Source: an uncultured Alphaproteobacteria bacterium (GTDB taxonomy: Bacteria > Pseudomonadota > Alphaproteobacteria > RF32 > CAG-239). Taken from it: a stretch of 56,740 bases of DNA. The stretch is taken from the NCBI GenBank assembly GCA_944390905.1, contig CALXRR010000003.1, positions 1 through 56,740 on the forward strand. Reading direction: 5' to 3'. The notes under the pieces were generated by a model. That model made no database searches. It was not told where the DNA came from and saw only the letters and a list, made by a program, of their open reading frames with translations. The translations under genes and the position numbers were made by a program. Position 1 is the first letter of the stretch; each line of letters opens with the position of its first letter. Positions 1 through 56,740 of this stretch are shown piece after piece.

Positions 1-137
1 TAATTTATTAACTAAGGAGATTATACCACGAATAGAGCGCCTTAAAAAGTCGCGCCATTTTTGTCGCATAATATATATTATGTATAAAAGATATAGTTTT
101 TAGGAGGATAAATTCAGTCTCACCATCAAATATACTT

Positions 138-1715
138 TTATAAAGCCGCAGCAATCAGTTCCTTGGCATAATCAGTTTGCGGATTAGAAAAAATCTCCCC
201 GGTAAAACCTGCCTCAATAATTTTACCATCTTTCATCACCGCCACTTTATCCGCAACAGATTTAATCACATTCATATCATGAGATATAAATATATAACTC
301 AAATTATATTTAGCCTTCAATCTCAACAACAACTTTATCACTTGAGCCTGAATTGTCACATCAAGTGCCGATGTCGGTTCATCCAAAACTAATATTTTAG
401 GCTCGACCACCAGAGCTCGTGCAATAGCTATTCTTTGCCTTTGCCCGCCAGAAAACTCATGAGGATATTTATACAAATCATTTTTACTCAATCCTACATC
501 CTGCAAAGCAGCAATAATTTTATTGAGCCGTTGCACTTCTGATATTTCAGGAAAATGAACATCAACACCCTCGCCCACAATCTGTTCTATGTTCATTCGA
601 GGGTTTAAGGAATTATACGGATCCTGAAACACAACCTGAATACTTTTTCTGACTTTTGCAGCATTGAGCTGTTTAATGTCTATACCATCAAGGCATACCA
701 TTCCACCATGAGGAACCAAACCACAAGCAGCCATACCGAGAGTAGTTTTTCCCGACCCTGATTCTCCGACAATTCCTAAACACTCACCTTTATATAAATC
801 TAAAGAAACCCCATCAACGGCATGAATATCCTGAATAACTTTTCCCAAAAAATTTTTCTTGAGAGGAAATACAACATTAAGTTTGCTTGCTGACAGTACC
901 ACCTCATTGTATTTGTTATTATTATCGTTTTTCAATCCTATAAACGGACAAATTAAAGTTTTAGTGTAACTATGCTTAGGATGCAAGAAAACATCTTTTG
1001 TACTTCCCTGCTCTACAATCTTACCGTTTTTCATTACACAAACATAATCAGCAATCTTACGAACCAAATTCAAATCATGACTGATAAACAAAATAGCCAT
1101 ACCGGTCTTATTGCGTAAATCAAGCAATAAATCAATTATTTGCGCTTGAATAGTAACATCTAAAGCTGTTGTTGGCTCATCAGCAATCAATAATTTTGGA
1201 TTATTGGCAATAGCCATTGCAATCATCACACGTTGCCTTTGCCCTCCTGATAGTTCAAAAGGGAAAGCCTTAGCTCGCTGTTTAGGGTTTCTAATTCCGG
1301 TTAATTTCAATAAGTTAGTTGCCTCTTTTAAAGCTTTTTTATACGTCCATCCTTGATGGACAACCAAAGTTTCGGCAATCTGATGCCCTATTCTGTGCAA
1401 CGGATTAAGAGAAGACATCGGCTCCTGAAATATAAAACCTATTTCACCGCCACGAAGCTTCATCATTTCTTTTTCTGACGCATTAACAATCTGTTGATCA
1501 TTAAACTTAATGGAAGACTTAGCTCCAAATGTAACTTTTTTTCTATCTAGCAGCCCCAAAATTGATAAAGCCGTAACAGATTTTCCGGAGCCGGACTCTC
1601 CAACTAACCCAACAATTTTACCTTCAGGTATATTAAATGACACATTGCTAACGGCATCAAATTTATTTTCGTTAAAACAAATTGTTAAATCTTTAACTTC
1701 AAGTAAGTTAGTCAT
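138..1715 (-). CDS. yejF: Peptide/microcin C ABC transporter ATP-binding protein with two ATPase domains (YejF-like)
   Basis: Two Walker A motifs (GESGSGKS, GESGSGKT), two signatures (LSGGQRQR, FSGGQRQR), DEPTT/DEPTS Walker B; overlaps the permease stop codon. Confidence 0.85.
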   Translation of the reverse strand: MTNLLEVKDLTICFNENKFDAVSNVSFNIPEGKIVGLVGESGSGKSVTALSILGLLDRKKVTFGAKSSIKFNDQQIVNASEKEMMKLRGGEIGFIFQEPMSSLNPLHRIGHQIAETLVVHQGWTYKKALKEATNLLKLTGIRNPKQRAKAFPFELSGGQRQRVMIAMAIANNPKLLIADEPTTALDVTIQAQIIDLLLDLRNKTGMAILFISHDLNLVRKIADYVCVMKNGKIVEQGSTKDVFLHPKHSYTKTLICPFIGLKNDNNNKYNEVVLSASKLNVVFPLKKNFLGKVIQDIHAVDGVSLDLYKGECLGIVGESGSGKTTLGMAACGLVPHGGMVCLDGIDIKQLNAAKVRKSIQVVFQDPYNSLNPRMNIEQIVGEGVDVHFPEISEVQRLNKIIAALQDVGLSKNDLYKYPHEFSGGQRQRIAIARALVVEPKILVLDEPTSALDVTIQAQVIKLLLRLKAKYNLSYIFISHDMNVIKSVADKVAVMKDGKIIEAGFTGEIFSNPQTDYAKELIAAAL

Positions 1716-2731
1716 TGGCTTTTCCTCGAATCAAAAGCATCTCTAACCCCTTCTCCAATAAAAATCAGCAACGTCAATAATGTCGATAACACAATAAAGA
1801 TTGTTATTCCGATCCAAGGCGCCTGCAAATTATCTTTCCCTTGACGCACTAAATCTCCCAAAGAAGGATAATCTTGAGACAATCCCAGCCCCAAAAAATC
1901 TAAAGCCGTCAAAGCCACAATTGCCTCTGCCAGCAAAAAAGGCACAAAAGTAATCGTTGCAATCACCGCATTAGGCAAAATATGCCTCCAAATAATTCTC
2001 GCATCACTAACACCTAGCGCCTTAGCCGCTTTAACAAATTCAAAATTACGTGTCCGTAAGAATTCCGCTCTTACAACCGAAGTCAAACTACTCCATGAGA
2101 AAAAGAGCAATATCACCAACAACGTCCAGAATGTCGGCTGAAATACACTAGCTACAATAATCAGAATAAACAACTGCGGCAAAGCCTCCCAAATTTCTTG
2201 GAAACGCTGCATTAAAATATCTGTTTTTCCACCAAAATAACCTTGCACAGCGCCGGCAAAAATTCCGATTATCGAAGATAGTGCAGTTAAAATAAACGCA
2301 AAAATAACCGATAGCCTAATGCCATATAGAATGCGCGCCAAAATATCACGTCCTTCATCATCTGTTCCGAGCCAATGCTCCAACGATGGAGGAGTTGGAG
2401 TTGGTAGATTAAGAGAATAGTCTACTGTATTGAAAGAAAAAGGAATAATTGGCATAAGCATCCAACCATCAGTCTCAATCTGCTCTATAATAAACGGATC
2501 TTTATAATCTGCCTCGGTCGGAAAATCTCCACCAAAAAAAGCGTCACTATAAACCGTAGCCATTGGGAACAAGTAGTTGTCTTTATACTTGACAATCAAA
2601 GGCTTATCATTAGCAATTAATTCCGCAAAGCAGCTTATAACTAAGATTATAACCAAGACAATTAGTGCCCAATAAGCACGACGATTACGCCTAAAAGCCT
2701 TTATTCTGCGTGAAGTTAAAGCCGAAACCAT
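1712..2731 (-). CDS. yejE: Peptide ABC transporter permease (YejE-like)
   Basis: ELIANDKPL, WLGTDDEGRDILAR, EAA-like loop (KAAKALGVS), RDAFD C-terminus. Confidence 0.85.
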   Translation of the reverse strand: MVSALTSRRIKAFRRNRRAYWALIVLVIILVISCFAELIANDKPLIVKYKDNYLFPMATVYSDAFFGGDFPTEADYKDPFIIEQIETDGWMLMPIIPFSFNTVDYSLNLPTPTPPSLEHWLGTDDEGRDILARILYGIRLSVIFAFILTALSSIIGIFAGAVQGYFGGKTDILMQRFQEIWEALPQLFILIIVASVFQPTFWTLLVILLFFSWSSLTSVVRAEFLRTRNFEFVKAAKALGVSDARIIWRHILPNAVIATITFVPFLLAEAIVALTALDFLGLGLSQDYPSLGDLVRQGKDNLQAPWIGITIFIVLSTLLTLLIFIGEGVRDAFDSRKSQ

Positions 2732-2737
2732 AAAACC

Positions 2738-4909
2738 TTACTCACCTTCTTTAGGTTCCGCAGAAGCATCTACTTCAGCTTCAGGCACATTCTTAGCTTC
2801 CGATTCTTCAGACACCTCAGCATCACTAGCTTTTTGCGCCATCATTTCTGCTTTCAAACTCTTTACTTTTACTTCATCTTCAAGCTTAACTTCGCCTGGT
2901 ATATCTATGTTTTTATTCACAATTATATTATCAGAGATTGGTTCAGGCTGCGCCGTCACCTCTCCTTGTGAAGCAGTATTTTCGACCTCTTGTTCCGTTG
3001 CCGGCATTACCTCTTTACCATTAGCTTTGTTCCAATATTTAATCCACAATTCAAAAAACTTCTTTGCTTCTAATTGTGTTTTTTCATCAATATTAATAGC
3101 TTCAACTGATTTTTTCAGCTCTTCCATATCTGAACCTGTATCAACCGAACACTTAGAAGTCTTGAACAAATATGAATTGATTATATCTGTAGCATAGCAC
3201 ATTTGCGGTTTTACTTCAAAGCCATCAAATTTCGGATCTTTTATTGCAATATTAGTAAGCTTTTCATTACCAATAACCATCGCAAACGGCGTAGCTTCAT
3301 TGGTTAATTTAGTCTGAGGAGCACTAATTCCTTGTATCAACATGACAGTATTAGCCAAATCAAGCTTGCTGACAAAGTCTTCCAACTTTCCAAACAAACA
3401 AGTATATTGCTCAGCATAAGCCACCTGTCGTTTTTGCAATGTTTCATCATCATCACCGGTCGTTGAATAAGGAGACTTCAATGCAATCCAGTCTTTTTGA
3501 TTTTTCAGCATACAGAATTCATTATAAACAAACATATCTGCCGGCATATCTACATAGATATAATACGCCCCTTTTCCGGGATTATTGGCAATATCTTGCA
3601 ACACCTTATCAAAAACTTTAATTGAATCAACAACATAAAGCTTAGCATAAGATTTTCCAACAACCGGTATTTTTTCAGCATCTGTAACTTTATCGACTAC
3701 TCTAAATATCAGAGACGGAGCAACCTCATTACCAAATAAGCCGCTGCTTTCTAACCATTGCGCCACTAACAATAAAGAACGTTGCCCTACCGTAGTTGCC
3801 AGCTCATCAACATTAGCCGGAGTATTAAGCTTATTTACGCATCTATCGACTTGATAAGCCAATCTTGAGCGACACATATCCAAGCCTCTTGATTGATATG
3901 CATTAATCTGATAACCAGCTTTACGAAACGCATCAGAAACCTGATTTGATTGTAGCTCAATAGTTTTATCGTTTATCCTGTCAAATTGCCAATCTCTATC
4001 ATAAATTACCGGAGCAACGATTTGCTCTATTCCACCCCTAGCCAAAGGATTAAAAGCTAAGGCCTGATTTTGCTGTCCATTTTGATATTTAAGCAACGCA
4101 TTAGGATAAAGATTAAAACCATTTTTCACAAAAAATCCGAGCATAATTTTTTTCAGATTCTCCACTTTAGAATTGTCTTTTACATTCTGATTAAGCATTG
4201 AATCCAAATAATTATAAGATGCCGCATTAGACAATATAATATTAACAAATTTTTTGCCTGTTTCAGTAGAAATTTCACGAGGAGAAACATCTTCAACAAA
4301 ATCATGAGGAGCATATCGGTTAATATAAGCCGTAAACAACACATAGGCATTAATCAATAATAAGCTTCCAAGCAAATATCCCAAACTACTACGGTCAGCA
4401 AAAACCAAATACAGCAACACCAAGACAAATACTACGAGTGCCACCACCACATCAGAATATCCATATACAAAATCAGCCACACCGTCATTCACATAGATAC
4501 GCAACATATCGGTTAAAAATGCATATTTATCAAACAGTGCAAATTGTCCCAACATCATCAGCACAAACAACCCGGCTGTTATTGCAAGTAATATATTTTG
4601 CGCCCATGTTGAAAAGGATAACAACACCATCAGCACCAACGATGATATAAACACCCAACTGACGATGCGAATAACTTCCGGCGCCAAACTTCCATCTGAA
4701 AGGAAGACAGCATAATTTCCGGCTTTAGCAAACAAGCAAAAGTTAATAGATATAAGCACAGTCATCAACAAAGCCCTAATAAACAAATCAAGGCAATAAG
4801 CCCCAAAGCTTTTTGCTCTCAGGCTGATTGTTTTACCATCAACCACTACTTCAACCGGTTTACTATTATCAATAATAACATCATCCATAGGATTATTCCT
4901 TTTCAACAA
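2738..4909 (-). CDS. Membrane protein with ~5 N-terminal TM helices, a possible degenerate sulfatase/alkaline-phosphatase-like domain and an acidic tail
   Basis: 723-aa ORF; hydrophobic segments at about aa 40-195; true start may be the ATG at 4888. Confidence 0.6.
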   Translation of the reverse strand: MLKRNNPMDDVIIDNSKPVEVVVDGKTISLRAKSFGAYCLDLFIRALLMTVLISINFCLFAKAGNYAVFLSDGSLAPEVIRIVSWVFISSLVLMVLLSFSTWAQNILLAITAGLFVLMMLGQFALFDKYAFLTDMLRIYVNDGVADFVYGYSDVVVALVVFVLVLLYLVFADRSSLGYLLGSLLLINAYVLFTAYINRYAPHDFVEDVSPREISTETGKKFVNIILSNAASYNYLDSMLNQNVKDNSKVENLKKIMLGFFVKNGFNLYPNALLKYQNGQQNQALAFNPLARGGIEQIVAPVIYDRDWQFDRINDKTIELQSNQVSDAFRKAGYQINAYQSRGLDMCRSRLAYQVDRCVNKLNTPANVDELATTVGQRSLLLVAQWLESSGLFGNEVAPSLIFRVVDKVTDAEKIPVVGKSYAKLYVVDSIKVFDKVLQDIANNPGKGAYYIYVDMPADMFVYNEFCMLKNQKDWIALKSPYSTTGDDDETLQKRQVAYAEQYTCLFGKLEDFVSKLDLANTVMLIQGISAPQTKLTNEATPFAMVIGNEKLTNIAIKDPKFDGFEVKPQMCYATDIINSYLFKTSKCSVDTGSDMEELKKSVEAINIDEKTQLEAKKFFELWIKYWNKANGKEVMPATEQEVENTASQGEVTAQPEPISDNIIVNKNIDIPGEVKLEDEVKVKSLKAEMMAQKASDAEVSEESEAKNVPEAEVDASAEPKEGE

Positions 4910-4963
4910 ACAGAGTTAACCTCAGCTAGACTATCTAAGCATATTGCGTGCAATATTTAAAGC

Positions 4964-4997
4964 AAAAAACCTCGAGATTGCACAACAACCTCGAGGT
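4964..4997 (-). terminator. Intrinsic terminator of rpsD
   Basis: ACCTCGAG...CTCGAGGT stem followed by a T-run on the minus strand. Confidence 0.65.
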
Positions 4998-5021
4998 CTA
5001 TAATTTTGCTTTTGCTGATTA

Positions 5022-5636
5022 TTATCTTGAGTAGTACTCGATAACCAGATTCGGTTCCATAGTGCAAGCATAAGGCACATCTTCAAACTTCGGAACAAAA
5101 GTATATTTAGCAGTCAATTTCTTAGTATCAACTTCCAAATATCCCGGAATATCACGAGTAGCAGATTCCAAAGAAGCAGCAATCAACGGATTCTGTTTAG
5201 ATTTTTCTTTAACTTCAATAACATCGCCGACTTTAACCATATAAGAAGGAATGTTTACCTTTTTGCCATTAACCAAGATATGATTATGGCTTACCATTTG
5301 ACGAGCTGCAAATACGGTAGAAGCCAGTTTAGATCTATAAACCAAGTTATCCAAACGAGATTCCAAGATACCGATAAGGTTTTCAGCCGCATCGCCTCTT
5401 CTTCTGATGGCTTCGGCATAATATTTAGCAAACTGTTTTTCAGAAATATTACCATAAGAGCTTTTGAGCTTTTGCTTAGCATACAATTGCTCACCATAGT
5501 CGGTCATTTTCTTTTTTCTGGCACCATGCTGACCAGGAGCAGTTTCTCTTCTTGCAAAAGAAGAATGATTTTCGCCCCAAATGGAGGCACCATAACGGCG
5601 AGTAGCCTTTTTCTTAGCTTTAACAATACTTTTCAT
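5022..5636 (-). CDS. rpsD: 30S ribosomal protein S4
   Basis: [45 protein letters not shown] motifs. Confidence 0.97.
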
Positions 5637-5945
5637 TAGGTTCTATCCTTAATTATTTTAACTAACACATTATTGTTCCGGTAGTTTCGGACGACTTTCT
5701 TTTGAGCAACACACTTATCACCATATATAAGCGCCCTTATCAACCCTAAGCCTCATATATAAGCGCCATGTTGCCCCTAATCTCCCGAACGGGAAACATA
5801 ACAGCTATTTTTTATGCATCCACATTCCCGAAAGTGATGTGAATGTAACATATTTTTTTATAATTTCAAGTAAAATCTGCAAATACCGCTGGATTTTTTT
5901 TTCACTTCCGGCTACAATAACCGGCAGAAAGGATAAAATTGCCCA

Positions 5946-7697
5946 ATGTCATATGATTTGTTATTTTCGCAAGCACTTAAATTGCATGAGGCCGGTCGCC
6001 TTGACGAAGCCGAGCAAGTCTATCGTCAAATTCTTGAAACGGCACCACAAAACCCTGATGTAATCAACCTTCTGGGGCTCATTGCCCAAAGCAAGGGACT
6101 ACATGAGGAAGCCGCAGCCTTGTTTACTCAAGCGCTTAAAATCTCACCTGATTTCGCACCTTATTACTTTAACTTAGGCTTATCCTTTCTGAATCTTAAA
6201 CAATTACACCAAGCTGAAGATATGTTTTTGCAAGCTCTGCAACGCAAGCCTGATTTCAAGGAGGCTTTGCTTGAACTAGGTCACTTAGCTCAACTCCGTA
6301 ATGATTTTTCTCTTGCCCGCCAATATTTTACCCAAGCAGTTGCTATCGACACTGATTATGTTGAGGCTAAAGTTGAATTAGCACAATTATCATCTGACGC
6401 CCTAGCCGAGCTTGCCCAACTTTGCACTACTTACCCATCATTTCCGCAACCGTTTTTTGCTCTTAGCCAACTTTACCAACAGCAAGGCGAATATAAACCG
6501 GCAGTTGATTACGCCACCCAAGCCTTAACACTATCTCCGGATAATCCTGAAATTATGTTATTATTGGGCGATTTACACCATAGCCAAGGGCAAAATGACA
6601 CGGCTCAAAGGTATTACACCCAAGTTATGCAATTACAACCGTCTAATGTCGATGCCATAAAAAATATGGCTGACATTCTAACCCTAAATAAACAATTTTC
6701 TGCGGCTGAAACTCTGTATAAGCAAGCTCTGAACTATGCTCCCGAGCGTGCCGATATCCTGATAAATTATGCCGACATGCTCTACCGCGACCATCGCACT
6801 CAAGAAGCAGTTGAAATCTACCATAAAGCGGTAATTTTATCCCCCTCATCGCCTGAAATCAGCAATAATCTGGGCATCATCACCCGTGACCTTGGGGATT
6901 ATGAGGAAGCACTCGGCCTGTTTTTCAATGCATTGAACCTAGCCCCGCAACAAACCGCCATTTCTGCCAATATTGCCGAAACTTTAAGCTTATTCTCCAC
7001 CTCTGCGCCTGATAAAGCCGCACAAATTGCCGCCAACTGGCTTAAATCTTATCCTAATAATAGCTTTGCCCAGCACCTATCATCGGCTCTTGACCACAAG
7101 ACAGACACTCAAACACAATCCTCCGCCTACAGCCGCGACTTATTCAACCTCTTTGCCCCTGAATATGAGGCTAAGTTGCAAAAAATTGCTTATAACCTGC
7201 CGCAACAGCTCAAAACCATTTTGGGTGAATTATCCGGCAGTGTTATTGACTTAGGCTGCGGCACCGGCTTGGTTGCCGAGCAGTTCAAATCACCTCATAA
7301 CGATTTTATCGGGGTTGATATCTCAGCCGAAATGCTCAAACTCGCCGCTGCCAAAAATTTATATTCTCAGCTTTTTGAGCAAGATATCCTACATTTTTTA
7401 AGCACTTACCCCCTGCCCTCAGGCACTCAATTTATCGCCGCCGATGTTTTTTGCTACTTTGGTGACTTATCTCCGATACTGGAGCTTACTTTTCCGCACC
7501 CGATTTGCTTTTCAGTTGAAAAAAGCCAATCAAATACGCCTTTTGAGCTGACTACAACCGGACGTTTCAAACACTCCCCTGTCTCGATTAACACTTTGTT
7601 AAGAAAAATCGGCTATTCTACCATAAATCAATATTTTGTAACCTTACGGCAAGAAGCCGGACAAAATGTCGAAGGAGTAATCTTCACCGCCACATAA
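5946..7697 (+). CDS. TPR-repeat protein with C-terminal SAM-dependent methyltransferase
   Basis: Many TPR-like repeats; VIDLGCGTG motif I, GVDISAEML, AADVFCYFGDL, GRFKHS. Confidence 0.85.
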   Translation: MSYDLLFSQALKLHEAGRLDEAEQVYRQILETAPQNPDVINLLGLIAQSKGLHEEAAALFTQALKISPDFAPYYFNLGLSFLNLKQLHQAEDMFLQALQRKPDFKEALLELGHLAQLRNDFSLARQYFTQAVAIDTDYVEAKVELAQLSSDALAELAQLCTTYPSFPQPFFALSQLYQQQGEYKPAVDYATQALTLSPDNPEIMLLLGDLHHSQGQNDTAQRYYTQVMQLQPSNVDAIKNMADILTLNKQFSAAETLYKQALNYAPERADILINYADMLYRDHRTQEAVEIYHKAVILSPSSPEISNNLGIITRDLGDYEEALGLFFNALNLAPQQTAISANIAETLSLFSTSAPDKAAQIAANWLKSYPNNSFAQHLSSALDHKTDTQTQSSAYSRDLFNLFAPEYEAKLQKIAYNLPQQLKTILGELSGSVIDLGCGTGLVAEQFKSPHNDFIGVDISAEMLKLAAAKNLYSQLFEQDILHFLSTYPLPSGTQFIAADVFCYFGDLSPILELTFPHPICFSVEKSQSNTPFELTTTGRFKHSPVSINTLLRKIGYSTINQYFVTLRQEAGQNVEGVIFTAT

Positions 7698-7717
7698 ACC
7701 ACTTGAAGGAGGCCCTT

Positions 7718-8362
7718 ATGACTGATGAATTAATCGACATCTATGATGAAAATATGAACCCGCTCGGTACTGCCACCAAGCAACAAGTTCATCAGGAAGG
7801 CCTGTGGCATACGGCATTTCGCTGTTGGATAATCAAACGTACCCCTGACAACAAATGCCACATATGGCTTCAGCTCCGAGGTAAAAATAAACGCTTATAT
7901 CCCAACCTTTTAGCTTCATCAGCGGCTGGACACCTCCGCCACGGGGAACAGAACCGTGACGGCATCCGTGAGATTGAGGAAGAATTAGGCCTCAAAGTCG
8001 CGCCTGAAAAATTGGTCAAACTCTTCACCACCAAAAAATCCGTGCGTGAAGATGATTATATTGATAACGAATTTAACCCTACTTACTTATGTGAAGTAAA
8101 TAAAGATTTCAAAGACTTGCACTTATCCGAAGATGAGGTTGACGGCATTTTTGACTTCGACCTTGAAGACCTGCAAAACTTGTTTAACCATAAGGTGGAT
8201 AAAATCTACTCTTCTGGCTTGGTACGCAATGCCGATACCAATACCCCCGAATACAAAACCGGCTATTTCTGGTTATCAGACTTTGTCCCTCATGACGACA
8301 GCTATTACCAAAAAGTATTTTCCACTATCAAGCGCTATTGCGAAGGACAAAAAGAGTTCTAG
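7718..8362 (+). CDS. NUDIX hydrolase (IPP isomerase type 1-like)
   Basis: Nudix box GHLRHGE...REIEEELGL; VHQEGLWH motif; AAGGAGG RBS before ATG 7718. Confidence 0.8.
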   Translation: MTDELIDIYDENMNPLGTATKQQVHQEGLWHTAFRCWIIKRTPDNKCHIWLQLRGKNKRLYPNLLASSAAGHLRHGEQNRDGIREIEEELGLKVAPEKLVKLFTTKKSVREDDYIDNEFNPTYLCEVNKDFKDLHLSEDEVDGIFDFDLEDLQNLFNHKVDKIYSSGLVRNADTNTPEYKTGYFWLSDFVPHDDSYYQKVFSTIKRYCEGQKEF

Positions 8363-8364
8363 GC

Positions 8365-8628
8365 TTATAAATTAACCGTTACAATGCCTGAACTCAGCAA
8401 CCAATAAGCCACTCCGGCCACGATTGCCAAACCAACAATAACTAGCCACCATTTGCCGCCCAAGCTTTTGCGGTAATACAATCCTTGCCTGCCGGCATGC
8501 AAATAGCTCCCTTTTGGGCCCGTACCAAGGCGCAATCCCTTAGCCCCGACAGACACACCAAGTCCTGATTTTGACAGATTAATCCGCACCGGCCCCAAAT
8601 TAAAGCCTTTTTTCAGATAGAACCCCAT
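8365..8628 (-). CDS. DUF4236-like small membrane protein
   Basis: MGFYLKKGFNLGPVRINLSKSGLGVSVGAKGLRLG...GLYYRK pattern plus C-terminal TM. Confidence 0.75.
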   Translation of the reverse strand: MGFYLKKGFNLGPVRINLSKSGLGVSVGAKGLRLGTGPKGSYLHAGRQGLYYRKSLGGKWWLVIVGLAIVAGVAYWLLSSGIVTVNL

Positions 8629-8639
8629 GTTCTCAATCC

Positions 8640-9002
8640 TCACAAACTTTTCATCAACTTAGCTTTTTCGTTCTGGAATTCCTGCTCCGTAAGCAACCCT
8701 TTATCTCTCAACTCTCCAAGTTTTGCCAAAGCGTCCAAAGCCCCGACATTATTTTGAGCACCACTGGTTTTATCAACCCAGTTAGCCGGTTTCCAAACTA
8801 AAGCAAAAATCAGAGCCAAGAACCAAGTCACCCCGACCACCAGACCACACCAGCTCAATACCACAATCGTAGTCAGCTCTCCGTCTTTAATACCGCGCGT
8901 TTTAGCAATATATATTGGCACCTGTATAACAAAATAAAATATAGCCAACACAAAAATAATCAAAAGCACATATGCCAAAACAATCGCCCCGCCAGCTTCC
9001 AT
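8640..9002 (-). CDS. Superinfection-immunity-like membrane protein with C-terminal SHOCT motif
   Basis: PIYIAKTRG...TWFLALIFAL resembles the Imm family; LAKLGELRDKGLLTEQEFQNEKAKL is SHOCT-like; GGAG RBS before ATG 9002; the longer ORF would overlap the tRNA. Confidence 0.7.
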   Translation of the reverse strand: MEAGGAIVLAYVLLIIFVLAIFYFVIQVPIYIAKTRGIKDGELTTIVVLSWCGLVVGVTWFLALIFALVWKPANWVDKTSGAQNNVGALDALAKLGELRDKGLLTEQEFQNEKAKLMKSL

Positions 9003-9028
9003 ATCAATTCTCCGATAGCTGTTATAAA

Positions 9029-9063
9029 AAAAAGATAACCAGCTATATAAAGAGGTTATCTTA
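9029..9063 (-). terminator. Terminator downstream of tRNA-Ser
   Basis: AAGATAACC...GGTTATCTT stem plus T-run on the minus strand. Confidence 0.6.
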
Positions 9064-9069
9064 ACTTGA

Positions 9070-9157
9070 TGGCGGAGAGTACTGGACTCGAACCAGTGCA
9101 TCCCTATTCGGGATGACGGATTAGCAATCCGCTGCATTACCACTCTGCCAACTCTCC
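9070..9157 (-). tRNA. tRNA-Ser (GCT)
   Basis: Reverse complement GGAGAGTTGGCAGAGTGGTAATGCAGCGGATTGCTAATCCG...GGTTCGAGTCCAGTACTCTCCGCCA; long variable arm, encoded CCA. Confidence 0.95.
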
Positions 9158-9315
9158 ATCAGCATCGCTACGAACAACATATTTAACTTAACTTTCCCTC
9201 CGCGTCAACACATTTTTTTGCAATACACAATATTTTTTTATTTAGATATTGACCTTTTGCACAAAAGAGCTAATATTAGACAAAAGCTTATTATTTTACC
9301 TAAAATTATTTTATT

Positions 9316-9546
9316 ATGAAAACAAAAGTATCAATATTTCTGATTGGAATGGCTTTCAGCTTATCCTCTTGCGGCGTATGGGACTTAGGCTGTCCTCCGT
9401 ATTACGAACTTCCGCCTTACGGAACACCTCCCCCGCCACCACCCAGATATTATCACCACCGGCCGTCTCCTCCGCCGCCCAAACCCAAGCCTCAACATTC
9501 CAAGCAGGCACCTCAGCGGCACTATGACCACCCAGACCGTCGGTAA
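9316..9546 (+). CDS. Small Pro/His-rich predicted lipoprotein
   Basis: Signal peptide with LSSC lipobox, poly-Pro body, followed by a terminator. Confidence 0.6.
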   Translation: MKTKVSIFLIGMAFSLSSCGVWDLGCPPYYELPPYGTPPPPPPRYYHHRPSPPPPKPKPQHSKQAPQRHYDHPDRR

Positions 9547-9552
9547 CATCTC

Positions 9553-9592
9553 AAAAAAAATCCCTGAAACTCTAACTGTTTTCAGGGATTTT
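9553..9592. terminator. Bidirectional intrinsic terminator
   Basis: AAAATCCCTGAAA...TTTCAGGGATTTT between convergent genes. Confidence 0.8.
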
Positions 9593-9594
9593 CT

Positions 9595-10377
9595 TTAATC
9601 TAACACCATAGTGATATATGTCATGGCAATAAATCCGGTAAACAGCGCAAACGCCGCTTGATTAGTCTTCTGAATACGATAAGTCTCCGGCAAAATTTCA
9701 TTTACAACCACAAACAACAATGTACCTCCGGCCATAGCCATCCCGAGCGGCACCAATTTGGCGCTAAATCCCATTGTCAACAAACCGATGACAGCCCCCA
9801 ACGGCTGTACCATACCGATAGCTGCTGCCGCCAAAGCCGCCTTTAAGCGAGAGCATTTAGCTGCAACTAATGAAATAGCAATGGTTAAACCTTCCGGAAT
9901 ATTATGGAAGGCTATTCCCAGCACCAAACTATCCGGATTCATAAAATCCTCTCCGCTATAAGCCACACCAACCGCCAATCCTTCAGGAATTTTATGCAAA
10001 GTAATGGCTATAATAAACAACCACGCTGTTTTTAGCGAAAATCCCAGTCCATGGCGTCCCATATTACTATGCTCATGCGGCAATACCGAGTTCAATATCC
10101 AGACAAAAGCCACACCGACAAACACAGCCGCTACATACCAAAATGCCGCCACATGAATATCCGGATCAAATTTCAAAATTTCCGCCATTGACGGCACTAA
10201 TAATGAAAAGAACGACGCCGCCAACATTACACCAGCCGCAATATTGAGCATACAGTCAATATTATCCTGTGAATATTTTTTCTTCAAAAAAATCATAAAA
10301 CCGCCGACACCGGTCACCAACCCGGCAAACAACGACGCTAAAAATCCATGAACAAAAACATCACTCAACATAAACAC
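9595..10377 (-). CDS. ZIP family metal transporter (GufA/ZupT-like)
   Basis: AAGVMLAASFFSLL, LHKIPEGLAVG, FHNIPEGL motifs; multiple TMs. Confidence 0.9.
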   Translation of the reverse strand: MFMLSDVFVHGFLASLFAGLVTGVGGFMIFLKKKYSQDNIDCMLNIAAGVMLAASFFSLLVPSMAEILKFDPDIHVAAFWYVAAVFVGVAFVWILNSVLPHEHSNMGRHGLGFSLKTAWLFIIAITLHKIPEGLAVGVAYSGEDFMNPDSLVLGIAFHNIPEGLTIAISLVAAKCSRLKAALAAAAIGMVQPLGAVIGLLTMGFSAKLVPLGMAMAGGTLLFVVVNEILPETYRIQKTNQAAFALFTGFIAMTYITMVLD

Positions 10378-10400
10378 CTCTTTTTATTTATTTTTTTTGC

Positions 10401-11315
10401 TTATACATGACTATTTTGCGATTCTAGAACCTGTACGGCACATTTCTGACCAAGGCTCACAGCTCCACGTATATTTCCATCTTGCATATATCTAAACAAA
10501 AAACCTCCGGCAAAAGCATCTCCTGCTCCGGTTGTTGAAACTACACGTTCAACCCTTAGCGGTGCATAATGCATAATCTTACCTTTATAGCAAGTTTCTA
10601 CACCGTTTCCTCCCATGGTTTTAACCGCCAACTTAATCTTACGGCAACCACCCAAAGCCTCAAACTCGGCCTCATTACCAAACACAATATCCACAAACGG
10701 CAATATGTTTTTAATACGCGGCTTATATTCCACCACCATTTTCGGATCCGATAAAGTAAAGGCCACTTTAGCCCCTGCAGCTACCGCTGTCTTAATGATT
10801 TTAACCACCAACGAAGCATTAACATCCAGCCAATATCCTTCAACAAACAACCAGTCACTTTCAGCCAAAGCTTTCCAATCCAACCAATTTTCGCGAAATT
10901 CTTTAGCCGCCCGCCGTTTGGCACAAATGGTCTTTTCCCCGTTTTCATCAAGCCATACAATTGAACAACCGCTTCTCTGAGCCATTGCTTGATTTAATAT
11001 GGGGCTGATACCAAATTTATGCAAATCTTCAGCAAAATAAGCGCCCAACTCGTCATCACCGATTCTACCAACGAACGCCGCCTTTCCGCCCAGTTTGGCA
11101 AACGCCTTAAGCGAGTTAGCCACCGACCCTCCGCACGAGCGTTTGATTATCCTGCCTTTAGCCAACTCCTGCTCCATCGCCTCAAATTCTTCTTCCGATG
11201 TATGAAAGAAACCACCCTTATTTTGCTTTATTTCAGCATAAAAAGGCTGGTCAGGCATAACTTCGGCCGCAAAATCAACTAAAGCGTTTCCCATTCCGAG
11301 CAAAACTGCAGACAT
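10401..11315 (-). CDS. PfkB family carbohydrate/adenosine kinase
   Basis: GNALVD, GGSVAN, TTGAGDAFAGG. Confidence 0.9.
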   Translation of the reverse strand: MSAVLLGMGNALVDFAAEVMPDQPFYAEIKQNKGGFFHTSEEEFEAMEQELAKGRIIKRSCGGSVANSLKAFAKLGGKAAFVGRIGDDELGAYFAEDLHKFGISPILNQAMAQRSGCSIVWLDENGEKTICAKRRAAKEFRENWLDWKALAESDWLFVEGYWLDVNASLVVKIIKTAVAAGAKVAFTLSDPKMVVEYKPRIKNILPFVDIVFGNEAEFEALGGCRKIKLAVKTMGGNGVETCYKGKIMHYAPLRVERVVSTTGAGDAFAGGFLFRYMQDGNIRGAVSLGQKCAVQVLESQNSHV

Positions 11316-11320
11316 CTGTC

Positions 11321-12778
11321 TTACCCCAGCTTATCCTTCAGCATTTGGTTTACAATTACCGGATTAGCTTTGCCCTTGCTGGCTTTCATCACCTGCCCGA
11401 CAAACCAACCAAACAAACCTTGCTTGCCGCCCTTGTAAGCCGCAACATTTTCCGGAGCCGAGGCTAAGACTTCATCAATCACCGCCTCAATTGCTGAAGT
11501 ATCCGTAACCTGCTTAAGTCCTTTTTCTTCTACAATTTTCTCCGGATTCTCGCCGGTTTCTGCCATAATGGCAAACACATCTTTGGCGGTCTTTCCGTTA
11601 ATCACGTTTTGCGATACCAGCTCGACCAAGCGACCGAGGTTTTCGGCAGATACCGGAGAATCTTTCAGCTCCAGTTTCTTTTCATTCAGCATAGCAAAAA
11701 AGTCACCCATCAACCAGTTGGCCACCTTTTTGGCATCATGCTCGGCGGCTGCCTTTTCAAAGAAAGCCGCTGTTTCTTTGTTTTCACAAATCACAATTGC
11801 ATCATAAGGGGTTAGCCCCATTTCTTTCACAAAACGTTCTTTCTTTTCATCGGGGAGCTCCGGAATTTCATCTTTCACACTCTGAATATACTCATCGCTC
11901 AACACCAACGGTGCCAAATCCGGCTCCGGAAAATACCGATAATCATCCGAGAACTCTTTCAAGCGCAAGAACTTTGTGCCACCGGTAGATGGATCAAAAT
12001 GCCTTGTCTGCTGGGGCATTGTCTCGCCAGCTTCATATAACTCAACCTGACGCTTCGCCTCAGATTCGATTGCCTGCATCACAAATTTAACCGAGTTCAC
12101 GTTTTTAACCTCGGCACGAGCCCTCAGTTCCGAGCTACCTAACGGGCGCACCGAAATACTGGCATCACAGCGCATTGAACCTTCATCCATATTTCCGTTA
12201 CAAGTCCCCAAATAGCGCAAAATCGAGCGCAACTTTTTCAAGAACGCACCGGCCTCTTCCGGAGCTCTGAAATCAGGTTTGGTTACAATTTCCATCAACC
12301 CGACACCGGCACGGTTCAGGTCAATAAAGCTCTTTTTCGGGTCAATATCGTGGATTGACTTTCCGGCATCTTGCTCAATATGCATTCTTTCAATACCGAT
12401 AGATTTTTCGCTGCCGTCAGCCAAATCGATTAACACCTCGCCCTCACCTACAATCGGATAAGCAAACTGCGTAATCTGGTAGCCCTGCGGCAAATCGGCA
12501 TAAAAATAGTTCTTGCGAGCAAAATTAGAATATTTATTGATTTTGGCCCGCAGACCAATACCGGTCTTTACCGCCTGATGCACACATTCTTTATTCAGCG
12601 TCGGCAGCATCCCGGGCATTCCGGCATCAACAAAAGACACATGTTCATTCGGATCAGCACCAAACTCGGTTGATGCCCCGCTATAAATTTTTGACTTGGA
12701 AATAATCTGACAATGAATTTCCAACCCGCATACAACTTCCCATTTTTCTTTAGGAGTTTCAATTACATATTCTGCCAT
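11321..12778 (-). CDS. gatB: Asp/Glu-tRNA amidotransferase subunit B
   Basis: GLEIH, RKNYFYADLPQGYQITQ, EQDAGKS, YRYFPEPDL. Confidence 0.97.
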   Translation of the reverse strand: MAEYVIETPKEKWEVVCGLEIHCQIISKSKIYSGASTEFGADPNEHVSFVDAGMPGMLPTLNKECVHQAVKTGIGLRAKINKYSNFARKNYFYADLPQGYQITQFAYPIVGEGEVLIDLADGSEKSIGIERMHIEQDAGKSIHDIDPKKSFIDLNRAGVGLMEIVTKPDFRAPEEAGAFLKKLRSILRYLGTCNGNMDEGSMRCDASISVRPLGSSELRARAEVKNVNSVKFVMQAIESEAKRQVELYEAGETMPQQTRHFDPSTGGTKFLRLKEFSDDYRYFPEPDLAPLVLSDEYIQSVKDEIPELPDEKKERFVKEMGLTPYDAIVICENKETAAFFEKAAAEHDAKKVANWLMGDFFAMLNEKKLELKDSPVSAENLGRLVELVSQNVINGKTAKDVFAIMAETGENPEKIVEEKGLKQVTDTSAIEAVIDEVLASAPENVAAYKGGKQGLFGWFVGQVMKASKGKANPVIVNQMLKDKLG

Positions 12779-12783
12779 TTCTT

Positions 12784-14247
12784 TTACTTCCGCACAAAAT
12801 TAATATCTTTTTCCAAGGCATAAGCCGTCTTCAAAATCGTGTTTTCATCAAAAGCTTTGCCGATTAACTGCAACCCCAAAGGCAAGCCTCGAGCAGACAA
12901 CCCCGCCGGCAGGCTAATCGCCGGCAAACCGGCCAAGTTGACCGATACGGTAAACACATCATTCAACCACATATTAATCGGATTTTCCGCCATTGATTTA
13001 TCCCCAATGGCAAAAGCATCAGTCGGCGATGTCGGAGTCAAAATCACGTCACATTTTTTGAATGCCTCAATAAAATCGTTACGAATCAATCGTCTAACCT
13101 TTTGCGCCTTCAAATAATAAGCGTCATAATATCCGGCCGACAACACATAAGTACCAATCATAATGCGGCGTTTAACTTCTTGGCCAAAACCTTCGGTGCG
13201 AGTATTGATGTATAATTCATCCAAAGAGTTCCCCGGAACTCGCAATCCATAACGAATACCATCATAGCGCGCCAAATTAGCTGATGCCTCAGCCGGAGCA
13301 ATAATATAATAAGTAGCCAAAGCATATTGAGTATGCGGCAACGAAATATCCACTATTTCTGCACCGCGAGCTTTGAGCATTTCCAAACCTTTGTCCCAGC
13401 AGGCTGCCACTTCGGCATTTAAGCCCGCGGGGCGATATTCCGCCGGCACACCGACTTTCAGCCCTTTAATATCTTGTCCCAATGCTGACATAAAATCAGG
13501 CACTTCCAAGTTAGCCGAGGTTGAATCTTTAGCATCAAAGCCAGCCATCGATTTCAACAACAAAGCACAGTCGCTGACATCTTTTGCAATCGGTCCTGCT
13601 TGGTCAAGCGAAGATGCAAAAGCAATAATTCCATAGCGCGAACAACGCCCATAAGTCGGCTTCAAACCGGTTACACCGCAAAAAGCCGCCGGCTGTCGAA
13701 TAGACCCACCGGTATCGGTACCGGTAGCCGCGGCGCACATTCCGGCAGCAACTGCCGCAGCAGAACCTCCGCTTGAACCTCCGGCCACCAAATCAGCGTC
13801 ACTGTCTTTGGCTTTCCATGGATTAATCGCCGGACCATAATAGCTGGTTTCGTTACTACCACCCATGGCAAACTCGTCCATATTCAGCTTGCCTAAAAAT
13901 ACTGCCCCGTCGCGTAACAAATTAGCCGTCACGCTGGATTCATATTGCGGGACAAATCCATCCAAAATATGCGAGCAAGCCGTGGTTTTAATCCCCTTGG
14001 TGCAAAACAAATCTTTAATTCCGAGCGGGATTCCTTCCAAAGCTCCGGCCTCTCCGGCAGCATATTTGGCATCTGATGCTTTAGCTTGTTCCAAGGCCTT
14101 GTCGGCACACTCTTCCACATAAGCGTTCAAATTTCGCTTATCCTGCATTTCTTTAATATAAGCCTGCGTCAGTTCGGTGGCTGAAATTTCTTTTTTATCC
14201 AGGGCTTTTTTAGCCTCAACAATCGTTAATTTAACTAAATCTGACAT
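12784..14247 (-). CDS. gatA: Asp/Glu-tRNA amidotransferase subunit A
   Basis: Amidase signature [32 protein letters not shown]. Confidence 0.97.
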
Positions 14248-14260
14248 TGTTCTTCCTCAC

Positions 14261-14548
14261 TTACTCAACCACTTTCGGTACTACAAAATAACCATATTCG
14301 GCATCCGGAGCATTAGCCAGCACGGCATCACGTTGGTTTCCATCATTGACCACATCTTCACGCAATCTTAAGGCTTCCTCATTTACCGATTCCAATGGCT
14401 CCACATTTGAGGTATCCACATCTTTCAGCTGCTCAATCCACTTCAGAATATTATTAAATTCCTTTTGCGTATCAGCAATTTTATCATCACTTACCCGCAA
14501 ACGGGAAAGAAACGCAATTTTTTTCACTGTATCTGTATCTATTGCCAT
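14261..14548 (-). CDS. gatC: Asp/Glu-tRNA amidotransferase subunit C
   Basis: KIAFLSRL...LREDVV...NAP...YFVVPKVVE; upstream of gatA. Confidence 0.95.
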   Translation of the reverse strand: MAIDTDTVKKIAFLSRLRVSDDKIADTQKEFNNILKWIEQLKDVDTSNVEPLESVNEEALRLREDVVNDGNQRDAVLANAPDAEYGYFVVPKVVE

Positions 14549-14565
14549 ATTATCCTCGTTTTCTC

Positions 14566-16380
14566 TTAATATCTGATAGTAAACGGCAGCAACACCGTTT
14601 CATATTTCAAACTGCACAAAATTTTAATACTTTCATCATCCAAACCCAAGCCTTTAGCCACCTTATTCACAGAAATATTGGCACTTCCGCCCAACAACTG
14701 CTCAAACTGCTGCTGCCAAGACAAGGGCTGTGGATAATATACAGTCATTAAATTTTCATCTTTCAAGCCGGATTCATTTTTAGCATATTGAATAGCCTTG
14801 TCAAGCCCGCCGATTTCATCAGCCAACCCGTTTTCAACCGCCTGACTTCCGAGCCATACGCGTCCCCTAAACAAGCTATCGGCTTTTTTCAAATCTAAGC
14901 TGCGCGCTTTAATCACTTTAGCGGTAAAATCTCTGTATATTCTATCCAAAGACTTTTCAAAAGCCGCTTTTTCCGATTTATTAAAACCGGTATTGGAGCT
15001 CAATAAAGAAGCATTATCGCCCCATTGCAAACTCTCCCAATTAACATCAAGCTTGCGCCACAAATCTTTCAAAACAAACTTTCCGCCCAAAACTCCGACC
15101 GAACCTGTAATCGTCAACGGCTCAGCAAAAATTCTGTCTCCGGCAATAGCCAAGAAATACCCGCCTGACGCCGCATAGTTGCCCATTGACACCACCACCG
15201 ACAGCTTAGTATCCGCCTTAAAGCTCTCCAACTCATGCCAAATTTCATGAGAAGCCACATAACTTCCTCCCGGAGAATTAATCCTCAACACCAAAGCCTT
15301 AACCTCAGTATCTGCGGCAATACTATCCAGTTCATCTCTGACATTTTGGGCATTAATCGCCACCTCTCCGTCCCAAGAAGATGCACCTCCGCTCTCTTCC
15401 GTAATCATTCCTTCCAGAGTTAATACCGCTATTTTGCCTTTAGCTTTTGCTCCATCCTGCAAAGTAGCATAGTCTTTTACATCAACACTCTCGGCAGCAT
15501 ATCTGGCTTTAAGCATCTCTTCAAAATCTTTGAGATACTCAATCTCATCAATCCAGCCCTCTTTAAGACCTTCCTCCGCCGACAAAGGAGCCTGATTAAC
15601 CATTTTTATCACCTTTTGAGCCGACATTTTGCGTTCATCAGCAATCCCTTTAACTATATCATCAAACACACTTTGCCCAATTTTTCTCATTTCTTCTTTA
15701 AAAGGCTTGCTAAACTTTCCTTCCGTCAACGAAGCCATGGCTGTTTTGTATTCATAACGAGTATAGAATTCTGGCTTAACTCCGATTTTATCCAATAATT
15801 TTTTGAAAAAAGGCACTTCTAGAGCCACACCGGTAGCCCCGATTTCCGTATTAGGCATCATCACAATTTTGTCACCGGCCGTTGCCAAATAATACGCGGC
15901 AGTACCTCCGCCTACACTGCCGAAACCATTAGAATACACATAAGCAACTTTGCCCTTTTTACGAAAATCTTTTACGGCATCTCTCAATTCTTGAATTTGA
16001 GCCAACCCCATTTGCGGAGAGCTGATTGTAAGAACCAAAGCCTGTACTCGCTCATCATCAGCCGCTTTATTCACCGCACTTATCAAATCCGCAAAAGCAA
16101 TACCCTTTTCTCCAGACAATTCAGCCCACAAATCGCCATTGTTCATTTCCGGATAAGCGGCATCACCGTCTATCACCAACACGGCTTTTCCCGGCATTTC
16201 AAAAGACGAATAAATATCTTGCCGCATAGTAGATAGCACGGCCAACACAACCAGCACAAACAACCCGCCGATAATAGCCAAAGCCCACACCCAAGCTTTA
16301 AAAAACACCGACAATGCCGTCATTTTTTTAGATTCGACCGCAATATCCGGAAACGGAGACTCAAATTTTTTCTCAGACAT
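14566..16380 (-). CDS. sppA: Signal peptide peptidase SppA, long (67K) type
   Basis: Two S49 domains; LRINSPGGS, SMGNYAASGGY, TITGSVGV; N-terminal TM; start chosen at MSEKK. Confidence 0.9.
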   Translation of the reverse strand: MSEKKFESPFPDIAVESKKMTALSVFFKAWVWALAIIGGLFVLVVLAVLSTMRQDIYSSFEMPGKAVLVIDGDAAYPEMNNGDLWAELSGEKGIAFADLISAVNKAADDERVQALVLTISSPQMGLAQIQELRDAVKDFRKKGKVAYVYSNGFGSVGGGTAAYYLATAGDKIVMMPNTEIGATGVALEVPFFKKLLDKIGVKPEFYTRYEYKTAMASLTEGKFSKPFKEEMRKIGQSVFDDIVKGIADERKMSAQKVIKMVNQAPLSAEEGLKEGWIDEIEYLKDFEEMLKARYAAESVDVKDYATLQDGAKAKGKIAVLTLEGMITEESGGASSWDGEVAINAQNVRDELDSIAADTEVKALVLRINSPGGSYVASHEIWHELESFKADTKLSVVVSMGNYAASGGYFLAIAGDRIFAEPLTITGSVGVLGGKFVLKDLWRKLDVNWESLQWGDNASLLSSNTGFNKSEKAAFEKSLDRIYRDFTAKVIKARSLDLKKADSLFRGRVWLGSQAVENGLADEIGGLDKAIQYAKNESGLKDENLMTVYYPQPLSWQQQFEQLLGGSANISVNKVAKGLGLDDESIKILCSLKYETVLLPFTIRY

Positions 16381-16466
16381 ATATTCCACCATAAAATAAC
16401 GCTGCACAAATTCCTCTGTACAGCGTTTGACTATATAACATCTATCCTGATTTTCAAGGATTTAAT

Positions 16467-17297
16467 TTAGAAATCCATCAAAACCTGACCAGACTCATGA
16501 GCATTGTCCAAAGCCACCATACCAATAGAATGATATCCGGCATCAACATGCAATACTTCACCGGTAATAGCTGCCCCGAGCGGAGACAACAAAGCCAAAG
16601 CTGCGCGACCGACTTCTTCTTGAGTAACATTGCGTTTCAACGGAGCATTCAGCTCATTCCAACGCAATATCTTTCTGAAATCACCAATTCCCGAAGCAGC
16701 CAAAGTCTTGATAGGCCCTGCAGAAATAGCATTCACGCGTACACCTTGCTTACCCATATCAACAGCGGCATATCTTACGGCAGCATCCAAAGCAGCCTTA
16801 GCCACACCCATAATATTATAGTTAGGCAAAGTACGCTCACCACCCAAATATGTTAAAGTAACAATAGAGCCGCCTTCATTCATAATCGGGGCAGCACAAC
16901 GGCAAGCTTCCAAGAATGAATAGCAAGAAATATGCATAGAGTTCAAAAAGTTCTGCAAAGAAGTATCAATAGTACGACCTTTCAGCTCATTTTTATCAGA
17001 GAACGCGATGGCATGTACGACAAAATCAATTTTGCCCCATTTTTCACCGAGCTCTTTAAAGCAAGCTTCAACACTGGCAGAGTCGGTAACATCACATTTA
17101 ATCAGCATTGGCGGAAAGTTCAATTGCTGAGCCAAGGGCATAACTCTTTTTTCCAACGCTTCTCCCTGATAAGAGATAGCAATTTGAGCACCCTGCTCAT
17201 TCAAAGCTTGCGCAATACCCCAAGCAATAGACTTGTCATTAGCCAAGCCCATAATCAAACCTTTTTTCCCTGCCATTAACGGAGCCACATTAGTCAT
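16467..17297 (-). CDS. fabI: Enoyl-ACP reductase
   Basis: GLANDKSIAWGIA, YNIMGVAKAAL, AISAGPIKTLA. Confidence 0.96.
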   Translation of the reverse strand: MTNVAPLMAGKKGLIMGLANDKSIAWGIAQALNEQGAQIAISYQGEALEKRVMPLAQQLNFPPMLIKCDVTDSASVEACFKELGEKWGKIDFVVHAIAFSDKNELKGRTIDTSLQNFLNSMHISCYSFLEACRCAAPIMNEGGSIVTLTYLGGERTLPNYNIMGVAKAALDAAVRYAAVDMGKQGVRVNAISAGPIKTLAASGIGDFRKILRWNELNAPLKRNVTQEEVGRAALALLSPLGAAITGEVLHVDAGYHSIGMVALDNAHESGQVLMDF

Positions 17298-17410
17298 AAA
17301 ATATTCCTTTGCATAAAAAAAGTTTACATTAACATTAATTTAAAAATAGTTTTATACTCTCTATATATAATTTCCGCAGGTTTGTAAACACTTTTTTTCG
17401 AGGATATGGA

Positions 17411-18352
17411 ATGTATTGGAAAACTCAGTTATTAAAAGCTCTTAACACGATCAAAGATTTTAGTGTTTTTTTCGCACACCGAGCCAAGAATGACACAATA
17501 TTTAGGGTCGCAGCGTCATTAAGCTACACCACATTGATAGCTATTGTTCCTTTGTTTGCCATCGGCTTATCCATATTTTCAGCCTTTCCCGCGTTTGAAA
17601 ATGTCCGCGGCCAAGTCCAAGAATTAATAATCTCCAATTTAGCTCCGGCCATTGGCAAAGAAGTCAACACCTACCTCAGTGACTTTCTTCAAGCCTCTGC
17701 AGGTCTTACCACCATTGGCGTTATCAGTATTGCCGTCACCTCAATTTTAATGCTTTCCACAATTGAAAACAGCTTAAACTTCATCTTCCGAGTCTCCAAG
17801 CCTCGACGTTTCACTACCAAAATCACCTTATATTGGACAGTCATCACCTTAGGCCCCCTGCTTTTAGGTGCGGCCTTGTCCATGAGGAGCTATGTTTTTG
17901 GGCTCAATTCAGCCAATAATGCCGAGTCTCTCACTTTTGATATATATTTGAGTGCTCTTTTGCCGGTTTTATGCACCATGTTTTTACTGATTATGGTATA
18001 TGTGCTGGTTCCCAACAAAAAAGTAGGTATTATTAATGCGGCTGCGGGTAGTCTGGTTGCCGTAATTTTGTTTTCGCTGTTGCGCAAAGCCTTCAGCATG
18101 GCCATTTTGACCTCAGCCACCTACCAAACCTTGTACGGTGCTTTGGCAACGATTCCTATTTTTCTGATCTGGATGTATTTGAGCTGGTCTGTTGTAATTT
18201 TTGGTGCCGTAGTAACCGCCGCTCTTGAGGATTATCAACTCTTTGACCGCCGTTCTCTGGCCAAAGAACTCATCTTGAGCAACCCGCAAAAGCGCGATTT
18301 TCTAAAAAATCACAAGAATCGAAAAAAACTCTTGCAATCAGAACAAAAATAG
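17411..18352 (+). CDS. YihY/BrkB family inner membrane protein
   Basis: AASLSYTTLIAIVP, YGALATIPIFLIWMYLSW. Confidence 0.9.
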   Translation: MYWKTQLLKALNTIKDFSVFFAHRAKNDTIFRVAASLSYTTLIAIVPLFAIGLSIFSAFPAFENVRGQVQELIISNLAPAIGKEVNTYLSDFLQASAGLTTIGVISIAVTSILMLSTIENSLNFIFRVSKPRRFTTKITLYWTVITLGPLLLGAALSMRSYVFGLNSANNAESLTFDIYLSALLPVLCTMFLLIMVYVLVPNKKVGIINAAAGSLVAVILFSLLRKAFSMAILTSATYQTLYGALATIPIFLIWMYLSWSVVIFGAVVTAALEDYQLFDRRSLAKELILSNPQKRDFLKNHKNRKKLLQSEQK

Positions 18353-18360
18353 TACATTAT
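18332..18360 (+). promoter_or_regulatory. recA promoter with alphaproteobacterial LexA box
   Basis: TTGCAA-N17-CATTAT enclosing GAAC-N7-GTAC at 18341-18355. Confidence 0.75.
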
Positions 18361-18460
18361 CCTTTTTGTAGGATAACCCAAATCCTCTGATTGCATTTCT
18401 GTAACAGAAGATATTAAACTGCTCCAAGTTTGTAACTTTATTTAATAAGAAAGAATAACG

Positions 18461-19486
18461 ATGGAAAAAGATAAAGCATTAGACGCCGCGCTCAGCCAAA
18501 TAGAACGCGCATTTGGTAAAGGCTCTATCATGAGACTTGGCCAACAGTCCAATATTGATATTGAGGCTATTTCGACCGGTTCTTTAGGAATAGATATCGC
18601 CCTTGGTATCGGAGGTTTGCCCAAAGGCCGTATTATTGAAATTTTCGGCCCGGAAAGCTCCGGTAAAACTACACTTGCCTTGAGCGTTATCGCCCAGTCT
18701 CAAAAGAAAGGCGGCACCTGCGCCTTTATTGATGCGGAGCACGCTCTTGACCCATCTTATGCCAAAAAGATTGGTGTTGATATTGACAACCTGCTGATTT
18801 CTCAGCCAGACGCCGGCGAGCAAGCTCTTGAAATTGCAGATACTTTGGTTCGTTCTGGTGCTATTGACGTTTTGGTAGTCGACTCGGTAGCCGCCCTCGT
18901 CCCTAAGGCTGAGCTCGAAGGTGAAATGGGCGATTCTCACATGGGCTTGCAAGCCCGCTTGATGAGCCAAGCCTTAAGAAAGCTCACTTCCACCGTTTCT
19001 CGCTCCAATACCTTGATTATCTTCATCAACCAAATCCGTATGAAGATTGGGGTTATGTTTGGCAATCCGGAAACCACCACCGGCGGTAACGCCCTCAAGT
19101 TCTATGCCTCAGTTCGTATGGACATCCGCCGCACCGGCTCTATTAAAGATAAAGAAGACGTCATCGGCAGCCAAACCCGCGTCAAAATCGTTAAAAACAA
19201 AGTTGCTCCTCCGTTCAAAGTTGTTGACTTTGACATTATGTATGGTGAAGGCATCTCCAAGACCGGTGAGCTTATTGACCTTGGCGTCAAAGCCGGATTC
19301 ATTGAAAAAGCCGGTGCTTGGTTCTCTTATAACGGGGAGAAAATTGGTCAAGGCCGTGAAAACGCCAAAATTTTCTTGAGAGAACATCCTGAAGTTGCCG
19401 ATGAGATTGAACGCAAGATTCGTGCTGACGCCGGTCACTTAACGACCGAGATGATTGGCGACGATGAACCCTCATCGGAAGAATAA
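18461..19486 (+). CDS. recA: Recombinase A
   Basis: [32 protein letters not shown]. Confidence 0.99.
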
Positions 19487-19502
19487 CCTCCAACTCCTAA
19501 TC

Positions 19503-19534
19503 AAAAAGGTTCCGGCTTTCACTCCGGAACCTTT
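19503..19534. terminator. Bidirectional terminator between recA and the Cys-rich gene
   Basis: AAAGGTTCCGG...CCGGAACCTTT. Confidence 0.8.
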
Positions 19535-19545
19535 GGGGACTAAAA

Positions 19546-20124
19546 CTAAGGCAATCCCCATTCTTGACACGATCTACATAACGAACGACAGTCAATAGAA
19601 TCGCATGTATCTGCCCTTATAGAACCTACAACTGTAAATTCACCAGCCATACCTCCACGATCACACGTGCACTGACACTCCATCGCAAACCCACCGTCTG
19701 GGGTTAATGAGCAAACACTTCTTTGAGAACAGCTTTTAGAATAATAGGACCATTTAAGACATACTTTTTTGACACAAGCTCCATCTTTCCAGCCATAACC
19801 TTCCGCACAATTACAATAAGTATATTTTCCATTACACTCTGAACCTGATCCTCCCGCATAACCTGTGCCGGTACAATCATACTTAAAACCTAACTTATCA
19901 CAAGCTAACTCCATGCATTCATTTTCGGTATAAGTATCATCGCTGCTACCACAAAACCACTTATTGCCAAAGGGACACTTGACACCATTTCCATTTGGAC
20001 AAGATGTTTCGGTGTAGCCCAGCGCCGTGCAGTCCTGCGTAGTCACACATTGCGACATTCCTTGATTCGCATAAAGGAAAGCGATGCCTGCCGTTACACT
20101 TGATAATAAATATTTCTTATTCAT
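19546..20124 (-). CDS. Secreted Cys-rich protein (CxxLGY...KCPF module, one Cys/Gly repeat, unique C-terminus)
   Basis: Signal peptide; GAGGAG RBS before ATG 20124; modules shared with the 20501-22417 protein. Confidence 0.8.
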   Translation of the reverse strand: MNKKYLLSSVTAGIAFLYANQGMSQCVTTQDCTALGYTETSCPNGNGVKCPFGNKWFCGSSDDTYTENECMELACDKLGFKYDCTGTGYAGGSGSECNGKYTYCNCAEGYGWKDGACVKKVCLKWSYYSKSCSQRSVCSLTPDGGFAMECQCTCDRGGMAGEFTVVGSIRADTCDSIDCRSLCRSCQEWGLP

Positions 20125-20240
20125 CTCATTTCTCCTCAAGCAGGGGCAGCTTGACCCCCTAATTTAGTTGTTACTACTTTCTTTTTTTAATTATTCGCGA
20201 TGCTTACATCCTTGCTCTTGTTAGACAGAGGCTCCTTTAG

Positions 20241-20491
20241 CTCCCTCCCTGTTGTATAGGGAGGGGCGGGGTGGGTGAGATATAAAAGAATCTACTGTGA
20301 ATTATCTCACCCCTCTAACTTCTAGCTTCATAAGTTGCGCCGTGGGCTTAACAACTTCGCTTCGGTCACTCGACTTGTAAGACTTGTTTCGGTTAGCTAT
20401 CACTTTCTCACAAGTCAACAAGTCTTCGCTGTCATCAGCCAACAATTCGCAGGATTGTTGGCTATTCTCCAGCCCTATGCAACAGGGGGAG
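20241..20491. repeat. Inverted pair of REP-like palindromes, the right one interrupted by an insertion
   Basis: CTCCCTCCCTGTTGTATAGGGAGGGG...GGGTGAGATA on plus; CTCCCCCTGTTGCATAGGG[insert]AGTTAGAGGGGTGAGATA on minus. Confidence 0.65.
20319..20475 (-). repeat. ~155-bp multi-stem dispersed element, copy A
   Basis: Colinear with 56446-56598: shared ends and linkers, compensatory changes in stems. Confidence 0.75.
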
Positions 20492-20500
20492 AAAATTTGC

Positions 20501-22417
20501 TTAAAACTCCATGACCGGGCGAACAACGATGTTACTATAGTAGTTGGTCTTATAGTCGTAGCTCATATTGAACGAACCACTCGTATTGGCGCCGAAGTAC
20601 CACGCGAAGTTGGTGGAGTACTCAGACGACGACCAAACGTTCTCATAAGAATAGGAAGGTTGTCCACCATATCCTAATTTAGTGCCTCCGGCAGTGGTGA
20701 TACCGGCGTTGACTTTGGCGAAATTGACGGAATTATTAAGGTTGTTAAGCAAGTCATAAGATGGCAAACACCATGATTTACCGCTTGGTGTACCTGTCGG
20801 GTTATAATTATTTGCTGCAGTAGCAGCCGCATAACTGCTGCCCAAAGCAACCAGCTTTTGGGTATTGGTACAGCTGGCGCTAACCGTTTTATCGGTAATG
20901 CCGGTTGTTGTTCCATAACCCCACTTAATACCTGTCTGTATTGGTTTAACGGTCATTACCCAGCCGCCGCCGGAGGCGCCGTTAGAGTAGATAACCACGC
21001 CGAGCAGAGTTTTGCCGCTGACTTTACTGCTGGAGCAAGTGTTGTCACTATAATACAAAGTGCCGACTTCACAGACTGCGCGGTCAGTCTTACATGTTCC
21101 ACTGGTTGCATCCCATTTATAACCACTGGCGCATTTACATTGAGTATATTTTCCACCACAGGCGGAGCCTGTGCCACCGGCGTAGCCGGTGCCGGAGCAA
21201 GTGTATTTGTATTCGGACTGGCAGCTGATGCAATATACATAGCTGGTGTCAAATGGGCATTTGATAGTGCGCTCGGGGCAGGTTTGCTTTTTGTAGCCTA
21301 AACTAGAGCAGTCTTGATTGAGCGTACACCAGTCAGTGCCATTGCAAACGCACATTCCGCTGGATGAGTTCCAAGTGAAACCGGTAGCGCATTTACAGGC
21401 GGTATATTTTCCGCCACAAGCCGTACCCGACCCGCCGGTGATGTTGCTGCCCGAGCAGGTATATTTGTAGGTACTACCGCAAACACAAGTTCCGGTCGAC
21501 GCATTCCATGTGTATCCACTAGCGCATTTACACTTTTGATATTTGTTGTCACAGCTGTTGCCGTCGCCGCCGGAATATCCCGTCCCTGAACAAGTGTATT
21601 TGTACCCGGTTGAGCATACACATTTTTTCGCCGACACGCTCCATTCATACATGGTCGGGCAAGTGCACTTGGTGTAATAAGTTCCGGTGTCATCTTTACA
21701 GCTCGTTCCGCTACCGCTTGCAGAGCCGCAGTCAATATAAGTTCCGGTATTACTGCTATTAGTATCACACCTAATTTTATACTTAGTACCGGTACAGCTC
21801 TCACAGCTTCCGTTTTTGACGTGTCCGGCAGGAATATTGCTGGCGGTATAGTTATATCCGGTACATTTTTTGCAACATTCTTTATATTTGCCGTTGCAGG
21901 CAGTTCCTTTGCCTTGCTCGTCGGTGCCATTACAAGCCTTGTTGTATTCCGGTTTGCACTTACATCCCGTATGCCAACCATTATCATAAGGACAAAGAGT
22001 TCCTTTGTCTTGAGTAGAATTACAAACGGTGTTTACATAACCTTCCAGTTTGCACATATTATCAGTATCAGGATCAATCGGCCCCGCACCGCTGGAAGAA
22101 CTGCTATCCGTCCCCCCTCCCGCACCTCCGCAATTTCCCGCATCAGTGATGAAGCACACAGACGCCAAACGAGCACTTGACCCCACCCCTCTCTGGAGAG
22201 AGAGGGTGGCGGCTGAGCCGTCGGGAGAGTTGATTAACAAACGCTCAGCGTTTGCAAAATTGGACAAGGAAAGAAGTTTGGTTTGAGAAACAAGGTGTGT
22301 ATTATGTGTGTGTGAAGATAAATCTGTTTCTGATGGGAGAATACCGGCTTGGGCAGATAAAACACTACCTAAGCTTAGACAAGATACGGAAATCAATAAG
22401 TAAACATGCCGTTTCAT
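20501..22417 (-). CDS. Secreted Cys-rich repeat protein with C-terminal CLec-like domain; putative DGR target
   Basis: Signal peptide, YKYTCSG...C...KY..C.C..G..W repeats, WCLPSYDLL and VWSSSEY...AW...VRPVMEF C-terminus; GAGGAG RBS before ATG 22417. Confidence 0.8.
   Translation of the reverse strand: MKRHVYLLISVSCLSLGSVLSAQAGILPSETDLSSHTHNTHLVSQTKLLSLSNFANAERLLINSPDGSAATLSLQRGVGSSARLASVCFITDAGNCGGAGGGTDSSSSSGAGPIDPDTDNMCKLEGYVNTVCNSTQDKGTLCPYDNGWHTGCKCKPEYNKACNGTDEQGKGTACNGKYKECCKKCTGYNYTASNIPAGHVKNGSCESCTGTKYKIRCDTNSSNTGTYIDCGSASGSGTSCKDDTGTYYTKCTCPTMYEWSVSAKKCVCSTGYKYTCSGTGYSGGDGNSCDNKYQKCKCASGYTWNASTGTCVCGSTYKYTCSGSNITGGSGTACGGKYTACKCATGFTWNSSSGMCVCNGTDWCTLNQDCSSLGYKKQTCPERTIKCPFDTSYVYCISCQSEYKYTCSGTGYAGGTGSACGGKYTQCKCASGYKWDATSGTCKTDRAVCEVGTLYYSDNTCSSSKVSGKTLLGVVIYSNGASGGGWVMTVKPIQTGIKWGYGTTTGITDKTVSASCTNTQKLVALGSSYAAATAANNYNPTGTPSGKSWCLPSYDLLNNLNNSVNFAKVNAGITTAGGTKLGYGGQPSYSYENVWSSSEYSTNFAWYFGANTSGSFNMSYDYKTNYYSNIVVRPVMEF
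20504..20638 (-). other. Putative DGR variable region
   Basis: Last 45 codons: none ends in A; runs of NNC/NNT codons between largely A-free scaffold codons. Confidence 0.65.
22183..22229. repeat. REP-like double hairpin lying in frame inside the CDS
   Basis: CCACCCCTCTCT-GGAG-AGAGAGGGTGG plus GGCGGC-TGA-GCCGTC; similar architecture at 56145-56187. Confidence 0.5.
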
Positions 22418-22570
22418 GATAATATCTCCTCGCAAACCTCTTTCCTACGAGTCTCATACTATCACAATTTTTCATTATTGTAAACACTAATTTTTCAAAA
22501 CCGGCAAAATATTGCACTGCTCCCCAATCAAGCTCAGAAAATGGAGTTTTTATAAAATTAAGCTAATATT

Positions 22571-23833
22571 CTAAAACGGACTGGTAACTTCAGGTACCAA
22601 TACCTGAACTTCAACATTTTCCTCTACTTCAAGCGGTTGAGCATTAGAGGTCGTCGGCGCTTTGGACTTGGCGGCCGGTTTAGCGGCTTGATTATTCGCT
22701 TTTGGCGCAGACTTAGCTGCTTGAGCCGTCGTTGTTGAAGTAGTCGCCTTTTTCTTGACATCTGCAGCCCTGATTAACCCCAGATTCTTTTCAATAGCGG
22801 CTTTTTCGGCGGCTTTTTCTTTATCGGTAATCAGGTTCAGCTGGCTGATAACCTCCAATTTGCGTAAATCTTTAGCTGCGGATAAAATATCCTTAGACGG
22901 CGCTTTGTTCTGCATTCTTAGCTTCGGCTTGGGCGGCAAAATAGCCTCCACAATCAAATCACGCTCAGCTGAAAACTCTTGCGGAGTAATAGCTCGAGCC
23001 TCAACCGCACTGCGTAAAGAGTTGATTCTCTCAATAATCAAATCAGAAGAGGGGACTGGCTTGTCAATTCCAAAAGCCGGAGCCTTGTTGGTTAAAGGCA
23101 GCAACCCACCGATGTTAGCCGCGCGCCCGGCCAAAAACTCCTGCTGAGTAATCATATCATTTTCGGCGAGCTCATTCAAAATCAAGAATCTAGAAATAAT
23201 ATTTTTCTCTTCATCGCTGAACAAAACCTCAACGGCTTTCATATCAGCGGCGGTGTCAGCCTTATTTTCAGCAATCATTTTCTGCTGGCGCACAAACAAA
23301 GCCTCATCCATGGCAGATTTTCCTTGTCTGGCGGAGGCTTCTTGAGAAATATTAAAGACCATAGCCCCATCTTTGTCCTCAATCATAAACTCGCTCTGCA
23401 TCATATTGAGGCGGCGCAGGCGGCGACGTGCGATTTCGGCCATGCTTTCCGGCTTTCCGCTGTCAGTTCCGAGGATAGAAGTTTCCTCTCCGCCGACAAT
23501 AATCAAGTCTTCATAATATTGTCTGGCACGATTCAAACGCCCCATGTGCTCATAGACCAAAGCACCAACCATTAAGGCCTGCGGCTGTCTTGGGTTGAGG
23601 CGCAAAGCCTGAATCACATGGTTTTCGGCGTCTTCAAATTTTCCTTGAGAATAAGCTACGGTAGCCAGTTCAGCGTCATTAGCGCCTTCGGTTCCATAAT
23701 TTTCGCCCTTAAACCAACTGTGATTAGGAGTCTCTTGAGTTTTATTAGCCGTATCAAACATCGAGCAAGAAGCCAAAGCCATTGATAGCAAAACCCCGCA
23801 AACCCCACGGTGAACCAATTTTCCAGACACCAC
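22571..23833 (-). CDS. TPR lipoprotein with three SHOCT-like motifs
   Basis: LASC lipobox; TPR pair; ITQQEF, ITPQEF, ITDKEK motifs; low-complexity tail. Confidence 0.7.
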   Translation of the reverse strand: MVSGKLVHRGVCGVLLSMALASCSMFDTANKTQETPNHSWFKGENYGTEGANDAELATVAYSQGKFEDAENHVIQALRLNPRQPQALMVGALVYEHMGRLNRARQYYEDLIIVGGEETSILGTDSGKPESMAEIARRRLRRLNMMQSEFMIEDKDGAMVFNISQEASARQGKSAMDEALFVRQQKMIAENKADTAADMKAVEVLFSDEEKNIISRFLILNELAENDMITQQEFLAGRAANIGGLLPLTNKAPAFGIDKPVPSSDLIIERINSLRSAVEARAITPQEFSAERDLIVEAILPPKPKLRMQNKAPSKDILSAAKDLRKLEVISQLNLITDKEKAAEKAAIEKNLGLIRAADVKKKATTSTTTAQAAKSAPKANNQAAKPAAKSKAPTTSNAQPLEVEENVEVQVLVPEVTSPF

Positions 23834-23984
23834 GATATTCTCCTTAAAAACTGATAAAAAAGTTTTTTCAAATCTTGAAGGTATAGTAATAAATATTCAT
23901 TTATATTACAATAATTTTAATTGGCCTGTTAATTTTACTTGATTTATCTGAAAAAATATGTACTATTCAAACAACTTTAACCCG

Positions 23985-24069
23985 GCAGGCGTGGTGAAAT
24001 TGGTAGACACGCCAGACTTAGGATCTGGTGGCGCAAGCTGTGAGAGTTCGAGTCTCTCCGCCTGCACCA
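23985..24069 (+). tRNA. tRNA-Leu (TAG)
   Basis: GCAGGCGTGGTGAAATTGGTAGACACGCCAGACTTAGGATCTGG...GTTCGAGTCTCTCCGCCTGCACCA; usual position upstream of tig. Confidence 0.96.
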
Positions 24070-24123
24070 TTTTCCCTCAGTTATGGAGAAAATGGTTTTT
24101 TGCACAACTTAAGGTAAAGAAAG

Positions 24124-25548
24124 ATGAACATAACAGAGTTAAAATCTGAAGGATTAAAAAAAGAATATAAGGTGTCGATTCCTGCACAGGATGTCGCCAA
24201 AAGTGTTGAAGCCAAATTAAATCAGGTTTCTAAAAACGTCAAACTCCCCGGATTCCGTCCCGGAAAAGCTCCCAAATCAATGCTGAAGCAAAAATATCAG
24301 GCTTCAATTATGGGTGAGGTCTTGGATGATATGGTTCGCCACGCTACCGACGGTGTTATCAGTGAGAAGAAGTTGCGCCCGGCTTTGATGCCGAATGTCA
24401 AAATTACTTCTTTCGGCGAGGATAAAGACATCGAGTTTGAAATGAGCGTTGAAGTTTTACCTGAAATCAAACTCGGCGACCTTACCAAACTTTCTTTAGA
24501 AAAAGTTATAGCAGAAGTTCCGGCTGAAGAAGTAGACAAGGCTTTGGGTTATCTGGCCAAATCCCGCCGTGAAACTCAAACAGTTGAATCTGACCGCGCT
24601 TCTAAAAAAGGCGATACCGTAGTTATTGATTTTGTCGGCTCGGTTGACGGTGTTGAATTCCAAGGTGGTAAAGGCAATAATTATCCTCTTGAACTTGGCT
24701 CAGGTTCATTCATCCCCGGATTCGAAGAACAGCTTGAAGGCAAAAAAGCCGGTGATAAAGTTGACGTTAAGGTTAAATTCCCGGATAACTATCATGCTAA
24801 GGATCTGGCCGGCAAGGACTCTGTCTTTGCAGTTGAAATCAAAGAATTGCGTGAGAGCAAGGATGTTGCCATTGATGATGAGTTTGCCAAATCTTTGGGC
24901 GAAAAGAGCCTTAATGAACTTAAAGACAAGATTTCAGCCCGCATCAAAGGAGATTATGAAGTTGCATCTCGCATGAAGTTAAAACGCCAGCTTCTTGATG
25001 CTCTTGACAATGAATATCAGCTTGAAGTACCGCAAGGCTTGGTAGATGCTGAATACAAGGGTATAGTTTCTCAATATGAACAAGCTAAGAAGTATAACCA
25101 GCTTGATGAAAGTGAAAAATCTAAGAGCGAAGAAGAACTTCTTGCTGATTATAAAGACATTGCCGTTCGCAGAGTAAAGCTTGGCTTGGTATTGTCCGAA
25201 ATTGGCAAAGATGCTAAGATTACGATTGAAGCCGATGATATTAACAAGGCCATCATGAACGAGGCCAGAAAATACCCTGGTCAAGAGCAAGCCGTCTTTG
25301 ATTATTATTTGAAGAACAAAGACGCGGTTGAAGCTTTGAAAGCTCCGGTTTTTGAAGAAAAAATCATTGACCACATCATCTCACAGGCTAAAGTATCAGA
25401 AAAGATTATATCAGTAGAAGACCTGTATAATTTTGATGAAGAAGCCAAACCGGCTAAAAAAGTATCTAAAAAAGCCGCCAAAAAGGCCGAAACATCATCT
25501 GAAGAAGAAAAGAAACCCGCCAAGAAAAGCAGCAAGAAAACAGCTTAA
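24124..25548 (+). CDS. tig: Trigger factor
   Basis: PGFRPGKAP ribosome-binding motif; FKBP domain (IDFVG, FIPGFEEQL); Lys-rich tail. Confidence 0.97.
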   Translation: MNITELKSEGLKKEYKVSIPAQDVAKSVEAKLNQVSKNVKLPGFRPGKAPKSMLKQKYQASIMGEVLDDMVRHATDGVISEKKLRPALMPNVKITSFGEDKDIEFEMSVEVLPEIKLGDLTKLSLEKVIAEVPAEEVDKALGYLAKSRRETQTVESDRASKKGDTVVIDFVGSVDGVEFQGGKGNNYPLELGSGSFIPGFEEQLEGKKAGDKVDVKVKFPDNYHAKDLAGKDSVFAVEIKELRESKDVAIDDEFAKSLGEKSLNELKDKISARIKGDYEVASRMKLKRQLLDALDNEYQLEVPQGLVDAEYKGIVSQYEQAKKYNQLDESEKSKSEEELLADYKDIAVRRVKLGLVLSEIGKDAKITIEADDINKAIMNEARKYPGQEQAVFDYYLKNKDAVEALKAPVFEEKIIDHIISQAKVSEKIISVEDLYNFDEEAKPAKKVSKKAAKKAETSSEEEKKPAKKSSKKTA

Positions 25549-25571
25549 CTAGCGGTTTATAGCCTAATACC

Positions 25572-25600
25572 AAAGCCCGTCAAATCAATGGCGGGCTTTT
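25572..25600 (+). terminator. tig terminator
   Basis: AAAGCCCGTC...GGCGGGCTTTT. Confidence 0.75.
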
Positions 25601-25614
25601 AGTTTATAGTTCAA

Positions 25615-25740
25615 ACATAACACTACCTGCATGAGCAGGTAGATGTAGTCGTACCCGCCCAGCCGTAAAGTTTGCATAGCTTTGGCTGGTAAAACATAGT
25701 TCTGAACGGTTAATACCTCTTGCGTCAGCTAGTGGAGTTT
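25615..25740. mobile_element. Possible non-autonomous IS200/IS605-type miniature element
   Basis: Terminal hairpins CTACCTGC-ATGA-GCAGGTAG and imperfect CCTCTTGC-GTCA-GCTAGTGG, one internal hairpin, no ORF. Confidence 0.35.
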
Positions 25741-25823
25741 ATTTTGATTGAGAGTGAAAAATAAAGCTTTAAAACAGTAATAATCGGAAATTAATGTCGG
25801 CAAACTTACCATTTAAATAAAAA

Positions 25824-25879
25824 CAAGGCGGCTAAGGATGCCAGCGCTATTGCGCTAACCAATGCCCAAAGCCGCCTTG
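25824..25879 (-). terminator. ppiD terminator-like stem with a large structured loop
   Basis: CAAGGCGGCT/AGCCGCCTTG perfect 10-bp stem, T-run on the minus strand. Confidence 0.55.
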
Positions 25880-25884
25880 ATAAG

Positions 25885-27750
25885 TTAGTCAGCTAAGCCG
25901 ATAAGCTTATAATCGACTTCAATATCATAGTCGCGACCATAACTGTCAACCAGCTGATTAGCGGTTTCGTCAGTCAGATTTCTGCGAACTCCGTTACGAA
26001 TATTCGCCTTTTCTTGATCGGTAAGCTTGTGCTTGTCTTCAACAATCTTAGAAGTAATCACAATCAACTTGTCACCGTCTTGCTCAATCAGCTTCGGTGT
26101 ATTAGTATTTTCTTGGAAAAGCGCAAAAATCTGTGAAGACGGCAAAGAGTCAAAGCTTTCGCTCTTCTTAATCGGAGCCGTAGTCTTAAGGCTTACACCG
26201 AAACGTTTTGCTGTTTCAGCAATGTTTTCACCGTTTTCCAAATCAGCCATAATATCATTAGACAGCTCTTGAGCCATAGCCTGACGCTCATTTTCAGCCC
26301 ACATCTTGACGATTAATGGCTTGACTTCATCCAAATCCAGCAAATGAGCATCTTTTACACTATCAACTCTAACAATTGCAAAACCGGTGTCAGTTTCAAT
26401 CACCTGACTGATTTCTCCTGGATTGTAAGAAAAAGCACCATCAACCAACTCCATAGCCAGAGGAGTGGTTGAACCTTGATATTTGCCATCCTCGGTCAAA
26501 GCTTTAATCTGTTTAATTGATGTCTTCAGTTCTTTTGCAACATCTTCAAGCGATGCCCCAGCGCCGATTTTGTCTTCAATATCATTAGACATTTCATAAG
26601 CGGCATCATAAGCCTGAGCCTGCCTTATAGCTTCAATAGCCTTGGCATTGGCTTTGTCTTTGGGCATTTTTGAGGCCGGAATAATCTTGTTTACTTTCAT
26701 AATATGCCAGCCGAACTCTGATTTAATCGGAGAAGTCATCTCACCGGATTTGAGAGCAAACACATCATCGGCAACTTCGGCCAGCAGCATATCTTTAGAT
26801 ACCTCGCCGAGTTCGGTGTCTTGAGCCGACTGTCCGCTCAAAGCTTCAGCCGTTTTATAGAAGTCTTTTCCGCTTTTCAGTTCAGCAAAAGCCTCATCGG
26901 CAGCTTCTTTAGTGTCAAACACCATTTGCAAGACGTCGCGTTTTTCAGGAGTTTCAAATTCGGCAATATTTTCCTGATAATATTGTTGAATTTCCTCTTG
27001 AGAAGGCTCATACTGAGCCGCCACTTCCTCTGAAGAAACAGCGATGTATGAAATATCGCGTTCCTCGGGTGCCATAAAGTTTTCAGAAAAATCTTGATAA
27101 TACTGTTCAGTTTCCTCATCAGATATATCACGTCCGAGTTTAAGATTTTCCGGCACTATTTTAATATAAGAGAACACGCGCTGCTGGTTTTCAATTTTGC
27201 CGAGCAGGTCGGTCAAAAAGCTAGGGACATTCATTCTGGCCACCGGATTGTTGACAAGCATCAGCCGTTCAATATCAAGTCGCAAAGCCTGAATGTATTG
27301 AGCCTCGCTCATTCCGCTGAGGGACAAAAACATCTTAAACTTGCTGGGAGAAAAAGCTCCCTGAGAGTCCATAAACTCGCTTTGAGAATAAATAATGTTG
27401 CGAATAAGTTCATCGCCGATAACCACATTGTATTCTTCGGCGGTTGTCTGCATGACGGCATCTACCAGCTGCTTCTGTACCAAAGCGAGCAGGAGGGAAG
27501 TGCGCATATTATCGGTAATATTAATATTGTCACCAAACATCTGTCTGGCGGTATTAAGCTCTTTTTCATATTGATAAGAAATTTCTCCTTGAGAGATTTC
27601 AATATCATTAACTTTAATTACGGTACGATTTTGTCCGGCACTGTTAATATATCCCGAGATACCGAACAAAGACATAAAGCTCAAAGCCGTAAGAATAAAA
27701 ATACCTTTAGCGACCCAAGTATCCTGAAGTTTTCTGATTTTGCTCATCAT
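25885..27750 (-). CDS. ppiD: PpiD-like periplasmic chaperone/peptidyl-prolyl isomerase
   Basis: N-terminal TM, SurA-N-like region, rotamase motif PIKSEFGWHI; divergent from tpiA as in other alphaproteobacteria. Confidence 0.88.
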   Translation of the reverse strand: MMSKIRKLQDTWVAKGIFILTALSFMSLFGISGYINSAGQNRTVIKVNDIEISQGEISYQYEKELNTARQMFGDNINITDNMRTSLLLALVQKQLVDAVMQTTAEEYNVVIGDELIRNIIYSQSEFMDSQGAFSPSKFKMFLSLSGMSEAQYIQALRLDIERLMLVNNPVARMNVPSFLTDLLGKIENQQRVFSYIKIVPENLKLGRDISDEETEQYYQDFSENFMAPEERDISYIAVSSEEVAAQYEPSQEEIQQYYQENIAEFETPEKRDVLQMVFDTKEAADEAFAELKSGKDFYKTAEALSGQSAQDTELGEVSKDMLLAEVADDVFALKSGEMTSPIKSEFGWHIMKVNKIIPASKMPKDKANAKAIEAIRQAQAYDAAYEMSNDIEDKIGAGASLEDVAKELKTSIKQIKALTEDGKYQGSTTPLAMELVDGAFSYNPGEISQVIETDTGFAIVRVDSVKDAHLLDLDEVKPLIVKMWAENERQAMAQELSNDIMADLENGENIAETAKRFGVSLKTTAPIKKSESFDSLPSSQIFALFQENTNTPKLIEQDGDKLIVITSKIVEDKHKLTDQEKANIRNGVRRNLTDETANQLVDSYGRDYDIEVDYKLIGLAD

Positions 27751-27939
27751 GGCAGTATAAACCCTACATATATAAAAAATTAACTGCGACAAATGTAATA
27801 CAAAAAAAAGTATACATCAACACAATTTACGCAAGCGTTCACAACAAATATTATGTTGACAACCCATTTTTTGCTGGAAAATAAAAAAAAGTTATGATAC
27901 AACACAGCATCATGTATTTTTTTAGAAAAGGAAAGTATA

Positions 27940-28704
27940 ATGGCTAGAAAGTTATTAATCGCCGGCAACTGGAAGATGAATGGGCTTATGGCAGACGGCG
28001 TAGCCTTGGCCAAAGGTGTTGCTGAAGAAGTCAAAAAGCTTGGTAAAATCCAGTGTGAGTTTTTGGTTTGCCCGCCGTTTACCTTGTTGAGCAGTGTAAA
28101 GAAAGCTCTTCGCGGCGCTAAGGTCGCCATGGGCGGACAAGATTGTCATTTTGCTGACAAAGGCGCCCATACCGGCGATATTAGTCCGGCAATGCTTAAG
28201 GATATTGGTTGCCAATATGTTATTTTGGGGCACTCTGAAAGACGCACCAATCACTTTGAGACCAGCGAACTCGTAAATGTTAAGGCTCAGGCAGCTTATA
28301 GCAACGGGCTTAAAGCCATTATCTGCGTAGGCGAGACCTTAATGGAACGTGAGGCCGGACAAGCTTTGGAAGTCTGCCAAAAGCAAGTCCTCGATTCGGT
28401 ACCTGAAAGTGCTACCTGGCAAAACACGGTTATCGCTTATGAGCCTGTTTGGGCAATCGGAACAGGTAAAGTCCCGACAACGGCTGATGTTGCTGAAGTT
28501 CACGCCACGATTCGCAAAACTCTGGCCAAAAAGCTCGGTAAAGGCAACGCCAACCGCATGCGCATTTTGTACGGCGGCTCGGTAAAACCCTCTAACGCCA
28601 AAGAACTTTTGTCTTTGGAAGATGTTGACGGAGCCTTGATTGGCGGCGCCAGCCTTAAAGTTGAGGATTTCCTCGGCATAGCCAAGAACTCCGGCGCACT
28701 TTAA
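27940..28704 (+). CDS. tpiA: Triosephosphate isomerase
   Basis: AGNWKMN, GHSERR, AYEPVWAIGTG, YGGSVK, GGASL. Confidence 0.98.
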   Translation: MARKLLIAGNWKMNGLMADGVALAKGVAEEVKKLGKIQCEFLVCPPFTLLSSVKKALRGAKVAMGGQDCHFADKGAHTGDISPAMLKDIGCQYVILGHSERRTNHFETSELVNVKAQAAYSNGLKAIICVGETLMEREAGQALEVCQKQVLDSVPESATWQNTVIAYEPVWAIGTGKVPTTADVAEVHATIRKTLAKKLGKGNANRMRILYGGSVKPSNAKELLSLEDVDGALIGGASLKVEDFLGIAKNSGAL

Positions 28705-28727
28705 TTTAGATAAGGATATTTTAAGAT

Positions 28728-29054
28728 ATGGAAACAGTTTTACTCGTATTACATTTGCTGGTAGCCATCTTCTTGGTCTGCTTTATTTTGATGCAGAAGT
28801 CAGGCGGAGGCGCCTTAGATGGACTGGGCGGCGGCTCTGGCGCATCAAGCTTTTTGAGCGCCCGCGGCACCGGCAACTTTTTGACCCGTACCACAGCCAT
28901 CTTGGCAACGGTATTTTTCATCACCAGTATTTCTCTTTCAATATATTATAAGAATGTTGAGCGCAAAGCCTCTTCAATCATAGAGCTTACACCGGTTAGC
29001 CAAGAGGCTCCGGCAGTCCCTGAGACACCGACAGTCCCCACGGCAGAGAAATAG
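28728..29054 (+). CDS. secG: Preprotein translocase subunit SecG
   Basis: Two TMs with Gly-rich loop, GNFLTRTTAILA; between tpiA and pyrG. Confidence 0.93.
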   Translation: METVLLVLHLLVAIFLVCFILMQKSGGGALDGLGGGSGASSFLSARGTGNFLTRTTAILATVFFITSISLSIYYKNVERKASSIIELTPVSQEAPAVPETPTVPTAEK

Positions 29055-29077
29055 ATGAGACAGTTTCACCAACATAG

Positions 29078-29106
29078 CAAAGGCACCTCCAAACAAGGTG
29101 CCTTTG
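29078..29106 (+). terminator. Stem-loop after secG
   Basis: CAAAGGCACCT...AGGTGCCTTTG. Confidence 0.6.
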
Positions 29107-29131
29107 TCACTTTAAAATAAAGGTAAAAATC

Positions 29132-30799
29132 ATGACAATTCAACATAAAATAGATAGCATTTTACAAAAGCAAACCAAGTTTATTTTTATTACCGGCGGT
29201 GTTGTATCCTCTTTGGGCAAAGGTCTGGCCTCAGCTTCTTTAGCCAGTATTTTGCAGTCGCGCGGCTTTAAGGTTAGGCTGCGCAAGCTTGACCCTTATT
29301 TGAATGTTGACCCCGGAACCATGAGCCCTTATCAACACGGTGAGGTATTCGTAACCGATGACGGTACCGAGGCTGACTTGGATTTGGGGCATTATGAACG
29401 TTTTTCAGGTGTTCCGGCCAAGCGAGCCGACAGCATTACCACCGGCATTATCTATCAGCGCGTTATTGATAAAGAGCGTCACGGGGACTATCTTGGCGCC
29501 ACCATTCAGGTTGTTCCTCACGTTACTAATGAGATTAAAGACTTTATCTTGTCTGATGTTACCGATGAAGACTTCGTCTTGTGCGAAATCGGCGGCACTG
29601 TAGGCGATATTGAAGGCCAACCTTACCTTGAGGCTATCCGCCAATTGGCTTATGAGCTTGGGCGCGAAAGAGTTATGTTTATCCACGTTACTCTGCTGCC
29701 CTATATTCCGGCCGCCGGCGAGCTCAAAACCAAACCGACGCAGCACTCGGTCAAAAAGCTTCAGGAATACGGAATCCAGCCCGATATGTTGCTCTGTCGC
29801 TCTCAAATTGAGATTCCGCAAAACGAAAAGCGCAAAATTGCCCAGTTCTGTAATGTTAAGGAAGAAAATGTTATTGCGGCCTTGGATGTCAAGAGCATTT
29901 ACCAAGTTCCGATTTCTTATTCGCATGAGGGGATGGACGCCGCCGTTTGTAAATACTTTGGCTTGACCGATGTCAAAGCCCCCGATTTAAGCAAATGGGA
30001 GCATATTGTAGATGTTTTGCAAAACCCCGAAGGCACGGTTAATATAGCGGTTGTTGGCAAATACACCCAGCTTTTGGAAGCATATAAATCGCTTAATGAG
30101 GCTTTGGTTCACGGCGGTATTGCCAACAAATATAAAGTTAAAATAAAATGGATTGACGCTGAAAAGCTTGAGGATGAAGACGCCGAACAAGAATTGTCTG
30201 ATGTTAGCGGTATCTTAGTCCCCGGAGGCTTTGGCCAAAGAGGTACCGAGGGCAAAATCAAAGCCATCAAATACGCTCGTGAGCATAAAGTTCCGTTTCT
30301 GGGGATCTGCTTTGGTATGCAAATGGCAGTTATTGAGACCATGCGCGATGTCGCCGGAATCAAAAACGCCGGCACCACTGAGTTTATGCCTGATTGTGAG
30401 CCGGTTGTAGGCTTAATGACCGAATGGGATAAGGACGGAGCCAAACAAATCCGCCACAAAGACGGCGACTTAGGCGGCACCATGCGCCTTGGTGCTTATG
30501 AATGTAAGTTAGAGCAGGGGTCTTTGGTTGCGTCTGTCTACGGCAAAGATAGAATATCAGAGCGCCACCGCCATCGCTATGAGGTTAATATCAAATATGA
30601 GCCGATATTGAACAAAAGCGGTATGACCATATCAGGACGCTCACCGGAAGGCAATTTGCCGGAGATTGTAGAAATCAAGGATCACCCATGGTTTATCGGC
30701 GTTCAGTTCCATCCTGAGCTCAAGTCCAAACCATTTGAGCCGCACCCGCTGTTTGTATCATTTGTTAAGGCCGCGATAGAAAACAGCCGCTTGATTTAA
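29132..30799 (+). CDS. pyrG: CTP synthase
   Basis: [32 protein letters not shown]. Confidence 0.98.
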
Positions 30800-30817
30800 G
30801 TTAGGGGCTTATTTATC

Positions 30818-30849
30818 AAAACAGGCGAGGGGGACCACGCCTGTTTTTT
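30818..30849 (+). terminator. pyrG terminator
   Basis: AAAACAGGCG...CGCCTGTTTTTT. Confidence 0.8.
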
Positions 30850-30942
30850 GTTGTTTAGCAATATATTGCAAACAAATGTTATGTAAAAACCTCTTGCTTT
30901 TTGGATATTTTCTGTTATATCCGATATATCATTTAAATAATT

Positions 30943-31692
30943 ATGTTGTACTTTTATAAATTTATTCTTATGGAAAAGCTTAATGAAGCAATACAGAAAC
31001 TGATTTCTGTTTCACCATTGGTGCAAAATTGTTATGCTTTGTCAGCGGTTGATTTAGCCACCGGCCAAAGTCAAGACAAAGATTTACTTGCTTATCTGGT
31101 CAAGAGTACGGAACTTTCGCCTAACTATGCTAAGCAGGGGATGTTAAAACCTTATCAGCATATAGTTATCTTCGGCGACGCGCTGATGTCCGGTATCTAT
31201 GCCGCTTATGCTTACCATGTTTTGCGTAAGGCTTATGATATAATTCCGAGTGTTACACTGATTCAACTTGATGATGTCGTGATGCGCCAAACCGCTTTTT
31301 GTACGGATAAGATACTCAAAGACCTTGGTGTTTTGAAGCTTAATCGCGATTGGGATGACGACTATGAATGCCCTGACAACACTTTGCTGATTATTCCGCA
31401 ACATCGTTCGCTGATGATTCAAGACAAAATCATCGGTAATGACTTGGGCATTTACACAATCCCCGGAAAAGATGTTATTTTGGGCGATAGGGATTTGTCA
31501 TTGTTTTATATTGATGAAAGCGTGCATATTCTGCGCCGCCGCAAGCAACATCCCGAATGCGTTGAATGGTGGTCTGAGGCTATCCGCCAAATTTCTTTTG
31601 GAGACAAGGATGCCTACGCCGAAGCCGTTGATAAGGAAATACAAAGACTTATTTCAAGCCACGCACCACGGATTAAGCAATTGTTTTATTAA
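30943..31692 (+). CDS. Hypothetical protein, paralog of 31820-32890 (possible divergent YdcF/DUF218-like fold)
   Basis: 249-aa ORF with its own terminator; shared motifs with its neighbour; start may be 30970. Confidence 0.7.
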   Translation: MLYFYKFILMEKLNEAIQKLISVSPLVQNCYALSAVDLATGQSQDKDLLAYLVKSTELSPNYAKQGMLKPYQHIVIFGDALMSGIYAAYAYHVLRKAYDIIPSVTLIQLDDVVMRQTAFCTDKILKDLGVLKLNRDWDDDYECPDNTLLIIPQHRSLMIQDKIIGNDLGIYTIPGKDVILGDRDLSLFYIDESVHILRRRKQHPECVEWWSEAIRQISFGDKDAYAEAVDKEIQRLISSHAPRIKQLFY

Positions 31693-31698
31693 AAGGCG

Positions 31699-31729
31699 AA
31701 AGCCCCGCATTTTTTTGATGCGGGGTTTT
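31699..31729 (+). terminator. Intrinsic terminator
   Basis: CCCCGCAT...ATGCGGGG followed by TTTT. Confidence 0.8.
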
Positions 31730-31742
31730 GCTTTAAAAAAAC

Positions 31743-31770
31743 TTGCAATTATAAAAAAACGTGCTATAAA
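31743..31770 (+). promoter_or_regulatory. Sigma70-like promoter
   Basis: TTGCAA-N16-TATAAA with extended TG. Confidence 0.5.
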
Positions 31771-31819
31771 TTGACACAATAATTGATTATTATGTCTAAC
31801 AATTAAATTTTAGAGTATT

Positions 31820-32890
31820 ATGAACAACTCAATTTTCAGCAACATTGTGGCGCTCAACAAGGTTTTGCCGTCACAGGGAAGTAATGACATTTATCAGTGC
31901 CCAAATCAATCGTTTATTGAGCAGAGTAAATGGATAATCTATGGCAATAGCCTAGCAGGACGAAAGATGTTGAATGTTTTGAAAGAATATTCCAATTTCG
32001 CCAATACCAACCGCGTAATGGATATTGACTTGCGCATTCCGTTGATTAGTTTTGCTGAGCGAGACTATCTCAGTAGTGTGATAGGACAAATGGTTAAAAT
32101 TTTTCCAGATAGTCAAGGGCTTATTATCTGCCATCCACGTATTTTCCATCAGATTGATTTTTGCCCTAATATCAAATGTGTTACGTTTGGTTTCAACCAA
32201 GATACACTGCAAACATTGGTTTCACACCAAGATCTCTGGAGTAGTGAGGAGGCGTTATACTTGCGTCAGGAAGGTTATTCTAACCGAATTTTCTATCATT
32301 GGAATATGAAACCGTTTAAATGTATTTATATCTACGGTGATGACATGGACTCTATTTTATATGCTGCTTATGCTTGGCATTTGCAAGTCAAAGAGCACCA
32401 TCAAGCGCCCAAGATTGTCGTTTTGAACAATTCACATTTCCTCTATGATCGGATGGATATAGCAGAACATGTTCTCTCCGCTCTTTGCCCTCAGGCTGAT
32501 TTAGATATTTGGCGTCAAGCTTCGATTTCGGAGCTGAAGTCTTATGGAGCAGATGCTTTGTTTATAGCACCGCAACATCGTGCACTTTACGTCCGAGAAC
32601 GTCTTAAGGAGAGCGACATTTCGCTATATGTCATCAAAGAAAATATGCGAGATAAACTCTATCGCCCATCGACAGATGTCAAATCCATGTTGTTCTATTT
32701 GAACAAGAGTGTTGATTTGCTGCCAGTTGGAGGTGGACATCAGGCATTGTGTTCAGCTTGGGCTAACAATTATGCTCTGGTAGGAGAGTATACCAAGCGA
32801 GATATGGTTGAGATTATGTCCTCGGCTCAACAAGAGGCTATGGATCGTATCAAAGCTGAAGAAGTCAAAATCAATCAAATTTTTAGTTGA
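31820..32890 (+). CDS. Hypothetical protein, paralog of 30943-31692
   Basis: 356-aa ORF; YGDDMDSILYAAYAWH, IAPQHRAL, LFYLNKSVDLL align with its neighbour. Confidence 0.75.
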   Translation: MNNSIFSNIVALNKVLPSQGSNDIYQCPNQSFIEQSKWIIYGNSLAGRKMLNVLKEYSNFANTNRVMDIDLRIPLISFAERDYLSSVIGQMVKIFPDSQGLIICHPRIFHQIDFCPNIKCVTFGFNQDTLQTLVSHQDLWSSEEALYLRQEGYSNRIFYHWNMKPFKCIYIYGDDMDSILYAAYAWHLQVKEHHQAPKIVVLNNSHFLYDRMDIAEHVLSALCPQADLDIWRQASISELKSYGADALFIAPQHRALYVRERLKESDISLYVIKENMRDKLYRPSTDVKSMLFYLNKSVDLLPVGGGHQALCSAWANNYALVGEYTKRDMVEIMSSAQQEAMDRIKAEEVKINQIFS

Positions 32891-32897
32891 AAATTAT

Positions 32898-32927
32898 CCC
32901 CTGAATGGAATAACATTCAGGGGTTTT
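32898..32927 (+). terminator. Intrinsic terminator
   Basis: CCCCTGAATG...CATTCAGGGGTTTT. Confidence 0.8.
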
Positions 32928-33015
32928 CTGTTATTATCCGCTGAAAGTTTGTTGCGAGGTATCTAAAAATATGCTATTGATATAGGCAAATAAACAGATA
33001 TAACAGGAGCATATA

Positions 33016-33861
33016 ATGGAACAACGTACCGTTAAAATCGGCAATTTTGAAATTGGCAATAAACTTCCTCTAGCTTTGCTTGCCGGTCCTTGCCAAATTG
33101 AGAGCCGCCAACACGCTATTGATATGGCCGGACAACTGGTTGAAATTACAAAAGAATTAGGGATTAATTATATCTTTAAGGCCTCGTTTGATAAAGCCAA
33201 CCGCTCATCAATCAACACTCCGCGCGGTGTAGGCTTGGAAGAGGGGATGCGTACCTTTGATGAAATCAAAAAATTGTTTAATAACATACCAATAGTAACC
33301 GACATTCACGAAAAAGAACAATGTGCTGAAGTCGCGCCTCATGTTGATATGCTGCAAATTCCGGCATTTTTGTGCCGCCAGACCGATTTGGTTGTCGCCG
33401 CCGCACATACCGGCAAAGTTATTAATATCAAGAAGGGTCAGTTTTTAGCTCCATGGGATATGAAGAATATCGTCAAAAAGGCTGAAGATTCCGGTAATAT
33501 GAACGTGTGTGTTACGGAGCGCGGCGCCAGCTTTGGGTATAATACCTTGGTAACTGATTTTAGGGGATTGCCGCGTATGGCTAAAGATACCGGCTGTCCG
33601 GTAATTTTTGATGCTACTCACTCGGTACAACAACCCGGAGGCTTGGGGGGAACCTCAGGCGGACAGCGTGAATACGCACCGGTTTTGGCTCGTGCAGCCG
33701 TCGCCGTTGGTGTTGCTGCCGTGTTTATTGAAACCCACGACAATCCGGATAAAGCCTTGTCTGACGGACCTAATATGATACCTCTGCATGACATGAAACG
33801 CGTCTTGACAGAGTTACAGGCCTACGACCATATAACCAAGTCCATGATACATGACTATTAA
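33016..33861 (+). CDS. kdsA: KDO 8-phosphate synthase
   Basis: AGPCQIE, KASFDKANRSS, IPAFLCRQTDL, DATHSVQQPG. Confidence 0.97.
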   Translation: MEQRTVKIGNFEIGNKLPLALLAGPCQIESRQHAIDMAGQLVEITKELGINYIFKASFDKANRSSINTPRGVGLEEGMRTFDEIKKLFNNIPIVTDIHEKEQCAEVAPHVDMLQIPAFLCRQTDLVVAAAHTGKVINIKKGQFLAPWDMKNIVKKAEDSGNMNVCVTERGASFGYNTLVTDFRGLPRMAKDTGCPVIFDATHSVQQPGGLGGTSGGQREYAPVLARAAVAVGVAAVFIETHDNPDKALSDGPNMIPLHDMKRVLTELQAYDHITKSMIHDY

Positions 33862-33884
33862 TTTAGGCAAAACAGTAGGTTATT

Positions 33885-34610
33885 GTGACAAGCTTTTCTG
33901 ATGAAGGTTATATAATCAAGCAGCGCCGCCACGGCGAGCGCTCGCTTATTTTGACCGTTTTGACCCAAAACAACGGCAAGCTGACCGGCTATGTCAAAAA
34001 CGCCATAAGCAAGAATAATTTAGCGATATATCAACTAGGTAATAGCATAAAGTTAAACGCTTACTCCCGTTTGGAAGAAAATATGTATAGCTTTCATGTG
34101 GAGTTGGTATCGGCTAATTCGGTAAATTTTATGGCCTCGCCGGAAAAACTTGCCGCACTGGGTTCGCTTTGCGAGCTGTGCAATGATTGCTTGCCCGAAA
34201 AAGAAAATACAGAGAGGTTTTACAACGTAATAGATAAGTTTTTTAAACAAATAAATGAAGATAATTGGAGAACATATTATTCTTACTTTGAATTTTATTT
34301 GCTGGACTATCTAGGTATCGGGCTCGATTTGAGCCGTTGCGCCGTTACGGGGCAGCGCAGCAATTTGCGCTATGTATCGCCCAAAAGCGGCAAAGCCGTC
34401 AGCGCCGAGGCCGGAGCCCCATATCAAAACCGCCTGTTTGCTTATCCTGAATATATTATTAAGCACAACGAGCACCCGAGCTTAAAAGAAATCTCTGATA
34501 CCCTTAAAATGACAGAGTTTTTCCTAAATAAAAATTTTTTTCAGCTTCATGGCTTGAAATTCCCTGAAAACCGTGTTAATTTGCGTGATAATTTGATTAA
34601 ACATCTATAA
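33885..34610 (+). CDS. recO: DNA repair protein RecO
   Basis: RRHGERSLIL N-terminus; GLDLSRCAVTG...YVSPKSGKAVS as in alphaproteobacterial RecO. Confidence 0.92.
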   Translation: MTSFSDEGYIIKQRRHGERSLILTVLTQNNGKLTGYVKNAISKNNLAIYQLGNSIKLNAYSRLEENMYSFHVELVSANSVNFMASPEKLAALGSLCELCNDCLPEKENTERFYNVIDKFFKQINEDNWRTYYSYFEFYLLDYLGIGLDLSRCAVTGQRSNLRYVSPKSGKAVSAEAGAPYQNRLFAYPEYIIKHNEHPSLKEISDTLKMTEFFLNKNFFQLHGLKFPENRVNLRDNLIKHL

Positions 34611-34613
34611 TAA

Positions 34614-36860
34614 TTGGATACCGAAATGTCTGAACCCATTGTTGAAAATGAAGAAAAAATAAAAGACGTCCACCTTGCGGAAGAGTTAAGTTCGCGCTAC
34701 CTGTCTTATGCAATGTCGACCATTGTGTCGCGTTCTTTGCCTGATGTCCGTGACGGATTAAAACCGGTTCACCGCCGCTTGCTGTTTGCCATGCGCCAGC
34801 TCCATTTGGATCCTAAATCCGGTTTTAAGAAATGCGCGCGTGTCGTTGGTGATGTTATCGGTAAATATCACCCCCATGGTGATAGCGCGGTTTATGGGGC
34901 AATGGTGCGTCTGGCACAAGATTTTTCGGTACGATATCCGTTGGTTGACGGGCAAGGCAACTTTGGCAACATTGATGGCGACGGCGCCGCTGCCATGCGT
35001 TATACTGAGGCCCGATTAACCGAATTTGCCATGGCTTTGATGGAAGGGCTTAATGAAAATGCCGTCGATTTCCGCGAAACCTACGATGGTGAAGAGGAAG
35101 AACCTGTCGTTATGCCTTCAATGGTGCCCAACTTGTTGTGTAACGGTTCCGCCGGTATTGCCGTAGGTATGGCCACCAATATCCCTCCGCATAACTTGAG
35201 TGAAGTCTGCGACGCTCTTTTGTTTCTGATTGAAAATCCTGATTGCGATATCGAGCCTCTGGTCAAACGTATTAAAGGGCCTGATTTTCCGACCGGTGGT
35301 ATTATTGTTGATAAGTTTGAGAGTATTCTTAATACTTATAAACAGGGGCGTGGCGTTTTTCGCATTCGTGCCCGCTGGGAAAAAGAGGAGCTCAGCCACG
35401 GTTTGTACCAAATTGTGGTTAAAGAGATTCCATATCAGGTTATTAAATCTAAATTAATTGAGCGCATTGCCAACCTTTTGTTTGATAAAAAAATTCCGTT
35501 ATTAGCGGATGTTAGGGACGAATCTTCACACGATGTCCGCATTGTATTGGAACCCAAAAACCGCTCTGTCGATGCCAACCTTTTAATGGAGCATTTGTTC
35601 AAAGAAACCGAGCTGGAATCCCGTTTCAATATGAATATGAATGTGCTGGATTCTGAGGGCGTTCCTCATGTCTTGGACATCAAACAGGTTTTGCACGAGT
35701 TTTTACAGCACCGCCATCAGGTTTTGGTACGACGCGCTCAGCATCGGTTAGATAAAATTAATATCCGCCTTGAAATTTTGTCTGGTTACCTGATTGCGTA
35801 CCTTAATTTGGATGAAATAATCCGTATCATCCGTGAAGAAGATGACCCCAAGGCGGTAATGATGCAAAAATTCAACCTTACGGATAATCAGGCTGAAGCC
35901 ATTTTGAATATGAAACTCCGCTCTCTGCGTAAACTTGAAGAAGCCGAGATAAAACAAGAGTTTGATGACTTAAGCGCTGAAAAATCAGAGCTTGAACTCC
36001 TCTTAAACAATGAGGACAAACGCTGGGAGGCTATTGCCGGTGAAATTAAGCTGATTAAAGAAAAATTCGGCAAAAAGACGGCTCTTGGCCGCCGTCGTAC
36101 CGATTTTGCAGAGGCTCCCGCTGATATTGAAGTCCCGCTTGAAGCTTTGGTTGAAAAAGAGCCGATAACCGTTATTTTGTCGCAAAAAGGGTGGATACGC
36201 TGCCTCAAAGGCCATGTTGACTTAAATGAAGACTTTAAGTTTAAAGATGATGATGCCTTAGAGTGCGCCATTCACGCCCAAACCACTGATAAGATTATTC
36301 TTTTTGATACCGCCGGAAAATTCTATACTATTCCTGCCAGTGAGATTCCTAGCGGCCGCGGTTTTGGCCAGCCGGTCAGATTAATGATAGATTTGGGCAT
36401 TTCTGATTCCATCAGTACGATGTTCTGTTTTGAGCCTGGAGCCCGCTATGTTATTGCCTCTAATACCGGTCGCGGCTTTTTGGTTGATGAAAATCACATT
36501 TTGGCCCAAACCCGCAATGGCCGCAAGATTATGAATCTGGCTGATGATGAAAAGTCCGTATTCTGCAAAAAAGTCACCGGCGATATGGTCGCCATTATTG
36601 GTGAAAACCGCAAACTTCTGGTCTTCAAACTTGAAGAGATTCCCACCATGGCTCGCGGCCGCGGTGTAACCTTGCAGAAGTATAAAGACGGCAATATGTC
36701 AGATATCCAAATTTTCAAGGAAGAAGAGGGCTTTACCTATAATCGAGCCGGCGGCACCAAGACCGAGACCGACTTGCTGAGCTGGCTTGGTCATCGCGCC
36801 CAAATTGGCAAGCTGGCTCCGTTCGGCTTCCCAAAGAGCAACAAATTCTTAAAGGATTAA
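34614..36860 (+). CDS. parC: DNA topoisomerase IV subunit A
   Basis: [26 protein letters not shown]; no GyrA box; ATG at 34626 is the likely start. Confidence 0.95.
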
Positions 36861-36866
36861 TGCCAG

Positions 36867-37064
36867 ATGAGCGAAGTTTTGTTTGAATATATGCGCATTG
36901 GTAACAATGTTAAAGTCACGGCTATCGAGAGCTCAACTAAAGTTGAGGTTAGCGTGATAGTTCCGGCCTCATTGAGTGAGGAACAAATGCAACTTCAAGC
37001 CTTAAAGAAGCTCAAATATGTTTTGGAGAAGCAAGTCTCACAGCAATCAGAATTAAGATTGTGA
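36867..37064 (+). CDS. Small conserved alphaproteobacterial protein (DUF6898-like)
   Basis: EVLFEY.RIG..VKVTAIE....EVSV...ALKKLKYVL pattern. Confidence 0.65.
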   Translation: MSEVLFEYMRIGNNVKVTAIESSTKVEVSVIVPASLSEEQMQLQALKKLKYVLEKQVSQQSELRL

Positions 37065-37168
37065 ATAAATATAGCTAAAATGCTTAAATTGCTTTAAATT
37101 ATTAAAAAATGGTATACAATAACCCCGATTATATTCACCGACTTAAGGGGAAAAGGGGAGCTATATTT

Positions 37169-40100
37169 ATGTCTCAAGAACAAACAAAAAAAACGCAAGA
37201 GCCAAGTACAAACCAAATTACATTAGAGTCGCAAAATAGCTGGCTTAATAATAACCTCTATCGCTTAATGATATGGGTTAGTGCCGTCTGGGCGATTATA
37301 GTATTGTTTTACATTACTCAGTTTTTTGGATGGTCAAATTTGTTTTTGATGATGCCGGACGAGTTTGGCGGATTTTTGGCCGGAGTTACGCTCCCATTGG
37401 CGATTATCTGGATTGTAGTTGCGTATATTGACCGCGGTACCAGCTTTAAGAATGAGGCACGTTTTTTAAGAGCTTATATGAACCAACTGGTTTATCCTGA
37501 AGACGGCGGAGCCCAAACTGCCAAAGCTCTGGCTGATGGTATCCGTTCCCAAGTCGTAGAAATGCAAGAAGCCACCAAACTGGCCATGGAACACAGTGCC
37601 AATATTAAGACAGAATTAAGCGCCCGAGTTGAAGATTTTTCCAAATTAGTAGCGGTGCTTGATAACTATTCGTCAAAAACTATTGTCGAGTTAGCCAATA
37701 CGGTTAAAGAATTATCTCAAAATTTTGAGCAACTTAACAGCAAGGCTCTTCAATCAACCCAAACCTTTCAAAACTATACCAAAGATTTCACAGCTAGCAT
37801 GTCCTCAATGCAAAAAGATGCCGACGCTTTGGTACATAATATTCTGCCCAATATTAATGAGATAAAATATTCTGTTGAACTATTGCAAAAAGTTTCAGAA
37901 CAAAGCAATCAAGATTTAATCAAGACTAATGAGGCTGTTTTGGCCATAGCCGAAAAATCCAACAGCAACATAGCTCAAGCAGCAGATATTTTATCCGCTC
38001 AAGCCGGCCGTATTGAAGGAATATCTCAACAAGCCGTTAAAGATTGTGATAATATTCGCCAGACCATAGATTCAAGCGTTAAAAGCATAGCTGATGTCAT
38101 GCAGGCTCAGACCCAAAGCATGCAAAACTATATTGATATGTTGAATCATAATGCCGACAACTTAGGGCAAAAGTTCAGCGAGCAGGGCGCATTCGTAGGA
38201 CAAGAAGTTGACAAGATTATCTCAAGAGCTAATGTAGCTGAAGAAAGCATCGCTCTCCAGGTAAGAGAATTGCACGGAGTTTCAGATGACATTGTCAATG
38301 CATTACAAAATGCTGAAAATTCAATTAAATCAGAAACAGAACATCTCCAAAAGACCGGAGAAATAGCCGTTAGTAATATTAATACGGTAGTAGATAGTTT
38401 AAGTAAAGAAGCATCTAAAGTAGCCGAGCTTGCTGATAACACCATATTAAAGACCGGCACCTTGACCGATGAGTTAATCAATCAACACAATCGGTTGGAT
38501 GTCCAAGCTAACACCAATATGAATACTTTGCGTTCATTAGGACAAGAGCTTGCCGCCCGAGTTGAAAGCTTAAAGACACAAACCAGCATATCAGTCTCGC
38601 AGTTTAATGAAATCGGTACCTCAATGAAAAAGAATGCTGATTTTATTAACGAGTCCTCTTCAATTATTGTAGCTCAAAGCAAAGTTAGTGAAGCAGCTTT
38701 AGCCCAGCAACACCGTCATATTAATAGCTCTATGAGCCGTATTGACGAGATTAAAGGAGAATTAAAACGCGAGATTGATGAACTTAATAGAGCATCATCA
38801 ATGATGAATGAAGACGCTCTCCAAGCTATCGGTGGACTTCGCTCTCAAATGGAGGATATTCTGGCCGTTTCAGAATCTGTTATAGAGAAAAGCCGCACCT
38901 TAGGCGCAGGACTTAAGGAACAAGGTCAAGATTTTGCCACCGTAGCCGAGGCCGTTTATGACAAAGTTAATACCGTCAGCGACACTTTGGAAGAACATTA
39001 TAAAAAGCTTGAAATTGTTGGTGACAGCATAGACAAGCGAGCAGATAATCTCGCTCAGACTTTAACCATGCAGGCAGAGATTATTACCAAGTCCACCGAA
39101 AATTCCGAAAAAACGCATAGCGACTTGCTCAATTATTTTCAGCAACAAAATGCAGCTCTTAATGCTTCTGCCGAGCAATTCTCAGGCTTTGTTAATGATA
39201 TGATAAAAGCTTTTGATGAAAAAGCTGAAACAGTTGGCTTGCTGTTTAAACACCAAGAAAACGAGTTTATGAATATCTGCGACCGTATTTCGGAGAATAC
39301 CAATAACATAGGCAGCTCACTTAAGAAACAAGTTTCAATTATTGAGCAAAATGCAGACAGAGTCTTTTCACGCTTAGCTATGCTTGAAGAAGACGCCGGT
39401 AAGCGAAATGAAGCTATTAATGACAATGTTGTCAAATCAATAGATAAGTTAATCCAAGTTAACAAAGCTGTTGAAGAACAAAACGATGAAGTTAGCCGGG
39501 TAATAGACGGTTTGCATAATAAAATCAAAGATATTACCGAAGAATTTACCGGTATGTTATCAAACTTAAATTCAGCCTTTGGTAATGTTAAGGATGAGGC
39601 GGATAGTACGAGCCGTAGTGTTAACGAGCATTGCCAGAAATTAAGCGACAGCATCGACCGCTTAGGCAAAGAAAGCCGCACAATATACAATACGATAGAC
39701 AGCCATGTCAAAGATTTGGATAACGCATTGGTTAAGACCCAAGCGCAAAGTGATACCATAAAAGAATCATTTACTCAGCAAATAGACAGCCTGTCCGATA
39801 TAGTAAATGTAGTCTCAACCCAGACACGCCTGGGAGAGGCATCATTAGCCCAGCAGTATAAGTATCTGTCAGATGCTTCAGTGACGATATTCCAACAAGT
39901 TACAGAAACGACAGAGAATTTAAAACAATGCAGCGATAATATAATGGAGAAAACCAGCAAGGTTTCTGTTGAGTTTGATGCTTTAGGCGATAAATTGCTT
40001 AAAATTAATGACGATGTTATCAAATCAACTAAGGTATCGAATAAAAATATAGAACAAATAGGCATATTATTAAGCCAGGCTGCAGATGATTTAGATAAAA

Positions 40101-41131
40101 CAGTATCAGCATCTAAGCAAAAAATCGGAGCCGTAATCGGAGATTATGAAAAATATCTATCCAATTTCAATACTGTTACAGCCGAAGCCAGCAGTGGAGT
40201 TATTGAAATAAACGGTTTAATTTCCGAGCAAAATCATAAAATGCTAGAACTTTCTGATGGCACAAAAGAACTGGTAGAGTACTTCAATACAGTTCTTAAC
40301 GATACAGCCCAAGAGCTGACCAATCGTGCAAATCAAGCATATGATAAGGTCAAAGGCTTAGGCGACAGTCTCAAAACACTCAGTGCTCAACTGGAAGAAA
40401 GCACCAAGCAAAGCTCAGGTAATTTGGAGAATGCCGGAGTCAAGTTAAGAGCTTCGATTAGTGAAATTTCAACTAATGCCGAGCGCATAGCGAACGATAT
40501 TCGCTCATCTGGTGATGTATTCTTAAAGCAAGCTAATGTTTTAAGTGCCTCAAGCGATAATACGATAGAAACAGTCAAGACAGCAGTTAATGCATTAGAA
40601 AAGAGCTCTAAAGCCTTCAATTCTCAGGGTGAAGATTTGCTCAAGAAGTCCGATGCGTTTAACAGCTTGTTCCAAAAACAGCTTCAGGTTTTGACGGATA
40701 CTTCCTCCCAAGCCGAGCGCAAAATCAAAGAGATGGAACAGTTGTATGAAGGTATGAGAGTAGATACATTCCTGAAAAACGCCTCTTATATTCTTGAAAA
40801 GCTTGAGGCCTCAGCTGTTGACATCAACCGTATTTTTAATCCGAATGTAGAAGAAGAACTTTGGAAGAAATATTACAACGGAGATACAGCCGCATTTGTC
40901 CGCCATTTAACCAGAACGATGAGCCGGAGTCAGATTATCGCGGTTAAGAATGAGTTTGAACATAATGCCGAGTTCAGAGACGTAGTTATGCGTTACCTGA
41001 CAGATTTTGAAAGCTTGGTTAATAAAGCTAAAGATAGTGAAAAATCAGGCTTGTTGCTATCAGTAATCTCTGGAGCAGATGTCGGTAAACTCTATTACAT
41101 TCTGGCCAAATCCTTGGATAGAATTAACTAG
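37169..41131 (+). CDS. Large membrane-anchored coiled-coil protein, TipN/GPR(RgsE)-like polar scaffold
   Basis: Two N-terminal TMs, ~1100 aa of amphipathic repeats, C-terminal LWKKY..GD..AF...FR..V.RY..DFE...GKLYYILA; AGGGGAG RBS before ATG 37169. Confidence 0.7.
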   Translation: MSQEQTKKTQEPSTNQITLESQNSWLNNNLYRLMIWVSAVWAIIVLFYITQFFGWSNLFLMMPDEFGGFLAGVTLPLAIIWIVVAYIDRGTSFKNEARFLRAYMNQLVYPEDGGAQTAKALADGIRSQVVEMQEATKLAMEHSANIKTELSARVEDFSKLVAVLDNYSSKTIVELANTVKELSQNFEQLNSKALQSTQTFQNYTKDFTASMSSMQKDADALVHNILPNINEIKYSVELLQKVSEQSNQDLIKTNEAVLAIAEKSNSNIAQAADILSAQAGRIEGISQQAVKDCDNIRQTIDSSVKSIADVMQAQTQSMQNYIDMLNHNADNLGQKFSEQGAFVGQEVDKIISRANVAEESIALQVRELHGVSDDIVNALQNAENSIKSETEHLQKTGEIAVSNINTVVDSLSKEASKVAELADNTILKTGTLTDELINQHNRLDVQANTNMNTLRSLGQELAARVESLKTQTSISVSQFNEIGTSMKKNADFINESSSIIVAQSKVSEAALAQQHRHINSSMSRIDEIKGELKREIDELNRASSMMNEDALQAIGGLRSQMEDILAVSESVIEKSRTLGAGLKEQGQDFATVAEAVYDKVNTVSDTLEEHYKKLEIVGDSIDKRADNLAQTLTMQAEIITKSTENSEKTHSDLLNYFQQQNAALNASAEQFSGFVNDMIKAFDEKAETVGLLFKHQENEFMNICDRISENTNNIGSSLKKQVSIIEQNADRVFSRLAMLEEDAGKRNEAINDNVVKSIDKLIQVNKAVEEQNDEVSRVIDGLHNKIKDITEEFTGMLSNLNSAFGNVKDEADSTSRSVNEHCQKLSDSIDRLGKESRTIYNTIDSHVKDLDNALVKTQAQSDTIKESFTQQIDSLSDIVNVVSTQTRLGEASLAQQYKYLSDASVTIFQQVTETTENLKQCSDNIMEKTSKVSVEFDALGDKLLKINDDVIKSTKVSNKNIEQIGILLSQAADDLDKTVSASKQKIGAVIGDYEKYLSNFNTVTAEASSGVIEINGLISEQNHKMLELSDGTKELVEYFNTVLNDTAQELTNRANQAYDKVKGLGDSLKTLSAQLEESTKQSSGNLENAGVKLRASISEISTNAERIANDIRSSGDVFLKQANVLSASSDNTIETVKTAVNALEKSSKAFNSQGEDLLKKSDAFNSLFQKQLQVLTDTSSQAERKIKEMEQLYEGMRVDTFLKNASYILEKLEASAVDINRIFNPNVEEELWKKYYNGDTAAFVRHLTRTMSRSQIIAVKNEFEHNAEFRDVVMRYLTDFESLVNKAKDSEKSGLLLSVISGADVGKLYYILAKSLDRIN

Positions 41132-41146
41132 AGAGGATAACTTTTG

Positions 41147-41716
41147 ATGCCCCAAATTAGCGGAATATCTACGCAGACATTAAATATCAGCAACCTGCTG
41201 AAAGATATTTCAGTCTCTGTATCCAAATTGACCGGAGGAGAAGGGGCATCATCGACTCAACAGTCAAGCTTTGACAGTCAAGCCGTTGCCAATAGTCAAA
41301 CTCCGCTTAATTTTTCATATAATATAGCGCAAATATCCGGCAACAGCTTATATTCGGTGCAGCAATACGCTTCATCTCATCCGCAAAAAGACCGCCAAGC
41401 AGCTTATGGAGAATATTATAAACAGAGTCAAAATACGGATTTACCGGCAGCGCAAACAGAAGAACCTCTGTCTTCATACACCTTCAAAGATTTTGTGACC
41501 AGCCAGAATAAAAGCATTTTTTATCAACAGGCTACATCAATTTATAAAGGTGGAACATTAGGTCTGGAAACATTCTCCAATATGACCGGAAACAAAGGTT
41601 TAAACCGTAATTATGCCGTAAATGCATATAATTACGTTTATAATATCAACAAACAACCATCAGTCTTAATTGACTTTATGCATGAATATAATCAAAACTT
41701 TAACGTTGAAATATAA
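41147..41716 (+). CDS. Hypothetical Ser/Gln/Asn/Tyr-rich protein
   Basis: ORF with GAGGA RBS; its stop overlaps the dusB start. Confidence 0.6.
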   Translation: MPQISGISTQTLNISNLLKDISVSVSKLTGGEGASSTQQSSFDSQAVANSQTPLNFSYNIAQISGNSLYSVQQYASSHPQKDRQAAYGEYYKQSQNTDLPAAQTEEPLSSYTFKDFVTSQNKSIFYQQATSIYKGGTLGLETFSNMTGNKGLNRNYAVNAYNYVYNINKQPSVLIDFMHEYNQNFNVEI

Positions 41717-42687
41717 TGACAATATTAGACTTTGACAGCAATGTTTTTATGGCGCCGATGGCCGGCATTACAGACAAACCGCTCCGCAAGTTGACATCAA
41801 CTCTTGGCAAGGGAGTTATGGTCTCAGAGATGGTGGCCGTAAATGCGATTCAGCGCAAGAACCCCAAGACTTATCGTATAGCCGATGTCAGCGATGAACC
41901 TTATCCGGTTGTTGTTCAATTAGTCGGCGGCAATCCTGAACTTTTTTATGATGCGGTTCAGCTGGTATCAGAGCTGGGAGCTCACTCCATAGATATTAAT
42001 ATGGGCTGTCCGGTTAAAAAGATAGTTAATAACAATTCCGGCTCTGCTTTAATGAAGGATTTGAGCTTAGCTTCAAAGATAATAAGCTCTGCGGTCAAAG
42101 CCAGCCCATTAAAAGTCAGCGTCAAGTTTCGCAAAGGCTGGGATGCCGGTAGTGTTAATGCTGTAGAGTTTGCAAAGATGTGCGAGGACAGCGGCGCCTC
42201 ATATATCACGGTGCACGGACGCACGCGTAGTTCGTTTTATTCCGGAGAAGCCGATTGGAATATTATCCGCGAGGTTAAAGAGGCCGTTAAAATTCCGGTT
42301 ATTGGTAATGGTGATATTAATAGCCCGCAAGATGCCGCTCGGATGATAAACATGACCGGAGTCGACGGAGTAATGATAGGGCGCGGTTGCCTGGGTAATC
42401 CATGGCTAATCAGCCAAACACACGAATATTTGCATCAAGGTACAGAACCATCTCCGATACCCGTAAAAGAAATAAAAAAATTTTTGTTAAGACATCTTGA
42501 AGAATTACGGTCTTATTATGGAGCCGAGATGGGACTGTCTATCTCCCGCAAGTTTGTTTGCTGGTATTGCAAGCAGTTGCGCGACGCCAAGCGCTTTCGA
42601 GAGACTTACACCAGAATCAACGACTACGAGCAAGCGCTTAAAGCCATAGATGATTATTTTGATAATTTTGAGAGTGAAACAAGATGA
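41716..42687 (+). CDS. dusB: tRNA dihydrouridine synthase B (NifR3)
   Basis: APMAGITD, DINMGCP, TVHGRT, GNGDI, GVMIGRG. Confidence 0.95.
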   Translation: MTILDFDSNVFMAPMAGITDKPLRKLTSTLGKGVMVSEMVAVNAIQRKNPKTYRIADVSDEPYPVVVQLVGGNPELFYDAVQLVSELGAHSIDINMGCPVKKIVNNNSGSALMKDLSLASKIISSAVKASPLKVSVKFRKGWDAGSVNAVEFAKMCEDSGASYITVHGRTRSSFYSGEADWNIIREVKEAVKIPVIGNGDINSPQDAARMINMTGVDGVMIGRGCLGNPWLISQTHEYLHQGTEPSPIPVKEIKKFLLRHLEELRSYYGAEMGLSISRKFVCWYCKQLRDAKRFRETYTRINDYEQALKAIDDYFDNFESETR

Positions 42688-44042
42688 AAATTATCGTATG
42701 CGGAGCCGGTCGAATAGGCAAAAGTTTAGTCGGATATTTAAGCCAAGGCAATAACGACATCAGCGTTATAGATAAAGACCAACGCCGCCTTGAAGAAGTC
42801 TCTAAAGAATGGGACGTAATGACGGTTTACGGCAATGCCGCCCACCCGGATATACTTGAGAAATCCGGCGCTGAAAATGCAGACTTGATTTTGGCCGCCA
42901 CTAATAATGATGAAGTTAATATGGTTGCTTGCCAAGTTACCGATTATCTGTTCCATGTTCGCAAAAAAATAGCCCGCATAGATTCTCCGGAATATCTAGA
43001 CCCCGTTTGGTGCGGACTTTACAATGAGGAACGTATAGCCATAGATTTGATAATATCTCCGGATAGAGAACTAGCCGACGCTATCTATAATATTATTAAA
43101 ATTCCCGGCACAACTTCGGTAATGTCTTTTTCCGATAAAAAATTAAGCCTTATATCCATACGCTGTCCGGCAGGCTGTCCCTTGCTTAAGATTCCGCTAA
43201 GCAATTTAGAAATGGCTGCTCCGGAGTTAAAAATAAATATTGTCTGCGTAGTCCGTAATGGCAAAAGCTTTATTCCCAATAATGATTTTTCATTGGAACA
43301 AGATGATGAAATCTACTTCTTAGTAGAAGATGCCGATATAGATGACGCAATCCATGCTTTCGGAATGGATCGCCCCAGCAATGAAAAAGTTGTCATCTTC
43401 GGGGGCAATCAAATCTCCTTGCTTTTAGCCCAAAAACTGGAAGAAGATGATAATATCACCAGCTGTAAGATTATAGATGAAGATATAGACAGCTCCAAGC
43501 AGCTGGCCATGCAGCTCAATAATACCACAATTATTAACGGCGAAATGCTCAGCGACGTTATTTTGGACGATAGCGGGGTTTCCAGTGCAGATGTTACGGT
43601 CTCAGTTACCTTAAAGGACAAAGACAATCTGTTGGCTTCACTGATAGCCAAGGAAAGCGGGGCTCGCTCGACTATATCATTAGTCAATTCAAAGGCGTAT
43701 GATAATTTGGTAAGTAATTTGAGCGACAGTATAATTATCGACAACTCATCAGTAACCGTATCCGGGATTCTTAAAGAGCTGCGTAAGTCCAAAATAGTCA
43801 AAGCTTATTCTTTAGGGCGAGGCTTCGGTGAAGTATGGGAAATCCGGATTGATGAAGATTCACAAATCACCGATAAAAAGATTATAGAGTTAGAACTTCC
43901 CGAAAACAGCAAGCTCTGTGCCATCTGCCGCGACAACGAAATTATCTATCCCAATATTTATGAACGGCTAAAAGAAGGAGATACCATAATTTTGTTCAGT
44001 AGTTCTCGCGCTATTAAACGAGTTGAAAAAATATTTGCATAA
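42684..44042 (+). CDS. trkA: Trk potassium uptake NAD-binding subunit
   Basis: MKIIVCGAGRIG; two RCK-N/RCK-C pairs. Confidence 0.93.
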   Translation: MKIIVCGAGRIGKSLVGYLSQGNNDISVIDKDQRRLEEVSKEWDVMTVYGNAAHPDILEKSGAENADLILAATNNDEVNMVACQVTDYLFHVRKKIARIDSPEYLDPVWCGLYNEERIAIDLIISPDRELADAIYNIIKIPGTTSVMSFSDKKLSLISIRCPAGCPLLKIPLSNLEMAAPELKINIVCVVRNGKSFIPNNDFSLEQDDEIYFLVEDADIDDAIHAFGMDRPSNEKVVIFGGNQISLLLAQKLEEDDNITSCKIIDEDIDSSKQLAMQLNNTTIINGEMLSDVILDDSGVSSADVTVSVTLKDKDNLLASLIAKESGARSTISLVNSKAYDNLVSNLSDSIIIDNSSVTVSGILKELRKSKIVKAYSLGRGFGEVWEIRIDEDSQITDKKIIELELPENSKLCAICRDNEIIYPNIYERLKEGDTIILFSSSRAIKRVEKIFA

Positions 44043-44117
44043 AGTTCTTTACTATTAAGAGAAAATAAGCTTAAATCATACCGTAATAATAACAAGAATA
44101 AAGAAAAGGATATTACA

Positions 44118-44354
44118 ATGTCTCAAAATGTACAGGAAGATTTTTTAAAAGATATACAACAAAACAAAATATCCGTAACGGTATTTTTGGTAAACGGCGT
44201 CAAATTGCAAGGGATAATTACTTGGTTTGACGACACCGCCTTGCTTTTGAGAAGAGACGGACACACCCAGTTGATTTATAAACACGCAGTATCAACCATT
44301 ATGCCCGGAACAGCTATAGATATCCAAATTCCTGACACCTCATCTCAAGCATAG
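44118..44354 (+). CDS. hfq: RNA chaperone Hfq
   Basis: [24 protein letters not shown]. Confidence 0.97.
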
Positions 44355-44363
44355 CAGGTAAAG

Positions 44364-45683
44364 TTGAGCGGTTTTCAAATCCAAGAGCGAGAGGCGGTTA
44401 AGGCCGGCATAGTCTCACCCAATGTTTACGGAGAGAAAAGACAGTTGTCTCCGCAAGCTCGCTTGAGTGAAGCCGAAGGTCTGGCTCGCTCCATTAAGCT
44501 TGAAGTAGCCTTTGCCGAGAGCGTTAATATTAAGGAAATCAAAGCCGGCAGCTATTTTGGCGAGGGATATATAGACAAACTTCGCACCCAAATTGCAGAG
44601 CAGGGGATAGAGCTCATCATTGTCGATGCCTCATTAAGCCCCTTGCAGCAAAGAAATCTGGAAAAGAAGCTAAATACTAAGGTGATAGACCGCCGCGCCT
44701 TAATTCTGGAAATTTTTGGAGAAAGGGCTCAAACCAAAGAAGGCAAACTTCAGGTCGAACTAGCACACCTTAGCTATCAGCGTAGCCGCTTGGTTCGTAG
44801 CTGGACTCACTTGGAGCGCCAAAGAGGCGGTGCCGGTTTTTTAGGCGGCCCCGGAGAACGCCAAATTGAACTTGACCGCCGCATTATTGATGAAAAGATT
44901 ATTCGTATCCAAAAAGAACTTGAAAAAGTCAAACAAACCCGAAGCCTGCAACGTCGCTCACGTAAAAAGATACCCTATCCGGTAGTAGCTTTGGTTGGTT
45001 ATACTAATGCAGGCAAGTCATCTATTTTTAATTTTCTGACCGGAGCAGCTGTCCTAGCCGAAAATCAGTTGTTTGCCACTCTTGACCCAACGATGAGGCG
45101 TTTGCAGCTATCCTCCGGTAAAGAGGTTATTCTCTCCGATACGGTAGGATTTATTTCAGACCTACCTCATGAGCTGATAATGGCATTCCGCGCTACTCTA
45201 GAAGAAGTACTTGAGGCGGATATTATAGTCCATGTCCGAGACGCGTCTAATCCTGATTCTGATTCCCAAAAACAAGACGTCCTAGGCGTGCTGTCCAATC
45301 TTGGCTTGCCACATATAGAAGAGGCATCCAATTATATTGAGCTGTTTAACAAAATTGATTTGCTTGATGAAGATGATGTTCAGAGAATAGTTGAAATGTC
45401 CCGCCGCAAAAGTAATATAATGCCGTTTTCGGCAGTTAGCGGCTTCGGCAAAGATGCTCTATTGCATCAAATTATGCAAATACTATCCGCAGCAGACCAA
45501 TCAATTAAAGTAAAAGTCCATGCATCTGACGGCAAAATCATCTCCTGGCTTCATAAAAATACACAAGTTTCCGAAATTAGCAACCACGGAGAACAGATGA
45601 TTATTTCTTGCAAAATCCCTCCTGAAAATTTGTCTCGACTTCAAAACCTTCCCAATATAATCATTTCAAAAAACAAAAGTTAA
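44364..45683 (+). CDS. hflX: GTPase HflX
   Basis: GPGERQIELDRR, GYTNAGKS, LFATLDPT, DTVGF, NKID. Confidence 0.96.
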   Translation: MSGFQIQEREAVKAGIVSPNVYGEKRQLSPQARLSEAEGLARSIKLEVAFAESVNIKEIKAGSYFGEGYIDKLRTQIAEQGIELIIVDASLSPLQQRNLEKKLNTKVIDRRALILEIFGERAQTKEGKLQVELAHLSYQRSRLVRSWTHLERQRGGAGFLGGPGERQIELDRRIIDEKIIRIQKELEKVKQTRSLQRRSRKKIPYPVVALVGYTNAGKSSIFNFLTGAAVLAENQLFATLDPTMRRLQLSSGKEVILSDTVGFISDLPHELIMAFRATLEEVLEADIIVHVRDASNPDSDSQKQDVLGVLSNLGLPHIEEASNYIELFNKIDLLDEDDVQRIVEMSRRKSNIMPFSAVSGFGKDALLHQIMQILSAADQSIKVKVHASDGKIISWLHKNTQVSEISNHGEQMIISCKIPPENLSRLQNLPNIIISKNKS

Positions 45684-45780
45684 TATATTATTTTTTTATT
45701 CAGGCACTGTAAATCCCCGATATCGTGATTATATAACATATCAGTTAATTAAAAATAAGTAATAAACGGAGGTTTAGAAT

Positions 45781-46668
45781 ATGCGCCATTTTGTTCCCTT
45801 GGGGCTTGAACATGCTAAAAATTACATGAAATTATATACCAAGAGTCAAAACAAAAGTTTTAATAGCAGTTTTTTCAGCCTTTGGTTAAATAACGATATT
45901 TACAAATACGAGGTTTGCTTTGACAATAACCTTTGCTGGGTTCGCTATCATGATAAAGATAAAGAATATTACCACCTTCCGGTAGGGGACTTGCGCACCT
46001 ATAGCCTTGAAAAACTTATTTTAAAAGAGTTCCCCCGCGATGCCAAAATCACTAATGTTATGGCTCCGATGGCACTCAAAATTCATTTATCTTGCCGTAA
46101 CAAAATCAAATTAAGAGAAGACCCCAAAACAGCTGAATATCTTTATGAGGTAGATAAACAAATAAATCTTCCGGGGATAAGATATCATCTTCGCCGCCAG
46201 CATGTCAGAGCTTTTATTGATAATTATGACTATAAATATGTCAAACTTTATGCAAAGAATATCCCAGCTGTTTTATCTTTTCATACAAATGTTATCAAGG
46301 AACAACATCAGCATAGTTATGATTATATCAAGAAACAAGATGATTTAATTACCAATATTTTTCAAAACTGGCAAATATTTCAAAATATAGTCAAAGGCAA
46401 TGTGCTGTTGATGGATGATAAAGTCGTTGGCTATGTTTTGGGTGAAGCGGTTGATAAAGAAAATGTGTTCATGTATTTCAGCAATGCCGCATCATGCTGG
46501 AGAGGAGCCCAAGAAAGCGGAGAACTACTGTTTTTGGAACAGCACTACCGCTGCCGCCATTTAAACACCGGCGAAGATAAAGGAATCCCTTCACTCCGCC
46601 GAATAAAACAGGAATATAGCCCGGAATTTAAAAAGATGAAAAAATATCATATCCGCCGAGCAAATTAG
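45781..46668 (+). CDS. DUF2156 / aminoacyl-phosphatidylglycerol synthase C-terminal-like protein
   Basis: EYLY...L.G.RYH.RR.HV..F and NTGEDKGIPSLRRIKQEYSP patterns; GGAGG RBS. Confidence 0.7.
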   Translation: MRHFVPLGLEHAKNYMKLYTKSQNKSFNSSFFSLWLNNDIYKYEVCFDNNLCWVRYHDKDKEYYHLPVGDLRTYSLEKLILKEFPRDAKITNVMAPMALKIHLSCRNKIKLREDPKTAEYLYEVDKQINLPGIRYHLRRQHVRAFIDNYDYKYVKLYAKNIPAVLSFHTNVIKEQHQHSYDYIKKQDDLITNIFQNWQIFQNIVKGNVLLMDDKVVGYVLGEAVDKENVFMYFSNAASCWRGAQESGELLFLEQHYRCRHLNTGEDKGIPSLRRIKQEYSPEFKKMKKYHIRRAN

Positions 46669-47621
46669 CGCTCCAAAGCCCCCAAGGGTTTTGTTACACG
46701 ACGGATACCTTGCAGCTTTTCAAATTCTGCTTTCATTTTTTGCAGCCGTCTTAAATTAGGCAACTGCGGCACCATTTGGTTGAGCAGATAAACACCAAAG
46801 GCTTGAGAGCAGTAAGGAAGCATCCTTGTCTTGCGAATATATTTCCAATAAGCAGAGACAGCCTTTTTGTATAGCAGTTTAAGGGTAGGGGCGTCCAACT
46901 CCGGATGGTCGGTAATCATATTGCAATAAGCCATAAAACGGTCATGATCAAGCTGCAGCTTGTTTCCCGAAAGGTTGCCGATTTCCTTAGGCACAAGGAC
47001 TACCGGCGCATCCATCTTGATAATTCCGTGAGCATGTGCGGCTGAACGAATAGGGATAGATTCATCTTGAATAAATACTCGTTCGTCAGCACCTTTAGCT
47101 TTTTTCAGTACATCAGCTTTAATCAGTTGCCCCATACGGGTAAAGCGCCCTTTAAGCACCGCCGGCAAAGCATTTTCATAAAAAAAGAAATGGAATTGAC
47201 CTGTCATTTCTTTTTCCAACTCTTGAGGCTCTTTTCCGGTTTTGATGAAGCCTCCATACACCATATCAGCATCATTTTCTCGAGCTAAATTCAACATAAT
47301 TTCGGTTGAATCCAGCGGAAAAATATCATCAGAATCAAGCATTCTGATAAACTCACCATGAGCTAAGGCAATTCCCTGATTGATTCTAGGACTGATACCA
47401 CGATTATCGTCATTTTCAACAATAATCACGTTAGGATAACCCGCAGTGTATTTTTTTATAATTTCTACAGACTCATCAGAAGATTTATCATCAATAAAAA
47501 TAAATTCCGGATTATTAAGCCCCGTCTGATTCAGTAAAGCCTTGAGCACAGACGGCAAATAATAAGCCTTGTTATAAACCGTCATTACAAAGCTGACATC
47601 AATATCGTTAGTCATAACCAA
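46665..47621 (-). CDS. Glycosyltransferase family 2
   Basis: VSFVMTVYN, IDDKSSD, LDSDD. Confidence 0.9.
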   Translation of the reverse strand: MVMTNDIDVSFVMTVYNKAYYLPSVLKALLNQTGLNNPEFIFIDDKSSDESVEIIKKYTAGYPNVIIVENDDNRGISPRINQGIALAHGEFIRMLDSDDIFPLDSTEIMLNLARENDADMVYGGFIKTGKEPQELEKEMTGQFHFFFYENALPAVLKGRFTRMGQLIKADVLKKAKGADERVFIQDESIPIRSAAHAHGIIKMDAPVVLVPKEIGNLSGNKLQLDHDRFMAYCNMITDHPELDAPTLKLLYKKAVSAYWKYIRKTRMLPYCSQAFGVYLLNQMVPQLPNLRRLQKMKAEFEKLQGIRRVTKPLGALER

Positions 47622-47625
47622 CCTC

Positions 47626-48696
47626 TTACATATTCAGTTCGGGGAGCTGCTGATATTGCCCATTATCAAATTCAATAGTCTGTTCACCCTCATCTTCGGG
47701 AACAAATTCTTCAGGCGTCCCAAAGTCAGCAGTTTCAACAGCAGATGAATTTTGGCTTGCAGCATCAGTCGGGAGCCCAACACCGCCGGCCTCAGGTTCC
47801 AAGACTTGAATATTTTCAAAAGCACCTTCTTGCAATTCAACATTAGCGCTGTCTATCCCCATAGCAGGAACAGATTCGCCAGAGGCTTCCTGAACCTTTG
47901 GCTGAGGATTGTTGCTTTGAACCGGCAACAACTCCTGCGGCTCGCCTTCAATATTATAAGCGGCCTCCGTCTCAAAGACAGTTTCTCCTGCATTTTGTGC
48001 CGCTTCAGGCAAAACAACCTCTTGCTCCTGAGGTAAAACTTCAGCTTTGGTCGGTACAGTTTCAAGAGCATTATCCGTCTGCTGATTATTTTCCGACACC
48101 GGCTGAGTTTGCGCTGCATTTTCAGCGGCAGAAGGCTGAGCAGATGTTTCAGAGGTTGATGTTTCAAAACTGATTAAATTTTCGGGTTCGCCGTCATTTT
48201 GCGGAGACTCACCGTCTTCTGATGGTTTCAAGTCTTGCTCCATGATAATTTCATCTCTGGCACGCAACTCTTCATCTGATAAGATTTTAGCTTTGCTGAC
48301 ATCACCATTAAAGCATTGCAGCAACCACACATCATAGATCGGATGTTCAATAGCATTCAAAGCCGGACTGGATGAAATCATCCATCCTTTAAAAATGTTT
48401 ACAACTTTGCCGTCAAGTTGTTCATCGACCACATCCACAAAAGCATAGTTATCGGGAGTTTCCTCCGGTGGGCGGGTTTTGCAGGCTCTGACCACGATAG
48501 AAAAGCTTCCGAATTTAGTTTCGGCATTAACTGGCACTTCAATCACGCTGACGCGGCCGGTAATTTTATCCATAGCCTGCAACTTGGCCATATTTGTCGG
48601 AACTTCTTTGGCCCAAGCCTGAGAGCTCAAGCCGAAAGCTGTAGCCGCTAACAGAGCCGAAACTCTGCACCAATTTTTAATTTTCACCATTTCCAT
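47626..48696 (-). CDS. DUF2155 protein with long acidic tail
   Basis: LQAMDKITGR, RPPEETP, FKGWMISSSPALNAIEHPIYDVWL. Confidence 0.85.
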   Translation of the reverse strand: MEMVKIKNWCRVSALLAATAFGLSSQAWAKEVPTNMAKLQAMDKITGRVSVIEVPVNAETKFGSFSIVVRACKTRPPEETPDNYAFVDVVDEQLDGKVVNIFKGWMISSSPALNAIEHPIYDVWLLQCFNGDVSKAKILSDEELRARDEIIMEQDLKPSEDGESPQNDGEPENLISFETSTSETSAQPSAAENAAQTQPVSENNQQTDNALETVPTKAEVLPQEQEVVLPEAAQNAGETVFETEAAYNIEGEPQELLPVQSNNPQPKVQEASGESVPAMGIDSANVELQEGAFENIQVLEPEAGGVGLPTDAASQNSSAVETADFGTPEEFVPEDEGEQTIEFDNGQYQQLPELNM

Positions 48697-49138
48697 TGTC
48701 TGTCACCATAAAGATTATTTCGCCAACCATATCTTCAATAGTTTTGAAATCTTTCACTTTAGCGATTTCATCGCCGTTAGCCAATAAATCCTTAGATGTT
48801 CCCGGTTCGATTTTGATAAACTTGTCACCGATAAGCCCGTCGCCGACAATAACGGCAGTGCTGTCTTTAGGCAGTTTGATATCCGGAGCAATACTCATCA
48901 CCACTTCGGCATCATAATTTTGGGTGTCAAGCTTTTGAGCAATAACCGTACCGACCTTAATTCCGTTAATACGCACATCGGAGCCGACGTTTAACCCGCC
49001 TACTTTCAAGAACCGTGCAGTTACCTCATATCCTTTAACAACTTGCAAATCAGATACTTTATAAGCAAAGAACAGGAAAAAAGCGGCCACAACCAGCACC
49101 ACCAATCCCATAATAGTTTCCATAGGTTTTTTATTCAT
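48677..49138 (-). CDS. mlaD: MCE/MlaD lipid transport protein
   Basis: N-terminal TM; GGLNVGSDVRINGIKVGTV, GLIGDKFIKIEPG. Confidence 0.9.
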   Translation of the reverse strand: MNKKPMETIMGLVVLVVAAFFLFFAYKVSDLQVVKGYEVTARFLKVGGLNVGSDVRINGIKVGTVIAQKLDTQNYDAEVVMSIAPDIKLPKDSTAVIVGDGLIGDKFIKIEPGTSKDLLANGDEIAKVKDFKTIEDMVGEIIFMVTDNGNGEN

Positions 49139-49164
49139 GAATACACCTCGTTAAAAAAGTCATA

Positions 49165-49710
49165 TTACTTACAATTTTTCTTATTAGCCTTACCAATGGA
49201 AACGATTCTATCGATAAGTTCTTCCATTACCATAGCGTCCTGAGTATAAGAGAATTCACCCCCCGGAGCCAAATAATCCGGAGATCCGCCCGGCTCAATC
49301 TCAATATACTTTTTGCCCATAATACCTTCGCTGACGATAGAAGCATTACTGTCATCAGGGATTTGTACGCTGCTATCAATATCAAGAGTTAATATGGCAT
49401 GAAATTTATCATCAAGTTGCGCATCTACTACAGAACCGATAGTCATACCGGCCATTCTGACTTTATCTCCGGGGAGCAATCCGTCAGTTCTTCCAAATCT
49501 TGCGCTCACTTCATAGGATTCGGCATTTTGGACGCTTTTTTCTTTATGAATACCCAAATACATCAACAACGCCGCCACAACCAAGCAGGCATATAGTCCG
49601 ATTTTGATTTGAGTGGCCGTTTCTTTAGAATATTGTTCAGGCACTTTTCCTCTCCAGTAAAACATAACGATTAGCATCAAGATAGAATAAAATAAATATT
49701 TTGTCACCAA
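49165..49710 (-). CDS. Second MCE/MlaD family protein
   Basis: DGLLPGDKVRMAGMTIGSV, GIMGKKYIEIEPGG. Confidence 0.85.
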   Translation of the reverse strand: MVTKYLFYSILMLIVMFYWRGKVPEQYSKETATQIKIGLYACLVVAALLMYLGIHKEKSVQNAESYEVSARFGRTDGLLPGDKVRMAGMTIGSVVDAQLDDKFHAILTLDIDSSVQIPDDSNASIVSEGIMGKKYIEIEPGGSPDYLAPGGEFSYTQDAMVMEELIDRIVSIGKANKKNCK

Positions 49711-49800
49711 ACTTTTAAATAAATTAAAATAATTGTTAAAATTTAAAAATAATCAGCTAGACTAACAACCAGATAATCGATTCACCAGCGGGGTATAAAA

Positions 49801-50532
49801 ATGCTGACAATAAAAGGACTAAGCAAGAACTTTGGCTCGATAGAGGCACTGTCGGACATCAGTTTCAAGGCCGAGCAGGGGGATATTATATCGATTCTCG
49901 GTCCTAACGGCGCCGGAAAAACAACTTTGATAAGAATATTAAGTGGCATTTTATCCCCAAGCAAGGGCGAGATTTTGTTTGACGGAGTTGAAATTAGCCG
50001 CAATAGAGTCGATGTGCTGCGTCAAATAGGCTATATAGCTGAAAACAGTCCCATGTATGGTGATATGAATGGTTACGAGTTTATCAAATATTCGGCAGCG
50101 CTGCATCAGATTCCTAAACCCCAATTCAATACCCGACTTGAGGTCTTAAGCACTGGTCTTGAGCTCAAAGACATTCTGCACCGACGTATTTCCGAGCTTT
50201 CTAAAGGCTACCGCCATCGCCTAGGGATAGCCTCAGCCTTAATCCATAATCCTAAAGTTTTGATTATGGACGAACCTTCCGAAGGCCTAGACCCCAATCA
50301 AAAGCATATTTTTCAAAAGTTTATAAAAGATTTTGCCGCCAAAGGCATCGTCTTAATGTCGACCCATATTTTAGAGGACGTATCAGCCTTGTCCAGTCGT
50401 ATCTTACTTATTAATCAAGGCAAATTGATACAAGATACCACCTCAACACGCTTTCGCTACCAAATGCCGGAACACGATTTGGCCGCCGTTTTCAGAAATT
50501 TAACTCTACGCTCACCCAGCAAGGAGAAATAG
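49801..50532 (+). CDS. ABC transporter ATP-binding protein (GldA-like)
   Basis: GPNGAGKTT, LSKGYRHR signature, DEPSEGLDPNQ. Confidence 0.88.
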   Translation: MLTIKGLSKNFGSIEALSDISFKAEQGDIISILGPNGAGKTTLIRILSGILSPSKGEILFDGVEISRNRVDVLRQIGYIAENSPMYGDMNGYEFIKYSAALHQIPKPQFNTRLEVLSTGLELKDILHRRISELSKGYRHRLGIASALIHNPKVLIMDEPSEGLDPNQKHIFQKFIKDFAAKGIVLMSTHILEDVSALSSRILLINQGKLIQDTTSTRFRYQMPEHDLAAVFRNLTLRSPSKEK

Positions 50533-50533
50533 C

Positions 50534-51250
50534 ATGACCTCATTAACCACAATTGTTTTCAAAAAAGAATTACAAGACTATTTCAAAGGCCTGATGTCTT
50601 GTTTTATCTTTGCTGTATATGTAGGAATTACCTTGATAACCACCTTTTATTTTGGTAGCTTTCTTGATACTAATAACACCTCGTTAGAATCTTTTTTCCG
50701 TTTTCAGCCAGAGATTTTAGCCATGATAATTCCGGCGGTTTGCATGCATTTGTGGACAGATGAGTACCGCCTCGGCACCATTGAATTTATCATGTCTCAA
50801 CCTGTTAGTTATACATCCTTGGTCACCGGTAAATTTTTTGCAGCTTTCGTTTTTAGTTTACTAATGTTATTCTTAACTCTTCCGCTAGTCTTCTTTAGCA
50901 GCTTTTATCTTGATATGGACGGAGGGCGCATAGCCAGTGGCTATCTGGGCTGTGTCTTGGTTGTTCTATCTTTTTGCGGCATATGCTGCGCGGTTTCGGC
51001 GCTAAGCTCACGCCCCATAGTTACATACCTGATGTCCTTTTTCACCATTTGGGGACTAATGTATTTTAACTTAACCCCAATCCTTCAAAAAGCTTTCGGC
51101 CTGCAATATCTGCCCTCTGGCAGCTTTATGCAGCAATATATTAATTTTATATCCGGTCAAATAAATATCGGCTCAGTGCTTTATTTTGTTTTGCTAACAT
51201 TACTCGGCCTATGGATAAATACCGAAGCCCTTAAAGCCCAAAGAGTTTAA
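50534..51250 (+). CDS. ABC-2 permease (GldF-like)
   Basis: KKELQDYF, MHLWTDEYRLGTIEF, GKFFAA; multiple TMs. Confidence 0.85.
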   Translation: MTSLTTIVFKKELQDYFKGLMSCFIFAVYVGITLITTFYFGSFLDTNNTSLESFFRFQPEILAMIIPAVCMHLWTDEYRLGTIEFIMSQPVSYTSLVTGKFFAAFVFSLLMLFLTLPLVFFSSFYLDMDGGRIASGYLGCVLVVLSFCGICCAVSALSSRPIVTYLMSFFTIWGLMYFNLTPILQKAFGLQYLPSGSFMQQYINFISGQINIGSVLYFVLLTLLGLWINTEALKAQRV

Positions 51251-51270
51251 CTAGTCAAAAGGAATATTCC

Positions 51271-53112
51271 ATGCGCAAATCTATTCGCTTGTCAGCTTTT
51301 ATCATCCTGATAATACTTGGCTTTTTGCTGTTGGGGCAAGGGCTAAGCCTCTTGTTTAGAGAATATTTTTTCGACAATACATCTCACAACCAATATAGCC
51401 TTTCTGATACCGGACAGCAGATAGCAGCCTCTTTGCCTGATGATGTAAATATAAATTTGTACTATTCTCCCCAAATCAGTAAAGAATATCCGACCACGGG
51501 AGTATATTTTGACTACGTACTTAAAATTATGCAACAACTGCAAGATTCTTCAGATGGAAAAATTACTCTCAAAGTAGTTTATTTGAATAATGATGAAAAA
51601 TCAGAACTTGAAGCCGCTAAAATCAAGCTCAAACCATTTATCAGTAAAGATGGTAAGTCAAACCTCTATTTTGGAGCATTACTCCGCAATTCTGCCGGAG
51701 ATAGTATCCGTATCCCTAACTTTACGGAAGGGCGGCGCAATCAGGTTGAAGCCGATTTGAGCAGGGCTCTGGTGCGCTTGACCCAAAAACAACCCTTAAC
51801 AACCATCGGCTTGATAGCTCCTGATTTAGACTTTGGAGCCTCAAACGGCTCTTCAGGTTTGATTGATGGCGGCAGTTGGAATATCTTCCGCCCGCTGGCA
51901 TCAGAATACCTCATACAGAGGATTCCCACCTCTGCGGTTCAAATTGGCGCTGATATTAATACCGTAATTGTAGTCAATCCGGCACAAGGATTAAGCAAGC
52001 TCAACCTCTATGCCTTGGATCAATTTTTGCTTCGCGGCGGTAATATTATTTTGTTCGCCGATTCTCTAAATGAACATCTGTTGCAGCCCAATTCTGCCGC
52101 AATGCTAAATCAATTTTTGCAGCCCAAAGGCATAAGCATTAATGATACCCAAGTCATAGGGAATATAAATGACGCAGGCCAGCTCCGGACTTCTCTTTCA
52201 TTATCTGACGCAAATATTAATCATAGTCACATTTTGACTCAGGGAATTAATCTTTTATCCCTATACGCTCCGGCACAACTTGTTATCGAAGACACCGCTT
52301 CAGATACAAGCGTCATCACCACTCTAGCATCAGCATCTGGCTCAACCGTAACTATCCCGGTCGCCGATTATCAGCAACACCGACAGCTCAACCAAAGCAG
52401 CCAGACACAACCTTCAGCCCAAAGCCCCGCCTTAATATCCTTGGTCGAAGGCGAGTTTAACTCCGTGTTTGAGGATAATATTATCAAAGATTCTCAACAG
52501 CGCAAACAAATGCTTTCCTTCCTGCCACAGTCTGTAAAAAGCGGCAAAATCTTAATCATAGGCGATATTGACTTTTTGTATAACGATCAATGGTCCGACA
52601 GCCGTAGTATTAACGATAACCCGATTTATGGGATTATTCCGACTGCAGATAACGGAGATTTCTTGCTGAAAAGTATAGATTATTTCTCCGGTCGCAACAA
52701 TCTCTTACGCTATTCAAAGCCGCAACCACCATCAACAGAAAGTCTTAATCAGATATTCACCGCCAATGCCAAACAACAGTTTTCTGCAGAACACAGCCAA
52801 ATCATACATCAACTTGAGCAAGCTCAAAGTGAATATGTTAAATTGACACGTCTTGCTCAAACTAAAGCGTTAAATTATGCCGAAATCAAACGCATGGAAG
52901 AAGTTTCCGCCGCCATCACCGAAGGAGAAAAATCTTTGCACAGTTTGGATTATGCTGAAAATAAAAATATCCAAACCAACCGCCAGCGATTTATTTTACT
53001 AAATATCTTCGCTATGGCTTTGCTTTTGTTTGTTATTATTTATGGTTTTCGCAGATATATACGCTCTCAAGCTTATCCCAAAGATATAAAGGAGAAAGTC
53101 CATGCAGAATAA
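51271..53112 (+). CDS. GldG-like ABC auxiliary protein
   Basis: YSLSD N-terminal motif, LDQFLLRGG, LIIGDIDFL, NGDFLLKSIDY; TM at both ends. Confidence 0.82.
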   Translation: MRKSIRLSAFIILIILGFLLLGQGLSLLFREYFFDNTSHNQYSLSDTGQQIAASLPDDVNINLYYSPQISKEYPTTGVYFDYVLKIMQQLQDSSDGKITLKVVYLNNDEKSELEAAKIKLKPFISKDGKSNLYFGALLRNSAGDSIRIPNFTEGRRNQVEADLSRALVRLTQKQPLTTIGLIAPDLDFGASNGSSGLIDGGSWNIFRPLASEYLIQRIPTSAVQIGADINTVIVVNPAQGLSKLNLYALDQFLLRGGNIILFADSLNEHLLQPNSAAMLNQFLQPKGISINDTQVIGNINDAGQLRTSLSLSDANINHSHILTQGINLLSLYAPAQLVIEDTASDTSVITTLASASGSTVTIPVADYQQHRQLNQSSQTQPSAQSPALISLVEGEFNSVFEDNIIKDSQQRKQMLSFLPQSVKSGKILIIGDIDFLYNDQWSDSRSINDNPIYGIIPTADNGDFLLKSIDYFSGRNNLLRYSKPQPPSTESLNQIFTANAKQQFSAEHSQIIHQLEQAQSEYVKLTRLAQTKALNYAEIKRMEEVSAAITEGEKSLHSLDYAENKNIQTNRQRFILLNIFAMALLLFVIIYGFRRYIRSQAYPKDIKEKVHAE

Positions 53113-54025
53113 GAGTTTACAACAAGCTTTAATTTTCTTTATATTTTCACTCTTAGTTAGTTTTGGAGCCCTGTGGAAGTTCAAACTCACATCTGACGGA
53201 GATGGTATCCAGCATACCTTTATTTCCTCACAAAGCAATATCGAAGAAATCTCCTCTATATCCCTAAAACTTCCGGAAAACACGCTTGTATTTGATAAAG
53301 AAGATAACGTGTGGCGCGTTCGTAATGCTGATTCTTATCCGGCTAATTATAAACTTATGAACGAATTTTTTACGTTTATTCAGAGCTCAGCCATTTATCG
53401 CCAAGTTGATTTAGATGATGCTGCCGCCCAAAAGATTTTTTCCCAACCGGTACAAATCACTCTGACCGATAGACACGGAGAAGAGCTAAGAGAAGTTATC
53501 CTCGGAGCCAAAACACCCAATCGTCAAATGTCTTATGCCCAAATCAAAGGCCAAGAAGGCTACTATTTGGTCGAAAACAATATTGTTTTTCCTGACTATC
53601 TGGCCTTGTGGCTGCAACAGCCGCTGTTGAGCCTAAGCAAACCCCAAATAATGTCAATATCAATTAACGGACATAAAACCTCACGCCAAAGCTCGTCTCA
53701 AGAGTTTAAAACCGCAAAATTAAACTCACTGATAAAGAGTCTTGAATTTGTAGGATTTATAGATGTTCTTTCCGCCCAAAATTTTGATGAAAGCACCTTC
53801 GCAACTCCGCATAATATCACAGTTACAGAGTTTAGCGGCTTGATTATATCTTTGAATATTTATAAGAAAGGTGAAGAATACTGGATAAAACAAAAGCTTT
53901 CATCAGCCAAATTATCTCAAAATAATGTTGAACAATATATCAAAGACAGCGAATTTTTGTATGACTATTGGTATTTCAGAGTTTCTGCTGATTTAGGACA
54001 AGAGCTCTATTCAGCCACACTTTGA
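53102..54025 (+). CDS. DUF4340-like protein
   Basis: N-terminal TM, W.V...DSYPAN motif; usual fourth gene of GldAFG-like operons. Confidence 0.72.
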   Translation: MQNKSLQQALIFFIFSLLVSFGALWKFKLTSDGDGIQHTFISSQSNIEEISSISLKLPENTLVFDKEDNVWRVRNADSYPANYKLMNEFFTFIQSSAIYRQVDLDDAAAQKIFSQPVQITLTDRHGEELREVILGAKTPNRQMSYAQIKGQEGYYLVENNIVFPDYLALWLQQPLLSLSKPQIMSISINGHKTSRQSSSQEFKTAKLNSLIKSLEFVGFIDVLSAQNFDESTFATPHNITVTEFSGLIISLNIYKKGEEYWIKQKLSSAKLSQNNVEQYIKDSEFLYDYWYFRVSADLGQELYSATL

Positions 54026-54036
54026 GGATTTTATAG

Positions 54037-54786
54037 ATGGATAAAAAACACGAAAATTGCGCCGAACTGGCCGCCAAATTTGAACAAGCCGAACACGAAT
54101 TAATAGAAAGTGAGCGCCTAAACCGCGCTAAATCTTATTTTTTGGCACAGGCTGTACATGATTTGCGCCAACCTCTTCAAGCTCAAAGGATTTTTTTGCA
54201 ATTATTGCAAAACACCAAACTTAGCTCCGAGCAGCAAAATCTTATCAATAAAAGCATGGCCTCGCTCGAAAATATGCAGACGCTGATGGATAATTACCTT
54301 GATTTATCAAGGCTCGATTATGGCGGTATCAAATACGCCCCAAGCAAATTTGAGCTAAAAGTTTTAACCGATAAAATTGCTGAAGAATTTTCTGCACTTT
54401 CATCGGCAGAACACAAACATTTGCAATATATATGGTGCAAGACAGAAGTTTTTAGCGATCAAGTTTTATTAGAAAGAATTTTAAGAAACCTGTTGAGCAA
54501 TGCCGTCAAATTTGCCAAGGATACAGTTGTTTTAGAGTGCATTGCCAATGATACAGACATCACAATCAACGTCAGTGACAATGGTTGCGGAATTTCAGCC
54601 GAAGAAATCCCCTATATTTTTGATGAGTTTTACCAAAGCGGCCAAAATCCTGAAGCACGCAAAAAAGGTACCGGATTGGGTCTGGCTATAGTCAAAAAGA
54701 TATCGGCAATTTTGCACACCGAAATACAAGTTGAAAGTCAGGTCGGACAAGGCAGTCGCTTTACTCTCAACATTCCACGAGTTTAA
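54037..54786 (+). CDS. Sensor-less histidine kinase (HisKA plus HATPase)
   Basis: HDLRQPL H-box, NLLSNAVKF, DNGCGI, GTGLGL; no TM or input domain. Confidence 0.88.
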   Translation: MDKKHENCAELAAKFEQAEHELIESERLNRAKSYFLAQAVHDLRQPLQAQRIFLQLLQNTKLSSEQQNLINKSMASLENMQTLMDNYLDLSRLDYGGIKYAPSKFELKVLTDKIAEEFSALSSAEHKHLQYIWCKTEVFSDQVLLERILRNLLSNAVKFAKDTVVLECIANDTDITINVSDNGCGISAEEIPYIFDEFYQSGQNPEARKKGTGLGLAIVKKISAILHTEIQVESQVGQGSRFTLNIPRV

Positions 54787-55211
54787 TCCGGAGTTGAATT
54801 TTTGTTAAGGATAATTCCTTTAATGTAATTATAGTGATTGTTTGCCAAATCATACAAACAACGTTGAGTGTTATACTCGTCAGACCCCAAATAATTCTTC
54901 ATTGACAGTGTAAACAGAGAGCAAAATTCTTTACGATAATTATACCAGTTTTCGTATAAAGACTTTACGCGCCCGCGAAACATTCCGGAGCCGTTATTCC
55001 AAGTTTTGAAATATTCATCATTAGCAATTTTTTCATATTCTTGATAAATCATTTCATCAATTCGTTTAGTTTCTTCAGCCATACACTGAGCAATAGCGCT
55101 GTCACCGACTTTTGATGCATCACGCATACAATATTCAAACTTTTTGGAAGCCCATACTTCTGAAGCTGAAAGCAACACGGCCGCACATATAATAAGATTT
55201 AATTTTTTCAT
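54783..55211 (-). CDS. Secreted LprI/DUF1311-like protein
   Basis: Signal peptide; four Cys; W..YR..FC motif. Confidence 0.7.
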   Translation of the reverse strand: MKKLNLIICAAVLLSASEVWASKKFEYCMRDASKVGDSAIAQCMAEETKRIDEMIYQEYEKIANDEYFKTWNNGSGMFRGRVKSLYENWYNYRKEFCSLFTLSMKNYLGSDEYNTQRCLYDLANNHYNYIKGIILNKNSTPD

Positions 55212-55222
55212 GGAACAACCCT

Positions 55223-55651
55223 TTAATTAACCGCCATTTTGTTATAAACAGAGATTACCGCCTCCACATCACTGGCAAAACGGTTAGTAACATCTAACAA
55301 GCATTGCGATGTTTGAACCATTCCAACGGTACCTTTACCTTGATCAAAGGTATAACCAAGCAAAGAGCAATAACGATCACGGTATTCGACCCATTGATTG
55401 AATAGGGATTGAAAATTCTGTGCAGCAGACAAGGTTTTATCATTCCAAGAAGTAAAATATTTGTTGGAAGATAAAGCCTTATATCTGGACTGAATACGCC
55501 GCATGATGCGAGCTGTTTCGCTATTATTGCACATAGCAATTTCAGAGTCGTTCATAGCTTTTGCCAAACAGTCATCGTATTCAGCCGCCATTAAATTGTT
55601 GGCAGATAACGAGATACAACCGACAGCCAGTGCGGTATATAATTTTTTCAT
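55223..55651 (-). CDS. Secreted LprI/DUF1311-like protein (paralog)
   Basis: Signal peptide; YDDCL...IAMC...WVEYRDRYC...QCLL; AAAGGA RBS before ATG 55651. Confidence 0.72.
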   Translation of the reverse strand: MKKLYTALAVGCISLSANNLMAAEYDDCLAKAMNDSEIAMCNNSETARIMRRIQSRYKALSSNKYFTSWNDKTLSAAQNFQSLFNQWVEYRDRYCSLLGYTFDQGKGTVGMVQTSQCLLDVTNRFASDVEAVISVYNKMAVN

Positions 55652-55791
55652 CTCATATCCTTTCATCAGTCAGAACTTATTCAAAGCATAAAATTAATTG
55701 CTTAAAAATCAATTAAGATAAAAAGAATAAGATTTTTTTAACAAATATTTTATATAAGCAAAGATGTAAGGTAAAATACGAGGTGAGGGCG

Positions 55792-56106
55792 ATGCGTAAG
55801 TATCTGATTTTGTTTTTTGGAGTATTAGTCTTAAGCTCATGCATGCAAAGAAGACCGCAATACCGCATGGGAGCAGATAGCTTTATCGGTATCACGGAAC
55901 GAGAGCTGGTCGGAAGGATAGGCGCACCGGATAGTGTTTATGAGATAGAAAATGAAAAGTTTTTGACATATTTTAAGACCGGCGGCGGATATGGTAATAT
56001 GCAAATATGTAAAATCACTTTTGTATTTTATAAAGAGCGGTTGGACAATTGGCGATATGAAGGCAATATGTGTGACGCCTATATCGACAGCATAGACTTG
56101 CATTAA
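55792..56106 (+). CDS. Small predicted lipoprotein
   Basis: LSSC lipobox; FIG.TE.ELV...GAPD...C.ITF...W.YEGN.C; GAGG RBS. Confidence 0.7.
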   Translation: MRKYLILFFGVLVLSSCMQRRPQYRMGADSFIGITERELVGRIGAPDSVYEIENEKFLTYFKTGGGYGNMQICKITFVFYKERLDNWRYEGNMCDAYIDSIDLH

Positions 56107-56144
56107 TATTCATAAAGGGGCTTGGCGGCCTCTTTTTTTTGCTT

Positions 56145-56187
56145 CCTCTCCGGATGGAGAGGTCGGCGGCAAAGACGCCGGAAGAGG
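56145..56187. repeat. REP-like double hairpin
   Basis: CCTCTCC-GGAT-GGAGAGG followed by CGGCG...CGCCG. Confidence 0.5.
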
Positions 56188-56217
56188 CGATTAACCGTAA
56201 ATGCCGGCATATATATT

Positions 56218-56368
56218 GCACCAAACAAAATGACCCAAAGTTCGGGTCAAGCTGGCACCGAGAGCATGAAAAAAAGTTTAGGCACAATCTTACAACCAAT
56301 ATAAACAGAGCAACGCGACTTCATGGCACCAAACAAGATGGCGCAAAGTTAGGGGGTCAAGCTGGCAC
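56218..56368 (+). repeat. Two ~42-bp imperfect direct repeats with 108-bp period
   Basis: GCACCAAACAA.ATG.C.CAAAGTT...GGGTCAAGCTGGCAC at 56218-56258 and 56326-56368. Confidence 0.8.
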
Positions 56369-56431
56369 AGCTTGGGTTCGAACCCCCATATTACAAAAAA
56401 AAGCCCGTTAACTAAAACGGACTTTATAAAA

Positions 56432-56621
56432 TGGTAGGCGCGTGGGGGCTGGAGTAGAAAAACAATCCAGTGGATTGTTTTTCGCCGACAGGCGAAGTCT
56501 TCTTGTCTTGCAAGGAAGCGAGAGCGACCGCGGCAAGACGTAGGAGACGAGTGACCGCAGCGAGTTAGGCTTTAGGATAAAGCCTTATGAGCCAGAAGAA
56601 CCCTTTAGGGTTCGAACCCCA
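56432..56621 (-). repeat. Duplicated tRNA-Lys 3' end, split by an insertion
   Basis: TGGTAGGCGCGTGGGGG (56432-56448) and GGGTTCGAACCCCA (56608-56621) match the tRNA 3' end starting at 56666. Confidence 0.85.
56446..56598 (+). repeat. ~155-bp multi-stem dispersed element, copy B
   Basis: Colinear with the reverse complement of 20319-20475. Confidence 0.75.
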
Positions 56622-56626
56622 CACAG

Positions 56627-56658
56627 AAAAAAGCCTGCTTCAAAAAGAAGCAGGCTTT
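56627..56658 (-). terminator. tRNA-Lys terminator
   Basis: AAAGCCTGCTTC...GAAGCAGGCTTT followed by T-run on the minus strand. Confidence 0.8.
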
Positions 56659-56665
56659 AAACAAA

Positions 56666-56740
56666 TGGTAGGCGCGTGGGGGTTCGAACCCCAGACCCAC
56701 TGATTAAGAGTCAGTTGCTCTACCAACTGAGCTACGCACC
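56666..56740 (-). tRNA. tRNA-Lys (CTT), first base beyond the window edge
   Basis: Reverse complement GGTGCGTAGCTCAGTTGGTAGAGCAACTGACTCTTAATCAGTGGGTCTGGGGTTCGAACCCCCACGCGCCTACCA. Confidence 0.95.

Follow-up and report, generated by a model that had tools for sequence, protein, structure and literature searches.

Two diverged copies of a structured element of about 155 nt, found in the genome of an uncultured gut alphaproteobacterium, belong to a previously uncatalogued family of hairpin-rich repeats. These repeats sit directly 3' of a run of G in a DNA hairpin, above all in the T-loops of spare partial tRNA gene copies, and no recognisable enzyme that would move them was found. The window analysed here is a stretch of 56,740 nt (assembly GCA_944390905.1, lineage RF32/CAG-239, contig CALXRR010000003.1, positions 1 to 56,740), which contains one copy on the minus strand (copy A) and one on the plus strand (copy B). 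In the 1.63-Mb genome as a whole (referred to as G000), the family comprises 11 full copies and 1 partial copy. Our preferred reading, held with moderate confidence, is that these copies represent a new family of non-autonomous, strand-specific mobile elements, although an RNA role is not excluded.

The element and its predicted fold

The original prediction described two diverged copies of an unrecognised structured element with compensatory base changes, and this observation is confirmed. Both copies lie at the predicted positions and strands, and every motif and stem that had been listed is present, namely GGGCTGGAG at the 5' end, GACAG(G)CGAAG, GAGTGACCG.AGCGA, CTTATGA(A)GCYAGAAG at the 3' end, and the arms of P2, P3 outer, P3 inner and P4 (Table 1). 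A pairwise alignment of the two copies with their flanks has 76% mean column identity. Both copies fold better than shuffled sequences, and do so on both strands, with z scores of -3.89 (sense) and -4.19 (antisense) for copy A, and of -5.47 (sense) and -5.34 (antisense) for copy B. The general anatomy of the element is a left end, GCTGGAGG; hairpin P2; a conserved linker that carries a GACA loop; a long two-part hairpin, P3, tipped by a second GACA loop; the nearly invariant linker (C/A)(G/A)AGTGACCG(C/A)AGCGAGTTAG; a variable hairpin, P4; and a right end, CTTACGAGC(C/A)AGA(A/G)G.

Table 1. Coordinates of the two copies, their parts and their surroundings in the window
Position	Strand	Feature	Observation
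20319..20475	-	Copy A, full element downstream of a DGR target gene	Covariance-model hit at 20317-20477, 164.3 bits, E 3.2e-37
20437..20463	-	Copy A, P2 hairpin (AGCCAACAAT / ATTGTTGGCT)	Covariation
20424..20436	-	Copy A, conserved linker J2/3 (GATGACAGCGAAG)	
20373..20424	-	Copy A, P3, a two-part long hairpin with an internal loop and a GNRA-type tip	
20357..20372	-	Copy A, conserved linker J3/4 (CGAGTGACCGAAGCGA)	Invariant block
20333..20356	-	Copy A, P4 variable hairpin	
20319..20332	-	Copy A, conserved 3' end (TATGAAGCTAGAAG)	
20473..20491	-	Target REP-like hairpin (CTCCCCCT GTTGCAT AGGG)	The element follows its G-run
20501..22435	-	644-aa ORF whose 3' end matches the DGR template repeat; a DGR target gene	Copy A starts 25 nt after its stop codon; no Pfam hit
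56446..56598	+	Copy B, full element beside tRNA-Lys(ctt)	Covariance-model hit at 56444-56600, 172.2 bits, E 3.6e-39
56457..56483	+	Copy B, P2 hairpin	
56484..56497	+	Copy B, small GACA-loop hairpin P2a plus linker J2/3	
56498..56547	+	Copy B, P3 long hairpin	
56548..56566	+	Copy B, linker J3/4 (CGAGTGACCGCAGCGAGTT)	
56567..56585	+	Copy B, P4 hairpin	
56586..56598	+	Copy B, conserved 3' end	
56432..56448	+	Reverse complement of the tRNA-Lys 3' end (acceptor and T-stem 3' strands)	Ends in the G-run that the element follows; a direct repeat of the real tRNA's 3' end on the minus strand
56598..56626	+	Fold-back flank: GAACCC, TTTA, then a T-arm-like GGGTTCGAACCCC	Same architecture in other Lys-linked copies
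56630..56658	-	Terminator-like hairpin directly after tRNA-Lys	Differs from the ancestral terminator
56400..56425	-	Second terminator-like hairpin after the duplicated tRNA 3' end	Homologous to the terminator at the empty locus of relative G001
56666..56740	-	tRNA-Lys(ctt) gene	Cut by the window end

A covariance model built from 5 copies of this genome recovered both window copies, as well as 9 more full copies and the 1 partial copy. When the search was extended to 36 genomes of the same bacterial family, matches were found in 34, with 0 to at least 48 per genome and no copy in G003 and G021, while only 1 of 24 other families sampled had a match. Eight of 80 stretches from a pattern search of genome contigs came from non-proteobacterial records (Pirellulaceae, Saccharibacteria, Anaerolineales and others), but these are chance pattern matches, since 0 of 8 gave a model hit at E up to 1e-8.

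The compensatory changes hold up on independent copies. On 73 distinct copies from other genomes, 29 of 29 modelled pairs change on both sides, and 91.5% of cells are paired, against 65.2% in shuffles (0 of 500 shuffles reached the observed value) and 37 to 49% with slid partners. Although this alignment was fitted to the structure of the model, pairing in P2 and P3 is strongly supported. P4 is a variable hairpin between conserved flanks; it folds better than shuffles in 87 of 97 distinct segments, and those segments hold 91 distinct 12-mers. On the contrary, the proposed closing pair between CTGG and CYAG is only weakly supported, as some copies compensate (CTTG with CAAG) while others carry CTGG with CAAG.

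The absence of the element from Rfam had been named beforehand as a condition for its novelty, and no Rfam 15 family matches. A search of the whole window at the gathering score returned only 3 tRNAs, and a search with both copies at E up to 10 returned nothing over the element except weak, chance-level hits centred on neighbouring terminators. Thus, no hammerhead, twister, HDV-like, hatchet, pistol, group I/II, HEARO or tRNA-like family was matched. Copy A contains CUGAUGA, which had suggested a hammerhead, but other copies lack it. Literature searches, confined to listings and the beginnings of abstracts, gave nothing that describes this element, which is not proof that it is unpublished.

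Insertion sites and signs of mobility

The original prediction that both copies start right after a G-run inside a palindrome is correct, and it generalises. Of 46 copies from 30 genomes, 28 lie within 100 nt of a tRNA gene called by ARAGORN, and their flanks are identical to the T-stem and to the T-loop, acceptor and CCA of that tRNA. The hairpin in these cases is the T-loop or anticodon loop of a partial tRNA copy beside the intact gene, and copies sit in proline anticodon loops. At least 13 different tRNA species are used, and copies occur in both orientations relative to the tRNA. In the high-copy relative G010, 20 of 23 copies examined follow (C/T)AGGG in REP-like hairpins, and all 20 are in the same orientation, while one copy of the same near-identical subfamily lies at tRNA-Val.

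Several lines of evidence suggest that the element behaves as mobile DNA. The tRNA-Lys locus is empty in relatives G001, G003, G012 and G007, holds full copies in G000, G008 and G011, and holds truncated remnants in G002 and G010. G001 and G008 differ by the element, a 42-nt filler and a direct duplication of about 60 nt, a difference compatible with either gain or precise loss between direct repeats. Moreover, DNA contigs of 3 of 4 sequencing runs, from 3 studies, join 20313 to 20474 and skip copy A; these putative empty-site contigs have only 27 letters on the shorter side, however, which is below the cautionary limit of 30. A search of G007 for orthologous empty sites of the REP-type insertions of G010 matched only the element itself, as the flanks were too diverged. 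Head-to-tail arrays occur with periods of about 147-155 nt and about 233-250 nt. Nine of 12 short model hits keep only the J3/4-P4-3' end, and none keeps only the 5' part; the copy on contig C38 of the own genome is also 5'-truncated. A tree of the copies mixes tRNA-specific clades across genomes with within-genome pairs.

No mobilising enzyme was identified. The own genome and G010 each have only two PF00589 tyrosine recombinases, which are Xer-like (312 and 317 aa in G000), and no dedicated integrase was found. A Y1 HUH transposase (PF01797) occurs in 4 of 15 family genomes searched, but not in G000, G007 or G010 at E up to 0.001. The Y2 transposase of IS91 (PF04986) occurs in 0 of 16 family genomes. 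IS110 (PF01548) is over the cut-off in 3 of 24 family genomes, and does not match in G000 or G017, while TnpB (PF07282) is over the cut-off in 0 of 25 genomes. The small serine recombinase was not found in G014, which holds 14 copies. The only reverse transcriptase (RT) found is a DGR RT, and it does not track copy number.

Interpretation and competing readings

The interpretation offered with the original prediction, that the element is a structure-selected non-coding RNA, a ribozyme or a single-stranded DNA mobile element targeting hairpins, is partly supported. Selection on the fold, the lack of a matching Rfam family, the targeting of G-runs in hairpins and the behaviour as mobile DNA are supported. 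On the other hand, these data do not show that the element is an RNA, no ribozyme family was matched, and a single-stranded DNA intermediate is an inference for which no HUH enzyme was found in this genome. We consider the family, its fold, its targets, its polymorphism, its arrays and its 5'-truncated copies to be established by the analysis, whereas the manner of movement, the enzyme and any expression or activity as RNA belong to inference.

In our preferred reading, the copies are small, non-coding, non-autonomous mobile elements of about 150-170 bp, joined in one orientation directly 3' of a run of G (RGGG^) that forms part of a DNA hairpin. In REP-like hairpins the G-run is in the 3' strand, while in tRNA genes it is the T-stem before the T-loop, or the GGG of a proline anticodon loop. 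The T-arm is close to a palindrome and so offers a G-run on both strands, which would explain why copies occur in both orientations relative to the tRNA. An insertion into a single-copy tRNA gene would be lethal, and in this view surviving copies therefore lie in a partial duplicate of the tRNA 3' part next to an intact gene. The 5' edge of that duplicate is a fold-back (a short inverted copy), which we read as the scar of break repair or template switching at the hairpin. Within this reading, it appears about as likely as not that the element moves through a single-stranded intermediate whose P2-P3-P4 fold is recognised by the mobilising machinery, and that it is copied or pasted from the fixed 3' end, as in IS200/IS605-type or rolling-circle elements, by an as yet unidentified enzyme acting in trans. 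Besides the fact that no such enzyme was found, some observations weigh against this reading. Deep conservation of the unpaired linkers and of the two GNRA-type loops across genera would also fit a functional RNA; Lys-, Ser-, Arg- and Pro-linked copies form cross-genome clades, such that some copies may be old residents kept by selection rather than recent insertions; and the long tRNA duplications are unlike any standard target-site duplication.

The strongest, though still unlikely, alternative is a functional structured RNA of the host or of the tRNA operons, such as a tRNA-linked small RNA or a ribozyme, whose T-stem and acceptor-like flanks would provide a tRNA-like handle for processing or stability, with multi-copy spread being secondary. 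In its favour are the strong covariation, the two conserved GACA tetraloop-like loops and long invariant unpaired linkers, the persistence of the tRNA-linked clades across genera whose coding DNA is only 63-69% identical, the retention of the J3/4-P4-3' module in truncated copies, and the location of copy A in the 3' untranslated region of a gene on the same strand. However, copies lie in both orientations relative to the tRNA and sit behind terminator-like hairpins, no promoter-like site lies next to either window copy, G.U cells are hardly more frequent than A.C cells (49 against 33, and 28 against 27), and both strands fold equally well. In addition, copy number ranges from 0 to at least 48 among genomes of one genus, and the burst of near-identical copies in REP hairpins of G010 is the behaviour of selfish DNA. 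Were this reading nonetheless true, the element would be a new, abundant RNA family of an uncultured gut lineage.

Two further readings appear less likely still. The element might be a retro-element in the manner of a SINE, an RNA copy of which would be reverse-transcribed from its 3' end at a nick next to the G-run or hairpin by the resident DGR RT or another RT, giving 5'-truncated copies, variable duplications and fold-back junctions. The 5' truncations, duplications of variable length (from a few nt to about 60-75 nt) and inverted junction pieces agree with this, as does the presence in the own genome of a DGR with bAvd, three template repeats and an RT. Copy A, a copy on contig C1 and a partial copy lie next to DGR target ends or next to the DGR itself, and the four highest-copy genomes included in the RT search (G007, G008, G010 and G017) all have an RT. 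Nonetheless, no RT was found in G024, G030 or G032, all 100% complete, which hold 21, 11 and 19 copies, or in G014, and G003 has the RT but no copy. The burst copies of G010 show no adenine-specific changes (variable columns by consensus base are A 10 of 47, C 8 of 31, G 21 of 48 and T 10 of 30), and the full-length 5' junction is precise while the 3' tail varies, the reverse of what target-primed reverse transcription usually gives. Copies next to DGR targets seem instead to reflect shared REP hairpins. Alternatively, the element might be the conserved non-coding module of tiny integrating circles of about 240-260 nt (tRNA 3' end, terminator, spacer and element) that enter tRNA genes by site-specific or short-homology recombination using a host recombinase such as XerCD, like miniature integrative elements or IMEX. 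Direct repeats of the tRNA 3' end flank the unit, the terminator next to tRNA-Lys in the window differs from the ancestral one kept after the duplicate, which suggests imported DNA, some arrays have a period of about 233-250 nt, and the two ends of the element are imperfect direct repeats of which array junctions are hybrids. However, REP-hairpin insertions carry no tRNA piece and no long repeat, element-only arrays of about 147 nt exist, and many tRNA species are used although the own genome has only two Xer-like recombinases. A dif-like site found at window position 67 shows no likeness to the ends of the element.

A bolder possibility, which we regard as doubtful although the evidence leaves room for it, is a new class of mobile element that recognises the universal hairpins of tRNA genes (the T-arm and the anticodon arm) and REP hairpins by their structure plus a G-run. 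It would propagate without any element-encoded or recognisable transposase, either through host replication and repair enzymes or through an activity of its own folded strand, and insertion would provoke fold-back duplication of the tRNA 3' half, so that the gene survives. A second, unrelated short insert in the same T-loop position of other partial tRNA copies hints that the T-loop landing pad is a general mechanism in these bacteria.

Related systems and consequences for annotation

Palindrome-associated elements derived from IS200/IS605 (PATEs) and REPINs, which are mobilised by Y1 HUH transposases or RAYTs, are likewise small and non-coding, lack terminal inverted repeats, have hairpins near both ends (here P2 and P4), join strand-specifically 3' of a short fixed target, associate with REP-type hairpins and reach high and variable copy numbers. 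Only a 4-nt CTGG/CCAG match exists between the ends of the present element. It differs from PATEs and REPINs in the absence of a Y1 enzyme from the own genome and from G007 and G010, a much larger conserved fold with invariant linkers, a G-run target in tRNA T-loops or anticodon loops, long fold-back duplications of the tRNA and frequent 5' truncation. A classical MITE derived from a DDE insertion sequence would have terminal inverted repeats and a target-site duplication of fixed length, whereas the ends here are imperfect direct repeats; a possible 4-nt AGGG duplication at REP sites is ambiguous, because the target itself repeats AGGG. Rolling-circle elements (IS91/ISCR, Helitrons) share the lack of inverted terminal repeats, a hairpin about 12-15 nt before the 3' end, head-to-tail arrays, truncated copies and variable 3' tails, but the present element is far smaller, its target is a G-run in a hairpin, and the Y2 transposase was not found in the genomes searched. 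The missing DEDD recombinase in the own genome and in most of the 24 family genomes searched does not fit an IS110 bridge-RNA element, and the lack of TnpB over the cut-off in the 25 genomes searched and of a HEARO match does not fit a TnpB/IscB guide RNA (omega RNA).

Genomic islands and prophages integrate into tRNA genes at the T-loop or anticodon loop, and, as here, leave an intact tRNA followed by a direct repeat of its 3' part that starts in the T-loop or anticodon arm. However, the "island" in this case is only about 160-260 nt and codes for nothing, it has a fold-back at its inner edge, the same element also lands in REP hairpins, and no integrase beyond the two Xer-like genes is present. 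Group I introns occur in bacterial tRNA anticodon loops, and in one relative (G034) a tRNA-Pro(tgg) gene is interrupted by the element at position 37/38, which ARAGORN calls an intron. The insert is about 150 nt with no group I core, though, an intact paralogous tRNA-Pro(tgg) exists in the same genome, and most copies lie in partial, not whole, tRNA genes. Rickettsia palindromic elements are alphaproteobacterial, about 100-150 bp long, strongly structured and interspersed, can sit inside RNA or protein genes and have no known transposase, and the likeness to the present family rests on these general features alone. They differ in that they are known for in-frame insertion into protein genes, whereas the present family lands after G-runs in hairpins of tRNA gene copies and REPs.

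The element links three things rarely seen together, that is, a deeply conserved fold with compensatory changes, strand-specific targeting of G-runs in hairpins that include the tRNA T-loop, and fold-back duplication of tRNA 3' halves, all without a known mobilising enzyme. Finding that enzyme, or showing that none is needed, would add a new route of DNA mobility, and could also yield a structure-guided insertion tool. In some of these genomes of 1.3-1.9 Mb, the element accounts for dozens of repeats and marks most tRNA loci. It breaks assemblies, as contigs C3, C22, C38, C58 and C72 end in or beside copies, and it can mislead tRNA, intron and prophage callers. For example, a search for a viral origin gave hits in IMG/VR and one in a GenBank record filed as "Bacteriophage sp.", while plasmids gave no match. 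Both IMG/VR hits and the GenBank hit are the same host tRNA-Pro locus, and in one case a prophage with a large serine recombinase lies beside it.

The repeat family and its predicted fold

The original prediction described two copies of one structured element, and this observation held: copy A and copy B share the 5' GGGCTGGAG, the linkers GACAG(G)CGAAG and GAGTGACCG.AGCGA, and the 3' CTTATGA(A)GCYAGAAG, while their P2, P3, and P4 arms differ in sequence but keep pairing. Each copy folds well below its shuffles (z of -3.89 for copy A and -5.47 for copy B), and the reverse strands fold about as well (z of -4.19 and -5.34, respectively). No Rfam 15 family matches. At gathering score, only three tRNAs were found over the whole window, and at E up to 10, only chance-level hits centered on neighboring terminators were found over either copy. 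Among these was a sub-threshold twister-P3 match (26.8 bits against a gathering score of 39.9; E 0.0025), which is built from the T-arm-like flank and the tRNA-Lys terminator and is probably due to chance.

To investigate whether the two copies are an isolated pair, motif searches and a covariance model (R1) built from five own-genome copies were run on the 1.63-Mb, 74-contig source genome (G000), which yielded 11 full copies and one internal fragment. R1 was then run on 60 relatives, where it matched 34 of 36 genomes of the same family, with 0 to 48 matches per genome (48 being the number of candidates scored and thus a floor), but only 1 of 24 other families sampled. An exact-pattern scan of 185,579 species genomes returned at least 119 stretches. 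Of the 80 stretches listed, 72 are titled as uncultured Alphaproteobacteria, proteobacterium, or Azospirillum(-aceae) genomes from human, rabbit, deer, sheep, and other guts, and the other eight gave no model hit. DNA runs containing this window are chicken, bird, gut, and manure metagenomes.

The fold is selected. In an alignment of 73 distinct copies from those other genomes (A6), 91.5% of 2,039 cells form standard pairs, compared with 65.2% in column-shuffled controls (0 of 500 shuffles reached the observed value) and 37-49% with slid partners, and all 29 modeled pairs show changes on both sides. While A6 was fitted to the model, which favors the structure, an RNAalifold run on six own-genome copies, not fitted to any model, had already given 16 of 39 pairs with compensatory changes. 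P4 is framed by a conserved AGTTAG...CTTAC and varies freely (91 distinct 12-mers among 97 distinct segments); even so, 87 of 97 segments fold better than their shuffles, and 80 of 97 form at least six pairs. Two GACA loops are conserved, one in the small P2a hairpin and the other at the tip of P3. In contrast, the closing helix CTGG/CYAG suggested in the original prediction is weak. The two ends look more like imperfect direct repeats (GCTGGAGGA and GCCAGAAGA), and junctions inside arrays are hybrids of them.

The element may act as RNA or as DNA. G.U cells barely outnumber A.C cells in A6 (49 against 33), and the two are equal in alignment A5 (28 against 27). Moreover, both strands fold alike, neither window copy has a promoter-like site, and copy B lies between two terminator-like hairpins of the opposite strand.

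Insertion sites and evidence of mobility

Of 46 copies from 30 genomes, 28 lie within 100 nt of an ARAGORN-called tRNA gene, and most of the rest have tRNA-derived flanks or stand in arrays. At least 13 tRNA species are used: Lys, Phe, Ser, Asp, Leu, Glu, Thr, His, Val, Arg, Pro, Ala, and Met. The 5' flank of these tRNA-linked copies always ends in a G-run that equals the T-stem of the neighboring tRNA, for example GTATCGGGGG for tRNA-Ser, and the 3' flank continues with the rest of the T-loop, the T-stem 3' strand, the acceptor strand, and CCA. For proline tRNAs, the G-run is the anticodon GGG. The interrupted tRNA is only a partial copy, which starts at the T-stem, the variable loop, or the anticodon stem and lies 60-85 nt beyond an intact gene and its terminator. 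The inner edge of that partial copy is a fold-back, an inverted copy of its first 6-40 nt, which is always on the side facing the intact gene, whichever way the element points. The element occurs in both orientations relative to the tRNA, which fits the near-palindromic T-arm offering a G-run before the loop on both strands. Copy B is of the inverted kind: its 5' flank is the reverse complement of the tRNA-Lys 3' end, and its 3' flank is GAACCC-TTTA-GGGTTCGAACCCC. In relative G034 (loci L180/L046 on contig C5 and L181 on contig C12), a complete tRNA-Pro(tgg) gene is split at position 37/38 by the element, which ARAGORN calls a 136-nt intron, and an intact paralogous tRNA-Pro(tgg) with a similar downstream gene lies elsewhere in the genome.

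Other copies are linked to REP-like hairpins. In relative G010, 20 of 23 fetched copies belong to one near-identical subfamily, each following (C/T)AGGG in the G-rich strand of CCCTCCCT...AGGGAGGG hairpins, all in one orientation. A further copy of the same subfamily sits at tRNA-Val, a copy of another subfamily sits at tRNA-His, and one copy is unclear. Copy A and its 97%-identical twin on own-genome contig C1 are of this REP kind; they follow AGGG of the hairpin CTCCCCCT-GTTGCAT-AGGG, 25 nt after the stop codon of genes that end in a DGR variable region.

Coordinates of the two copies and of associated features, or of the regions that hold them
Feature	Sequence	Coordinates	Strand
Copy A	Window	20475-20319	minus
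Copy B	Window	56446-56598	plus
5' flank of copy B	Window	56432-56448
3' flank of copy B	Window	56598-56620
Sub-threshold twister-P3 match	Window	56600-56669	plus
644-aa ORF with a variable-region terminus	Window	20501-22435
Second REP family	Window	56340-56390 and about 56200-56330
dif-like site	Window	about 55-95
DGR system	Own-genome contig C61 (L198)	4044-6567
DGR, bAvd	Own-genome contig C61	6175-6567	minus
DGR, three tandem template-repeat units	Own-genome contig C61	about 5400-6170
DGR, RT	Own-genome contig C61	4044-5378	minus
Second short T-loop insert	Own-genome contig C24	25950-26160
Second short T-loop insert	Own-genome contig C28	1-280
Second short T-loop insert	Own-genome contig C18	3850-3921
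Linker-like stretch before REP hairpins	Own-genome contig C21	7230-7400
Linker-like stretch before REP hairpins	Own-genome contig C37	6700-6880
Prophage beside the tRNA-Pro locus	IMG/VR contig L179	10185-11891

Several lines of evidence point to mobility. Copy number ranges from 0 to at least 48 among genomes of one genus and family. The tRNA-Lys locus is empty in relatives G001, G003, G012, and G007, holds full copies in G000, G008, and G011 (two in tandem in G011), and holds only the 3' 60-100 nt of the element in G002 and G010. G001 and G008 share flanks, and differ by the element, a 42-nt filler, and a direct duplication of about 60 nt that runs from the T-stem 3' strand to 14 nt past the terminator. 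In the window, the terminator beside tRNA-Lys differs from the ancestral one, which is kept after the duplicate. In addition, contigs of three of four DNA runs, from three studies, join window position 20313 to 20474, skipping 160 nt with 11 other letters between, which restores a complete REP hairpin ...AGGTGGAG followed by TTAGAG; as the shorter side is only 27 letters, this finding is suggestive rather than firm.

Head-to-tail arrays were of two types: those of the element only, with a period of about 147-155 nt, and those of the element plus a tRNA piece plus a terminator, with a period of about 233-250 nt. Of 12 short or low-scoring model hits examined, nine keep only the J3/4-P4-3' end next to the usual flank, and none keeps only the 5' part. 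The own-genome copy on contig C38 is also 5'-truncated. A tree of 46 copies shows Ser, Lys, Arg, Pro, and REP clades that cross genomes, as well as within-genome pairs such as G000 Lys with G000 Phe, which points to both long residence and movement or conversion.

Search for a mobilizing enzyme and interpretation

Profile searches of the family genomes did not reveal a likely engine. Only two tyrosine recombinases, of Xer size, were found in G000, and two in G010. A Y1 HUH enzyme was found in 4 of 15 genomes, but not in G000, G007, or G010, and an IS91 Y2 enzyme in 0 of 16. IS110 was over the cut-off in 3 of 24 genomes, with none in G000 or G017, and TnpB was over the cut-off in 0 of 25 genomes (16 of them family genomes). 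Small serine recombinases were not found in G014, which has 14 copies. The only RT in the own genome belongs to a DGR, with bAvd, three template repeats, and an RT on contig C61. Two results argue against this RT as the engine: RTs were not found in G024, G030, G032, or G014, which hold 21, 11, 19, and 14 copies, respectively, whereas G003 has an RT but holds no copy; and the burst of copies in G010 shows no adenine-specific changes. A dif-like site at window position 67, with a CATAAT-ATATAT-TATG core and four mismatches to the proteobacterial pattern, could be the chromosome dimer resolution site, but bears no likeness to the element.

Hits in "viral" collections are the host tRNA-Pro locus, once with a prophage beside it. 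In the latter case (the IMG/VR contig L179), a prophage with a large serine recombinase (phrog_95, E 3.5e-104) and a terminase is integrated just past the duplicated tRNA-Pro 3' end that follows the element. GenBank MT837050.1, labeled "Bacteriophage sp.", is the same host locus without the prophage.

The original prediction interpreted the element as a structure-selected ncRNA, a ribozyme, or an ssDNA mobile element that targets hairpins, and this was partly supported. The anatomy and behavior fit a non-autonomous, strand-specific mobile element, with no coding capacity, no inverted ends, hairpins near both ends, one-orientation joining after a short G-run in hairpins, and bursts, arrays, and truncations anchored at the 3' end. 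It works most like IS200/IS605-derived elements or rolling-circle elements, but cannot be assigned to either because the enzymes are missing. The partial tRNA duplicates with fold-back edges are best read as repair products that let a cell survive an insertion aimed at an essential hairpin; while the duplicates themselves are observed, this step is inferred. A host RNA function, although unlikely, remains a live rival because of the deep conservation of unpaired segments and GNRA-type loops. RT-mediated spread and Xer-type mini-circles appear less likely still.

Small structured interspersed repeats are already known in bacteria. Nothing in Rfam matched the present one, and full-text literature searches, of which only the listings were considered, returned nothing that describes it. 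Its unusual features are T-loop and anticodon-loop targeting, fold-back tRNA duplication, and the lack of a visible transposase, which together could turn out to mark a new mechanism.

Neighboring DGR, REP, and tRNA-derived sequences

The DGR system on contig C61 is very large. Its three tandem template-repeat units are about 250 nt each, and more than 40 gene ends across the genome carry the matching GTTCGCCCGGT variable-region terminus, one of which is the 644-aa ORF in the window. Another REP family, GGGGGTCAAGCTGGCACAGCTTG, is common after DGR target genes, and in the window is fused to a T-arm-like GGGTTCGAACCCCC piece.

A second, unrelated short insert of about 90-100 nt sits in the T-loop of other partial tRNA copies (Val, Pro, and Glu) on own-genome contigs C24, C28, and C18. 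In two cases, it ends ...GCGAACAAGCC, and on C18 it lies directly after a copy of the main element. The T-loop of spare tRNA pieces therefore seems to be a general landing pad. On contigs C21 and C37, a GGTGACCGA(C/T)GCA(A/G)GCGGCAGCG stretch precedes REP hairpins; it resembles the element's GTGACCG.AGCG linker and may be a related or degenerate repeat.
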